Shown: positions 1 through 22,213 of the stretch, one piece after another
How positions within the stretch are numbered: the first letter of the stretch is position 1
Layout of the letters: each line of letters opens with the position of its first letter
Virus record (IMG/VR): IMGVR_UViG_2645728091_000008
Direction: 5' to 3' (one strand)
DNA: 22,213 nt
Origin: a virus
Taxonomy: Duplodnaviria > Heunggongvirae > Uroviricota > Caudoviricetes
The notes under the pieces: generated by a model
The model's input: only the letters and a program-made list of their open reading frames with translations
Told to the model about the DNA's origin: nothing
The model's database searches: none
Translations under genes and position numbers: made by a program

Positions 1-1244
1 CCAAACCTGACCTGCAAATGCTGAAACAGCCCCTGAACCTGTGTGGCATCTTTGGGGTCAAGAAAGGTCAGTCCGGTGATGAGCGCACCATCTGTACCCG
101 GGAACCAGCCATTGCTGTTTGTCTCAATAATGCTCGCCGGCCCCAGACGAAAACGGATTTGTGTCTCCCCCGGGTCGCCCTTCGGTCCCTGAGGTCCGGT
201 TGCCCCCACCGGGCCAGCCGCACCTGTTTCTCCTTTCGGTCCCTGTGGGCCTGCCGGGCCTGCCGCACCGGTATCTCCCTTTGGACCCTGTGGACCTGCA
301 TTTCCCGTCAGACCGGTCTCTCCCCGCTCTCCCATGTCACCTTTCGGCCCCTGCGGGCCTGCCGGACCAGCATCACCTGCCGGTCCCCGTTCGCCGGTTG
401 CCCCGACAGGGCCGGTGTCACCGCGCTCTCCCTTATCACCCTTCGGCCCCTGAGGACCCGCGGGCCCCTGTTCCCCCTTTGGCCCGGGAGGTCCCACCAC
501 GGTGGGGATTCGGTTTACGGCCTCTTCCGCCGCTATCCTGCTTTGTTCCGCTGACTGTGCGCTTTCTGCTGACTCCCGGGCTTTTTCTGTTGCGGTCGTT
601 GCATCCCTGGCTGCATTACCGGCTGCACTTTCTGCCGTCTTTCTTGACAATTCAGCTTCTGCTGCACTTTGTGATGACTCACTGGCTTTTTGAGCGGCCG
701 CAGAAGCCGAGGACGAGGACGCATCCTCTGACTGCTTTGCTGAGGCTGCACTTTCTGCCGCCTGCCGGGCTGACTCCGATGCCTCCCCTGCTGAAGTGTC
801 AGCATTTACTGCACTCTTTTCCGCCTGACCGGCTGATATACCCGCATTCCTCGCTGACGTCTCCGCCTCTCCGGCATTCTTCTTCGCCTCCTCAGCGTGA
901 CGCGCCACCTCTTCCACCATCAGTTCAAAACGGCGCAGTGCCTCCGGACGGGCATCATCCTCCGTCATGGCACCGAGAAAATCATTCAGCGTACCCGGCT
1001 GAGAATCTTCATACACGGTGATGGTCCCGGCATGTGACGGCGGGAACCCCTCCACCAACAGAATAACGCTGTACTGACCGTACTCAACGTCCATACTGTA
1101 ACGCCCGGCTTCATCCGGATTTTCTGAGGCCAGCGTGTTCACCACCACAGTGGTACTGTTACGTTTTGCTTTCAGCTGGATTGTGCAGTTCTGTACCGGT
1201 TTTCCTGTGCCGTCTTTCAGTACACCTGAAATCTTTACTGCCAT
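1..1244 (-). CDS. stf: side tail fibre protein (Stf-like), N-terminal 414 codons; 3' end runs off the window start
   Basis: ATG at 1244..1242 with GGGGTG upstream. Frame checked codon by codon and open down to position 3. Translation begins MAVKISGVLKDGTGKPVQNCTIQLKAKRN, matching recalled lambda Stf N-terminus. Contains a Ser/Ala/Glu-rich segment (approx 495..900) and about 37 Gly-X-Y collagen-like triplets (approx 165..494). Absent from the ORF track because there is no stop in the window. Confidence 0.85.
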   Translation of the reverse strand, partial: MAVKISGVLKDGTGKPVQNCTIQLKAKRNSTTVVVNTLASENPDEAGRYSMDVEYGQYSVILLVEGFPPSHAGTITVYEDSQPGTLNDFLGAMTEDDARPEALRRFELMVEEVARHAEEAKKNAGEAETSARNAGISAGQAEKSAVNADTSAGEASESARQAAESAASAKQSEDASSSSASAAAQKASESSQSAAEAELSRKTAESAAGNAARDATTATEKARESAESAQSAEQSRIAAEEAVNRIPTVVGPPGPKGEQGPAGPQGPKGDKGERGDTGPVGATGERGPAGDAGPAGPQGPKGDMGERGETGLTGNAGPQGPKGDTGAAGPAGPQGPKGETGAAGPVGATGPQGPKGDPGETQIRFRLGPASIIETNSNGWFPGTDGALITGLTFLDPKDATQVQGLFQHLQVRF

Positions 1245-1255
1245 ATTCACCCCAC

Positions 1256-1282
1256 AAAAAAGCCCGCCTGAACCGGCGGGCT
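1256..1282 (-). terminator. intrinsic terminator downstream of lom
   Basis: On the minus strand: stem AGCCCGCC (1282..1275 pairs with 1268..1261), 6-nt loop, then TTTTT (1260..1256). Lies 27 nt after the lom stop and 12 nt before the stf ATG. Confidence 0.7.
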
Positions 1283-1308
1283 GTCATAACACTGTGTTAC
1301 CTGGCTAA

Positions 1309-1932
1309 TCAGAATTTATAGCCGACACCCACGATGAAACCGTCAGTGCGCCAGTCGCCACTGCCGGAACCTTCATAAGCAAGGTCAATAACCACCGTCT
1401 CTACGGGACTGAACTGAATCCCGGCATTCCAGGCCGGCGACAGATGACGCGCAGTATGACCATCACTGGCGGTGGTGGTCTCCTTCACATACCCCGGTTT
1501 CACTTCATCACGCCGGTAATCCTGAACACTGTCAGACCAGCGGGTGTACGCCATCCCGGCCATGCCATAGAGACTGACCCGCTCACTGAGCTGCCAGACA
1601 GGGCCGGCCATCAGACTGACATAACGACCGCGCAGGCTTTCATAATGGAAGGTATTTTCACCCGTCTTCATCGTGTCACTTTTCTTCACCGATGCATAAC
1701 TCAGCGCGACAATGCCGCCCAGGTGATCCGTGAACTCATAACGGTATTTCACATTAATCCCTTTTAAATCACCTGCACGCGCACCGGTACCGGACAATGC
1801 CGGTACGCCGCCCGGGTGAACCTGAGCATATCCCACGGAAAATGCACCGTGTCCGTTTTCAGCCTGTGCAGGAAAGGCAATTCCTGCCAGCAGGGTAGTA
1901 AACAATAATATCGTTGCGTATAAATGCCGCAT
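1309..1932 (-). CDS. lom: Ail/Lom-family outer membrane protein (207 aa)
   Basis: ORF 1309..1968; the track start at 1968 is GTG. I prefer ATG 1932 (MRHLYATILLFTTLLAGIAFPAQA signal peptide) with SD AGAGGT 5 nt upstream. Motifs GINVKYRYE, FHYESLRGRYVS and C-terminal AYEGSGSGDWRTDGFIVGVGYKF match recalled lambda Lom. Confidence 0.9.
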   Translation of the reverse strand: MRHLYATILLFTTLLAGIAFPAQAENGHGAFSVGYAQVHPGGVPALSGTGARAGDLKGINVKYRYEFTDHLGGIVALSYASVKKSDTMKTGENTFHYESLRGRYVSLMAGPVWQLSERVSLYGMAGMAYTRWSDSVQDYRRDEVKPGYVKETTTASDGHTARHLSPAWNAGIQFSPVETVVIDLAYEGSGSGDWRTDGFIVGVGYKF

Positions 1933-1954
1933 GATTACCTCTTTGTTTTCAGTC

Positions 1955-1981
1955 AATAAAAAAGGCACCTCCTGAGGTGCC
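1955..1981 (-). terminator. intrinsic terminator between J and lom
   Basis: On the minus strand: GGCACCT / AGGTGCC stem (1981..1964, 4-nt loop) followed by TTTTTTATT (1963..1955). Starts 20 nt after the J stop. Confidence 0.7.
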
Positions 1982-2000
1982 CGTCCGGGTTAATAAACCG

Positions 2001-5000
2001 TCAGCTGATACTGATCCCTGCCGTGGATTTTTTCATGACCACAACCAGTAAATCACTGATGTACGTTGTCGGCGTCCAGTTGTTCGCACCGGCCGACGAC
2101 ACATTAAACGTCAGGGTGACATGACCCCGCCCTGCCGGCATATCTATCACCGATGAGAACACCCGGCTGACATCCGTTGCCGGTTCATGGAAAATCTCAA
2201 CCCCGTTCTTCAGCACCTGCAGCTTACAGGTGGAATACCAGTACGACTGCTGATTCGGGCTGTTGAAATTCTGGTGTTTCGTCCCGCGAAACAGCACCGG
2301 GGGAATGATAATCTGCCGGTCGAAGCCCTGGTCATCGTAAACTGTGACGGTTACCGTCCCGCTGGCATAACTGTTATTCCGGGGAAAGGCTTTCCCCACC
2401 GTCTTCACCAGGTCGCCTTCAATCTGGTTTGCAGACAGTTTCCCTCTGATGACACAGTTCTCGTTAATGGTGACATTATTGAGCGTGCCGGTATTCGCGG
2501 TAATTGCTCCGCTGATATCCGCGTTCCTGGCTGTCAGCTTCCCTTCCGGCGTCAGGGAAAACGTCGGGGGGTTGCCGGATGACGTGATACTCGCCGCAAA
2601 CAGACGCTTCAGGAACACGTCGTTCATGAACAGCTGATTCCCCTGCGCCACAAATAACGGAGTGCTGTTGCCGCTCTCCGGATTTATCATCGCGATACGG
2701 TCAGCCAGCAGCAGTATGTTGCTCAGTGGCTGGCCATCAGTATCCTCAATCCCTGCACCAATCCCGGCCACATAGGGAATGCCGTCTTTCGTTTTTTGAA
2801 CCTTCAGCATGTACAGCGCAGCCAGGTCATCATTTGTGTCCTTCTGCACGCGCTGTATCTGCTGAATGGTGGCGCTCTGGTCTTCCAGCGTTTTACTGAC
2901 CGTCTGTGTGATTTCATTGCGGGTTTCGGTGATGGTGGTCTTCATCTCCGCCATCTCATCCGCAAGCTGGCTGTTGTCTATCAGCTCCCATAGCCCCTGA
3001 GCCAGATGCAGTTTTCCTATTTTTTCCCGGAAAAATTCCAGATACCCTTCACCATCATTGCTGGGCTGCCCGCTGACTTCCACAAACGCAGATTTCCCCA
3101 CCAGGTTGACGCTGCGCACGTAAAACCAGAAATCCTTCCCGGGCTTAATGTGCGGGCCGGATACACTCCACTGACTGCCGGTCCCCAGATAACGGGCAGA
3201 GGTTTCCACCTGAGATGTGTCTGCGATTTTTGCCTCCGAAAACCAGAACTCAAACTGTACCGTCGGGTCATACACCGCAAGACGCGGGACCGCCGTTATC
3301 TGAAAATACCCCGGCGTCAGTTCAATGGTGGCGGGTTTTGCTGGCGCGTTAATCCGGAAGGTGGTGGTGGCCGGTTCGCCCTGCTGGCCATAACTGTTAA
3401 TTGCCCTGACTGTCAGGGTGTATTCCCCGAGCGGCAGACCACTGAAACGATGCTCTGTATCCGCAGTGATGGCGGTGGTCACCAGACGGCTGTCTTCTCC
3501 GCTTCCGTTGGTCAGGCGCAGACTGAAGCGCACACCCTTCACCACCCGCGGCGTGTCCCATTTCGCCTGTGCCAGATACTGACCGTCAGCCGCGCTCACC
3601 TCCACCGTCAGGTGCTGCACAGCCGGCGGGATGACGCTGTTCAGCGAACCGGACAGTGGCTCAAAGCTGGCCCCGTTATCCACAATGGCTTCTTTTTCCG
3701 GTACGTGCTGCACCGCCGTGATGGCAAAGGTGCCGTCCGTGTTTTCCCGGATGGAGACACAGCGGAACAGGCGACGACGCAGTGACGGCAGGGAGAGTCC
3801 CCATACACCGTATGTCTCCACACCATCAGGCAGGGTGCTGACCTGTATCCGGTCCGGCGCGGGGTGTGCAGTGATGGCCACGCTCACCGGCTTACCGCTG
3901 CCGTTAATCAGGTTCACCGTGGCGGCACCTGTCTCCGGCAGGGTCACCTCACGGTCCAGTGTCAGGGTGCGGCTGGCGGCATCGATGGACAGGATACGTC
4001 CGCCGGTCATGGTCCCGGCATAGTCGTTATCACAGATTTCAATAATGTCACCGGGTGTGTGACGCAGCCCCTGTGACCCGAGCGTGAAATCCACCGTCTG
4101 CGTTTCCAGCAGTCCGGTCTTTATCACCCACAGCCCGGCACGGTGGGCCTGACCGCGACTGGTGCAACCGAACGCATCCATCTTCAGCAGGTTGCGCCCG
4201 TAGCGCAGTATGGCTTCCGGGTCTTCCACCAGTTCCGTGGAGGTCTGCCAGCCGTTCTGCGGGTCGGTGTAATTCACCTCCACCGCCGTGTGGCGGTCCT
4301 TCAGGGCGCTGAAGCTGTAGCGAAACCCCACGCCGTTATCATCCACCACCACATCGCAGTTGGTGTACGGCCACACCACATCCGACGGGCGGTCCTGAAC
4401 GAACGTCAGCGTCTGGCCGTTCCATACCGGCATACAGCGCATCGCCGAGCAGAAATCACTGAGAACGTCCCACGCCTTACGCTGTTGTGACAGGTACGCA
4501 TTAAAGGTCATCCGCGGCTCTGTGCCCCCGAAACCATCCGGGACCGTCTGGTCGCAGTACTGCCCGATGGCATACAGCGCCCACTTGTCAACATCCGCCG
4601 CCACCAGACGTTTTCCCATGCCGTAGCGCGGGTGAGTCAGCATGTCCCACAGGCACCAGGCCGGGTTGTTGCTGTATGCCGGTTTCAGGCTGCCGTCCCA
4701 GATGCCGCTGTACGTGCGTTTTTCCGGGTCATAGTTTGACGGTACCTGGATGATGCGACCGCGGATATGGTAGTTCACCGTCATCTGCTGACCGCCAAAC
4801 TGCTCCGCATCCACCTGCAGCCCCACAATCGCCGTGTTCGGGTAGCACTGTTTCACATCGATGATTTCGGTGTATGACGACCAGAGCGTCTTATTCTGCA
4901 GCTGGTCCGAGGTGCTGTCCGCTGTCTCCCGGACCATCCGGATGTTAAAGGGCCGCTCAGGCAGATTCTCCAGAATCACCGACGCCAGGTACTGTGAGGT

Positions 5001-5477
5001 GGTCTTGCCGTTAATGGTGACATCCTTTTCCGTCACCCAGTTACCGTTACGCTGCAACTGAATCAGCAGTCGGACAGAAGAGGGATTACGGTCGCCCTTT
5101 GAGGTGGTCTCCAACAGTGACTGCACCCCGAAGGTGACCCGCAGGCGGTCAATGTTCGCGGATGTAATGGTGCGCGTTACCGGCTTTGCCTTCGTCACTT
5201 CCACGCCCAGTCCGGTTTCAGCTCCGGAGGACTCAAAGCCTTCCGGTGGTGTCTGCTCCTGCTCCCCGGCGCGCCAGACCGCGGTCACACCGTGTATCAC
5301 AGGATTGCCGTCCGTGTCCGTCAGCGGGGTTTTGTTCACCAGGATACTCTGCAGCCCCTTCACCGGGCCTTCTATCGGTCCCTCACCAATCGCATCAATC
5401 ACACTCATCATCTGCGTGGATTTGAGATTATCCTTCGCCTCTCGAGGCGTGTGCGCCCTGCCGCCACCTTTGCCCAT
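2001..5477 (-). CDS. J: tail tip / host specificity protein J (central tail fibre), 1158 aa
   Basis: ATG at 5477 with SD GAGAGGA upstream. N-terminus [37 protein letters not shown] is near-identical to recalled lambda J, and length is similar to lambda J (1132 aa). Confidence 0.95.
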
Positions 5478-5491
5478 AATGTTCCTCTCAA

Positions 5492-5546
5492 TTGGTATTA
5501 TTAATCGCAGTGATAGGATATTGCACAGCTATTGCGCGATATCATC
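5492..5546 (+). promoter_or_regulatory. candidate promoter region for sodC (AT-rich; weak -35 TTGGTA 5492..5497, -10-like TAGGAT 5514..5519 or TATCAT 5540..5545)
   Basis: AT-rich stretch between the divergently oriented J start and sodC. Hexamers are imperfect and spacing is not ideal, so this is only a region-level call. Confidence 0.25.
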
Positions 5547-5610
5547 AGAACGCTGTTTGTTACCCTGTAACCAGCAAGCTCAGTCTGTTAACGGAATTAA
5601 TGAGGGTTTT

Positions 5611-6138
5611 ATGAAATGTAAAATCATTGCTGCCATTGCCATGCTGACAGCAGCATCATGCGGATACGCAGCAGAACAGGAAGTCCCAATGAACCTTGTC
5701 AGTGCTGACGGAAAAGAAGTCAGCATTGGAAAAATAACCATTCAGGAGACCCCCTACGGTCTGCTGTTCACACCAGCCCTTCACTCTCTGTCTGAAGGCA
5801 TTCATGGTTTTCATGTGCACGAAAAAGGAAATTGCGCCCCGGCACTGAAAGACGGAAAACCGGTCGCAGCATTATCGGCTGGCGGTCACTTTGACCCGAA
5901 AAACACCGGCAAACATCTTGGCCCCTGGTCTCCGGATGGACACCTGGGCGACCTCCCTGCGCTGTTCGTGACGCATGACGGAAAAGCGAACTACCCGGTC
6001 CTGGCCCCGAGACTGAACTCATTAAAAGAGATTAAAGGGCGTTCTCTCATGCTTCATGCTGGCGGTGATAACCATCATGACCATCCGGAGCCCCTGGGCG
6101 GTGGTGGTGCGAGAATGGCCTGCGGCATCATTCAATAA
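5611..6138 (+). CDS. sodC: periplasmic Cu,Zn superoxide dismutase (175 aa), prophage moron
   Basis: ATG 5611 with SD GAGGG 4 nt upstream, TAA at 6136..6138. N-terminal signal peptide [17 protein letters not shown]. Cu/Zn-SOD signatures [33 protein letters not shown] and [14 protein letters not shown]. It is the C-terminal part of track ORF 5104..6138; the upstream extension is antisense to J and rejected. Confidence 0.95.
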
Positions 6139-6144
6139 TCAGTC

Positions 6145-6173
6145 AGGTAAGGGGCGGGCCCCTTACCTTTATT
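6145..6173 (+). terminator. intrinsic terminator of sodC
   Basis: Perfect 10-bp stem AGGTAAGGGG (6145..6154) / CCCCTTACCT (6159..6168), loop CGGG, followed by TTATT. Begins 7 nt after the sodC stop. No T-tract on the other strand. Confidence 0.75.
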
Positions 6174-6285
6174 CCTCAGGACGATAAATCCTTTCTCCCT
6201 GAAAAGAACGGCACATCCTCCCTCTCTGAGTTAATGTTTTTGTCGTGACATAAGAATAATTCCTTACACTCAATCTTCGTAACGC

Positions 6286-6323
6286 TCCCGCAGTTCCTGT
6301 CCGTGAGCACTGCGGGATTTTTT
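6286..6323 (+). terminator. second plus-strand terminator-like hairpin (9-bp stem, 14-nt loop, T6)
   Basis: TCCCGCAGT (6286..6294) pairs with ACTGCGGGA (6309..6317), followed by TTTTTT (6318..6323). Sits immediately beside the stop codon of I (6329..6331). The minus strand has no T-tract after the stem. Confidence 0.5.
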
Positions 6324-6328
6324 CGCTT

Positions 6329-7009
6329 TTATGCCTGCCGCCCGATAACCACGACCTTTCCGCCCCCGCCTTCATCACGGGTACTGATGTCCTGGGATAT
6401 ACGGCGGGAGCCAACCAGCATTTCACCGTAAGGCACCGGCATCGGGTTCCCCTGGGCAATCATGTTATCCAGCGAGGAAAAGTACGTGTTCTGTCTGCCG
6501 TTATCCGTGCTTTTGTACTCCGGTACTTTAGCCTTCGGGGCCAGCATCTGAGCCACACCACCCAGAATCATGCTGGCCCCCAGTGAAAACAGCATCGTGG
6601 TGGCAGAAAAACCACCGGCTGCCAGGGCTGAACCCCATAACGCCATTGATGCCCCGGCAGTGAAGAAAGAGCCCACGATGGCTGCCGCCCCCAGCACAAT
6701 CTGCAGTCCACCCTTTCCGGCCCCGGCCAGTCGCGGCACAATGTGGATGACCGTTCCCTCACCCAGCTGTTCGTGAAGACGGGCGTACACCGCCTCCGGT
6801 GCCGTGTCCTCACCGCGAATACGTATCTGGTACCAGCCTTCGTTCATCTGACGGCGGAATCCCGGCATCTGCATCGACAGGGCACGGATAGCTTCCGCTG
6901 CCGTGTTCACATACAGGCTGAGGCGGCGGCCAAATCGTTGTAAATCCCCGTGAAGGCAGATACGTGCCAGTGGCGGTGACGCCAGGCTGAATGCGTTCGT
7001 CGTTGCCAT
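6329..7009 (-). CDS. I: tail assembly protein I (226 aa)
   Basis: ATG at 7009. MATTNAFSLASPPLARICLHGDLQRFGRR and the Gly/Ala-rich middle match recalled lambda I. Overlaps the 3' end of K by about 100 nt, as K and I do in lambda. Confidence 0.9.
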   Translation of the reverse strand: MATTNAFSLASPPLARICLHGDLQRFGRRLSLYVNTAAEAIRALSMQMPGFRRQMNEGWYQIRIRGEDTAPEAVYARLHEQLGEGTVIHIVPRLAGAGKGGLQIVLGAAAIVGSFFTAGASMALWGSALAAGGFSATTMLFSLGASMILGGVAQMLAPKAKVPEYKSTDNGRQNTYFSSLDNMIAQGNPMPVPYGEMLVGSRRISQDISTRDEGGGGKVVVIGRQA

Positions 7010-7651
7010 TTTTCGGAATACCTCTCCCGTTTACTCAGTTGTTCAGGCAGATGGTGAAGCAGCTCACCGTTGCCGCAGTATATGGCGGCATGATTGGCCA
7101 CCGATGCGCCAAAGCAGCACAGCAGGATATCGCCAGGCTGTGCGGAAGGCAGGGAAATCCTGTAAAAACCAGTCGCCTCCATATTGTCCAGGTACAGGTT
7201 CTGACCGTTGCGCCACCAGTCATCCTCACGCTCAAAATCCGGCATATCAATTCCCGCCAGATGGTAGGCATCCCGGAACAGCGTGTAACAGTCCGTCACC
7301 CCGTGCTCAAAGCGCCGTCCTGTCAGATGTGGCACACAGCGGAATTTATGAATTTCCCCCCCGGCAGACCAGCCACCAGGACAGTGCACTTTTTATCTGC
7401 AGCCGCCGGTCGGCCTCGCTCAGCCAGGGCAGACCACCGGGATGACTGTGGACCAGTGCCACAATCTCCCCCTGCATCTCTGCCCGCAGCCAGTCTTCCG
7501 GTGCAATACGAAAATACGCCTCCGGCTCTGCAGAGATATTCACACAAGGGATATACCGCTCCCCCTCCGGCGTTCTCACCACGAAGCCGCACGACTCCGC
7601 AGGCACACACCGCCGGGCATGCGCCAGAATCGCTGATTCTGTCTGTGTCAT
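6907..7651 (-). pseudogene. K: tail tip assembly protein K (MPN/JAMM N-domain plus NlpC/P60 C-domain), reading frame broken at a G7 tract
   Basis: N-terminal ORF 7346..7651 (ATG 7651; HSHPGGLPWLSEADR JAMM motif) ends at TAA 7346..7348. C-terminal ORF 6907..7389 (DCYTLFRDAY, HAAIYCG) is in the adjacent frame. The frames can only be joined within 7349..7392, which contains the C7 run at 7356..7362. Removing one C gives a continuous ...WWLVCRGEIHKFRCVPHLTGRRFEHG... Confidence 0.75.
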
Positions 7652-7656
7652 TGGAT

Positions 7657-8355
7657 TTACTGCGAAAGTTTGTTAATGGAAAGGAAACCGCCAAAATTAG
7701 CCACCATGCCGCGCATCTCACACCCGCGCATGCACTTGCTGCATCTGTCCTTACGGATATCGGTGGTGGGTTTATCGAACTCATCCGCCACCGCAGGACC
7801 GTTATACCCGCATTCATCTCCCCGGTAATCCCACATACAGGTGTTCGCCAGCATGATGCGACCGGGAAACAGCGCTCCGTCCGTCTCCGTCGGTGTTGCC
7901 AGCACAAACGAGGCTGTCATGGCCGTCAGCTCTGACATCTGCTCCACCACCCAGCGGTCGCTCAGCTCCTGCTCCGGGTCCGCTTCCGGATTGCCCGCCA
8001 CAAAATTCACCGCATCCAGAAAACGGGCATACACCCGGCGGCGGACCACCGTGGCCCCCACCAGGCTCTGCAGGTCCTCCGCCATTCCGGTGACCAGACC
8101 GAACAGATTCGACACCGTCAGCGACGGGCGGGCACTGCTGCCCTTCCCGTTCATCTCAAAGCCACTGCCGTCAATCGGGTATGCCTGATATTGCCGCCCC
8201 TGCCAGGTAACCGCCTCCCCTTTTTCATTCAGCTCATTGCAGAAAAAATACCGCTCACCACCCTGTACCGTCAGGTCGATTTCCCAGAGTACCACCCGCG
8301 GTGACTGCTCTGATTTAACCGACTCGTTCAGACTTTCTTCGTGAATATCCTGCAT
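7657..8355 (-). CDS. L: minor tail protein L (232 aa)
   Basis: ATG 8355. MQDIHEESLNE...VVLWEIDLT...GGERYFFCNE...NFGGFLSINKLSQ matches recalled lambda L. Same length as lambda L. Confidence 0.95.
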   Translation of the reverse strand: MQDIHEESLNESVKSEQSPRVVLWEIDLTVQGGERYFFCNELNEKGEAVTWQGRQYQAYPIDGSGFEMNGKGSSARPSLTVSNLFGLVTGMAEDLQSLVGATVVRRRVYARFLDAVNFVAGNPEADPEQELSDRWVVEQMSELTAMTASFVLATPTETDGALFPGRIMLANTCMWDYRGDECGYNGPAVADEFDKPTTDIRKDRCSKCMRGCEMRGMVANFGGFLSINKLSQ

Positions 8356-8684
8356 CAGTTCACCACCTGCTTAAACTCCGCGCTGAATTCAACCCGCAGC
8401 ATGCGAACCCGTGATGACCAGGCGGCACAGGTCACCTTTATCTGCCGCCAGGCATAAGGCGGTGTCCACAGAAACGCCTTCCAGCCACCGTGCTCTGCCA
8501 GGAATGCCTCCAGATGTCGGGCCTCCTCCCGGGTCACGGAAAGCGTCACACGGTATGTTTTCAGGTCAGCATTCAGCCCCGCCGCCATACGCTGCGAATA
8601 CCCGTCACCAAAACGCACTTCACGCACCGATGGCTGCGAGTTCACCTCCATATCCGGCTTCACTTTCCAGCGAAATGTTTTCAT
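8355..8684 (-). CDS. M: minor tail protein M (109 aa)
   Basis: ATG 8684 overlapping the H stop; ATGA overlap with L. Size and position as in lambda. Confidence 0.9.
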   Translation of the reverse strand: MKTFRWKVKPDMEVNSQPSVREVRFGDGYSQRMAAGLNADLKTYRVTLSVTREEARHLEAFLAEHGGWKAFLWTPPYAWRQIKVTCAAWSSRVRMLRVEFSAEFKQVVN

Positions 8685-11260
8685 CGCCTGCCTCCGGAAA
8701 AGACGCCGCCATCACGCATCTGCGCCTGAATCTCATCCTGCGCCCCCTTGCGGGCCATGTCATACACCGCCTTCATCAGCTGCGGCCCCGCCTGTCCGTT
8801 GGTGCCGTCGTTCTGAATCACCACGTGATTGTTCTGATTAAAACTAATGCCTTCCGCCCGCCGCATCTGCGCCGGACTTCCGGCACCGCCCACATAACCA
8901 CCTTCCGCATACCCGCGCATCAGACGATACAGGTTGCCGACGCCAATCCGGCTGGTTGCCTCCTTCGTGAAGACAAACTCCCCGCGGTGGACAATACCGG
9001 CAGGTTCGTATTTGCCACCGGTTCCCGTAAATCCTCCGGTCGCGAAATGGAAGTTCGCCGCCGCAGCCTGAATGGCCGTCCCCGTGGAGGCAGACGCCCC
9101 ACCACCGAAAGCACCACCCATGGCGCTGCCAATACTCCCGACAATCCCCACCATGGCCTGCTTCAGAAAAATCTCTGTCAGCATGGAGAGCACAGAACGG
9201 GTGAAACCACGCCAGCTCTGTTCGCTGCCGGTCAGCATCGCTGCCATATTCTGTGCAATACCGTCAAAGGTCTGCGTGGCCACGCTTTTAACCTGCGAAA
9301 AACTGTCCGTCGCACTTTCTGCCCACTCGCCCCAGCCGGGCTTCAGACCGGCCATCCAGCTTCCACGAAGCTGCTCCTCCGCAGACCAGGTGTTCTTCAG
9401 TGCAGATGTGGCCTTCGCCAGCGCATCCGGATTATCACCGTACACGTCACGAAGGCGCTGCTCTTCCGACTCCCGCTGCACCTGACGGTCGGTGAGGCCC
9501 CGCGCCTGGGCACTGATTGCCGCCTGCTTCGCGCCCTGCTGCTGCTCAAACCGCGCAGCCTGCTGTGCCAGCTCATTCAGCCGTTTCTGGTGTTCAACTT
9601 TGTCTCCCAGCTCAGCCAGCTGGCGTTTGTACTCCAGCGTCTCTTTCTCATGGGTCAGCAGGGATTTTTCCTGCTCAGATAACTGCCGTTTCGTGGCTGC
9701 CTCTTTCAGGACCGCATACTGATTTTCCGCTTTCCATAAATCGCGACGCTGCTGGCTGATTTTCCCATTCGCACCGCTGTGTTTTTCCAGCGTCCGGAGC
9801 TCGGTTTCAAGCGCCAGCAGGGCAGCATGCGCCTGGTCTTCCTGACGCTCACCGGCTGACACTTTGACTCCTGACGACTTCGGCTTTTTCAGCGTCGATT
9901 CATAATCCTTTTTCGCCGCCGCCATCAGCGTGTTGTAATCCGCCTGCAGGATTTTCCCGTCTTTCAGGGCCTTATTCAGTTCTTCCTGACGGGCGGTATA
10001 TTTCTCCAGCGGCGTCAGCAGACGCTCATACGCCTTCTGCGCCTCTCCGGTATACTTCAGCTGTGATGCGTCCCGTTCGGCCCGGTCCCTGGCGGCCAGT
10101 TCACCGGCTTTTTCCATATCCGACTGCAGCGTGGCCGCTGCCAGCCCCAGACGGGCATTTTCCCGGTCATTCCATGCGCCCTGAAGGTTGGCCCGGAAAG
10201 AGGAGGTTTTACCGCGGCGCTGGCTCCGACTCTGGTACCACTGCCATTTTTTATCCGCCTCATCAAATGCCTTCTGCGCACTGGCGAGCATATCCGCTGA
10301 GGATTCCGGACGACCGATATCCAGAATGGCATCCCACATCGATTTGAATGCCTTCCCTGTTTTATCCGCCCAGGTCTCCAGTGTTCCCATGTTTTCTTTC
10401 AGGCGACGGGTCTGCTCATCAAAGCCTTTCGTGGCGATATCGTTCGCCGCCTGCAATGCCCCGGCCTCGTCTCCGGAACGCTGCAGCTGTGCAACATACG
10501 CAATCTGCTCTGCCGTCACGTTACGGAACTGGCGCGCCATCGCCATCAGTCCCGACGTCGGGTCAGTGGTCAGCTTCCCGAAGGCTTCAGCGACTTTATC
10601 CACCTCCACACCGGATGCAGACGCAAAACGCGCGACACTCTGGTTGATGGCATCAAACTGTTCACCACCACGCACACCGGCATTCACCAGGGCTGCCAGT
10701 GACTCTCTCGCCTGGTTAAACGTCAGCCCTGCTGCCTGCCCGGCTCTTGAGAGAGTCAGCATACGATCGGCAGTCAGTCCGGACTGATTACCGGAAAGAA
10801 CCAGGGTTTTATTAAACGCTGAAAGCGTGGAATCCCCCTGGTACCAGGCGTACGCCAGCGCACCTGTCGCCACCGCCAGCGAGGTGACCCCGACCATCGG
10901 CAGGGTGATCGCACCGGCAAGCCCCCTGAGCATGGGGATCATCCCGCCGAAGGAGTCCTTCACCTGACCGCCCTGTTGCAGCAGGATCAGCCAGGGATTC
11001 TGACCACCGGCAAGCTGCGTGGCGATATCCGTAAACTGTGCGGGCAGGGTGCGCATGGCCGCTTTATACTGTCCGACGGAAATCCCGGCTTTTTGCGCAG
11101 CCAGCGCCTGACGGCTCAGGCCCTGTTCAACAGCAGTGGCGGTTTTTCTGGCGTCAGTATCCAGTCCTGAAAAATGACGCCTTACCCGGCTCATCTGCTC
11201 ATCGAAACGGACCGCATCCAGACTCAGGTCAATAATAAGATCACCAACCGGCTGGGACAT
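8681..11260 (-). CDS. H: tail tape measure protein H (859 aa)
   Basis: ATG 11260. MSQPVGDLIIDLSLDAVRFDEQMSRVRRHF and long stretches (for example QLAGGQNPWLILLQQGGQVKDSFGGMIPM) match recalled lambda H (853 aa). Confidence 0.95.
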   Translation of the reverse strand: MSQPVGDLIIDLSLDAVRFDEQMSRVRRHFSGLDTDARKTATAVEQGLSRQALAAQKAGISVGQYKAAMRTLPAQFTDIATQLAGGQNPWLILLQQGGQVKDSFGGMIPMLRGLAGAITLPMVGVTSLAVATGALAYAWYQGDSTLSAFNKTLVLSGNQSGLTADRMLTLSRAGQAAGLTFNQARESLAALVNAGVRGGEQFDAINQSVARFASASGVEVDKVAEAFGKLTTDPTSGLMAMARQFRNVTAEQIAYVAQLQRSGDEAGALQAANDIATKGFDEQTRRLKENMGTLETWADKTGKAFKSMWDAILDIGRPESSADMLASAQKAFDEADKKWQWYQSRSQRRGKTSSFRANLQGAWNDRENARLGLAAATLQSDMEKAGELAARDRAERDASQLKYTGEAQKAYERLLTPLEKYTARQEELNKALKDGKILQADYNTLMAAAKKDYESTLKKPKSSGVKVSAGERQEDQAHAALLALETELRTLEKHSGANGKISQQRRDLWKAENQYAVLKEAATKRQLSEQEKSLLTHEKETLEYKRQLAELGDKVEHQKRLNELAQQAARFEQQQGAKQAAISAQARGLTDRQVQRESEEQRLRDVYGDNPDALAKATSALKNTWSAEEQLRGSWMAGLKPGWGEWAESATDSFSQVKSVATQTFDGIAQNMAAMLTGSEQSWRGFTRSVLSMLTEIFLKQAMVGIVGSIGSAMGGAFGGGASASTGTAIQAAAANFHFATGGFTGTGGKYEPAGIVHRGEFVFTKEATSRIGVGNLYRLMRGYAEGGYVGGAGSPAQMRRAEGISFNQNNHVVIQNDGTNGQAGPQLMKAVYDMARKGAQDEIQAQMRDGGVFSGGRR

Positions 11261-12112
11261 ATCTCACACCTCCTGGAATCCCCGCTGAAGCCATCATTAA
11301 TGCGGCATCATCCACCATGACATCCGCCACATCCGCAGACGATAAAATATCGCCCCCTCCGTCCCCACCGAACCGGACGCCTCCGGCAAGTCCTGCCGCT
11401 TTCTGCATCAGCATTTTGTCCTCATCCAGCCTCTCCACCTGCTCTTCCTCATGCCGGGGGACAAGCAGACTGAAATCAGAGGGATGCATATCCGGATCGC
11501 AAAAAAACAGGCTGAGTACAGCGTACATCAGCCCGGAAAAATGCATATCCAGTTGGGTATCCTGAAAATAATGCGTGCGGTAAAAATGTCGCCAGTCGGC
11601 ATATTCGGTGGATGTCATCCCGGCAAGCATGGCGCGCCAGTCAGGCCTCCCCATCTCTCGCGCCAGTCTGAGGGCAAAATTCAGCTCGCCGTCGAAGACT
11701 TTCCCGCAGAAAAATCATCATCAGTAAGCGCGTTATTTTTCGCCACTTCGGTGATATCCGTATCCACATGAACAGCCCCGCTCATCCCGGACAGACGCAA
11801 CACCACGTCTTCCGCCCGGGCAATGGCATCAGCAGGCCAGGTGGTGAGCACCTCCTGTTCGATCTGCATCACAGCCTCATTCATTGATGGTGACTCCGTT
11901 TTCTGTGGATGGTTATGCCACAGGGACATCGCCACCAGAAACGCGCCGGTTCTGACAAGGTCTTCCACGCTCACCTGCAGGTTACCGCTGGCTTCAGCCT
12001 GTTCTGCCCGTCGTTTCAGCAGGGCAAGATGCTCGATACGCTGCAGCGCAGACAGCTCGGAAAGCGTGACGGACACACCGTTATATTCAAATTGTTCGGT
12101 TTTCAGAAACAT
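11241..12112 (-). CDS. GT: tail assembly chaperone G-T fusion made by a -1 programmed ribosomal frameshift (T-frame part 11241..11705)
   Basis: T-frame ORF 11241..11654 (MGRPDWRAMLAGMTSTEYADW) has the same codon phase as the -1 frame leaving the slippery heptamer. No stop occurs between 11697 and 11655 in that frame. Confidence 0.8.
11681..12112 (-). CDS. G: tail assembly chaperone G (143 aa)
   Basis: ATG 12112. MFLKTEQFEYNGVSVTLSELSALQRIEHLALLKR matches recalled lambda G. Ends ...SAGKSSTAS with TGA at 11681..11683. Confidence 0.9.
   Translation of the reverse strand: MFLKTEQFEYNGVSVTLSELSALQRIEHLALLKRRAEQAEASGNLQVSVEDLVRTGAFLVAMSLWHNHPQKTESPSMNEAVMQIEQEVLTTWPADAIARAEDVVLRLSGMSGAVHVDTDITEVAKNNALTDDDFSAGKSSTAS
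11699..11705 (-). promoter_or_regulatory. slippery heptamer G GGA AAG for the G/GT -1 frameshift
   Basis: Minus-strand GGGAAAG, with GGA and AAG as zero-frame codons of G, six codons before the G stop. Same heptamer and position as the lambda G-T recoding site. Confidence 0.8.
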
Positions 12113-12125
12113 GTATTACCTCCGT

Positions 12126-12878
12126 TTACCCTGCAGCGCCCGCTTCAGTAACGGTGACTTCAGCTACCGTGGCAAACTGACCATTACCGGAAATCACGGG
12201 GATACTCACTTTTCCAGCCTTAACCCCCGTCACAGTGATCGCCATATCTTTCACAGCAATGGTTCCCGTTGACGGATCGGCGGAAACCGCTCTGAACGTT
12301 TTGTCGGTTGCACTTTCCGGCTCAAAAGAAACCGTCAGGGTTGTTGTTTTCCCTTTTGCCACCGTACCAGATGTCGGCGTCACCTTAATCGCAGTGACCG
12401 GCGTAATTTCGCTGCGTTCTTCCGCCACAGAAGGTTTACCCACGTTGGTCACTTTCACCGTACGGGTGATCACTTCCTTCGCCGTTACGGCCTTACCGAT
12501 ACTGCTGACCCAGCCACGGAACACATCCACCGTGCCGTTCGGGAAACGGATTTTATAGGCCCGCACATCCCCGCTTTCAAACCAGCCTATAAGCCCTTTC
12601 TGACCTTCTTCTCCCGGTTTCCAGGCCAGCGTAAAACTGGTATCTCCTGCAGACTTCTGCCCCTGCCCGGCCGCAGTCCAGTCCGCGTCTTCATCATCCA
12701 GGTAGTTATCATCGTAGGGTTCTGCCGTCATCTCGCCCGGCGTCAGATCCTTTACCTGTGCCAGTCGCTGCCAGTTATCGTCTGACAACGGGTTTGCATA
12801 GGCATCACCCTGACCGTTATAAACCCACAGGGTGGTACCGGCACCTTTTACCGGTGCCAGAGGATTTGGTGTTGGCAT
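12126..12878 (-). CDS. V: major tail tube protein V (250 aa) with C-terminal Ig-like domain
   Basis: ATG 12878. [33 protein letters not shown] and [41 protein letters not shown] match recalled lambda V. Confidence 0.95.
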
Positions 12879-12885
12879 ATCGTCC

Positions 12886-13281
12886 TCACATCTCGTATGT
12901 AATGGAATAAGTCAAATCAGCAGAACTCCATAACGCCATATCGTCATCACGACGATACTCATAGCCCTGCGTAACCATCGTGGTAATCAGGCCTGACAGT
13001 GCCGGGATCGCACTCATCGCCGGATAAATCCGGCTTTCCATCCACGAATCCAGCTCTGAATCCGGCACCTGAGCAGGCAGGAAAACTTCAATATGCAGCT
13101 CCGCCTGCCAGGTATCGCTGTCCAGCGCTTCGCCCGTGTATTCAGCGCCGGTGAGATAAACAGCAATTGCCGGAAAATCCGCCTCATCAAAAACAGCGGG
13201 GCGACCATCAAACAGCGTCGCCCCGTGTTCATGCTGCTCGAGTGCATCCAGCACTGCAGCACGGATATCAGTATGTTTCAT
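12886..13281 (-). CDS. U: tail terminator protein U (131 aa)
   Basis: ATG 13281. [51 protein letters not shown] is near-identical to recalled lambda U. Confidence 0.9.
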
Positions 13282-13853
13282 CGCTTTATCACAATCCTTA
13301 GTTGTTGTTTCAACGCATAGCCCAGTTCTTTTGGCAGACGTTCTCGCCGGATACGGTTAACGTTCTCATCAAAAGCCTGCTTCAGTGGGGCCGCCATCGG
13401 AATTTTAACCACCTGAATGGGAAGACGATTACGCTTTTTCCTTCCTTTATCGTCATTGCCCTTCGCATACCGGGCTTCTGGCAAACGTTGCATAACATGC
13501 CAGCGCCCATTATTTAATCGCTGGATGAATGCCCGCTGATAACGATGCTGACCGGCTTTAAGTATGCTGTTCGGACGATGACCAAGCATCCTGATCCCCA
13601 GCTTAATAGCAGGGAGATCACCGCGGTTAACGATAATTCTGGCATTCGGATTTCTGACCGTCGCCCGTTTCAGTCTGGACCGTTCCTTTACCAGTTTCCG
13701 GCTCACCCTGGTCTCCCGGGCAACCTGTGATGAAGACTGATTAATCGCCGTTGTAGCCACGCGGTTAATAGCCATTGCTGAAGCCGACGGAATGGCGTTT
13801 TTACGAACCCGGCTCAGATTTTCAATCGCCTGATCAAGCCCTTTTATCGCCAT
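13278..13853 (-). CDS. Z: tail completion protein Z (191 aa)
   Basis: ATG 13853. MAIKGLDQAIENLSRV...AMAINRVA...[20 protein letters not shown] matches recalled lambda Z. ATGA overlap with U. Confidence 0.9.
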   Translation of the reverse strand: MAIKGLDQAIENLSRVRKNAIPSASAMAINRVATTAINQSSSQVARETRVSRKLVKERSRLKRATVRNPNARIIVNRGDLPAIKLGIRMLGHRPNSILKAGQHRYQRAFIQRLNNGRWHVMQRLPEARYAKGNDDKGRKKRNRLPIQVVKIPMAAPLKQAFDENVNRIRRERLPKELGYALKQQLRIVIKR

Positions 13854-13867
13854 AATTCACCCTGCGT

Positions 13868-14221
13868 TTATCGTCGCCGGTTAACTGCGGGTGGTTGCCC
13901 ACGGTTCAGCCAGAGATAACAACTGCCCCCGTCATCCGGAGAAACACGATCCACCCAGAACGTCTCACCATTAATGGTCAACGTGTCACCACGCCGCACG
14001 GCACGAACCGTATCCGTCCGCACAAATAATGACGGGCTGCTTCCTTCAATACGGATCCCACTACTGGCAAACCCCAGCGACTCCGGATCGTCAAAAACCC
14101 CCTGAACTTCGCCGCCACGCTGTGCACCGGAGGTGAACTGCGCACTGATGCCCATCACTTCAACAATCGTACTGTCCACCCCGGCAAGGGCGGCATCAAA
14201 GGCATTCTGAAAATCACGCAT
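13868..14221 (-). CDS. FII: head-tail joining protein FII (117 aa)
   Basis: Track ORF starts at 14257, but ATG 14221 (MRDFQNAFDAA...) aligns with the lambda FII start, gives exactly lambda length and has GGTGGAATGG upstream. Ends ...WLNRGQPPAVNRRR. Confidence 0.85.
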   Translation of the reverse strand: MRDFQNAFDAALAGVDSTIVEVMGISAQFTSGAQRGGEVQGVFDDPESLGFASSGIRIEGSSPSLFVRTDTVRAVRRGDTLTINGETFWVDRVSPDDGGSCYLWLNRGQPPAVNRRR

Positions 14222-14588
14222 AAACAGCCATTCCACCATCAACGTGTGTTTTTGCATCTGAGGACATAATCAGAATCACCCGACCAACATCCGCAAGCTC
14301 AACGGATTCCCCCGTTTCACCATCAACGCCACAGAGATGGAGGCAGGTCAGAACTCTGATGCGCGTTAACGCGCCGGATGTTTCCTCACGAACATCATGA
14401 GCCGCGTTTTCCCTCTCCCGGATATCCATATTCATAACCTGTACATCATCGCCGGATGACTGCATTTCCTCTTCCCATTCTGCCACCCGCTGCGCTATCT
14501 CTGCGGCACTCCCGGATATATCCGGCTCACGCCCCAGAATCAGGGCCAGTTCATCAAGCCGTTTCAGATTTTGCTCTTTCGTTGCCAT
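14214..14588 (-). CDS. FI: DNA packaging / head assembly protein FI (124 aa)
   Basis: Track start 14636 is GTG. I prefer ATG 14588 (MATKEQNLKRLDELALILG) with SD GGGGGA 5 nt upstream. Position between E and FII as in lambda; sequence similarity is moderate. Confidence 0.8.
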   Translation of the reverse strand: MATKEQNLKRLDELALILGREPDISGSAAEIAQRVAEWEEEMQSSGDDVQVMNMDIRERENAAHDVREETSGALTRIRVLTCLHLCGVDGETGESVELADVGRVILIMSSDAKTHVDGGMAVYA

Positions 14589-14600
14589 ATCATCCCCCTG

Positions 14601-14631
14601 TGAAAAAAGACACGGGGGCATTTCGCCCCCG
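14601..14631 (-). promoter_or_regulatory. E-FI intergenic GC-rich stem-loop followed by a U-rich tract
   Basis: Minus strand: CGGGGGC (14631..14625) pairs with GCCCCCG (14619..14613), 5-nt loop, then UGUCUUUUUU (14612..14603). Sits directly upstream of the FI SD. Confidence 0.45.
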
Positions 14632-14639
14632 CTCACGGA

Positions 14640-15668
14640 TTATTTCACCTGTACCACCACAAACTCATCCGGGTCCGGCAACACCATCAGCGGCGCGGAC
14701 TGCGTCATGGTAAATTCACGGGCGGGATCCCCTACCGTCAGCCAGTGTTTCGGATAACGGGAAGAGGCCACCACACCTTCGGACAACGCCTGCGCATCCT
14801 GAATGGCACCATAGCAACGAATGCCCTCTGCTGCCGTATTCCCCAGGACCAGCGAACCCTCAGGCAGATAACGTTTTTCGGTACCGTCCTCTGCCACATA
14901 AGACGTTTTTGCCACCACAATGGCCAGATCGCCGTAATACCCTTTGAAGGACACCACCGCGCCCAGGTCTTTCACCGCTGTTTCGAGTTGCGAATTAGAG
15001 CCGCGACGGGTATCCAGTTTTTCGCGGAACAATTTAAAGCCATTCAGCAGACGCCAGACGGTACCGTCCATAATGGCAATATTCACAAGACCGCTGGCCT
15101 GGTCGCAGTAGAGGTCAAGATCATGTGTAGGATCGAACGTGTCACGATCCTGTTTTGACCACTCCTTACCACTACCCTGAGTGATGTTATTCTTCGTCGA
15201 CCTGCCAAAATCGACCTCAATTTTCTCGAACTGGTCTCCTTCCATCGTGTATTTGCCATACAGCACGGCATTCACCGCCTGCATTTCTTCCACCTGGACA
15301 ATGGCGTGCTCTTCCTGTTTGAGGTTATCAGTGATGATACGCAGACGACGGTAGGCCGGGTCGTTCAGCTGAGCCGGATCTTCACCGGGAAGACGCTCAA
15401 CCGCCTGCTGGTAATTAAATTCGTGTTTCGGCTTGACGTAGCCCGGACGTAACACGCGGGTTTCACCACCACGATGACGCAGCACTTTTCCTTCAACAAC
15501 CGGGGAAACATAGGCCGCCACCGGCGTTTTTCCGGTAATTTTGTCCAGCATCACCTCTTCGGTATGGAAATTCACCGTACGGCGGAAAAACAGCTCCAGA
15601 AACAGCGCACGAAATTTCACTTTTTGTTCGGTATAACCGAGTAACTGGCGGGTCGTAAACAATCCCAT
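14640..15668 (-). CDS. E: major capsid protein E (342 aa)
   Basis: ATG 15668 with SD AAGGAA. Long matches to recalled lambda E (GYVKPKHE, QVEEMQAVNAVLYGKYTM, KEKLDTRRGSNS, RYPKHWLTVGDPAREFTMTQSAPLM). Confidence 0.95.
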   Translation of the reverse strand: MGLFTTRQLLGYTEQKVKFRALFLELFFRRTVNFHTEEVMLDKITGKTPVAAYVSPVVEGKVLRHRGGETRVLRPGYVKPKHEFNYQQAVERLPGEDPAQLNDPAYRRLRIITDNLKQEEHAIVQVEEMQAVNAVLYGKYTMEGDQFEKIEVDFGRSTKNNITQGSGKEWSKQDRDTFDPTHDLDLYCDQASGLVNIAIMDGTVWRLLNGFKLFREKLDTRRGSNSQLETAVKDLGAVVSFKGYYGDLAIVVAKTSYVAEDGTEKRYLPEGSLVLGNTAAEGIRCYGAIQDAQALSEGVVASSRYPKHWLTVGDPAREFTMTQSAPLMVLPDPDEFVVVQVK

Positions 15669-15696
15669 AAATCAGTTCCTTTCATTCAGAAATCAG

Positions 15697-15718
15697 TCAG
15701 GCCACCGCGGTGGCCTGA
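15697..15718 (-). promoter_or_regulatory. perfect 22-bp palindrome (TCAGGCCACCG/CGGTGGCCTGA) in the D-E intergenic spacer
   Basis: Read directly. Lies between the D stop (15726..15728) and the E SD/ATG (15668). No U-tract follows on the minus strand. Confidence 0.5.
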
Positions 15719-15725
15719 TAACGTG

Positions 15726-16073
15726 TTACGGCAGCGCCGCGTGACTCAGGGCACTGCCGGCAAAGGCGTTGGCCTTTTTGTGTTCATCCACACTTTCAGG
15801 CCAGCGGATTGCCTCCGTCGCAAAGGTCCCCGACTTGTAATAGGTCAGCGCCGTCTCTGTGCCTTCAAGCGGCAGTACCAGTATGCCAACCGCACTACCG
15901 GCTTTTTGTCCGTCCCAGACCACCAGTTTCCCGGTGGCCTCATCCAGCATCAGGGGCGTCAGTGCCGGTGTTGCCGAGGAAATCCCGCTGCTGCCTGTGG
16001 CGGTATGAGCCGGATCATTACCGGCAAAAATACGTACTTCCGCACGCTGTTCAGTGATAGTTTTCGTCACCAT
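15726..16073 (-). CDS. D: head decoration protein D (115 aa)
   Basis: ATG 16073 with SD AGGAGG. NDPAHTATG, TPLMLD, AVGIL, YYKSGTF and AFAG match recalled lambda D. Confidence 0.9.
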   Translation of the reverse strand: MVTKTITEQRAEVRIFAGNDPAHTATGSSGISSATPALTPLMLDEATGKLVVWDGQKAGSAVGILVLPLEGTETALTYYKSGTFATEAIRWPESVDEHKKANAFAGSALSHAALP

Positions 16074-16109
16074 ATTGTAAAAACCTCCTGTTGATGGTCA
16101 GCACTGGCT

Positions 16110-17615
16110 TCATGGCATGGCCATGAGCATTTTCACGTCCGCATCACCGTCTGCTGACGTCTGTGGCACGCCACCCTGTACCGCTGCCGGTGAATGGTTC
16201 GCCATGATGCGTTCAAACATGGCGGTTGTGGATGCAGAGACCGGTTCTGCCTTACCTGATCCCGCAGCCAGCACAGCCCGGGCGCTCTCCACAGTCATTC
16301 CCGGGCAGGCAGCCAGCTGTTCAGCCTGCGCCTCAGCCCCTTTTGCCTCATCCAGTGCCATGATCTGATCACGGAGTGAGGGTCCGGCATCCGCCTGCGG
16401 TGAAGCAGCCAGGATCGGGCGGGCTTTTTCCACCGTCATCTCCGGCATCGCCGCCAGCGTTGCCGCCAGTTGTTCACGACCTTTCGCTTCTTCACACGCC
16501 ATAATGCGATCGGCTTCACTCTGCGCGGATGCCACCGGCTGCTGTGGTGCCGCCGCGGCCAGAATCGCCCGGGCCTGTTCAACGCTCATGCCCTGTTGTC
16601 CTGCCAGCATCGTGGCAAGCTGTTCACGTCCTTTCGCTTCCTGGCATGTCAGGATCCCCATCACTCGCTGGTTCTCCTGCGCGGCGGCTTCCGTTGCAGT
16701 TAATTGCGGCATAGTGCCTCCTCTGACATTACTGTTCAGCGCCGTGGCCATCACACTGATGGCATCCGACGCATTGATTAATTCATCCGCCAGCCCGGCC
16801 TCAATGCCGGACTGACCTTCAAAAACGGCGGCCTCTGTTCCCGTGACAGCATCAACAGACAGACCGGTATACATCGCTACTTTTTCAGCAAACATCCGGC
16901 GCGCCGCATCAATGCGCTGTTGCATGTCCTGGCGAACCTCTGCCGGCAACGCTTCAAACTGATTGCCATCCACCTTGTGCGCCCCTGAGTAAATCAGCGT
17001 GATATCAACACCGGCCTGCGCCAGATGACCGGCATAGCTGACATGGCTCATCATCACGCCAATGGAGCCGATACGGGATGTCTGGGTAACCAGCCGTCGG
17101 GAGCAGGCCGACGCCAGCAGCATGGCTGCAGAGCAGGCCGTGTCATTGCACAGTGCCCAGACCGGCTTCTGCTGACGGAGGCGGTAAATCATGTCAGCGC
17201 AGTCAAACGCGCCGGCGGCCTGCCCGCCCGGACTGTCAATGTCCAGCAGTACGCCCCGCACCTGGCTATCCGCCATTGCCTGCTGAAGACAGGCGACAAT
17301 GCCGTCATAGCCTGTCATTCCGGAAAATGGCCGCATACCCCCCAGCCGGTGCACCAGCGTGCCGGTCACCGGCAGTACAGCAATACCGTTCACCACCCGG
17401 TAAACACGGGCCGGTCGTTTACCTCCGGCCATGTACTCGTCCGTTTCAGCCAGCATTCCGGGAGCATCAAACTGTACCTGCTGTTGTGGTACCGAAAGAC
17501 TTGATGCCCCCATCTCGCGCCCGAGCGCGCAAAAGAAAACCCGCGCATAGGCGGGCTCCAGAAGCAGCGGTTCATTGAATGCTGCGGCAATAATGTGTGA
17601 AAGATTACGTCTCAC
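16110..17615 (-). CDS. C: head maturation protease C (S49/SppA-like) with in-frame C-terminal Nu3-type scaffold region (501 aa)
   Basis: Start is GTG at 17615, overlapping the B stop. AFNEPLLLEPAYARVFFCAL, GVLLDIDSPGG and KPVWALCNDTACSAA match recalled lambda C. About 62 aa longer than lambda C (439 aa). Confidence 0.9.
   Translation of the reverse strand: MRRNLSHIIAAAFNEPLLLEPAYARVFFCALGREMGASSLSVPQQQVQFDAPGMLAETDEYMAGGKRPARVYRVVNGIAVLPVTGTLVHRLGGMRPFSGMTGYDGIVACLQQAMADSQVRGVLLDIDSPGGQAAGAFDCADMIYRLRQQKPVWALCNDTACSAAMLLASACSRRLVTQTSRIGSIGVMMSHVSYAGHLAQAGVDITLIYSGAHKVDGNQFEALPAEVRQDMQQRIDAARRMFAEKVAMYTGLSVDAVTGTEAAVFEGQSGIEAGLADELINASDAISVMATALNSNVRGGTMPQLTATEAAAQENQRVMGILTCQEAKGREQLATMLAGQQGMSVEQARAILAAAAPQQPVASAQSEADRIMACEEAKGREQLAATLAAMPEMTVEKARPILAASPQADAGPSLRDQIMALDEAKGAEAQAEQLAACPGMTVESARAVLAAGSGKAEPVSASTTAMFERIMANHSPAAVQGGVPQTSADGDADVKMLMAMP
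16203..16664 (-). repeat. three degenerate tandem copies of a 47-53 codon module inside the 3' part of C
   Basis: Module starts I-[LM]-[TA]-x-x-EAKG at codons whose Met triplets are 16659..16661, 16500..16502 and 16359..16361, with a partial fourth at 16203..16205. Periods are 159, 141 and 156 nt. DNA-level repeat GTTCACG(A/T)CCTTTCGCTTC at approx 16473..16493 and 16622..16642. Confidence 0.65.
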
Positions 17616-19197
17616 GTGGTGTTGTCTCCTCTTCCGGCCTGCGACTCTCCGCTATCTGCTGCTCATACGCCTGCGCTATCCACACCGGACGTGAGAGTCC
17701 GGCTTTTTGTCGCTCAGCAGATTCCCTGACCTGCTGGCGGAAAATGTCCTGATAATCCTCGCCCATCAGCGCCAGCTCTTTCTCATACGTGCTCAGTCCG
17801 GCCTCAATGCGCATCACTGATTCCTGGACTTCCTTGAGCCCGTCAATGGCCATTCTTCCGGCTCCAATCCACTCAGCCCGTGACCAGGCTGATCGCGCCT
17901 GATAAAAATCAAAACGCGCCCGTGGCGGACGAATAATCCCCCGAAGAAGTGCCTCTTCCAGCCAGCAGGAAAACATCTGCGTGGCCAGCCGGGACGCAAT
18001 AAATTTTCGTCGTCCCATAAAATAGCGCCACGACTCATTGGCGGAGGCGCGGGCACTTGAATAACTGACCTTCGAGTAATCCCGGGACAACTGTTCGTAG
18101 GAAACGCCAAGACCGGCGGCGATATACCGCAGCAGCGCCTGTTCAAGCGCCGAAAATCCATTGTCTGAATCCTGCGCAGTCTGCAGTTTCAGATCATCAC
18201 CGGGGAAAAGGTGCGGAATTTTGACACCGCCCAGCGTCACGCTATTCGTGTCATACCAGGTGGAGAACTTATCCAGAATATTAATAAGCGGATTATCCTT
18301 CTGCCCCTGCGGCGCACCGGCGATATATTCAAAGGCCTTTTCGGTATCAAGTTCACTTTCAATCGTCGCTGCATACATGGCTTTCACAATGGCCGACTGA
18401 AGCTGTGTTGCCTGCAGGGAATCCAGCATCTTCAGCCGTTCCATGACGCTGTAAAACTGATTAGCCCCACGGGTCTGCCCGTCCTCCACCGGCTCGAAAA
18501 TATGCAGCATGGCCGGACGCCCGGTGGGTAGTTCACGCGGGATCCGTTCCCATCGTCCACTCCCGGAGAACGGAAAATCATCCTCACAGATATGGTACGC
18601 AACGGCACGGCCATATCGATCGACCTCCACCCCGGCCCGCAGAAAACGGTTCCCCATACCGTGTCCTGGCGTGTCCACCCGTTTCGGACTCACGGCTTTA
18701 AAACGCGTACGAAACAGTTGCGTGCTCTCCGTATCCCAGACCGGCTGCACAAAGATTTCGCCGTTAAACGCATGAACGCCCACACCTTCACGGATAAATT
18801 CCGTAAACGTGCGTTTCCCTTCCACGTCGATCTCGCCAGACATCCCTTCGGCGTATTCCGACCAGGCCGCCTCCACCTCATCGACAAAACTTTTTGCTGC
18901 AGTCTCCCGCATCCCCAGCCAGCGCCAGTTCGGACGGTAGCTGATCAGAAACATATGCCCGACAATATGATCCTTATGCAGTGCCACCGCATTGGCCGCT
19001 ATCCCGTTATTGCGCACCAGATCATCTGCCCGGGCATTGCCCAGACGCAACGCGGGCAACAGGGCCGCATCGGCACTCTGCGCCGGTGGCAACCACTCCG
19101 CCATTTGCCCGCCAAATCCTGCACCGCCCCCGTTGTAGCTGAGGCTCTCCCGAAGCGGAACACCGTTCACATCAATCAGGACAGGCGTTCGTTTCAT
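17605..19197 (-). CDS. B: portal protein B (530 aa)
   Basis: ATG 19197. GNARADDLVRNNG, EPVEDGQTRGAN, LQSAIVKAMYAATIESELDT, LRYIAAGLGVSYEQLSR and GRMAIDGLKEVQE match recalled lambda B. Confidence 0.95.
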   Translation of the reverse strand: MKRTPVLIDVNGVPLRESLSYNGGGAGFGGQMAEWLPPAQSADAALLPALRLGNARADDLVRNNGIAANAVALHKDHIVGHMFLISYRPNWRWLGMRETAAKSFVDEVEAAWSEYAEGMSGEIDVEGKRTFTEFIREGVGVHAFNGEIFVQPVWDTESTQLFRTRFKAVSPKRVDTPGHGMGNRFLRAGVEVDRYGRAVAYHICEDDFPFSGSGRWERIPRELPTGRPAMLHIFEPVEDGQTRGANQFYSVMERLKMLDSLQATQLQSAIVKAMYAATIESELDTEKAFEYIAGAPQGQKDNPLINILDKFSTWYDTNSVTLGGVKIPHLFPGDDLKLQTAQDSDNGFSALEQALLRYIAAGLGVSYEQLSRDYSKVSYSSARASANESWRYFMGRRKFIASRLATQMFSCWLEEALLRGIIRPPRARFDFYQARSAWSRAEWIGAGRMAIDGLKEVQESVMRIEAGLSTYEKELALMGEDYQDIFRQQVRESAERQKAGLSRPVWIAQAYEQQIAESRRPEEETTPRET

Positions 19198-19400
19198 AAC
19201 CTCACTCCCAGCGGACGACGGCGGCGGCTTGTTGTCCCCAGCACTGACTCCGCATCATTGATCGCCCGGTTAAGATCATCCAGAGAGGCCGCCGTATATT
19301 CAATTCTTCGTCCATCTTTCTGGACAGACACCACCCGTTTACCGGTTAATAAATCAAGGCGCGCCTGACGCAGCGCCTGCAGTTCAGCGACTGTAACCAT
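19194..19400 (-). CDS. W: head-tail connector / DNA stabilisation protein W (68 aa)
   Basis: ATG 19400; ATGA overlap with B. LTGKRVVSVQKDGRRIEYTAASL resembles recalled lambda W. Confidence 0.85.
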   Translation of the reverse strand: MVTVAELQALRQARLDLLTGKRVVSVQKDGRRIEYTAASLDDLNRAINDAESVLGTTSRRRRPLGVRL

Positions 19401-21312
19401 TCACTCCTCCGGACAGCTTCGCTGCCAGTTCTTTCAGGGTTGGCCGGGTCGTCTCTTCTTCCCGGGATTTTGCCAGTACAGCCAGATCAAGCTGCCAGCG
19501 TTGCACGGACACACGTAATGCCGCGTAGGCATACACCAGGCAGTCCAGCGCTTCGTTACGCCGCTTTTTGTTATCCCACAGCAGACGCATCTTTCCTTTT
19601 TCCCACTTCTCCACCAGCTCTTCCGCCACCAGTTGCTGCGCCTCTGTCTGCGAAAAAATCTCCGGATCATCAGGAAAACGGATGGCATACGACGTGGCTT
19701 CATCCGCAGGCGAGGGATCGGCTTTCATACGGGCATAGAGAATTTCTTTTGCGGTGTCCGTTCCCACTTCACACAGATACACGCCCCGCTGATTGCGGGT
19801 TTTTGGCATGGTGATCACCGGCTTGCCATAGACAGATGCGCCTTTTACCGGCAGCACCCGGAAAACACCGTGTTTTTTTGATCTCTGATAAACAATTTCA
19901 CCATCGATCCCCCCGGTGTCCCAGCAGACACGGGAAATAGTCATTTCGGTGCCATCCGCATGGCGGTATTTTTTGTTGATCGCCGCATCCACACGTAACA
20001 GCGTCTCTTCCTCATCAGGACGCCCCATAATGATGATTTTATCCACCAGAAAGGCTTCCTCTCCCGGAGCCCATCCCCAGACATACATCTCAAAACGGTT
20101 TCGCTGCGAGTCAATGCCCGCCGTCAGATAAACCACCCGGGCAGGTACCGCCGCCGTGTAACGCACCACCTTATCCATCAGTACCTGGTGATCGAGTTTT
20201 TCGCCCACGGCTTCTTCCCAGGTCTCGCCCAGCGTGGTGTTCACAAAGGTTTTCAGGCCGTTGGGATCTTTCAGTGCATCCAGCCAGTCATAGACTATCT
20301 GTACCCAGGTGGTAAACGGACTGTACGCCGTCCAGATATGGAACGTGATGGAGCGCGGCGGCGGAATTTCATCACCCCGGGCGCTGAAAAACGTCAGACC
20401 GTCACGGGTCCACATGCCCGTGTTTTCACAGATCCACCGCCCGTTGCTCTGGTCCAGTTCAGACTGATGGATCACGCAGCCATGATGTTCACAGAGGTAG
20501 AAAACACTTTCGGGGCTGTCCTTCTCCCATTTAAGCCCAAAAGGCGTGGACTCATCGCCAAATTTCAGATACTGCGCCTCCCCACAGTGCGGGCAGGGCA
20601 CATAAAAACGCATAAAATGCGCCGACTCGTTAGCGGCTTTTTCGATCTGGCAGGTGCCTTTGATTTTAGGCGTCGAGCCGCGAATGGATTTTGGCCACAC
20701 CGACCCCTCAATACGCTTATCCCCCAGCAGGGTTGGCGAGCCCTCTTTTTCGACATCCGGCTCGAACGAGGAAAGTTCGTCATAGCAGACCACGTCCACG
20801 GATTTTTCACGGTAGTTTTTGGCGGCAGCGCCGCCCAGGCACCAGAAACCGACGCCCGATGAAAAGCGTTTCAGCGTGAGAGTATTGTCACGATGTTTAC
20901 GACCCAGCCATGGGGAAAGGTCTTTCAGGCATGGCACGTTCCGAATCGTCGCCTCCACGTGAGACTTCATAAAATCTTCAGCGGCAGAATCCGTGGGCTG
21001 AAAAAGCAGACTGTTTCGGGATTTATGCTCAATAAAATACCCGCCCACCCCCAGCAACATCTTTGTATAGCCAACACGGGCAGATTTAATCAGGTTAACC
21101 GTGCGAACCTGGTCGTTACCCATACAGTTCATAATGGCGATCTGGAATGGCAGCGTTTTCCATTCTCCCTCACCATATGAAGATTCTTTAGGCAGATAAT
21201 AATTTTGATCAGCCCATTCAACTGCCGTCATTGGTACAACCCTGACCAGAGGCTGCAGCGCAACCGAAACGGCAGCCATCATATTATTCAGTTGTTGCTC
21301 TGATATATTCAT
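19384..21312 (-). CDS. A: terminase large subunit A (642 aa)
   Basis: Track start 21369 is TTG. ATG 21312 gives MNISEQQ..., aligning with the lambda A start MNIS. TAVEWAD.NYYLPKES, KNYREKSVDV, DKRIEGSVWPKSIRGSTPK, FVNTTLGETWE and KKRRNEALDC match. Overlaps nu1 by 29 nt as in lambda. Confidence 0.95.
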   Translation of the reverse strand: MNISEQQLNNMMAAVSVALQPLVRVVPMTAVEWADQNYYLPKESSYGEGEWKTLPFQIAIMNCMGNDQVRTVNLIKSARVGYTKMLLGVGGYFIEHKSRNSLLFQPTDSAAEDFMKSHVEATIRNVPCLKDLSPWLGRKHRDNTLTLKRFSSGVGFWCLGGAAAKNYREKSVDVVCYDELSSFEPDVEKEGSPTLLGDKRIEGSVWPKSIRGSTPKIKGTCQIEKAANESAHFMRFYVPCPHCGEAQYLKFGDESTPFGLKWEKDSPESVFYLCEHHGCVIHQSELDQSNGRWICENTGMWTRDGLTFFSARGDEIPPPRSITFHIWTAYSPFTTWVQIVYDWLDALKDPNGLKTFVNTTLGETWEEAVGEKLDHQVLMDKVVRYTAAVPARVVYLTAGIDSQRNRFEMYVWGWAPGEEAFLVDKIIIMGRPDEEETLLRVDAAINKKYRHADGTEMTISRVCWDTGGIDGEIVYQRSKKHGVFRVLPVKGASVYGKPVITMPKTRNQRGVYLCEVGTDTAKEILYARMKADPSPADEATSYAIRFPDDPEIFSQTEAQQLVAEELVEKWEKGKMRLLWDNKKRRNEALDCLVYAYAALRVSVQRWQLDLAVLAKSREEETTRPTLKELAAKLSGGVNGYSR

Positions 21313-21793
21313 CGAGTAAATCCGGTAATTTATCCCCTGCCCGCGCACACTGATTTGCCCCCTTAGCAATAAGGGTTTTCAGATGGTCAAGATGGCGCGG
21401 TGTTAAATCAGGAAACTGTCGCTGCATGGATAAAGGGATGGAATCAAGCGTACTGGATAACGCCATTGCCAGCTTACTGAGGGCAAAAATACAGAACCCG
21501 GTGTCAATAAGTTTTCCTTTTGACACCTCATTTTTTAACTGCTGTGTAACAGCCTGTTCTGCTGTCAGTTCCCATCTGGCAATAAGCAATTTCTCCTCAT
21601 AGTCGTCTTCGCTATCGCCATCAGGCACATCGTTTTTACTTCTCCTCAGATACGATATGTAAAAATCGCGCCAGGCATCCAGATCCAGTTGCCCTCGCTT
21701 ATTCGATATCGGGGCACCCGGCAATTTCTGCAATCTGCGAAGCTGGTGATCGGTCAGACTTAAATGCCTGGCAACTTCAGTCTGCGTAGCCAC
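21284..21793 (-). CDS. nu1: terminase small subunit Nu1 (169 aa)
   Basis: Start codon is GTG (21793..21791) preceded by GAGGTGAGGA, immediately after an in-frame stop. C-terminal half (CIFALSKLA...IPLSMQRQFPDL..RH.D.LK..I...LLDEYI) matches recalled lambda Nu1; the N-terminal DNA-binding part is divergent. Confidence 0.85.
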   Translation of the reverse strand: MATQTEVARHLSLTDHQLRRLQKLPGAPISNKRGQLDLDAWRDFYISYLRRSKNDVPDGDSEDDYEEKLLIARWELTAEQAVTQQLKNEVSKGKLIDTGFCIFALSKLAMALSSTLDSIPLSMQRQFPDLTPRHLDHLKTLIAKGANQCARAGDKLPDLLDEYIRATTE

Positions 21794-21832
21794 TCCTCAC
21801 CTCGCAAAAACTCTCACCTCACAATCACAACA

Positions 21833-21946
21833 AAACCGGTCATGTCCGGTTTACATGTCTGTTTTTTGTTCATGTCCGGTTCACAGAAGACCTGTTTTTA
21901 TATTTTTCATATAGTTAACTTGAAGAGAAACCGGACATGGATCCCG
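21833..21946. promoter_or_regulatory. cosB-like terminase binding region: three CATGTCCGGTT elements (two direct, one inverted) flanking an AT-rich IHF-like segment
   Basis: CATGTCCGGTT at 21841..21851 and 21871..21881, and inverted AACCGGACATG at 21929..21939. AT-rich 21890..21925 between them. Location between cosN and nu1 equals the lambda R3-I1-R2-R1 layout, but the element sequence differs from lambda R sites. Confidence 0.6.
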
Positions 21947-21976
21947 GAAAATTTTCATAAATAGCGAAAACCCGCG

Positions 21977-21988
21977 AGGTCGCCGCCC
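21977..21988 (-). other. cosN 12-nt cohesive-end sequence GGGCGGCGACCT
   Basis: Plus strand AGGTCGCCGCCC is the reverse complement of the lambda cohesive end. The flanking about 45 bp toward nu1 is near-identical to the recalled lambda left end (CGCGGGTTTTCGCTATTTATGAAAATTTTCCGG). Confidence 0.85.
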
Positions 21989-22114
21989 CGTAACCTGTCG
22001 GATCGCCGGAAAGGACCCACGAAAATGATAATAATTATCATCTACATGAGGTTTATCACGACATGTGTGTACGCCATCAAACCACGAGAAATAATCAATT
22101 ATTACGCAGGTATC
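21989..22114 (-). other. phage genome right-end segment including the expected cosQ region
   Basis: Reverse complement is near-identical to the recalled last ~125 bp of the lambda right end (...GGTCCTTTCCGG.GATCCGACAGGTTACG next to cosN). Similarity stops abruptly at 22114. Confidence 0.6.
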
Positions 22115-22213
22115 TGAACCGCCCCGGGAATCCTGGAGACTAAACTCCCTGAGAAAGAGGTAAACAGGATGACTAAAAATACTCGTTTTTCCCCCGAAGT
22201 CCGTCAGAGGGCG
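22115..22213 (+). mobile_element. left end of an IS3-family insertion sequence (IS629/IS1203-like), truncated by the window
   Basis: Starts TGAACCGCCCCGGGAATCCTGGAGACTAAACTCCCTGAGAAAGAGG, which I recall as the IS629-type left inverted repeat, followed by the orfA start. Lambda-like sequence breaks exactly here. Confidence 0.75.
22169..22213 (+). CDS. IS3-family transposase OrfA, first 15 codons only
   Basis: ATG 22169 after AGAGG SD. MTKNTRFSPEVRQRA matches the recalled N-terminus of IS629/IS1203 OrfA. Confidence 0.75.
   Translation, partial: MTKNTRFSPEVRQRA

Follow-up and report, generated by a model that had tools for sequence, protein, structure and literature searches.

The sodC-F1 moron between tail genes I and J of a lambdoid prophage and the predicted promoter-less small-RNA gene copy beside it

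Introduction

The locus studied here raises the question of what a plus-strand gene for a Cu,Zn superoxide dismutase (SOD) is doing between tail genes I and J of a lambdoid prophage, and how much of the DNA between those two genes actually belongs to it. It lies in a 22,213-nt stretch of viral DNA (Caudoviricetes; IMG/VR record IMGVR_UViG_2645728091_000008), hereafter called the window and analysed over its full length. An earlier note, made from the sequence of the window alone, had treated the entire I–J gap as a moron, that is, as phage-borne cargo. Prophage-borne sodC of EHEC has been annotated since the O157 genomes of 2001, and its biochemistry and genetics followed in 2008. We identify the gap, with a probability of roughly 93%, as a moron already known, sodC-F1 of lambdoid prophages of the E. 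coli O157 type, acting by the mechanism set out in the Discussion. Gene and cassette are already known and well studied, and this interpretation, though supported, adds nothing new as a finding. What is fresh is a single point: the gap ends in 105 bases that make up a copy, predicted to be promoter-less, of a small-RNA gene already described.

Results

An intact Cu,Zn superoxide dismutase gene lies between I and J

Exact ORF coordinates place the I–J gap at 5478..6328, which is 851 bp and agrees with the earlier estimate of about 850 bp (Table 1). The minus strand carries all large structural ORFs of the window, as had been stated for the structural genes in general, and I and K overlap by 103 nt, the same as in lambda. 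The RefSeq annotation of I is a shorter form of 582 bp. The remark that I and J are adjacent in lambda was mistaken, comparison of the junctions showing them to be 60 bp apart.

Table 1. Features of the I–J interval and its two neighbouring tail genes, with window coordinates.
Feature	Position	Strand	Basis or detail
J, tail tip / host-specificity protein, 1158 aa	2001..5477	-	ORF; seven gpJ Pfam domains
AT-rich sodC leader / putative promoter region	5478..5610	+	GC 0.398; promoter activity suggested by the reporter fusion in PMC2569942
J ribosome-binding site GAGAGGAA	~5482..5489, read on the minus strand	-	within cassette-specific DNA
Shine-Dalgarno GAGGG of sodC	5602..5606	+	4 nt before ATG
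sodC-F1, periplasmic, partly lipid-anchored Cu,Zn superoxide dismutase precursor, 175 aa	5611..6138	+	Pfam Sod_Cu; PDB relatives; PMC2569942
T1, intrinsic terminator of sodC	6145..6174	+	stem AGGTAAGGGG/CCCCTTACCT, 4-nt loop, tail TTTATT
Cassette tail	6175..6223	+	alignment with the cM8a-type arrangement
PasB / EcOnc22-24 homolog, body and terminator, predicted promoter-less	6238..6323	+	homology, position, strand
Window-type sRNA body segment TAAGAATAATTCCTTACACTCAATCTTCGTAACGC	6251..6285	+	
T2 terminator	stem 6286..6317, T6 run 6318..6323	+	-16.1 kcal/mol; ends 5 nt before the I stop codon
I, tail assembly protein, 226 aa from the ATG at 7009	6329..7009	-	Lambda_tail_I match, 6.4e-16

The claim of a complete plus-strand Cu,Zn-SOD gene in this gap was borne out. 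The ORF is intact, and its product matches Pfam family Sod_Cu (PF00080) at 3.9e-32 (111.9 bits, cut-off 28.9), an alignment that takes in positions 3-133 of the 133 in the profile. Among solved structures, those closest to it are of periplasmic SodCs from bacteria, at about 60% identity, with PDB chains at 1e-56 to 1e-62, and a PROSITE-type motif is present. When the protein was aligned with human SOD1, SodCI and SodCIII, all metal ligands, on which the earlier note had made activity depend, were found in invariant columns: H68, H70, H93 and H149 for copper, and H93, H102, H111 and D114 for zinc. For human SOD1 we take the corresponding residues to be H46, H48, H63 and H120 for copper and H63, H71, H80 and D83 for zinc. 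The catalytic arginine R168 and C171 are likewise invariant with human R143 and C146. The intrasubunit disulfide is C75-C171; Cys75 is conserved in the bacterial sequences and occupies another MAFFT column than human C57. In the translation, residues 1-20 read as a signal peptide followed by AEQ, with an AASC lipobox at Cys17.

The published description of the same sequence gives an SPase I site at 20/21, the AASC lipobox and dual localisation (D'Orazio et al. 2008, BMC Microbiol 8:166, PMC2569942). In that study SodC-F1 was a dimeric enzyme with an activity of 19380 U/mg, and SodC-F protein was found in both soluble and membrane fractions. It accumulated in log-phase, stationary-phase and anaerobic cultures without induction and was relatively enriched in intracellular bacteria, and sodC mutants were more sensitive to H2O2 (PMC2569942).

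An apparent +1 frameshift of K near 7362, where the window has a run of G7 and its relatives G6, agrees with the suggestion of a partly defective prophage. The K frameshift says nothing on sodC itself. In the closest full-length genome match, FI is frameshifted and neighbouring effector genes are degraded. Such lesions would favour seeing sodC as a remnant that is decaying or no longer functional within a defective prophage, but the ORF is intact with every catalytic residue in place, the sequence is identical to a protein published as active and expressed (PMC2569942), and 542 genomes have the cassette at 99% identity or more. We therefore give a decaying sodC next to no chance and regard that reading as already effectively refuted.

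The interval is identical to one in an O157:H7 prophage

The interval is identical at 851 of 851 positions to the I–sodC–J interval of prophage Sp10 in E. coli O157:H7 Sakai (ECs_1989). The sole difference from an EDL933 copy is T5945C, which corresponds to nt 335 and changes L112 to P, the published difference between F1 and F2 (D'Orazio et al. 2008, BMC Microbiol 8:166, PMC2569942). The window protein carries Leu112, as does the assayed SodC-F1, and judged from this residue and the T at nt 335 the allele is sodC-F1. The protein is also 100% identical to the SodC of an Stx2a phage. Among the O157:H7 copies of sodC-F1/F2 (Sp10 in Sakai; the 'CP-933R/CP-933V' copies in EDL933), Sp10 shows no difference from the window within the interval, and the window shares with these copies the order I / sodC (opposite strand) / J / lom / tail fibre. 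The surroundings differ slightly, with 99.1% identity between the surrounding prophage and its best full-length match and a frameshift of K in the window. In related genomes, T3SS effector genes follow the tail fibre.

The cassette occurs at 99% identity or higher in 542 of the 5426 complete E. coli genomes (~10%), with up to five copies per genome, whereas a 1.2-kb query that included the flanks was at least 99% identical in only 184 records. Copies of the cassette in E. coli number about 720. We also scanned GTDB species representatives for a donor. Among the matches listed (Serratia, Pseudomonas, Pragia and others), only chromosomal SodCs were found, at 47-69% identity and without informative prophage context, and no donor is named.

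Only part of the gap is cargo

The sodC cargo cassette is about 744 bp, 5480..6223, and for this part the moron claim stands. It fails for the remaining 105 bp, 6224..6328, which are a backbone spacer common to sodC-less phages and not cargo. At the other end the J start codon abuts the cassette, and in sodC-less phages homology to the window ends exactly at the J ATG.

The composition of sodC sets it apart from the tail genes, as the earlier note had expected. Compared with 180 in-frame 528-nt windows of J, I, L, M and H, its GC3 of 0.506 lies well under their 0.692 ± 0.050 (z = -3.7) and below their minimum of 0.602, and the log-likelihood of its synonymous codons under tail-gene usage gives z = -3.1. 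The same junction is found without sodC in phage JLK-2012, in PP6 of E2348/69, in Sp11, Sp14 and Sp15 of Sakai, and in about 149 Stx-phage records, and sodC has its own terminator, T1. Absence from this junction in close relatives together with foreign composition supports the claim that the prophage is a cargo carrier, and the view of sodC as an opposite-strand, compositionally foreign, self-contained cargo gene between I and J of a lambdoid prophage is supported. In the nearest sodC-less relatives the I–J spacer measures 239-240 bp, and the junction holds about 135 bp of different sequence instead of an empty site; the insertion is thus not strictly demonstrable.

The gene sodCIII (STM0924) of Fels-1 in Salmonella provides the closest positional parallel. 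It sits between gpI and gpJ homologs on the opposite strand, is of similar size and is 60.5% identical at the amino acid level, although its non-coding flanks are not homologous to those of the window, no PasB-like spacer is present, and the gene ends 53 bp from the I stop. Since sodC occupies the same site in Fels-1 (60% amino acid identity) and in the divergent prophage of strain cM8a (80% nucleotide identity), the arrangement may be old and spread by cassette exchange. One could go further and suppose that a group of lambdoid tail modules in enterobacteria descends from an I–sodC–J ancestor and that sodC-less phages lost or replaced the gene. The shared site and orientation would agree with this, as would the different DNA in sodC-less junctions and the first ~20 bp past the J start (CATAAT..GTTCCCTCT), where the window resembles Fels-1 and not JLK-2012. 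However, in GC3 and codon usage sodC clearly does not match the tail genes, the I–J spacer of lambda is just 60 bp long, the cassettes of E. coli and Fels-1 otherwise have non-coding flanks that cannot be aligned, and sequence varies far less within the cassette than in its flanks, as expected of a unit moving between prophages by recombination. An ancestral I–sodC–J arrangement is therefore, in our judgement, rather unlikely, and we keep to sodC as acquired cargo.

The earlier note had pointed to Gifsy-2 of Salmonella, whose sodCI is the classic virulence-associated example and is regulated by PhoPQ. As a phage-borne gene the example is apt: sodCI (STM1044) encodes a dimeric periplasmic Cu,Zn-SOD, lies on the opposite strand in the tail module and shares 58.8% amino acid identity with the window protein. 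As a positional counterpart it is not, for it sits elsewhere, with gpM and a lom homolog on one side and gpL on the other, the I–J position being that of Fels-1. Lambdoid morons, of which Juhala et al. reportedly gave an account in 2000 with lambda lom/bor and HK97 gp15 among the examples, resemble the window sodC in being extra DNA between genes that neighbour each other in relatives, with their own terminator, deviant composition and prophage expression. Classic morons often run in the direction of the late operon. The window sodC differs from them in being antiparallel and embedded with a remnant of an sRNA gene.

Leader, promoter candidates and terminator of sodC

The description of sodC as having its own AT-rich leader, Shine-Dalgarno sequence and terminator proved accurate. 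The 133 bp upstream of the gene have a GC content of 0.398 against 0.56 for the window, GAGGG precedes the start codon, and T1, with a 10-bp GC-rich stem at 6145..6168 and -17.4 kcal/mol, starts 7 nt past the sodC stop. The T1 stem is kept in the 80%-identical cM8a variant, in which the loop differs. T1 has an imperfect U-tract (UUUAUU), and a fraction of transcripts may therefore run on into the sRNA body downstream.

A consensus scan found no sigma-70-like site at the scan threshold within 5200..6600. The best candidate under a position weight matrix, TTGGTA (5492..5497)-16-TAGGAT (5514..5519) with an upstream TG, was equalled or beaten by 10% of shuffles. A leader block at ~5529..5561, CTATTGCGCGATATCATCAGAACGCTGTTTGT, is 100% conserved in the cassette variant with 80% identity elsewhere. 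The palindrome GTTACcctGTAAC (5563..5575) was considered as an operator and dropped because it is not conserved in the cM8a variant, and a PhoP-box reading of TGTTTG..CTGTAA did not fit in spacing, judged by eye only. Published work shows sodC-F to be expressed in the lysogen, and a promoter-lacZ fusion of the 299 bp upstream of the gene, which correspond to 5312..5610 of the window and to about 1964202..1964500 on the minus strand of NC_002695.2, was used to test regulation, with RpoS independence reported as data not shown (PMC2569942).

No Rfam family matched the whole window at gathering thresholds. An E-value scan of 5350..6450 placed STnc400 over the sodC 3' end and T1 with 23 bits against a gathering score of 80; we rejected it as a chance match, since the Gifsy-2, Fels-1 and JLK-2012 loci also lack a match at gathering thresholds. 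PasB and EcOnc22, which bear on the end of the gap, are evidently not Rfam families.

The backbone spacer holds a predicted promoter-less member of the PasB/EcOnc22 family

PasB of EPEC (E2348/69 PP6) and EcOnc22, EcOnc23 and EcOnc24 of Sakai (Sp15, Sp14 and Sp11, respectively) are Hfq-dependent sRNAs of ~83-85 nt, encoded at the I-proximal end of the I–J spacer on the strand opposite the tail genes. The backbone spacer of the window carries a homolog with the same position and strand. Over aligned positions it is 82% identical to PasB and 79% to the Sakai EcOnc22 type, with a local alignment covering 6245..6323, and it shares the terminator stem CCCGCAG/CTGCGGG and the U-run. In an EcOnc22 probe a 23-nt core matches exactly. 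The full-length probe gave no match at up to three mismatches because the printed oligo differs by small indels. A limited literature search turned up no mention of the homology between PasB (EPEC) and EcOnc22-24 (EHEC) or of their link to sodC-F. The anti-sRNAs AgvB and AsxR were also considered as the conserved spacer and rejected, being located downstream of PR' and not in the tail module.

What the window copy lacks is the DNA upstream of the sRNA body. Promoter-like elements TTCACA-16-TATAAT (11/12) in cM8a and E2348/69 and TTCACA-16-AATAAT (10/12) in JLK-2012 precede the body, with the qualification that TATAAT stands 22 nt upstream of the PasB 5' end as annotated and that the Sakai variant is a weak match only. 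Relative to the cM8a-type arrangement, the cassette tail of the window has a deletion of ~46 bp with its junction near 6208..6210 and an 8-nt substitution at 6215..6222, ATCCTCCC in place of TTATAATT. The deletion and the substitution together remove the -35 and -10 that are present upstream of the sRNA body in other prophages, and neither promoter scan nor alignments found, upstream of the body in the window, the TATAAT/AATAAT element that most variants pair with TTCACA. We read the widespread O157-type arrangement as one in which the sodC-F cassette displaced the promoter of a resident sRNA gene in the I–J spacer, the divergent cM8a prophage having kept sodC together with an sRNA promoter that is intact.

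An alternative is that the segment is transcribed by read-through of T1 or processed from a long sodC 3' UTR ending at T2, which would bring it under sodC-F control. The sRNA body would then be a 3'-UTR or read-through product that couples an Hfq-dependent regulator to SOD expression. T1 has only a UUUAUU tail and T2 a clean U6 tract, the sRNA body and T2 are 100% conserved across hundreds of sodC-linked copies, and the window body is about as close to the validated sRNAs (79-82%) as PasB and EcOnc22 are to each other (86%). Yet T1 is a strong hairpin, and the conservation may merely reflect recent spread of the whole block. In addition, Table S2 of the Hfq-CRAC study has peaks where the copies bear a promoter, in Sp11, Sp14 and Sp15, and no EcOnc peak at the sodC-linked copy in Sp10, at 1963484..1963590 of NC_002695.2, which counts as negative evidence only (Tree et al. 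2014). The Hfq peaks that do lie in Sp4 and Sp10 of Sakai (EcOnc35 and EcOnc11) map to the lysis and terminase regions, not near sodC. On balance an active segment appears quite improbable, and its coupling to SOD expression is just as doubtful. The copy is most likely silent, and at most it might serve as a back-up terminator shielding I, K and L from antisense read-through.

Discussion

The features of the interval fit the following mechanism, in which the steps from export to function are experimental for the same protein in D'Orazio et al. 2008 and are represented in the window by sequence features. The foreign cassette of ~744 bp sits on the strand opposite the Q-antiterminated late operon and so would not be driven by late transcription. 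In the lysogen, sodC would be transcribed from its own RpoS-independent promoter, for which the basis is the literature, no site being locatable by sequence, and translated from the GAGGG Shine-Dalgarno sequence. The transcript would end at T1, with T2 as a second plus-strand terminator just before the end of I. SodC would be exported by its Sec signal peptide, cleaved after residue 20 or lipid-modified at Cys17, form the C75-C171 disulfide, bind copper and zinc through six histidines and one aspartate, and dimerise. The enzyme would then dismutate periplasmic superoxide and protect the lysogen from exogenous oxidative stress. The last 105 bp are the normal I–J filler, a body and terminator of the PasB/EcOnc22 family whose promoter region has been deleted or replaced.

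In practical terms the locus is useful as an example, now with correct limits, of a moron that runs antiparallel to the tail operon in which it lies. The analysis adds a little by telling the cargo (744 bp) apart from the backbone (105 bp), and further by assigning the backbone part to a family of validated Hfq-dependent sRNAs (PasB = EcOnc22-24). An sRNA copy that is linked to sodC and lacks its promoter region bears on differences in sRNA repertoire between otherwise similar prophages.

sodC between tail genes I and J

A plus-strand Cu,Zn superoxide dismutase gene occupies the gap between tail genes I and J, and, as the earlier note had described from the sequence alone, it is accompanied by an AT-rich leader (133 bp, GC 0.398), a Shine-Dalgarno sequence (GAGGG, 4 bases ahead of the ATG) and a terminator (T1: a 10-bp GC-rich hairpin followed by TTTATT, 7 bases past the stop codon, -17.4 kcal/mol), all visible in the window sequence. 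The boundaries given there for the gap were exact, set by the flanking ORFs, and J, I, K, L, M and H all lie on the minus strand, as it had stated for the structural genes. Among solved structures, the sodC product matches bacterial periplasmic SodCs at ~1e-62.

Features of the I-J region in the window and of comparison sites (positions in the named sequence)
Feature	Coordinates	Strand	Description
J-like ORF	2001..5477	minus	1158 aa; seven gpJ domains
I-J gap	5478..6328		851 bp; houses sodC ORF
sodC ORF	5611..6138	plus	175 aa; Pfam Sod_Cu E = 3.9e-32
T1, sodC terminator	6145..6174	plus
T2, second terminator	stem 6286..6317 + T6 run	plus	-16.1 kcal/mol; within last 105 bp of gap
I-like ORF	6329..7009	minus	Lambda_tail_I match
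K-, L-, M-, H-like genes		minus	upstream of I and J
Spacer hairpin, L002 (JLK-2012)	1744..1721	minus	sodC-less spacer
Spacer hairpin, L089 (E2348/69 PP6)	1631..1654		sodC-less spacer
PasB, L089	1462..1544
EcOnc probe core, L091 (Sakai Sp15)	1175..1197
EcOnc probe core, L092	1606..1628
EcOnc probe core, L093	1656..1678

With 180 in-frame 528-nt windows from J, I, L, M and H as reference, the break in GC and codon usage that the earlier note had proposed as a check on the moron interpretation is present: GC3 of sodC is 0.506 against 0.692 +/- 0.050 for the tail genes (z = -3.7, under the tail-gene minimum), and its synonymous codon choice is atypical against tail-gene usage (z = -3.1). The Cu/Zn ligands, whose absence would have questioned activity, are likewise in place. 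When the window protein is aligned to human SOD1, Salmonella SodCI and SodCIII and a divergent E. coli variant, the columns of human H46, H48, H63, H71, H80, D83, H120, R143 and C146 are invariant, corresponding to window SodC H68, H70, H93, H102, H111, D114, H149, R168 and C171.

A sodC promoter is not demonstrable from the sequence, since a consensus scan across 5200..6600 found no sigma-70-like site and the best candidate of a PWM scan (TTGGTA-16-TAGGAT with an upstream TG, 5492..5519) was equalled by 10% of shuffles. A leader block of ~32 nt (5529..5561, CTATTGCGCGATATCATCAGAACGCTGTTTGT) is 100% conserved across both cassette lineages, within a leader otherwise only ~75-80% identical, and can be made out in part in Fels-1; no consensus is recognisable in it, and it is a candidate for a regulatory or promoter element. 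At the other end of the gene, an Rfam match to the Salmonella sRNA STnc400 (6102..6178, sodC 3' end plus terminator) scored 23 bits against a gathering threshold of 80 (E = 0.08) and was judged a chance match.

Elsewhere in the window, the long I ORF, whose ATG is at 7009, shares 103 nt with K, the same overlap as lambda has (K 14276..14875, I 14773..15444), while RefSeq relatives are annotated with a shorter, 582-bp I. K (C40 peptidase/tail tip assembly, 6907..7651) is 745 bp long against 744 bp in two relatives; an extra G in a G-run (G7 vs G6 in minus-strand reading, near 7356..7362) splits it by frameshift into ORFs 7346..7651 and 6907..7389, which is either inactivating, making the prophage defective, or a homopolymer sequencing error. 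GC is lowest at the terminase-proximal end (~20800..22213, 0.45-0.47 vs 0.56 overall).

The gene is sodC-F1

The I-J interval is identical at 851/851 positions to I-sodC-J in the E. coli O157:H7 Sakai prophage Sp10 (ECs_1987, ECs_1989, ECs_1990). One EDL933 copy of the cassette shows a single difference, T5945C, which is sodC nt 335 (Leu112 to Pro). As this is the difference given by D'Orazio et al. 2008 (PMC2569942) between sodC-F1 (Leu) and sodC-F2 (Pro), the window allele is sodC-F1. According to that study, prophage sodC is expressed in exponential phase, in stationary phase and anaerobically; promoter-lacZ fusions carrying 299 bp ahead of the ATG were RpoS-independent (data not shown there), and the abundance of SodC-F relative to chromosomal SodC goes up in intracellular bacteria. 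SodC-F is a dimer that exceeds chromosomal SodC in activity (19380 vs 6290 U/mg) and in stability; its signal peptide can be cleaved by signal peptidase I (20/21) or follow the lipoprotein route at the AASC lipobox, the protein is found in both periplasm and membrane, and sodC deletion mutants show raised H2O2 sensitivity (PMC2569942). The mechanism proposed for this gene rests on those experiments together with the sequence features verified in the window.

Cassette boundary, distribution and history

Compared with the related sodC-less phage JLK-2012, homology reaches the J start codon, restarts at ~6224 and runs on across the end of I, so the cargo comprises ~744 bp, 5480..6223. The earlier note had given the whole gap as the moron; the sodC block stands, and the last 105 bp of the gap, shared with JLK-2012, are backbone sequence. 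The J ribosome-binding site falls within cassette-specific DNA.

Of 5426 complete E. coli genomes, 547 contain the 744-bp cassette (724 places, up to five per genome), including O157:H7, O55:H7, O145, O103:H2 and O111, and in 542 of these carriers its identity is 99% or higher; with flanks included, only 184 records reach at least 99%. The cassette varies less than the surrounding tail genes do. Two Stx2a-converting phages in the phage collection carry it, and ~149 other Stx or lambdoid records match the flanks alone. With the foreign composition and the gene's own terminator, this bears out the moron interpretation in substance.

Salmonella Fels-1 sodCIII (60.5% amino acid identity) likewise lies between I and J, opposite to them in strand. 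Gifsy-2 sodCI (58.8%), which the earlier note had offered as the analogue, is a functional parallel but not a positional one, lying with gpM and a lom homolog on one side and gpL on the other. Nor are I and J adjacent in lambda, as had been claimed: the end of I (15444) and the start of J (15505) are 60 bp apart. The nearest non-prophage relatives among the matches listed are chromosomal SodCs (47-69% identity). The unrelated Acetobacter phage phiAO1 (L006, 3483..6186) has a Cu,Zn-SOD clustered with a peroxiredoxin and a sulfurtransferase beside the terminase gene, which looks like antioxidant cargo.

A recent simple insertion fits the sodC history less well than foreign DNA acquired long ago at this junction, with cassettes later exchanged among lambdoid prophages. 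The sodC-less junctions carry ~135 bp of other sequence rather than a clean empty site, and sodC is at the I-J site also in Fels-1 and in E. coli cM8a, whose cassette is 80% identical. On the tail-gene strand the sodC-less spacers contain a 9-bp GC-rich hairpin with a T-rich tail, which looks like an intrinsic terminator within the late operon; the cassette takes its place in sodC-bearing prophages. In cM8a (second cassette lineage, L087 2495..3398, full sRNA promoter kept), the K neighbour, expected to be L, carries the annotation of a P22 AR C-terminal-domain protein.

A promoter-less sRNA gene in the I-J spacer

PasB is an 83-nt Hfq-dependent sRNA of EPEC E2348/69 (NC_011601 1466343..1466261, minus; PMC8550237 table S6). 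In prophage PP6 it lies opposite the tail genes within the I-J spacer of 240 bp, ending 6 nt short of the I stop, and window positions 6245..6323 align with its nucleotides 8-82. EcOnc22, EcOnc23 and EcOnc24, from the Sakai Hfq-CRAC study, are ~85 nt on Northern blots, are destabilised without Hfq, and were assigned to Sp15, Sp14 and Sp11, respectively, on the strand opposite the tail genes (PMC4104026 Table S2). Their shared probe matches, through its 23-nt core, the I-J spacers of these prophages at the PasB-homologous position. The published peaks lie ~130 bp below the probe match in the current Sakai record, an offset that we attribute to the older sequence version used in 2014, as it is the same in all three prophages. 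The three variant sRNA bodies (window, PasB and EcOnc22 type) are 79-86% identical pairwise, and EcOnc22/23/24 (Tree et al. 2014) and PasB (Pearl Mizrahi et al. 2021) agree at 86% of aligned positions; they are homologous, both antisense to the tail operon in the I-J spacer. The accessible text and table S6 of the PasB papers mention neither EcOnc22, nor the equivalence of EcOnc22/23/24 with PasB, nor sodC.

Ahead of the sRNA body stands TTCACA-16-TATAAT (11/12) in PP6 and cM8a, and TTCACA-16-AATAAT (10/12) in JLK-2012. Relative to cM8a, whose cassette sits at the same site, the window has lost the TTCACA box and spacer through a ~46-bp deletion, and its -10 region is replaced by an 8-nt swap (TTATAATT to ATCCTCCC, 6215..6222). 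The three promoter-bearing Sakai copies gave EcOnc peaks, and PMC4104026 Table S2 lists none at the Sp10 copy; with the loss of promoter elements, this leads us to read 6238..6323 as a silenced sRNA gene. RNA from the body could still arise by read-through or 3'-UTR derivation, given the imperfect T1 U-tract (TTTATT). As promoter of the family the upstream elements are putative: the annotated PasB 5' end (RNA-seq) lies 22 nt downstream of TATAAT, and the Sakai variant upstream element is a weak consensus match only. The window-type spacer was found 1013 times, in 648 genomes; set against the 724 cassette places, most copies are thus promoter-less and sodC-linked. T2 may still serve as a back-up insulator for sodC transcription.

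The sodC cargo gene is therefore real, rightly read in substance by the earlier note, and already known in detail. The points worth passing on are the cassette boundary, the positional parallel with Fels-1, and the last 105 bp of the gap, which is a promoter-less member of the PasB/EcOnc22-24 family.

What the first reader, a model, noticed from the sequence alone, without database searches (positions are those of the whole stretch)
6174..6323. Two tandem plus-strand terminators with a ~110-nt spacer downstream of sodC: possible small transcript
A perfect terminator follows sodC at 6145..6173, yet a second plus-oriented stem-loop with a T6 tract sits at 6286..6323, abutting the I stop. Neither has a T-tract on the minus strand, so late-operon transcription would pass while plus-strand transcripts stop. 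The spacer 6174..6285 has no credible ORF. It may be a backup terminator, or the 3' end of a short non-coding RNA; lambdoid prophages are known to carry sRNAs near tail genes.
Basis: inference. Interest (0 to 1): 0.45.

Follow-up and report, generated by a model that had tools for sequence, protein, structure and literature searches.

The report
Promoterless PasB-type sRNA cassette behind sodC
The second hairpin after the prophage sodC gene is the terminator of a known Hfq-binding prophage small RNA (PasB in EPEC, EcOnc22-24 in EHEC), but in this copy the sodC insertion has replaced the small RNA's own promoter, so it probably now works mainly as a back-up terminator or 3' tail of sodC transcripts.

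Summary
Two plus-strand stem-loops with U-tracts follow sodC, at 6145-6174 and 6286-6323, and neither has a T-tract on the minus strand.

The second hairpin is not a chance feature. A covariance model was built from 21 I-J spacer sRNA variants that lack sodC and exclude the window-like subgroup. It matches window 6228-6324 (+) over its full length (57.7 bits, E 8e-9).

That family is already known experimentally. It includes EcOnc22/23/24 (EHEC Sakai; Hfq-CRAC peak, ~85-nt northern band, destabilised in Δhfq). It also includes PasB (EPEC E2348/69; 83 nt, Hfq-dependent, 37 RIL-seq partners). Members lie antisense in the spacer between tail genes I and J and end 5-6 nt from the I stop.

What differs here is the sodC cassette (5478-6222), which replaces the J-proximal part of the spacer. 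That part includes the family's conserved σ70 promoter (TTCACA-N16-TATAAT). The junction at 6222/6223 lies 5 nt upstream of the homologous transcription start.

In Sakai, the three promoter-bearing copies are listed Hfq-bound sRNAs. The two sodC-linked copies are not listed.

The most likely reading is a decapitated sRNA cassette that now serves as a fail-safe terminator or 3' extension of sodC. This is a known kind of element, and interest is modest.

The parts
2001..5477 (-). Tail tip / host specificity gene J, part of the late operon on the minus strand.
   Evidence: ORF of 1158 aa. The homologous Sakai CDS is annotated as phage host specificity protein.
5478..6222 (+). sodC cassette (a moron). 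It replaces the J-proximal ~131 nt of the ancestral I-J spacer. It contains the sodC promoter region, sodC, terminator T1 and a 49-nt tail.
   Evidence: Phages without sodC align with the window up to 5477 and again from 6223. All 12 sodC-linked IMG/VR copies share the same right-hand junction.
5611..6138 (+). sodC-F, the prophage Cu,Zn superoxide dismutase CDS.
   Evidence: The sequence gives ATG at 5611 and TAA at 6136-6138. This agrees with the Sakai annotation ECs_1989. The gene is expressed from its own rpoS-independent promoter in lysogens (PMC2569942).
6145..6174 (+). T1, the sodC cassette's own intrinsic terminator: a 10-bp stem, a 4-nt loop and UUUAUU.
   Evidence: -17.4 kcal/mol.
6175..6222 (+). 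3' tail of the sodC cassette, with no homolog in spacers that lack sodC. It occupies the position of the family promoter.
   Evidence: Alignments A1 and A2. The promoter score at the homologous position is 5/12.
6228..6324 (+). Homolog of the PasB / EcOnc22-24 sRNA: body plus terminator. By homology the 5' end falls between 6228 (the promoter-predicted start) and about 6242 (the mapped PasB start).
   Evidence: Covariance model R1 matches over its full length, 57.7 bits, E 8e-9. See also alignments A2 and A3.
6237..6259 (+). A U5 run (6237-6241) and the A-rich stretch AUAAGAAUAA (6250-6259, repeated A-R-N triplets). These are candidate Hfq-contact modules.
   Evidence: Both are conserved across family variants. 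The EcOnc22 Hfq-CRAC peak covers the homologous stretch. Assigning them a role as Hfq contacts is an inference.
6260..6279 (+). Conserved single-stranded core UUCCUUACACUCAAUCUUCG. It contains an anti-Shine-Dalgarno-like CUCC/UUCC and the invariant AUCUUC, and is the presumed seed.
   Evidence: The columns are invariant or nearly invariant in A3 and unpaired in the consensus fold. The seed function is inferred.
6286..6323 (+). T2, the intrinsic terminator of the sRNA cassette: a 9-bp stem, a 14-nt loop and U6.
   Evidence: The stem is invariant and the loop variable across 45 family variants.
6329..6910 (-). Tail assembly gene I. Its stop codon is at 6329-6331.
   Evidence: ORF and the Sakai annotation ECs_1987.

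Best explanation
Window 6223-6328 is the I-proximal half of the ancestral I-J intergenic spacer of a lambdoid tail operon. It carries the body and intrinsic terminator (T2) of a PasB / EcOnc22-24-type Hfq-dependent small RNA, encoded antisense to the late operon. A sodC cassette (5478-6222: promoter, sodC, its own terminator T1 and 49 nt) replaced the other half of the spacer. The replaced half included the sRNA's σ70 promoter, and the junction lies 5 nt upstream of the homologous transcription start. The 'tandem terminators' are therefore the cassette's terminator followed by the resident sRNA's terminator.

Inferred mechanism for this copy: plus-strand transcription reaching the segment now comes mainly from the sodC promoter. 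T1 stops most of it. T2 stops what reads through, before it can run antisense into I-K-L. Any RNA that carries the PasB-like module is then a 3' extension of sodC mRNA rather than an autonomous sRNA. Late-operon (minus-strand) transcription passes both hairpins, because neither has a U-tract in that direction.

Shown: the homology, the anatomy, the promoter loss and the orientation. Inferred: the relative use of T1 and T2, and low autonomous expression.
For: Family identity
- Model R1 was built from 21 sodC-less variants, none from the window's own subgroup. It hits 6228-6324 (+) over its full length at 57.7 bits, E 8e-9.
- The EcOnc22/23/24 Hfq-CRAC peaks (Tree 2014, Table S2) fall in the 240-nt I-J spacers of Sp15, Sp14 and Sp11.
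- After the +128 coordinate correction (calibrated on AgvB1/AgvB2), the EcOnc22 peak starts 85 nt upstream of the end of the U-tract. That matches the ~85-nt northern band.
- PasB (83 nt, NC_011601.1 1466343-1466261, minus strand) lies in the same spacer, 6 nt from the I stop. Its northern probe is the reverse complement of the terminator hairpin.

Promoter loss
- At the homologous position, 71 of 106 sodC-less copies score at least 10/12 against the σ70 consensus (TTCACA-N16-TATAAT), and 33 score 8/12.
- All 12 sodC-linked copies, and the window itself, score 5/12 there.
- The best σ70-like match anywhere in 6130-6300 is 8/12, and it lies inside the sRNA body.
- The junction is at the same place in every comparison.

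Natural experiment in Sakai
- The promoter-bearing copies (Sp11, Sp14, Sp15) are listed as Hfq-bound sRNAs.
- The sodC-linked copies (Sp10, which is 100% identical to the window over 5400-6400, and Sp4) are not listed.

Transcription input and directionality
- sodC-F is transcribed from its own promoter in lysogens (PMC2569942).
- Both hairpins are unidirectional.
Against: - No transcript data for this copy could be examined. Absence from a thresholded peak list is weak negative evidence.
- EcOnc22-type promoters score only 7-8/12 and are still expressed (with the northern result). Consensus scores are therefore a poor predictor.
- The residual CATCCT at 6214-6219 keeps the two most critical -10 positions, A2 and T6.
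- The sRNA body is intact. It is identical to the closest promoter-bearing variant from 6238 to 6328. That fits either recent insertion or continued selection.
- T1 looks like a competent terminator, so little read-through may reach T2.
Confidence: 0.55

Rival explanations
1. The copy is still an autonomous sRNA gene. A weak or unconventional promoter, created at or near the cassette junction or lying inside the old 5' region, drives a discrete PasB-like sRNA. Candidates are TTTCTC-16-CATCCT at 6192-6219, or TTAATG-18-AATAAT at 6231-6260, which would give a ~58-nt RNA. The sRNA would end at T2, bind Hfq and regulate mRNAs in trans.
For: - The complete sRNA body, the A-R-N stretch, the conserved core and the U6 terminator are all retained.
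- Weak σ70-like matches exist.
- Family members with 7-8/12 promoters are expressed.
- Very short prophage sRNAs of 51-66 nt are known in the same strains (PMC4104026; PMC13502914).
Against: - The native -35 and -10 elements are gone in all 12 sodC-linked copies.
- No Hfq-CRAC peak is listed for the Sp10 or Sp4 copies in the same experiment that detected the three promoter-bearing copies.
- The internal 8/12 match is also present in promoter-bearing relatives, where the mapped RNA is ~83-85 nt rather than ~58 nt.
Confidence: 0.2
2. A 3'UTR-derived sRNA. A substantial fraction of sodC transcripts read through T1 and end at T2. RNase E processing then releases the PasB-like module as an Hfq-bound sRNA, whose level is tied to sodC expression.
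For: - T1 has an interrupted U-tract (UUUAUUCCU).
- sodC-F is actively transcribed in lysogens.
- The module keeps features typical of Hfq-binding RNAs, namely the A-R-N run and a U6 tail.
- 3'UTR-derived sRNAs are a well established class in enterobacteria (general knowledge).
Against: - T1 is a stable 10-bp GC-rich hairpin (-17.4 kcal/mol), and 5 of the first 6 residues after it are U. It is probably efficient.
- No Hfq peak is listed at either sodC-linked copy.
- No processing site can be predicted with these tools.
Confidence: 0.2
3. The hairpins are ordinary sodC terminators or fortuitous hairpins with no relation to any sRNA, or hairpin 2 works on the late (minus-strand) mRNA as a stability or processing element after gene I.
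For: - Both hairpins also fold on the minus strand.
- Hairpin 2 abuts the I stop codon.
Against: - The full-length covariance-model match extends about 58 nt upstream of the hairpin.
- In relatives the same segment has a plus-strand promoter, a plus-strand U-tract, plus-strand Hfq crosslinks and a northern-verified plus-strand RNA.
- Hairpin 2 is present in more than 100 phages that have no sodC at all.
Confidence: 0.04

Closest known systems
PasB (EPEC E2348/69, prophage PP6; Pearl Mizrahi et al. 2021, PMC8550237; Zhu, Shabalina & Storz 2026 preprint)
   Same: - Same genomic slot: the I-J spacer, antisense to the tail operon, with the 3' end 5-6 nt from the I stop.
- Same terminator stem, CCCGCAG/CUGCGGG followed by a U-run.
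- Same conserved core (…CUCC/UUCC…AUCUUC…), with a U-run and an A-rich run upstream.
   Different: - PasB has a near-consensus promoter (TTCACA-N16-TATAAT), which the window lacks.
- Sequence identity is only about 70%.
- The terminator loop is 11 nt in PasB and 14 nt here.
- PasB has verified expression, strong Hfq dependence (log2 change -6.8 in the RNA-seq table) and 37 RIL-seq partners. None of this is known for the window copy.
EcOnc22/EcOnc23/EcOnc24 (EHEC Sakai prophages Sp15, Sp14, Sp11; Tree et al. 2014, PMC4104026)
   Same: Same slot, orientation, terminator and core. These are about 85-nt Hfq-bound RNAs ending at the homologous U-tract.
   Different: - The identity is about 75%.
- These copies retain the 240-nt spacer with its promoter and an upstream hairpin.
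- The window's Sakai equivalents (Sp10, Sp4) are not in the published sRNA list.
Prophage sRNAs at moron sites: AgvB, AsxR, HnrS (EcOnc10-12), StxS
   Same: They are short Hfq-binding sRNAs with intrinsic terminators, carried by lambdoid prophages of EHEC and EPEC next to accessory ('moron') genes.
   Different: They occupy different loci (downstream of PR' or within late genes) and have unrelated sequences. No Rfam family, AgvB and AsxR included, matches the window, whereas the AgvB model does find AgvB1 and AgvB2 in Sakai control loci.
Tandem intrinsic terminators and 3'UTR-derived sRNAs (general classes, e.g. rrnB T1-T2; CpxQ, SroC)
   Same: Two same-strand terminators follow an expressed gene. 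A terminator-proximal module typical of Hfq-binding RNAs sits at the end of an mRNA 3' region.
   Different: Here the second terminator has an independent evolutionary origin, as a resident sRNA gene. Co-transcription and processing have not been shown.

Membership tests
PasB / EcOnc22-24 prophage sRNA family | Located in the spacer between tail genes I and J of a lambdoid prophage, antisense to the late operon, with the 3' end a few nt from the I stop codon. | tested here: met
   Window: J 2001-5477 (-), I 6329-6910 (-), element 6228-6324 (+), U-tract ending 5 nt from the I stop. The arrangement is the same in Sp11, Sp14, Sp15 and E2348/69.
PasB / EcOnc22-24 prophage sRNA family | Sequence and structure homology across the whole ~95-nt RNA. 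| tested here: met
   Covariance model R1, built without window-like sequences, gives a full-length match of 57.7 bits, E 8e-9. The next hit in the window has E 8.7.
PasB / EcOnc22-24 prophage sRNA family | Intrinsic terminator with the stem CCCGCAG/CUGCGGG, a variable 10-16-nt loop and a U6-7 tract. | tested here: met
   6286-6323. The stem is invariant and the loop variable in 45 variants. There is no covariation, because the stem never varies and the 3' arm was part of the search pattern.
PasB / EcOnc22-24 prophage sRNA family | Own σ70 promoter, with the -10 element ending about 6 nt upstream of the conserved GCGUUA start. | tested here: not met
   The window scores 5/12 at the homologous position (TTTCTC-16-CATCCT), against at least 10/12 in 71 of 106 sodC-less copies. 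The sodC cassette junction at 6222/6223 removes both hexamers.
PasB / EcOnc22-24 prophage sRNA family | Expressed as a discrete ~83-85-nt RNA that binds Hfq and is stabilised by it. | not testable with these tools
   No raw RNA-seq, Term-seq or CRAC data are available. The published peak list contains the promoter-bearing Sakai copies but not the sodC-linked Sp10 and Sp4 copies. This is suggestive only.
Intrinsic (Rho-independent) terminator | Stable GC-rich stem-loop immediately followed by a U-tract on the transcribed strand. | tested here: met
   T1: -17.4 kcal/mol followed by UUUAUU. T2: -16.1 kcal/mol followed by U6. There is no U-tract on the opposite strand. Termination activity itself was not tested.
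Moron (autonomously expressed accessory cassette in a phage late region) | An extra gene with its own promoter and terminator, present in some otherwise collinear phages and absent from others. | tested here: met
   Phages with and without sodC are collinear apart from 5478-6222. The cassette has its own terminator T1. Its own rpoS-independent promoter activity has been reported (PMC2569942).
Rfam families (all 4227, including AgvB, AsxR, Esr41, STnc100) | Score at or above the family's gathering threshold. | tested here: not met
   There are no hits at gathering threshold anywhere in the window. The best sub-threshold hit is STnc400 at 23 bits against a threshold of 80, and it covers only the sodC 3' end and T1. 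STnc400 maps to an unrelated Salmonella locus.
3'UTR-derived sRNA | Co-transcription with the upstream mRNA, followed by release through processing or by sharing the mRNA terminator. | not testable with these tools
   This needs 5'-end chemistry (monophosphate versus triphosphate) and read-through measurements at T1.

The most novel reading that the evidence does not exclude
The sodC insertion converted a free-standing Hfq-dependent prophage sRNA gene into the 3' end of a virulence-gene mRNA. The PasB-like regulator would then be made only by read-through or processing of sodC transcripts, so its output would be coupled to SodC expression. This would be a natural, datable example of an sRNA gene becoming a 3'UTR-derived sRNA through moron capture. 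The arrangement is present in about 10% of complete E. coli genomes (539 of 5426).
Probability: 0.2. Interest if true: 0.55.

Novelty: new member of a known kind. Interest (0 to 1): 0.33.

Why it matters
The result assigns an unannotated 100-nt segment to an experimentally validated but functionally uncharacterised sRNA family. That segment is present in two prophages of the reference EHEC strain and in hundreds of E. coli genomes.

It also links two literature names, PasB and EcOnc22-24, which the papers I could read do not connect.

It shows that the family is broader than word-size-28 BLAST surveys would detect.

Finally, promoter-bearing and promoterless copies coexist in one strain. This offers a ready-made natural experiment on how moron insertion rewires prophage riboregulation. 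On its own it is not a new kind of element.

Tried and rejected
- Rfam at gathering threshold on the whole window, and at E<=10 on 5900-6600, gave nothing relevant. The weak STnc400 hit (E 0.053) covers only the sodC 3' end and T1, and STnc400 maps to STM3844/45 in Salmonella. Rejected.
- AgvB, AsxR, HnrS (EcOnc10-12) and svsR were considered as identities. All are at other prophage positions and have unrelated sequences.
- The uncorrected Tree et al. coordinates put the EcOnc22 peak on the upstream spacer hairpin. Calibration on AgvB1 and AgvB2 showed a +128 shift between genome versions, which moves the peak onto the terminator-proximal 85 nt.
- The genome-contig scan used too loose a pattern.
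- A 5' hairpin (U-run pairing with the A-run) was examined. Energies were -1 to -6.5 kcal/mol with non-significant z-scores, and RNAalifold does not predict it. I do not claim it.
- There is no covariation support for the terminator stem, because it is invariant and partly fixed by my search pattern.
- The Term-seq/dRNA-seq tables of Sy et al. 2020 are not held, so 3' and 5' ends could not be checked.
- Searches for ECs1989, ECs1120 and sodC-F1 found no sRNA report at this locus.
- Gifsy-2 sodCI was checked as a possible source of the cassette. Only the coding region is similar (65%), and it sits at a different tail junction.
- A 6-codon mini-ORF on the late strand, opposite the sRNA body, is not conserved in other variants and was dropped (read by eye from the sequences).

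Full report
**Anatomy**

The window carries a lambdoid tail operon on the minus strand: H 8681-11260, M, L, K, I 6329-6910 and J 2001-5477.

Between I and J, on the plus strand, lies a Cu,Zn superoxide dismutase gene, sodC (5611-6138). It is followed by two stem-loops.
- T1 is at 6145-6168 (10 bp, -17.4 kcal/mol) with the tail UUUAUU.
- T2 is at 6286-6317 (9 bp, 14-nt loop, -16.1 kcal/mol) with U6 at 6318-6323. The U6 run ends 5 nt before the I stop codon.
- On the minus strand neither hairpin is followed by a T-tract.

No credible ORF lies between the hairpins.

**Where the segment comes from**

Window 5400-6400 is 100% identical to prophage Sp10 of E. coli O157:H7 Sakai. The wider window is only about 94% identical to Sp10.

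1448 of 5426 complete E. coli genomes match part of 6100-6400, and 539 match at least 80% of it.

Many Stx1, Stx2a and Stx2c phages that have no sodC still match the window from 6223 onward at 96-98%, and match again at the J start. The sodC cassette therefore spans 5478-6222. It replaced the J-proximal ~131 nt of an ancestral ~240-nt I-J spacer, while 6223-6328 is the surviving I-proximal part (alignment A1).

All 12 sodC-linked copies among 120 IMG/VR loci share this junction, which points to a single event.

Salmonella Gifsy-2 sodCI resembles the gene only in its coding region (65%) and sits at a different tail junction. It is a separate insertion.

**What the surviving part is**

Rfam has no match, but the literature does.

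*EcOnc22/23/24.* Table S2 of Tree et al. 2014 lists these three sRNAs in Sakai prophages Sp15, Sp14 and Sp11. They have an Hfq-CRAC peak and a northern band of ~85 nt, and they are destabilised in Δhfq.
- Their coordinates fall in the 240-nt I-J spacers of those prophages, on the strand antisense to the tail operon.
- The paper used an older genome version. I calibrated the offset with the Rfam AgvB model on the AgvB1 and AgvB2 loci. It is +128 on both sides of the three sites.
- After correction, the EcOnc22 peak is CTTTTTTGATGCCTGAAAAATAACTCCATAACGTTAATCTTCATCGTTCTCTCCCGCAGCT. From the start of the peak to the end of the terminator U-tract is 85 nt, the size of the northern band.

*PasB.* This sRNA of EPEC E2348/69 is 83 nt, northern-verified and strongly reduced without Hfq. 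It has 37 RIL-seq interactions and is almost always the second RNA in chimeras.
- It maps to 1466343-1466261 (minus strand), which is again the I-J spacer, 6 nt from the I stop.
- Its published probe is the reverse complement of the same hairpin.

PasB and EcOnc22-24 are therefore one family. The PasB papers I could read do not say so: the homologue column for PasB is empty, and the 2026 survey preprint contains no occurrence of 'EcOnc'.

**Membership test**

I collected 120 phage loci by pattern, which gave 45 distinct variants. I then aligned 21 variants that lack sodC and do not belong to the window's own subgroup (A3).
- The consensus structure is an unstructured body followed by the terminator.
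- A covariance model built from A3 hits window 6228-6324 (+) end to end: 57.7 bits, E 8e-9. The next best hit in the window has E 8.7.
- Conserved features present in the window are a U-run (6237-6241), an A-rich A-R-N stretch (6250-6259), a pyrimidine core with an anti-Shine-Dalgarno-like UUCC/CUCC and the invariant AUCUUC (6260-6279), and the terminator.
- Assigning the A/U runs to Hfq contacts and the core to a seed is inference. It is consistent with the position of the CRAC peak.
- A possible 5' hairpin (U-run with A-run) is too weak to claim.

**What is different in this copy**

Every sodC-less variant keeps a promoter-like element whose -10 hexamer ends 6 nt upstream of the conserved GCGTTA. 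It is typically TTCACA-N16-TATAAT (11/12).
- 71 of 106 copies score at least 10/12, and 33 score 8/12.
- In the window and in all 12 sodC-linked copies, the cassette tail (…GAACGGCACATCCTCCC) occupies that position and scores 5/12.
- The junction is 5 nt upstream of the homologous start.
- The best σ70-like match left in 6130-6300 is 8/12. It lies inside the RNA body and is shared with relatives whose RNA is nevertheless ~83-85 nt.

Sakai provides a natural comparison within a single experiment.
- The promoter-bearing copies (Sp11, Sp14, Sp15) are all listed as Hfq-bound sRNAs.
- The two sodC-linked copies are not listed. These are Sp10 and Sp4, the latter next to ECs_1120.
- This is negative evidence from a thresholded list, so it is only suggestive.
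- EcOnc22-type promoters score just 7-8/12 and still work, which shows that consensus scores are an imperfect guide.

**Most likely mechanism**

sodC-F is transcribed from its own rpoS-independent promoter in lysogens (PMC2569942).
- T1 belongs to the cassette and probably ends most of those transcripts.
- T2 is the resident sRNA's terminator. It now catches read-through before it runs antisense into I, K and L.
- Both hairpins let Q-modified late transcription pass on the other strand, because they lack U-tracts in that direction.
- The PasB-like body is probably either silent or present only on sodC read-through RNA.

I rate the homology and anatomy as near certain. The functional reading (mainly a fail-safe terminator or 3' extension, with little autonomous sRNA) I put at roughly 0.55. 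The rivals are an autonomous sRNA from a weak new promoter (0.2) and a genuine 3'UTR-derived sRNA (0.2). A reading with no relation to any sRNA is essentially excluded.

**Verdict**

The element is a new, promoterless, sodC-linked member of a known sRNA family. Interest is modest. The useful products are the annotation, the PasB = EcOnc22-24 equivalence, and a testable case of a moron insertion decapitating an sRNA gene.

Noticed in passing
window 6907-7651 (minus strand), C-run 7350-7356: Tail gene K is split into two ORFs (7346..7651 and 6907..7389). The cause is one extra C in a C7 run relative to the intact 744-nt K gene (ECs_1986) of Sakai Sp10. This is either a frameshifted K, implying a defective prophage, or a homopolymer sequencing error.
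   Followed up: partly
L004:1739-1765 (Sp15 spacer), L002 about 2905-2935, L008 about 1930-1955; absent from the window: I-J spacers without sodC carry a second conserved hairpin, CAGGCAYCC-CGGA-GGRTGCCTG. On the late-operon strand it is followed by TTGTTTT, so it looks like an intrinsic terminator between I and J. A C:G to U:A compensatory change separates Sp15 from an Stx2c phage. The sodC cassette has replaced it in the window.
   Followed up: partly
window 5478-5490 (minus strand): The sodC cassette begins immediately next to the J start codon. J therefore has a different Shine-Dalgarno region here (GAGAGGAA) than in phages without sodC (GGGTGAG).
   Followed up: no
literature; L008:1762-1844 (PasB) and L004:1842-1926 (EcOnc22): PasB (EPEC) and EcOnc22/23/24 (EHEC) are the same sRNA family at the same prophage position. 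The PasB table gives no EHEC homologue, and the 2026 Pas survey preprint never mentions EcOnc. The family is not in Rfam.
   Followed up: yes
whole window versus Sakai Sp10 (L001) and Sp4 (L250): The window is not Sakai Sp10. It is about 94% identical over 5 kb around the locus and 95-97.5% identical to Sp4 over its aligned segments, yet 5400-6400 is 100% identical to Sp10. This suggests that the sodC-spacer block moves between prophages by recombination.
   Followed up: partly
L251 (Gifsy-2) 2400-2933: Salmonella Gifsy-2 sodCI is also antisense to the tail operon, but it is inserted between the lom-like/M genes and L rather than between I and J. This is an independent insertion of a sodC cassette into a tail-gene junction.
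   Followed up: partly
window 11500-11535 (minus strand): A hairpin followed by T7 (GGGCTGATGTACGCTGTACTCAGCCTGTTTTTTT) lies inside the ORF 11241..11654, upstream of H. It surfaced only as an insignificant covariance-model hit (E 8.7).
   Followed up: no

What the first reader, a model, noticed from the sequence alone, without database searches (positions are those of the whole stretch)
7346..7395. Tail assembly gene K is broken by a single-nucleotide frame shift inside a C7/G7 homopolymer
The JAMM/MPN half of K (7346..7651) and the NlpC/P60 half (6907..7389) are in adjacent frames, each closed by a stop just past the junction (7346..7348 and 7393..7395). The only stretch where they can be joined contains the C7 run at 7356..7362. 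One fewer C gives a continuous K reading ...WWLVCRGEIHKFRCVPHLTGRRFEHG.... The three explanations are a real 1-nt insertion (decaying prophage with a tail assembly defect), a homopolymer sequencing error, or a slippage-prone tract acting as an on/off switch.
Basis: seen in the sequence. Interest (0 to 1): 0.55.

Follow-up and report, generated by a model that had tools for sequence, protein, structure and literature searches.

The report
Frameshifted prophage tail gene K
A lambda-like prophage in an E. coli draft genome carries a genuine one-base insertion in a run of Gs that breaks its tail-assembly gene K; this is an ordinary, already-annotated kind of prophage pseudogene, not a sequencing error or a programmed recoding site.

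Summary
On the minus strand, K lies between L and I and is split after codon 98 by a G7 run (C7 at 7356..7362 on the + strand). The N-terminal part (7346..7651) holds the JAB/JAMM domain and the C-terminal part (6907..7389) holds NlpC/P60. Removing one base restores a 247-aa K.

The window is contig JHTG01000051.1 of GCA_001266375.1. The same G7 allele, giving the identical 101-aa truncated product, occurs in seven other assemblies: five isolate genomes and two metagenomes. K is the only net indel in 22 kb against a 99%-identical relative, and all 22 other late genes are intact. A one-off sequencing error is therefore unlikely.

It is not conserved recoding either. No matching phage record (0 of 94) has G7. 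Among about 700 matching complete E. coli records (about 2,800 gene copies), 2 have G7, 14 have G5, none has G8 and the rest have G6. PGAP labels the G7 copies "frameshifted".

G7 sits on at least two distinct I-K-L backgrounds, each with an otherwise identical G6 twin. The run therefore looks like a recurrent slippage hotspot, although short gene-conversion tracts are not excluded.

Most likely consequence: no full-length K, so no tails unless a co-resident prophage supplies K. Interest is low.

The parts
7356..7362 (-). G7 homopolymer on the gene strand (C7 on +). It is G6 in intact K genes, and the extra base causes the frameshift after codon 98.
6907..7651 (-). The whole K pseudogene (tail tip assembly protein K, 'C40 family peptidase'), 745 nt here against 744 nt when intact.
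   Evidence: PGAP marks the same allele 'frameshifted' in two other genomes.
7346..7651 (-). N-terminal K fragment of 101 aa. It has the Prok-JAB/JAMM domain with a complete metal-binding motif, then 3 out-of-frame residues (GNS) and TAA.
   Evidence: The exact product is called on 10 contigs.
6907..7389 (-). C-terminal K reading frame with the complete NlpC/P60 domain. The true K-derived codons run 7358..6910, and there is no obvious ribosome-binding site of its own.
   Evidence: The absence of an SD is read from the sequence (alignment).
7393..7395 (-). TAA that closes the C-terminal frame upstream. Together with the TAA at 7346..7348 it limits any frame-joining event to 7349..7392.
6329..6910 (-). 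Gene I (193 aa, Lambda_tail_I). Its GTG start overlaps the K stop (ATGTGA), so its translation may be coupled to K.
   Evidence: The coupling is an inference.
7657..8355 (-). Gene L (232 aa), intact and immediately upstream of K.

Best explanation
This is a genuine, heritable +1 insertion (G6 to G7) in gene K of a lambda-like, sodC-carrying E. coli prophage. The most likely cause is replication slippage on the homopolymer.

K is a two-peptidase protein (JAB/JAMM plus NlpC/P60). In lambda it is required for tail-tip assembly but is not part of the virion. The insertion stops translation after residue 98 (plus 3 wrong residues). What is made is a 101-aa JAB fragment. The NlpC/P60 half has no start signal of its own and is not made, or hardly made. 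Expression of the translationally overlapping gene I may also fall.

The prophage, otherwise intact in its 22 other late genes, should therefore be unable to build tails on its own. It could still be rescued in trans by K from co-resident lambdoid prophages, or by reversion to G6.

Shown here: the insertion, its presence in independent assemblies, the domain split, its rarity among relatives, and its absence from phage records. Inferred: slippage as the mechanism, loss of function, polarity on I, and trans-complementation.
For: (1) The extra G against otherwise identical relatives. The restored ORF is a 247-aa K.

(2) The window is JHTG01000051.1. The exact 101-aa truncated product is called on 10 contigs. 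These include four other short-contig isolate assemblies, one 5.36-Mb contig (UGAF01000006) and two ENA metagenome assemblies. All have G7 in the DNA.

(3) Inheritance. L007 and L010 are 99.98-99.99% identical to the window over 6-11 kb and L008 is 99.35% identical. L005 and L009 share both G7 and the same 866-aa truncation of J, which in L005 is followed by an IS66 element.

(4) No error signature. Against L013 (99.0% identity, 217 SNPs), the K run is the only net indel in 22.1 kb. None of the other 18 runs of 6 nt or more differs. All 22 other CDSs are full-length without gaps or stops.

(5) Rarity. G7 is in 2 of 694 matching E. coli records (2,825 places), 0 of 94 phage records, and 2 IMG/VR contigs against at least 120 with G6. 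PGAP calls the G7 copies 'frameshifted'.

(6) Hotspot behaviour. G5 alleles also exist (14 E. coli records, 5 IMG/VR contigs). Other K frameshifts cluster at shorter homopolymers.

(7) Function. gpK is required for tail assembly and is absent from virions (PMC12617516; PMC10721106). K is JAB plus NlpC/P60 and is predicted to process the ubiquitin-like gpI (PMC1779556).

(8) Trans rescue is plausible. Genomes carrying this K have a median of 3 copies, and defects of lambdoid prophages are complemented by co-resident prophages in O157 Sakai (PMC2669165).
Against: No raw reads were available, and I could not verify the sequencing platform of any of the assemblies. Short-read origin is only inferred from the short contigs that end in repeats.

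A systematic, sequence-specific error recurring at this run is not formally excluded. Some G5 or G7 alleles in 'complete' genomes sit beside other frameshifted genes and are probably errors.

Loss of function is inferred, not measured. The frameshift falls almost exactly at the domain boundary, so both halves could fold if the second were translated. Low-level frameshifting on G runs has a precedent in HSV thymidine kinase (PMC5009743).
Confidence: 0.8

Rival explanations
1. Homopolymer sequencing or assembly error: the strain really has G6 and an intact K.
For: The indel lies in the longest G/C homopolymer of the window. Elsewhere, indels at this run occur in assemblies with several neighbouring frameshifted genes. 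L004 has a second K indel plus a frameshifted portal gene. Z1323PEC0010 has K, I and sodC all frameshifted. Even the lambda reference sequence has a one-base error in K.
Against: The same allele is in seven other assemblies from several accession series, in one multi-megabase contig and in two metagenomes. It follows near-clonal backgrounds. The contig has no other indel in 22 kb and no other broken gene. About 2,800 G6 copies from all kinds of assemblies show no systematic tendency to read G7.
Confidence: 0.07
2. Reversible phase-variation switch: the G run toggles K, and so tail production, on and off at a useful frequency.
For: Two distinct I-K-L backgrounds each exist as otherwise identical G6 and G7 forms. 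G5 alleles also exist. This shows the tract changes length repeatedly.
Against: The tract is short (6-7). The length spectrum is narrow, with no G8 allele found and G7 in only 2 of 694 records. No phage record carries an off-length tract of G7. From general knowledge, known contingency loci use longer tracts and show broad length distributions, and mismatch-repair-proficient E. coli slips rarely at 6-7-nt runs. Other K frameshifts at shorter runs look like plain decay.
Confidence: 0.06
3. Leaky or programmed recoding: +1 ribosomal frameshifting or transcriptional slippage on G7 yields enough full-length K for assembly, since K is needed only as a non-structural factor.
For: K is not a virion component. 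The joinable interval 7349..7392 contains the G run. Low-level compensatory frameshifting on a G run has a precedent (HSV TK).
Against: The two-frame arrangement is not conserved: it is absent from all 94 phage records and nearly all prophages. The real programmed site of this gene cluster (G-T, GGGAAAG at 11699..11705) is conserved where expected. From general knowledge, bacterial transcriptional slippage needs runs of about 9 A/T.
Confidence: 0.03
4. A tolerated domain split: the JAB fragment and a re-initiated NlpC/P60 fragment work as two polypeptides.
For: The break lies at residue 98, between Prok-JAB (3-105) and NLPC_P60 (111-224). In-frame GTG codons lie just upstream and 11 nt downstream of the N-half stop. 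Some phages have NlpC/P60-only K versions (PMC1779556).
Against: There is no Shine-Dalgarno sequence before either GTG (read from the sequence). The fragment loses the last ~10 positions of the JAB profile. The same paper suggests NlpC-only versions are degenerate prophage forms. No phage record has this arrangement. A sister G7 lineage shows further decay.
Confidence: 0.04

Closest known systems
Bacteriophage lambda gpK (tail tip assembly protein K; TAPK; 'C40 family peptidase')
   Same: Same position between L and I, upstream of J. Same JAB/JAMM plus NlpC/P60 architecture. About 85% DNA identity to lambda K.
   Different: Here the ORF is interrupted after codon 98. This EHEC/EPEC-type allele has CGG GGG GAA (G6), where lambda has CGG GGG ACG (G5).
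PGAP-annotated 'frameshifted' K pseudogenes in E. coli SJ7 (NZ_CP044315) and SCPM-O-B-9504 (NZ_CP144930)
   Same: Identical G7 allele at the same run, annotated as a pseudogene.
   Different: Different prophage backbones: no sodC in SJ7, and an HK97-type head module in SCPM-O-B-9504. The latter has extra indels that suggest sequencing error.
Defective lambdoid prophages of E. coli O157 Sakai (Asadulghani et al. 2009, PMC2669165)
   Same: Lambdoid prophages carrying virulence cargo with frameshift or IS defects in morphogenesis genes, which can be complemented by co-resident prophages.
   Different: In the window only one gene is hit, and no experimental data exist for this strain.
Frameshift in the stf side-tail-fibre gene of laboratory lambda
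   Same: A single-base frameshift in a tail gene fixed in a phage lineage (mentioned in PMC10721106).
   Different: stf is dispensable for plaque formation, whereas K is required for tail assembly.
HSV thymidine kinase G-string indel mutants
   Same: A +1 or -1 change in a run of about 7 Gs, with possible very low-level compensatory frameshifting.
   Different: That is a eukaryotic virus under drug selection. Nothing here shows selection or leakiness.

Membership tests
Lambda gpK / TAPK tail tip assembly protein | N-terminal prokaryotic JAB domain with the JAMM motif E-Xn-H-S/T-H-X7-S-X-X-D | tested here: met
   Pfam Prok-JAB E=1.2e-15. E19, H68-S-H70 and S78-E-A-D81 read from the sequence. 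Motif definition taken from the PMC300881 abstract.
Lambda gpK / TAPK tail tip assembly protein | C-terminal NlpC/P60 (C40) peptidase domain | tested here: met
   Pfam NLPC_P60 E=1.1e-13, full profile 1-105, in the 6907..7389 frame.
Lambda gpK / TAPK tail tip assembly protein | Gene order L-K-I-(J) in the tail-tip cluster | tested here: met
   A sodC gene is inserted between I and J, as in the relatives.
Lambda gpK / TAPK tail tip assembly protein | Both domains in one continuous ORF of about 247 aa (a functional gene) | tested here: not met
   The ORF is split after codon 98 by the extra G. It is therefore a pseudogene member of the family.
Programmed frameshift / recoding site | The two-frame arrangement is conserved in homologues, including functional phages | tested here: not met
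   0 of 94 phage records, 2 of 694 E. coli records, and 2 against at least 120 IMG/VR contigs.
Programmed frameshift / recoding site | Measurable frameshifting efficiency at the site, with stimulatory elements | not testable with these tools
   This needs a reporter assay or mass spectrometry.
Phase-variable contingency locus (simple-sequence repeat) | Tract length varies between otherwise identical backgrounds | tested here: met
   hap1: window/L007/L008/L010 (G7) against L001 (G6). hap2: L005/L009/L011 (G7) against L104/L023 (G6). G5 alleles also exist. The variation is at low frequency only.
Phase-variable contingency locus (simple-sequence repeat) | A long tract with a broad length distribution and off-lengths common in the population | tested here: not met
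   Complete E. coli genomes, by record: G5 in 14, G7 in 2, G8 in 0, and G6 in the rest, out of about 700 matching records. IMG/VR contigs: 5, at least 120, 2 and 0 for G5, G6, G7 and G8.
Phase-variable contingency locus (simple-sequence repeat) | High measured switching rate | not testable with these tools
   This needs a fluctuation assay or deep sequencing of a culture.
Sequencing artefact | The allele is confined to one assembly, and the same contig shows other homopolymer indels | tested here: not met
   Eight assemblies in all, counting the window's own. It is the only net indel in 22 kb, and the 22 other CDSs are intact.

The most novel reading that the evidence does not exclude
The G6/G7 run in K is a recurrent, reversible toggle for an effector- and sodC-carrying prophage. 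Slippage to G7 locks the element in the chromosome as tail-less. Either rare reversion or about 1% +1 frameshifting on the G run supplies enough of the non-structural K protein to release infectious particles occasionally. This would be a heritable dimmer on prophage mobility.
Probability: 0.05. Interest if true: 0.5.

Novelty: already known. Interest (0 to 1): 0.15.

Why it matters
The main value is practical.

- The gene should be annotated as a frameshifted K pseudogene. This prophage should not be scored as self-sufficient for virion production, although it may still be mobilised with help from sister prophages.
- The survey shows that the G6 run in the EHEC/EPEC-type K allele is the single most frequently hit site in that gene, with both +1 and -1 changes. 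This is useful to know when judging prophage intactness or polishing long-read assemblies.
- It does not open a new biological question.

Tried and rejected
- Exact scans of genome contigs for the G7 38-mer and 22-mer found nothing. That collection holds one genome per species, so the result says little.
- Paper searches for the WGS accessions JHTG and JHSF found nothing relevant. The sequencing platform and strain identity of the window stay unverified.
- Searches failed on input errors (wrong frame, illegal search term, query too short, wrong file path). Searches were repeated correctly. One search was replaced by the proper G5 and G8 queries.
- I considered that lambda's 199-aa K meant the N-terminal part of JAB is dispensable. 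I rejected this because the 199-aa annotation comes from one base missing in J02459/NC_001416, which independently sequenced lambdas do not share.
- I considered a single origin of G7 followed by clonal spread. I rejected it as the whole story because G7 lies on several different I-K-L backgrounds, each with an identical G6 twin. Short gene-conversion tracts cannot be told apart from independent slippage with these data.
- I did not use structure prediction or the large protein searches, because the family assignment was already unambiguous.

Full report
**1. What is in the sequence**

The minus strand of the window carries a lambda-type late operon. The genes run Nu1, A, W, B, C, D, E, FI, FII, Z, U, V, G, T, H, M, L, K, I, then sodC on the opposite strand, then J, lom and the start of a tail-fibre gene.

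ORF 7346..7651 (101 aa) ends at TAA 7348..7346. ORF 6907..7389 is closed upstream by TAA 7395..7393. The 44-nt interval between the two stops contains C7 at 7356..7362, which is G7 on the gene strand.

Pfam assigns Prok-JAB to the first piece (E=1.2e-15) and NLPC_P60 to the second (E=1.1e-13). The JAMM motif is complete in the first piece (E19, H68-S-H70, S78-x-x-D81). Removing one G gives a 744-nt ORF encoding a 247-aa K that reads ...WWLVCRGEIHKFRCVPHLTGRRFEHG....

**2. Comparison with relatives**

An 851-nt query across K matches 4,401 complete-genome E. coli records. The best matches are 99.8-99.9% identical and one base shorter. A direct alignment with E. coli Z1323HEC0067 and phage CP-1639 shows G6 in both, with identical flanks. 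There K is annotated as an intact 744-nt 'C40 family peptidase' or 'tail fiber component K'.

**3. Real allele or error**

An exact look-up of the 101-aa truncated product identified the window itself as contig JHTG01000051.1 (22,213 bp) of GCA_001266375.1. It also found the same product on other contigs:

- GCA_001265845.1 (JHSF01)
- GCA_002460965.1 (NKPB01)
- GCA_001285125.1 (CYAN01)
- GCA_001285105.1 (CYAU01)
- a 5.36-Mb contig of GCA_900448385.1 (UGAF01)
- two ENA metagenome assemblies

All of them have G7 in the DNA. L007 and L010 are 99.98-99.99% identical to the window over 6-11 kb, L008 is 99.35% identical, and the others are 96-99%.

Within the window, the K run is the only net indel in 22.1 kb against a relative that differs by 217 substitutions. 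None of the other 18 homopolymers of 6 nt or more differs in length. All 22 other CDSs map full-length without gaps or stops.

So this contig shows no sign of a homopolymer-error problem, and the allele is inherited. I could not inspect reads or confirm the sequencing platforms (searches found nothing), so a small residual probability of error remains.

**4. Not conserved recoding**

I used a 75-mer centred on the run, so that only exact G7 copies fall in the 100% identity band.

| Collection | G5 | G6 | G7 | G8 |
|---|---|---|---|---|
| Complete E. coli genomes (records) | 14 | the rest of about 700 records (2,825 to 3,362 places) | 2 of 694 | 0 |
| Phage records | not queried | 51 records at 95-99% identity; the top 15 listed match with a one-base gap | 0 of 94 | not queried |

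The two IMG/VR G7 contigs look like copies of L011 and L009. The two RefSeq G7 copies, in strains SJ7 and SCPM-O-B-9504, are labelled 'frameshifted' by PGAP.

The genuine programmed frameshift of this gene cluster, the G-T site GGGAAAG, is present where expected at 11699..11705.

**5. One origin or many**

K is a conserved island inside mosaic prophages. After normalising the run length, the two most common K haplotypes each contain both forms.

Over the whole I-K-L region, the window, L007, L008 and L010 (all G7) are identical to L001 (G6) at every variable site. L005, L009 and L011 (G7) are identical to L104 and L023 (G6). These two backgrounds differ from each other at dozens of sites. L012, L003 and L004 carry G7 on yet other backgrounds.

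This means at least two independent slippage events, or short gene-conversion tracts between co-resident prophages, or reversion. The data cannot separate these possibilities.

G5 alleles also exist. Other K frameshifts in about 7 of roughly 97 G6-selected loci lie mostly at shorter homopolymers (A5 at nt 262, G5 at nt 179-184, G4 at nt 343). The picture is of homopolymer-length-dependent indels, with the G6 run as the most frequently hit site.

Some of these are clearly assembly errors. L004 has a second K indel and a frameshifted portal gene. Z1323PEC0010 has K, I and sodC all frameshifted.

**6. Consequence (inferred)**

gpK is required for lambda tail assembly. It was not detected in virions by mass spectrometry and was not resolved in cryo-EM structures (PMC10721106; PMC12617516).

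Iyer, Burroughs and Aravind described K as JAB plus NlpC/P60 and predicted that it processes the ubiquitin-like domain of gpI (PMC1779556).

The frameshift falls at residue 98, near the JAB/NlpC boundary (JAB 3-105, NlpC/P60 111-224). A nearly complete JAB fragment can be made, but the NlpC/P60 half lacks a ribosome-binding site.

The K stop overlaps the I start (ATGTGA at 6907..6912). Premature termination 437 nt upstream may therefore also reduce I translation.

The prophage should be tail-defective on its own. Genomes with this K carry a median of 3 copies, and morphogenetic defects of lambdoid prophages are complemented by co-resident prophages in O157 Sakai (PMC2669165). Mobilisation with help is therefore plausible.

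In one G7 lineage (L005, L009), J is truncated at the same 866-aa point, followed in L005 by an IS66 element. In L005 the head protease gene is also split. That is what one expects once an element is already defective.

**7. Alternatives kept open at low probability**

- Sequencing error: 0.07
- Reversible switch: 0.06
- Tolerated split into two polypeptides: 0.04
- Leaky frameshifting on the G run: 0.03, with the HSV TK G-string as precedent (PMC5009743)

**8. Verdict**

It is an ordinary prophage pseudogene of a kind already annotated in RefSeq, so novelty is 'already known' and interest is low.

Noticed in passing
L014 (lambda NC_001416 13300-15700), about L014 967 = lambda ~14263: The canonical lambda reference (J02459/NC_001416) annotates K as 199 aa. 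It lacks one base relative to the related prophages in the window set (GGAGGC-TATTTC). This puts the first 48 codons of the JAB domain, including the catalytic Glu, out of frame. Only 4 lambda records share this. Independently sequenced lambdas (KT232076, LC730321, PV340536, imm21/imm434 hybrids, DE3) span one base more over the same 75-mer. This implies a full-length K of about 247 aa and a likely error in the 1982 sequence, but I did not align or translate those records.
   Followed up: partly
window 5611-6138 (+): A Cu-Zn superoxide dismutase gene (sodC, 175 aa) is inserted on the opposite strand between tail genes I and J. It is 100% identical to WP_000649829.1-type sodC in relatives. Relatives carry the T3SS effector nleB2 just beyond the tail-fibre genes. 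The 344-aa ORF 5104..6138 is only an upstream extension of sodC.
   Followed up: partly
window 11699-11705 (-): The canonical lambda G-T programmed -1 frameshift heptamer GGGAAAG is present just before the G stop (11681-11683). T is only 89% identical to the closest relative while its neighbours are 98% or more, which marks a small mosaic patch at 11244-11654.
   Followed up: no
L005 12175-18112; L009 5243-7843: In the sister G7 lineage (UGAF01, CYAN01), J is truncated at the same 866-aa point. In L005 the truncation is followed by an IS66-family element, and L009's contig ends there. In L005 the head protease gene C is also split into 265-aa and 247-aa products. The prophage is decaying further.
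   Followed up: partly
L001 1080-1487; window 14236-14432: The near-identical G6 relative Z1323HEC0067 has its own 'frameshifted' FI gene and a highly divergent, gap-rich stretch in FI relative to the window. The window's FI and FII are intact.
   Followed up: no
window 22114-22213 and 1-1244: Nearly all relatives stop matching at 22114, so the last 100 bases differ from them. The other contig end cuts a tail-fibre gene. Contig breaks inside prophage repeats are typical of short-read assemblies of strains with several prophages.
   Followed up: no
L034, L079, L087, L088, L102, L127, L136, L137, L139 (IMG/VR K loci): Other frameshifting indels in K occur at short homopolymers (A5 at nt 262, G5 at nt 179-184, G4 at nt 343). 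Two loci have three separate 1-nt deletions each. This is a mixture of real decay and probable sequencing error in public prophage contigs.
   Followed up: partly
L142 (NZ_CP148282.1 1995987-1999059): A 'complete' RefSeq genome has K (G5), I and sodC all marked frameshifted in a row. It is a likely example of uncorrected homopolymer errors, and a caution when counting G5 alleles.
   Followed up: no

Follow-up and report, generated by a model that had tools for sequence, protein, structure and literature searches.

Three tandem, diverged modules in the scaffold part of a phage-21-type head protease gene

The closest described counterparts of the gene analyzed here are the nested protease-scaffold genes of phages lambda and 21. 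In lambda, C/Nu3 (NC_001416, 4418..5737) encodes an S49 protease domain and, nested in frame, a C-terminal scaffold; the gene lies between the portal gene B and the genes D and E. Degradation of the scaffold by the protease after assembly is established for lambda C/Nu3. In phage 21, the GenBank record of the head gene operon (M81255) places three in-frame repeats of 104-114 nt, the Tri1, Tri and Tri3 boxes (5542-5645, 5682-5792 and 5823-5936), within gene 6, with the remark "function unknown; putative". The triplication is therefore already known, its annotation in phage 21 dating from the early 1990s; the paper behind the record is presumably Smith and Feiss (Gene, 1993). The repeats go unmentioned in the announcement of the phage 21 genome, and a literature text search on Nu3 together with phage 21, repeats or triplication, covering literature other than the original head-operon paper, returned nothing relevant. 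Given that the repeats are annotated in phage 21 and present in roughly one in three complete E. coli genomes, we consider them real but ordinary. What is added here is that the repeated unit is a widespread and mostly single module, that its triplication is ancient and conserved position by position, and that forms with one to four modules occur with capsid proteins that share family and length.

A phage-21-type protease gene with a nested scaffold frame

The gene occupies 16110..17615 on the minus strand of the window, by which we mean the whole 22,213-nt stretch of viral DNA that was analyzed. It has a GTG start and a stop codon at 16110..16112, and encodes a 501-aa prohead protease and scaffold, the homologue of lambda C and of the product of phage 21 gene 5. 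It aligns with gene 5 at 98.7% nucleotide identity, without gaps over all 1506 nt; the protein is 58% identical to lambda C and matches phrog_53, head maturation protease (E 2e-228). Phage 21 (M81255; complete genome OL657228) has the same gene length (1506 nt, 501 aa), internal ribosome binding site and gene 6 ATG, and a few substitutions separate it from the window, for example K328N in R2 (the second module, below) and 'ERI' versus 'EHF' in the tail. The window carries a prophage copy of a phage-21-type gene, and several E. coli chromosomes match this copy at 100% identity.

The S49 (SppA-like) protease domain spans aa 77-293 (16737..17387, minus strand), with a Pfam Peptidase_S49 match (PF01343) at aa 146-293 (E 3.7e-35) and matches to the Bacillus SppA structures 3rst and 4kwb over aa 77-290 (E 4e-16). 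Ser162, the putative nucleophile, lines up with the serine in the AAS*GG motif of Bacillus SppA and does not vary between the window, phage 21 and lambda. The surroundings are those of a head operon in the order portal, C, D, E. The portal ORF (17605..19197) overlaps the start of the C gene, a D-like gene (15726..16073; HDPD, PF02924) adjoins the C homologue on the side away from the portal, and an E-like gene follows at 14640..15668 (Phage_cap_E, PF03864). The portal and E products are 62% and 61% identical to their lambda counterparts, and the E-type capsid protein has the same length as that of lambda (341-342 aa). Plus-strand ORFs over the region (for example 16117..16368 and 16504..16815) were rejected as genes, as they run antisense to a strongly conserved gene under purifying selection and are otherwise unsupported.

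Within the C frame, a Shine-Dalgarno sequence read from the DNA, GAGGAGG (16717..16723, minus strand), stands 4 nt upstream of the in-frame ATG of Met302 and is annotated as the putative ribosome binding site of gene 6 in both M81255 and OL657228. Translation from this ATG would give a putative Nu3-type scaffold of 200 aa (16110..16712, minus strand), the homologue of gene 6, which is an annotated CDS in the phage 21 records. Met302 aligns with lambda Met309, which is also preceded by AGGAGG; in RefSeq, lambda nu3 begins at Met239 (201 aa) rather than at Met309, the counterpart of the gene 6 start. The nested ORF matches phrog_8399 (head scaffolding protein) and phrog_8940 (capsid assembly protein), in three stretches each; NCBIfam gave no match for the Nu3 part. 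These features suggest that the C-terminal 200 aa can be translated separately from the internal start. We regard it as nearly certain that the gene is the phage-21-type version of the nested lambda C/Nu3 gene, with the anatomy given here.

Three modules, their boundaries and their predicted fold

The preliminary description had proposed three consecutive copies of 53, 47 and 52 codons in the Nu3 (scaffold) part of a lambda-C-type protease gene, and both the copies and their placement are borne out: the C homologue contains three tandem, diverged protein modules. The full repeat units are R1 (aa 318-370, 16506..16664), R2 (aa 371-417, 16365..16505) and R3 (aa 418-469, 16209..16364). The conserved module itself occupies aa 318-359 in R1 (16539..16664), aa 371-409 in R2 (16389..16505) and aa 418-456 in R3 (16248..16364), all on the minus strand. 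The Tri1, Tri and Tri3 boxes of phage 21 map within these three intervals, to 16542..16645, 16395..16505 and 16251..16364, respectively. A long helix (aa ~307-322) precedes R1, and two minus-strand linkers separate the modules: linker 1 (aa 360-370, 16506..16538), which is poorly conserved and has low pLDDT, and linker 2 (aa 410-417, 16365..16388), which runs between helices and where confidence in the AF2 model is lower, at a mean pLDDT of 63 over a 10-residue block. Scored locally with BLOSUM62, the modules reach 90-106 against one another, where shuffles average 26-28 with an SD of ~5, which corresponds to z = 11.6-15.3; none of 500 shuffles scored as high as observed. The consensus reads I-[LM]-x-x-x-E-A-K-G-R-E-x-L-A-x-x-L-A-x-x-P-G-M-T-x-x-x-A-x-x-x-L and is followed by a tail of ~45 aa. 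A module profile scores 57-69 bits for each of R1-R3, and 59 bits for the single lambda copy.

A partial fourth copy, which had also been proposed, is not there. The region from aa 470 onward has no significant similarity to the modules (z -0.3 to 1.3) and has only an xRIM motif in common with them. It belongs to the C-terminal tail (aa 457-501, 16113..16247, minus strand), which includes the FERIM motif and is homologous to the segment that follows the single module of lambda (LDRLM...NTPV in lambda, FERIM...MAMP in the window). The FERIM region was accordingly rejected as a repeat unit; it is part of a conserved tail that lambda also has.

The alignment with NC_001416 bears out the expectation that lambda C has a single module. 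Lambda carries exactly one (ILNCEEAHGREEQARVLAETPGMTVKTARRILAAAPQ), where the window has three, with a tail of the same type. The extra modules had further been held to account for the 62 additional residues of the window protein, and here the arithmetic is less simple: two module-plus-linker units bring ~100 aa, but a lambda-specific linker of ~36 aa upstream of the module, rich in Ser, Thr, Ala and Asp, is missing from the window, which leaves a net gain of 62 aa.

Together with the helix before it, R1 is predicted with high confidence to form a three-helix mini-domain (AF2 of aa 305-361: three helices, pLDDT 93.5, pTM 0.76). For R2 and R3 the model is less certain and shows a short helix and then a helix-loop-helix. 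In the AF2 model of the full Nu3 part, mean pLDDT over 10-residue blocks is ~72-81 in the modules, ~59-63 in the linkers and <50 after R3, and falls to <50 at Nu3 residues 58-63 in linker 1, a profile that fits beads on a string. Going by the title of a 2011 article by Medina and colleagues, lambda gpNu3 is reportedly intrinsically disordered; the predicted module fold may form only upon binding.

We found no solved structure with the module. Searched with Foldseek, the full Nu3 model (pTM 0.27) had no meaningful counterpart in the PDB, and a PDB sequence search with the module profile returned chance matches only (E at least 0.13). A 10-residue AKGREALAEK match to chain Un of 9hqv, a Toxoplasma mitoribosome entry, was rejected. 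Pfam has no family for the module; its one match, of HhH to R3, stays below threshold (E 0.093; 13 bits, where 24 are needed) and was set aside as a compositional or short-helix resemblance. The tandem three-helix bundles of staphylococcal protein A and affibodies, of the GA albumin-binding module and of the Embp/Ebh repeats resemble the modules in fold only: identities to the Tri modules are 6-17%, with scores typical of any small three-helix bundle, and since their biology is unrelated, we imply no homology.

Age, distribution and copy number

Modules in the same position of different proteins are mostly more alike than modules within one protein. R1 is closest to R1 of the Salmonella (82%) and Trabulsiella (79%) homologues, R2 to R2 of Salmonella (70%), and R3 to R3 of Trabulsiella (60%) and Salmonella (57%); same-position identity is thus 82%, 70% and 57-60% for R1, R2 and R3, versus 55-63% between copies inside one protein. 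R1 is also the window module most like the single module of lambda (61%). Comparing the window with L005, pN/pS is 0.07 in the modules, 0.23 in the linkers and 0.13 in the protease domain, and the invariant columns of the Nu3 alignment fall almost exclusively in the modules or in the helix before R1. These comparisons indicate that a module present once in most relatives, including lambda, was triplicated long ago, that the duplication is seen at the protein level, and that purifying selection has held each copy in its position across prophages of Escherichia, Shigella, Salmonella, Trabulsiella and Providencia.

The module profile matches 956 clusters (50% identity), with hosts from Leptospira, Caulobacter and Vibrio through E. 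coli. Among the best 150 of these clusters, the module is single in 137, double in 10 and triple in three. The module is found ~48 aa from the C-terminus of S49 proteins of 380-550 aa, or in stand-alone proteins of 100-200 aa; in single-module, full-length relatives the tail after it has a median length of 48 aa and a lineage-specific sequence. Module number varies between lineages, with one in lambda, two in a Buttiauxella prophage, three in the phage 21 type and four in a second E. coli lineage. The capsid protein of the four-module lineage is 84% identical to that of the window type, and that of the two-module lineage is also very similar. In the four-module lineage, R2-R4 are 80-85% identical to each other, which suggests that their amplification was more recent.

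Inside a lineage, copy number is stable. The 603-nt region was found at 2922 places in E. coli genomes; of the 1870 genomes with the region, 1865 have at least 80% of it in one place. In IMG/VR, each of the 80 loci retained covers the full 600 nt. As the latter are all three-copy and 98-100% identical, the IMG/VR scan adds no diversity. Natural variants that lack all or part of R2, in frame (L004, P0015, P0020 and P0021), are rare; L004 and P0021 are of the R1+R3 type.

What the modules may do

We suggest that the modules are interaction units by which the internal scaffold, together with its fused protease, is attached within the assembling prohead. The partner would most likely be the inner face of the gpE-type shell, with other scaffold molecules or the portal as alternatives. 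Carried on flexible linkers, three modules would make the 21-type scaffold trivalent, where that of lambda would be monovalent, and the S49 protease would then degrade the scaffold after assembly, as in lambda C/Nu3. We put the probability of this full explanation, comprising gene identity, anatomy and an interaction role, at about 0.6, and that the modules are repeated interaction units of the internal scaffold is likely, at about the same probability. That they bind the capsid shell in particular is plausible but falls short of an even chance.

The mechanism leans on a functional analogy. In other scaffolds, small helical or helix-turn-helix elements bind coat protein and attach to the shell while the rest is flexible or disordered; in P22, herpesvirus and 80alpha they lie at the extreme C-terminus (PMC11565965). 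The Tri modules differ from these elements in being three-helix, tandem and 45-180 aa from the C-terminus. We found no sequence similarity or significant structural similarity between the two, and no P22 gp8-type helix-turn-helix at the extreme C-terminus of the scaffold. For lambda, Nu3 interacts with E, C, B and itself, and is required for portal incorporation; its interaction with E comes from two-hybrid work at the level of the whole protein, rather than being mapped to the module (PMC3224144).

The same observations lend themselves to a rather unlikely second reading, in which the modules serve in oligomerisation or portal recruitment, not shell binding, and the tail binds the capsid protein. 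Tandem copies would then cross-link the scaffold, or tether scaffold and protease to the portal. The self-interaction of lambda Nu3 and its need in portal incorporation fit this reading, as does the position of coat-binding elements at the extreme C-terminus in other phages; the lineage-specific tail, instead of the modules, could be the coat-binding part. The module is also far better conserved than the lineage-variable tail, which would point to a conserved partner or to self-association. However, conservation in these loci extends to the portal as well as to the capsid protein E family (PF03864), and that of the module therefore does not tell the partners apart.

It is also conceivable, if improbable, that the extra copies are a tolerated, redundant duplication, that one module suffices as in lambda, and that R2 and R3 persist mainly by descent. 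A single copy is the rule among the best 150 representatives, variants without all or part of R2 occur in nature, and the two- and four-module lineages have very similar capsid proteins. Since one module is enough for lambda, whose capsid protein is equally long and 61% identical, and R2 deletions occur naturally, trivalency is not obviously required. Against redundancy speak the conservation of every copy in its own position across genera, a module pN/pS as low as or below that of the protease domain, and a region held in place in nearly all E. coli genomes that carry it and full-length in every IMG/VR locus kept.

The preliminary description had also regarded the copies as direct repeats in the DNA, and so as substrates for copy-number change by recombination. 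Short patches of 12-17 nt do recur every ~141-156 nt in a nucleotide repeat search, variant P0020 is an exact R1/R2 fusion of the kind that unequal crossing-over would give, and the similarity among R2-R4 of the four-module lineage points the same way. But Tandem Repeats Finder, run on 15900..17700 with a minimum score of 30, returned 0 rows because the repeat is too diverged in the DNA. In register, the modules are 56-63% identical in nucleotide sequence, and the longest exact run common to the copies is 11 nt. Efficient RecA or Red recombination needs ~20-30 bp of exact homology. With this identity and exact matches of at most 11 nt, the copies are a poor substrate for homologous recombination, and neither the high nucleotide identity and long exact matches of a recombinogenic tandem repeat nor, across 1870 E. 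coli genomes and 80 IMG/VR loci, frequent copy-number polymorphism in close relatives was found. Third codon positions match at 15-16 of 39 sites (38-41%), near saturation, and the conservation therefore resides in the protein; the repeat is present at the protein level only. That the feature acts in the DNA, as a recombinogenic tandem repeat with frequent copy-number change or as a cis-acting site, is very improbable indeed, and the recombination claim is not supported.

If the modules are interaction units of the scaffold, their number (1, 2, 3 or 4) may set the valency of scaffold and protease for the prohead interior, tuned in discrete steps, although we offer this only as a tentative reading, possible rather than probable. 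Were it true, valency would be tuned without a change in the size (341-342 aa) or family of the capsid protein, and lambda, 21-type and four-module phages would form a natural series in which scaffold valency could be set against assembly fidelity and protease loading. The module would be a previously undescribed and very widespread scaffold interaction domain (956 clusters) that has no Pfam family. The practical value is limited, and this is no new kind of system. With its predicted fold, age and series of one to four copies now in hand, an old annotation of "function unknown" becomes approachable by experiment as a question of scaffold valency.

The scaffold modules of the gene C homologue

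The repeat lies in a 501-aa ORF with a GTG start (16110..17615, minus strand), a homologue of lambda gene C that overlaps the 3´ end of the portal gene (530 aa, 17605..19197) and is followed by genes for the head-decoration protein (115 aa, 15726..16073, PF02924) and the major capsid protein (342 aa, 14640..15668, PF03864). Residues 146-293 form a Peptidase_S49 domain (PF01343, E 3.7e-35), and Bacillus SppA structures align to residues 77-290. These matches identify the protein as a prohead protease of the lambda C type, in agreement with the preliminary description. The window as a whole is a lambda/phage-21-type late operon, running on the minus strand from Nu1 through J and lom.

Other genes of the window deserve mention. 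The Nu1-type small terminase ORF (21284..21793, minus strand) matches the Pfam Nu1 profile only at positions 62-163, leaving its N-terminal ~48 residues outside the match. The cos-binding specificity of phage 21 terminase differs from that of lambda, and this might be the reason for the partial match. An Ail/Lom-family outer-membrane protein gene (1309..1968, minus strand; PF06316, E 6e-51) is downstream of J, as in lambda. Between the tail I/K region and J (2001..5477, minus strand), and opposite in orientation to the late operon, is an ORF (5104..6138, plus strand) ending in a Cu/Zn superoxide dismutase domain of 135 aa (PF00080, E 2e-31). The ORF resembles a sodC cargo gene carried by the prophage, with its real start probably internal to the 344-aa GTG ORF.

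The three tandem modules of the protease homologue are R1 (aa 318-370, VMGILTCQEAKGREQLATMLAGQQGMSVEQARAILAAAAPQQ...), R2 (aa 371-417, IMACEEAKGREQLAATLAAMPEMTVEKARPILAASPQ...) and R3 (aa 418-469, IMALDEAKGAEAQAEQLAACPGMTVESARAVLAAGSGK...), and they match in length and coordinates the units of 53, 47 and 52 codons described previously at 16203..16664. In local BLOSUM62 comparison, pairs of modules score 90-106 where shuffled sequences score 26-28 ± 5 (z = 11.6-15.3), and none of 500 shuffles came up to the observed value; the triplication is correct and statistically solid. The stretch from residue 470, earlier read as a partial fourth copy, has no significant similarity to any of R1-R3 (shuffle z -0.3 to 1.3) and has only a short xRIM motif in common with them. 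It aligns with the C-terminal tail that follows lambda's lone module (LDRLMQGAP...NTPV in lambda, FERIMANHSP...MAMP here), and is thus a conserved tail.

Among phage records searched by megablast, the gene is 98.7% identical over its full 1506 nt both to phage 21 (M81255.1, OL657228.1) and to several phage-21-like phages. M81255, "Bacteriophage 21 head gene operon", has gene 5 (501 aa) and nested gene 6 (200 aa, putative RBS), the latter bearing three repeat_region features with the note "function unknown; putative". Because the alignment to M81255 is gap-free, these features can be placed on the window: the "Tri1 box" (16542-16645), "Tri box" (16395-16505) and "Tri3 box" (16251-16364) coincide with the core of R1, R2 and R3, respectively. 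The tripled module has thus already been on record for phage 21, as the Tri boxes; it is not novel, and it is extremely common in E. coli prophages. The second phage 21 record (OL657228.1, our L002) also annotates two 'CII binding site' matches to TTGYN6TTGY in the scaffold region, at L002 2409..2422 (window ~16694..16707) and, within R2, at L002 2643..2656 (window ~16460..16473); these annotations look like pattern-only matches.

In the lambda reference sequence (NC_001416, our L003), C is 439 aa long and shares 58% identity with its window homologue. It holds exactly one module (ILNCEEAHGREEQARVLAETPGMTVKTARRILAAAPQ) rather than three, which bears out the single module given for lambda in the preliminary description. 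The ~62-aa excess over lambda C that had been assigned to the modules stands as a net figure: two additional module-plus-linker units contribute about 100 aa, but the window protein lacks a lambda-only linker of ~36 aa, rich in Ser/Thr/Ala/Asp, upstream of the lambda module. Phage 21 gene 6 is annotated from Met302, with GAGGAGG 4 nt upstream (window 16717..16723). Lambda Met309 aligns exactly with this start and also has an upstream AGGAGG. RefSeq lambda nu3, unlike gene 6, begins at Met239 (201 aa; L003 2333..2938), for which no obvious Shine-Dalgarno sequence is found in the 20 nt upstream. The nested-gene annotations therefore begin at non-homologous positions.

Age of the modules and their conservation as protein

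At each position, the window module resembles its counterpart in other genera more than it does the other copies in its own protein. R1 is 82% identical to Salmonella R1 and 79% to Trabulsiella R1 (best within the protein, 63%), R2 is 70% identical to Salmonella R2 (63%), and R3 is 60% identical to Trabulsiella R3 and 57% to Salmonella R3 (55%). Lambda's lone module is closest to R1 (61%). In a four-module lineage R2-R4 are mutually 80-85% identical, which suggests that this amplification is more recent or that its copies have been homogenised.

Differences from L005, a diverged copy of the gene in E. coli, number 29 synonymous and 6 non-synonymous in the modules; pN/pS in this comparison is 0.07 there, against 0.13 in the protease domain and 0.23 in the linkers. 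In a 16-sequence Nu3 alignment, nearly all invariant columns fall in the modules or in the N-terminal helix preceding R1, and the linkers vary in both sequence and length. Each of R1, R2 and R3 is maintained individually.

The modules had also been described as direct DNA repeats, which holds only weakly. Tandem Repeats Finder (minimum score 30) reported no repeat over the region, and a repeat search found only 12-17 nt patches spaced about 141-156 nt. In-register nucleotide identity among the core modules is 56-63%, and at third codon positions the copies match at only 15-16 of 39 sites, so the conservation is of protein, not DNA. Exact shared runs reach at most 11 nt anywhere in the Nu3 region (GAAGCGAAAGG). 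Efficient homologous recombination requires about 20-30 bp of exact homology, a threshold by which R1-R3 lack the necessary match.

Module number across relatives

Twenty modules were combined into a profile of 39 positions, which matched 956 proteins among 1.84 billion cluster representatives (E ≤ 1e-3). The best 150 of these have one module in 137 cases, two in 10 and three in 3; since this ranking is biased towards multi-copy proteins, a single copy is clearly the norm. The module is usually found either in S49 proteins of 380-550 aa, with about 48 aa between it and the C-terminus, or in stand-alone proteins of 100-200 aa. In GTDB species genomes, three modules are found in Escherichia, Shigella, E. 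albertii, Trabulsiella and Providencia, two in Buttiauxella, and one in Vibrio, Caulobacter, Rhizobium, Paracoccus, Hoeflea, Leptospira, Bryobacter, Desulfarculus and others; a protein search also found three-module Salmonella proteins.

The 603-nt three-module region is present in 1870 of 5426 complete E. coli genomes (34%), 1865 of them having at least 80% of it at one place, and all 80 IMG/VR loci among the matches listed span the full 600 nt. The four-module lineage (P0028; L033 1..1043, from E. coli GCA_032727965.1) is more diverged, occurs in 106 complete E. coli genomes and is likewise length-stable. In-frame variants with R2 partly or wholly lost are rare: L004 (E. coli 98198, NZ_CP173570.1, 298..1746) has a 19-aa deletion inside R2 between two 'LA' dipeptides, P0020 is an exact R1/R2 fusion, and P0015 and P0021 have other R2 deletions, linker-to-linker. 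Stability within lineages, one to four modules between lineages and rare R2 variants therefore point to occasional change without a hot spot. With copy number near-constant within lineages and exact matches of at most 11 nt, the proposal that the repeats are recombination substrates is weak; this and the fourth copy apart, the preliminary interpretation was largely right.

Predicted fold and possible role of the module

AlphaFold2, given the 16-sequence alignment, models the 200-aa Nu3 part as beads on a string (mean pLDDT 66.7, pTM 0.27). Block means over 10 residues are about 72-81 in the modules and about 59-63 in the two linkers, with pLDDT below 50 past R3, and each module is predicted as a short helix followed by a helix-loop-helix. 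Confidence is high for R1 together with the N-terminal helix, a 57-aa segment modelled from 62 aligned sequences (pLDDT 93.5, pTM 0.76; helices 3-18, 27-34 and 41-50).

Lambda C and Nu3 have their C-terminal region in common; Nu3 is the internal scaffold, and protease C enters the prohead with Nu3 and afterwards removes it. Contacts of Nu3 with E, C, B and itself are documented by two-hybrid and older data (PMC3224144), and small helical scaffold elements bind the coat protein in P22, SPP1, phi29, 80alpha and herpesviruses (PMC11565965). The module probably serves these scaffolds as their conserved interaction unit, with shell, portal or other scaffold molecules as candidate partners, and the 21-type protein would display three of them, multivalently, on flexible linkers. 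A serious alternative is that the C-terminal tail, which is lineage-specific in sequence, and not the module, is the candidate coat-binding element. Module number does not follow capsid protein family or length: E is 341-342 aa in one-, three- and four-module types, and is 61% identical between one- and three-module phages and 84% between the window and four-module phages. What remains of interest is that the module is widespread, that its fold is predicted with confidence and its functional role is putative, and that nature provides variants with one to four copies.

Follow-up and report, generated by a model that had tools for sequence, protein, structure and literature searches.

An IS629-group insertion sequence end beside the cos site of a lambdoid Escherichia coli prophage

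The last 99 bases (positions 22115-22213) of the 22,213-nucleotide stretch of DNA analysed here, hereafter the window, are almost certainly the left terminus of a copy of the IS629/IS1203 group of the IS3 family, transposed into the spacer between cosQ and ylcI of a lambdoid prophage. The remainder, 1-22114, consists of the late (tail-to-terminase) arm of that E. coli prophage, encoded on the minus strand. Only 99 bases of the IS lie inside the window, the end of which falls within the element; the window most likely ends at 22213 through a contig break in a multi-copy repeat, and the IS would thus explain why the sequence stops where it does. The IS end marks the window as a prophage that resides in an Escherichia-type genome with many IS629-group elements, and the right arm of that prophage may be displaced or rearranged.

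The junction and the identity of the element

Positions 22115-22213 (plus strand) are 100% identical, over 99/99 bases, to elements annotated as 'IS3 family transposase' (E = 8e-44), and matches of at least 99% occur in 1,272 records. The same 99-base query finds matches in 3,622 of 5,426 E. coli genomes, the median being three places in a genome and the highest number 50. A chance similarity, or one unrelated to insertion sequences, such as phage sequence that happens to resemble an IS end, is refuted by this identity to thousands of annotated IS copies and by the fact that every close prophage relative is without IS sequence at the site.

The junction itself is fixed from both sides, because IS-free relatives end at 22114 and IS copies start with TGAACCGCCCCGGG. 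When the whole window was compared by BLAST with 5,426 complete E. coli genomes, at least 17 IS-free prophages of 97-99% identity gave a single alignment that ran from 1 to 22114 and then stopped. Base 22115 begins TGAACCGCCCCGGGAATCCTGGAGACTAAAC..., the terminal repeat TGAACCGCCCCGGG... starting at that base, and the copies of the IS found elsewhere likewise open with TGAACCGCCCCGGG where they join their flanks. The initial annotation had ended the lambda-like right end at 22114 and placed an IS inverted repeat, followed by the start of orfA, from 22115 onwards, and both placements were borne out.

The left terminal inverted repeat (IRL), TGAACCGCCCCGGGAATCCTGGAGACT, occupies 22115-22141 on the plus strand. 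Its extent was taken from a comparison of the two ends of a full-length copy, L005, in which IRL and the reverse complement of the right end agree at positions 1-14, 17-25 and 27 (24/27). The ends are of the IS3 type (5'-TG...CA-3'), with the start of IRL at 22115 and the right end, ...CCCGGGGCGGTTCA, seen in identical full-length copies. The orfA start codon is the ATG at 22169, and a Shine-Dalgarno-like AAGAGG can be read 8 nt upstream of it at 22155-22160 (plus strand). The first 15 codons of orfA, at 22169-22213 on the plus strand, encode MTKNTRFSPEVRQRA before the gene is cut by the end of the window, and these residues are the N-terminus of the 108-amino acid OrfA of full-length copies (L005). 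The transposase genes are directed rightward, away from cos and opposed to phage late transcription. No sigma-70-like promoter emerged when 21780-22213 and one full-length IS copy were scanned, and a terminator scan of the full IS returned one weak site on the antisense strand, no more than is expected from shuffled sequence; this result speaks neither for polarity on late transcription nor against it.

Two full-length copies (L005 and L006), each of 1310 bp, share all 99 of the visible IS bases with the window. The first of these sits within an IS4 copy and the second lies on a chromosome; both have direct duplications of 3 bp at their flanks, CAT and GAG. The OrfA of the full-length copies contains the Pfam domain HTH_Tnp_1 (1.8e-12), and the overlapping OrfB, of 296 amino acids, contains rve (1.2e-27) and HTH_21 and scores 309.5 bits against the NCBIfam model transpos_IS3, for which the cut-off is 160. 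Between orfA and orfB the same copies carry an ALIL frameshift-stimulating pseudoknot (Rfam RF01497, 116 bits). In the IS3 family OrfA (HTH) and OrfB (DDE/rve) are joined into one protein by a -1 programmed frameshift that the ALIL pseudoknot promotes, and transposition is of the copy-out/paste-in type, via a circular intermediate, with duplication of 3-4 bp of target.

The terminal repeat TGAACCGCCCCGGG..., the leader and the OrfA N-terminus in the window are common to the IS629/IS1203/IS3411 group, which we take to be the IS51 subgroup of the IS3 family in E. coli and Shigella. Copies labelled by PGAP served as the named references for a comparison of sub-types. The window sub-type was compared with four other full-length copies (L001, L002, L008 and L011), and with three of them it shares 95.0-95.9% identity across 1310 bp; with L006 the figure is 97.3%. 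The copy labelled IS1203 (L008) was compared over its full length, and the one labelled IS629 (L007) over 795 nt only, with 95.0% identity. Within the 99 visible bases, identity to the PGAP-labelled IS629/IS1203 copies is between 94/98 and 97/99; the window sub-type, which is not the one bearing either PGAP label, differs at 2-4 positions in 99, mostly synonymous or non-coding, and the match to an unlabelled sub-type is 99/99. The exact 99-base variant is the one common on ColV/ColBM-type plasmids and on some chromosomes. By the ISfinder convention, isoforms share approximately 95% or more nucleotide identity over the element, a level at which the 95.0-95.9% of the window sub-type is borderline. 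Sub-types of IS629, including the isoform IS1203, have been found to be 4-5% apart (PMC3271280); given that spread and the identities of 95.0-95.9% obtained here, the name first given to the element, IS3 family and IS629-like, is therefore accurate.

The host prophage, its cos site and the insertion point

According to the ORF map and annotated relatives, the late-gene arm is complete, the start of the window cutting a tail-fibre gene. On the minus strand there are Lom (1309-1932), J (2001-5477), I, K, L, M and H (8681-11260), then T/G, V, U and Z, head-tail joining and FI genes, the major capsid gene (14640-15668), a decoration protein, an S49 protease, the portal (17605-19197), a head-tail joining protein (19194-19400) and the large terminase (19384-21369). 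Between J and I, on the opposite strand, lies a sodC moron encoding a Cu/Zn superoxide dismutase (5611-6138). The Nu1-like small terminase ORF (21284-21793, minus strand), which is annotated as 'terminase small subunit' in homologous loci, is the first late gene across cos from the IS. The best-matching IS-free prophage, L003, is 99.0% identical to the window. In the closest relatives the type III secretion effector genes nleB2, nleC, nleH and nleF are found beyond the tail fibres (L003). The tail-fibre gene in which the window starts is repeated among prophages; this, together with the 99-nt length of the IS part, would fit a short-read contig bounded by repeats and assembled with k = 99.

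Tail gene K (C40 peptidase) has a run of seven C residues at 7356-7362 on the minus strand, where the 99%-identical L003 has six. The resulting +1 frameshift splits the gene into ORFs 7346-7651 and 6907-7389. Of approximately 3,770 complete E. coli genomes in which this segment is present, only two have the form with seven residues. Either the frameshift is real and inactivating, in which case K is a pseudogene and the prophage by implication defective, or the extra residue is an error of homopolymer sequencing; it is a hint of decay that is separate from the IS.

The cos site is of the lambda type, with a cosN 12-nt cohesive end and an upstream cosQ heptamer. The cohesive-end sequence matches that of lambda and reads GGGCGGCGACCT on the minus strand at 21977-21988; the reverse complement of 21944-21988 is the lambda left end at 45/45 bases (GGGCGGCGACCTCGCGGG...). 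The heptamer GGGTCCT at 22012-22018 (minus strand) is intact and identical to lambda 48473-48479, and we take it to be cosQ, a role assigned from the established lambda literature. From cosN to the IS there is a non-coding spacer resembling the lambda right end (21989-22114, minus strand), which is identical to the empty-site prophage L003 and aligns with the last 118 or so bases of lambda (48385-48502). Its length is exactly 126 bases, the distance from cosN that had been proposed at the outset. Compared with lambda, the cosB region of this prophage, to the left of cosN, is divergent. Three copies of the motif CATGTCCGGTT / AACCGGACATG occur there, within 21800-21950, and are presumably Nu1-binding R sites of a non-lambda packaging specificity.

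The target of the insertion was an AT-rich, non-coding spacer that runs from cosQ to a ylcI/ynfO-like gene, and the insertion point corresponds by homology to about position 48384/48385 of lambda. Without the IS, the sequence at the site is ...CAGGTATC/GTATTAATTG, the slash marking the insertion point; in L003 it is caggtatc/gtattaattg, ie ...CAGGTATC/GTATTAATTGATCTGC.... Beyond the empty site L003 continues with the ylcI/ynfO-like gene, a perC-like regulator, Rz, lysozyme and holin, the ylcI-like start codon being approximately 80 bp past the insertion point. The order of genes in the empty-site relatives agrees with the original proposal that the IS lies between cos and the lysis genes. Neither an ORF nor any of cosQ, cosN and cosB is interrupted. 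The further suggestion, that the IS may separate cosQ-proximal sequence from late functions, needs to be restricted, as cosQ remains beside cosN, with 96 bp between it and the IS, and the cosQ-cosN-cosB unit is not split. A separation of cosQ from cosN by the IS was rejected on the same grounds, from the position of the heptamer at 22012-22018.

The IS is expected to have transposed into a prophage already resident in an Escherichia genome. Of the initial description of a resident, possibly cryptic prophage, residence in a bacterial genome is upheld, and crypticity is not argued by the IS itself. Relatives of the element are flanked by target duplications of 3-4 bp (CAT, GAG, GTAT, AAC and GCT). 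Here the target-site bases are (T)ATC at 22111-22114, and the predicted duplication is ATC or TATC, its second copy lying at the right IS end beyond the window. A simple insertion would accordingly consist of a full 1310-bp element ending in ...CCCGGGGCGGTTCA, followed by the right flank (T)ATCGTATTAATTG or TATCGTATTAATTG. If the copy is complete the prophage would be 1.31 kb longer, in agreement with the earlier estimate of about 1.3 kb, and any effect on packaging would depend on the total length. The Q-antiterminated late transcript from pR' would cross the IS in the antisense direction before reaching Nu1/A. Polymerase modified by Q normally ignores terminators. The insertion is probably near-neutral, and the IS could serve as a substrate for IS-mediated rearrangement.

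Integrity of the copy and origin of the junction

A simple insertion of an intact element is favoured at slightly better than even chances. The other substantial reading accepts the IS end as genuine but has it belong to a truncated or interrupted remnant, or mark the breakpoint of an IS-mediated deletion or inversion, so that the lysis and regulatory arm does not lie beyond it; we hold this to be quite plausible, at somewhat under an even chance. Eight comparable cos-proximal or prophage copies bear on the choice. Four are intact and have a duplication (L001, L002, L005/L006 and L008), whereas the remaining four show truncation, internal deletion, a group II intron within the IS or the lack of a duplication. 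The damage found among the copies compared takes several forms: L009 is a remnant that can be aligned over its first 463 nt only, L010 has an internal deletion of about 237 bp, L004 and L007 are both split by a group II intron at IS nt 795, and L014 is truncated and adjoins an IS21. In L011 there is no flanking duplication, and cII and replication genes come next, indicating rearrangement. The frameshift in gene K also suggests that the prophage may already be decaying. On the other hand, the first 99 bases are the same as those of intact copies, with no sign of truncation inside the window, and the nearest analogue, L001, whose insertion is 1 bp away, has a complete 1310-bp element, a GTAT duplication and an undisturbed right arm.

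It is very improbable that the junction is an assembly artefact in which the end of a prophage contig was chimerically joined to a repeat. The IS part is exactly 99 nt long, which would equal the contig-end overlap left by a de Bruijn assembler with k = 99, and the exact junction was present in none of the collections searched. Against this, a contig ending a fixed k into a repeat is what a real repeat boundary normally produces. The join also falls exactly at the first base of the terminal repeat, as it does in true transposition and unlike a random chimera, and closed genomes carry real IS629-group insertions in the same spacer.

The junction was absent from the complete E. coli genomes, in which the best match was 1 bp off. 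A 31-mer spanning it occurred neither in IMG/VR viral contigs nor in GTDB representative genomes, a 23-mer was absent from JGI metagenome contigs, and none of the GenBank phage records covered 80% or more of the junction query. A single 20-mer match, in a Gammaproteobacteria MAG (L013, 829-848), was rejected, approximately one chance match being expected in 596 Gb. At that locus GCAGGTATC is followed by an IS3-like terminal repeat (TGAACCGCCCCGGATTTGCCGGAGACTC), with otherwise no similarity to the window or to IS629, and it was judged to be a chance 20-mer match adjoining a distant IS3-family end.

Other IS629-group insertions in the cosQ-ylcI spacer

In E. coli lambdoid prophages the spacer of about 200 bp from cosQ to ylcI has received independent IS629-group insertions at no fewer than five positions and in both orientations. 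In window coordinates, L007 and L009 carry the element at about 22066 in the orientation seen here, and L014 carries it at about 22083 in the opposite orientation. These are followed by L001 at 22113, in the window's orientation, and by the insertion at 22114 in the window itself. The remaining position, in L010, is 5 bp before the ylcI-like ATG, again in the window's orientation and with the duplication AAC.

The closest of these to the window is L001 (strain Z1323HEC0422, NZ_CP148339.1), in which the prophage type, the spacer and the orientation are the same. Its complete IS of 1310 bp is followed by ylcI-like, perC-like, Rz, lysozyme and holin genes. It differs in that the insertion is 1 bp to the left, after ...CAGGTAT, with the duplication GTAT, and in the sub-type of the IS, which matches that of the window at 94/98 over the shared end and is 95.9% identical over 1310 bp. 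Because its site is 1 bp off and its IS is of another sub-type, L001 must represent an independent event.

A query made of 150 nt of flank and the 99 nt of IS had both parts within about 625 bp of each other in 135 genomes, most of which hold one clonally inherited insertion downstream of ylcI in O26/O111/O103 lineages. The query in the opposite orientation gave nine genomes, and a further dozen or so related isolates from chickens matched it at 74% coverage. Clonality confounds these counts, which are no proof of a target preference. The insertions nevertheless show that the cos-ylcI region tolerates or attracts IS629-group elements. That the spacer is a true preferred target, for example bent or protein-bound DNA beside cos, beyond mere tolerance, is considered unlikely. 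The grounds for it are that different E. coli lineages have at least five independent insertions, in both orientations, inside some 130 bp, and that two of them are 1 bp apart and of different sub-types.

Insertion of this kind is a well-known and routine event. IS629 is the most abundant IS of EHEC O157. In O157:H7, 62% of IS629 copies are located in prophages or prophage-like elements (PMC3271280). The setting of the window resembles that of the O157:H7 Sp/SpLE prophages, in which IS629 is multi-copy and preferentially located in lambdoid prophages, and IS629 sites in O157:H7 are used to mark how strains have diversified (PMC3271280, citing Ooka et al. 2009). The host prophage differs from those Sp/SpLE elements and is most like the prophages of non-O157 strains that carry the effectors nleB2/nleC/nleH/nleF. 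In contrast to the catalogued IS629 sites of O157:H7, the junction in the window is absent from the junctions of complete genomes; it could serve as a strain-typing marker, in the way that IS629 sites do in O157:H7. The insertion in the window has little import beyond annotation, and the recurrence of IS629-group elements in the cos-ylcI spacer is a mild curiosity.

The comparison of copies also yielded an observation on the element itself. A group II intron encoding ltrA is present at IS nt 795 both in the copy on a ColV-type plasmid (L004, 3295 onward) and in a cos-proximal copy (L007, 4164 onward). IS nt 795 is a site-specific target for intron homing inside the IS629-type element.
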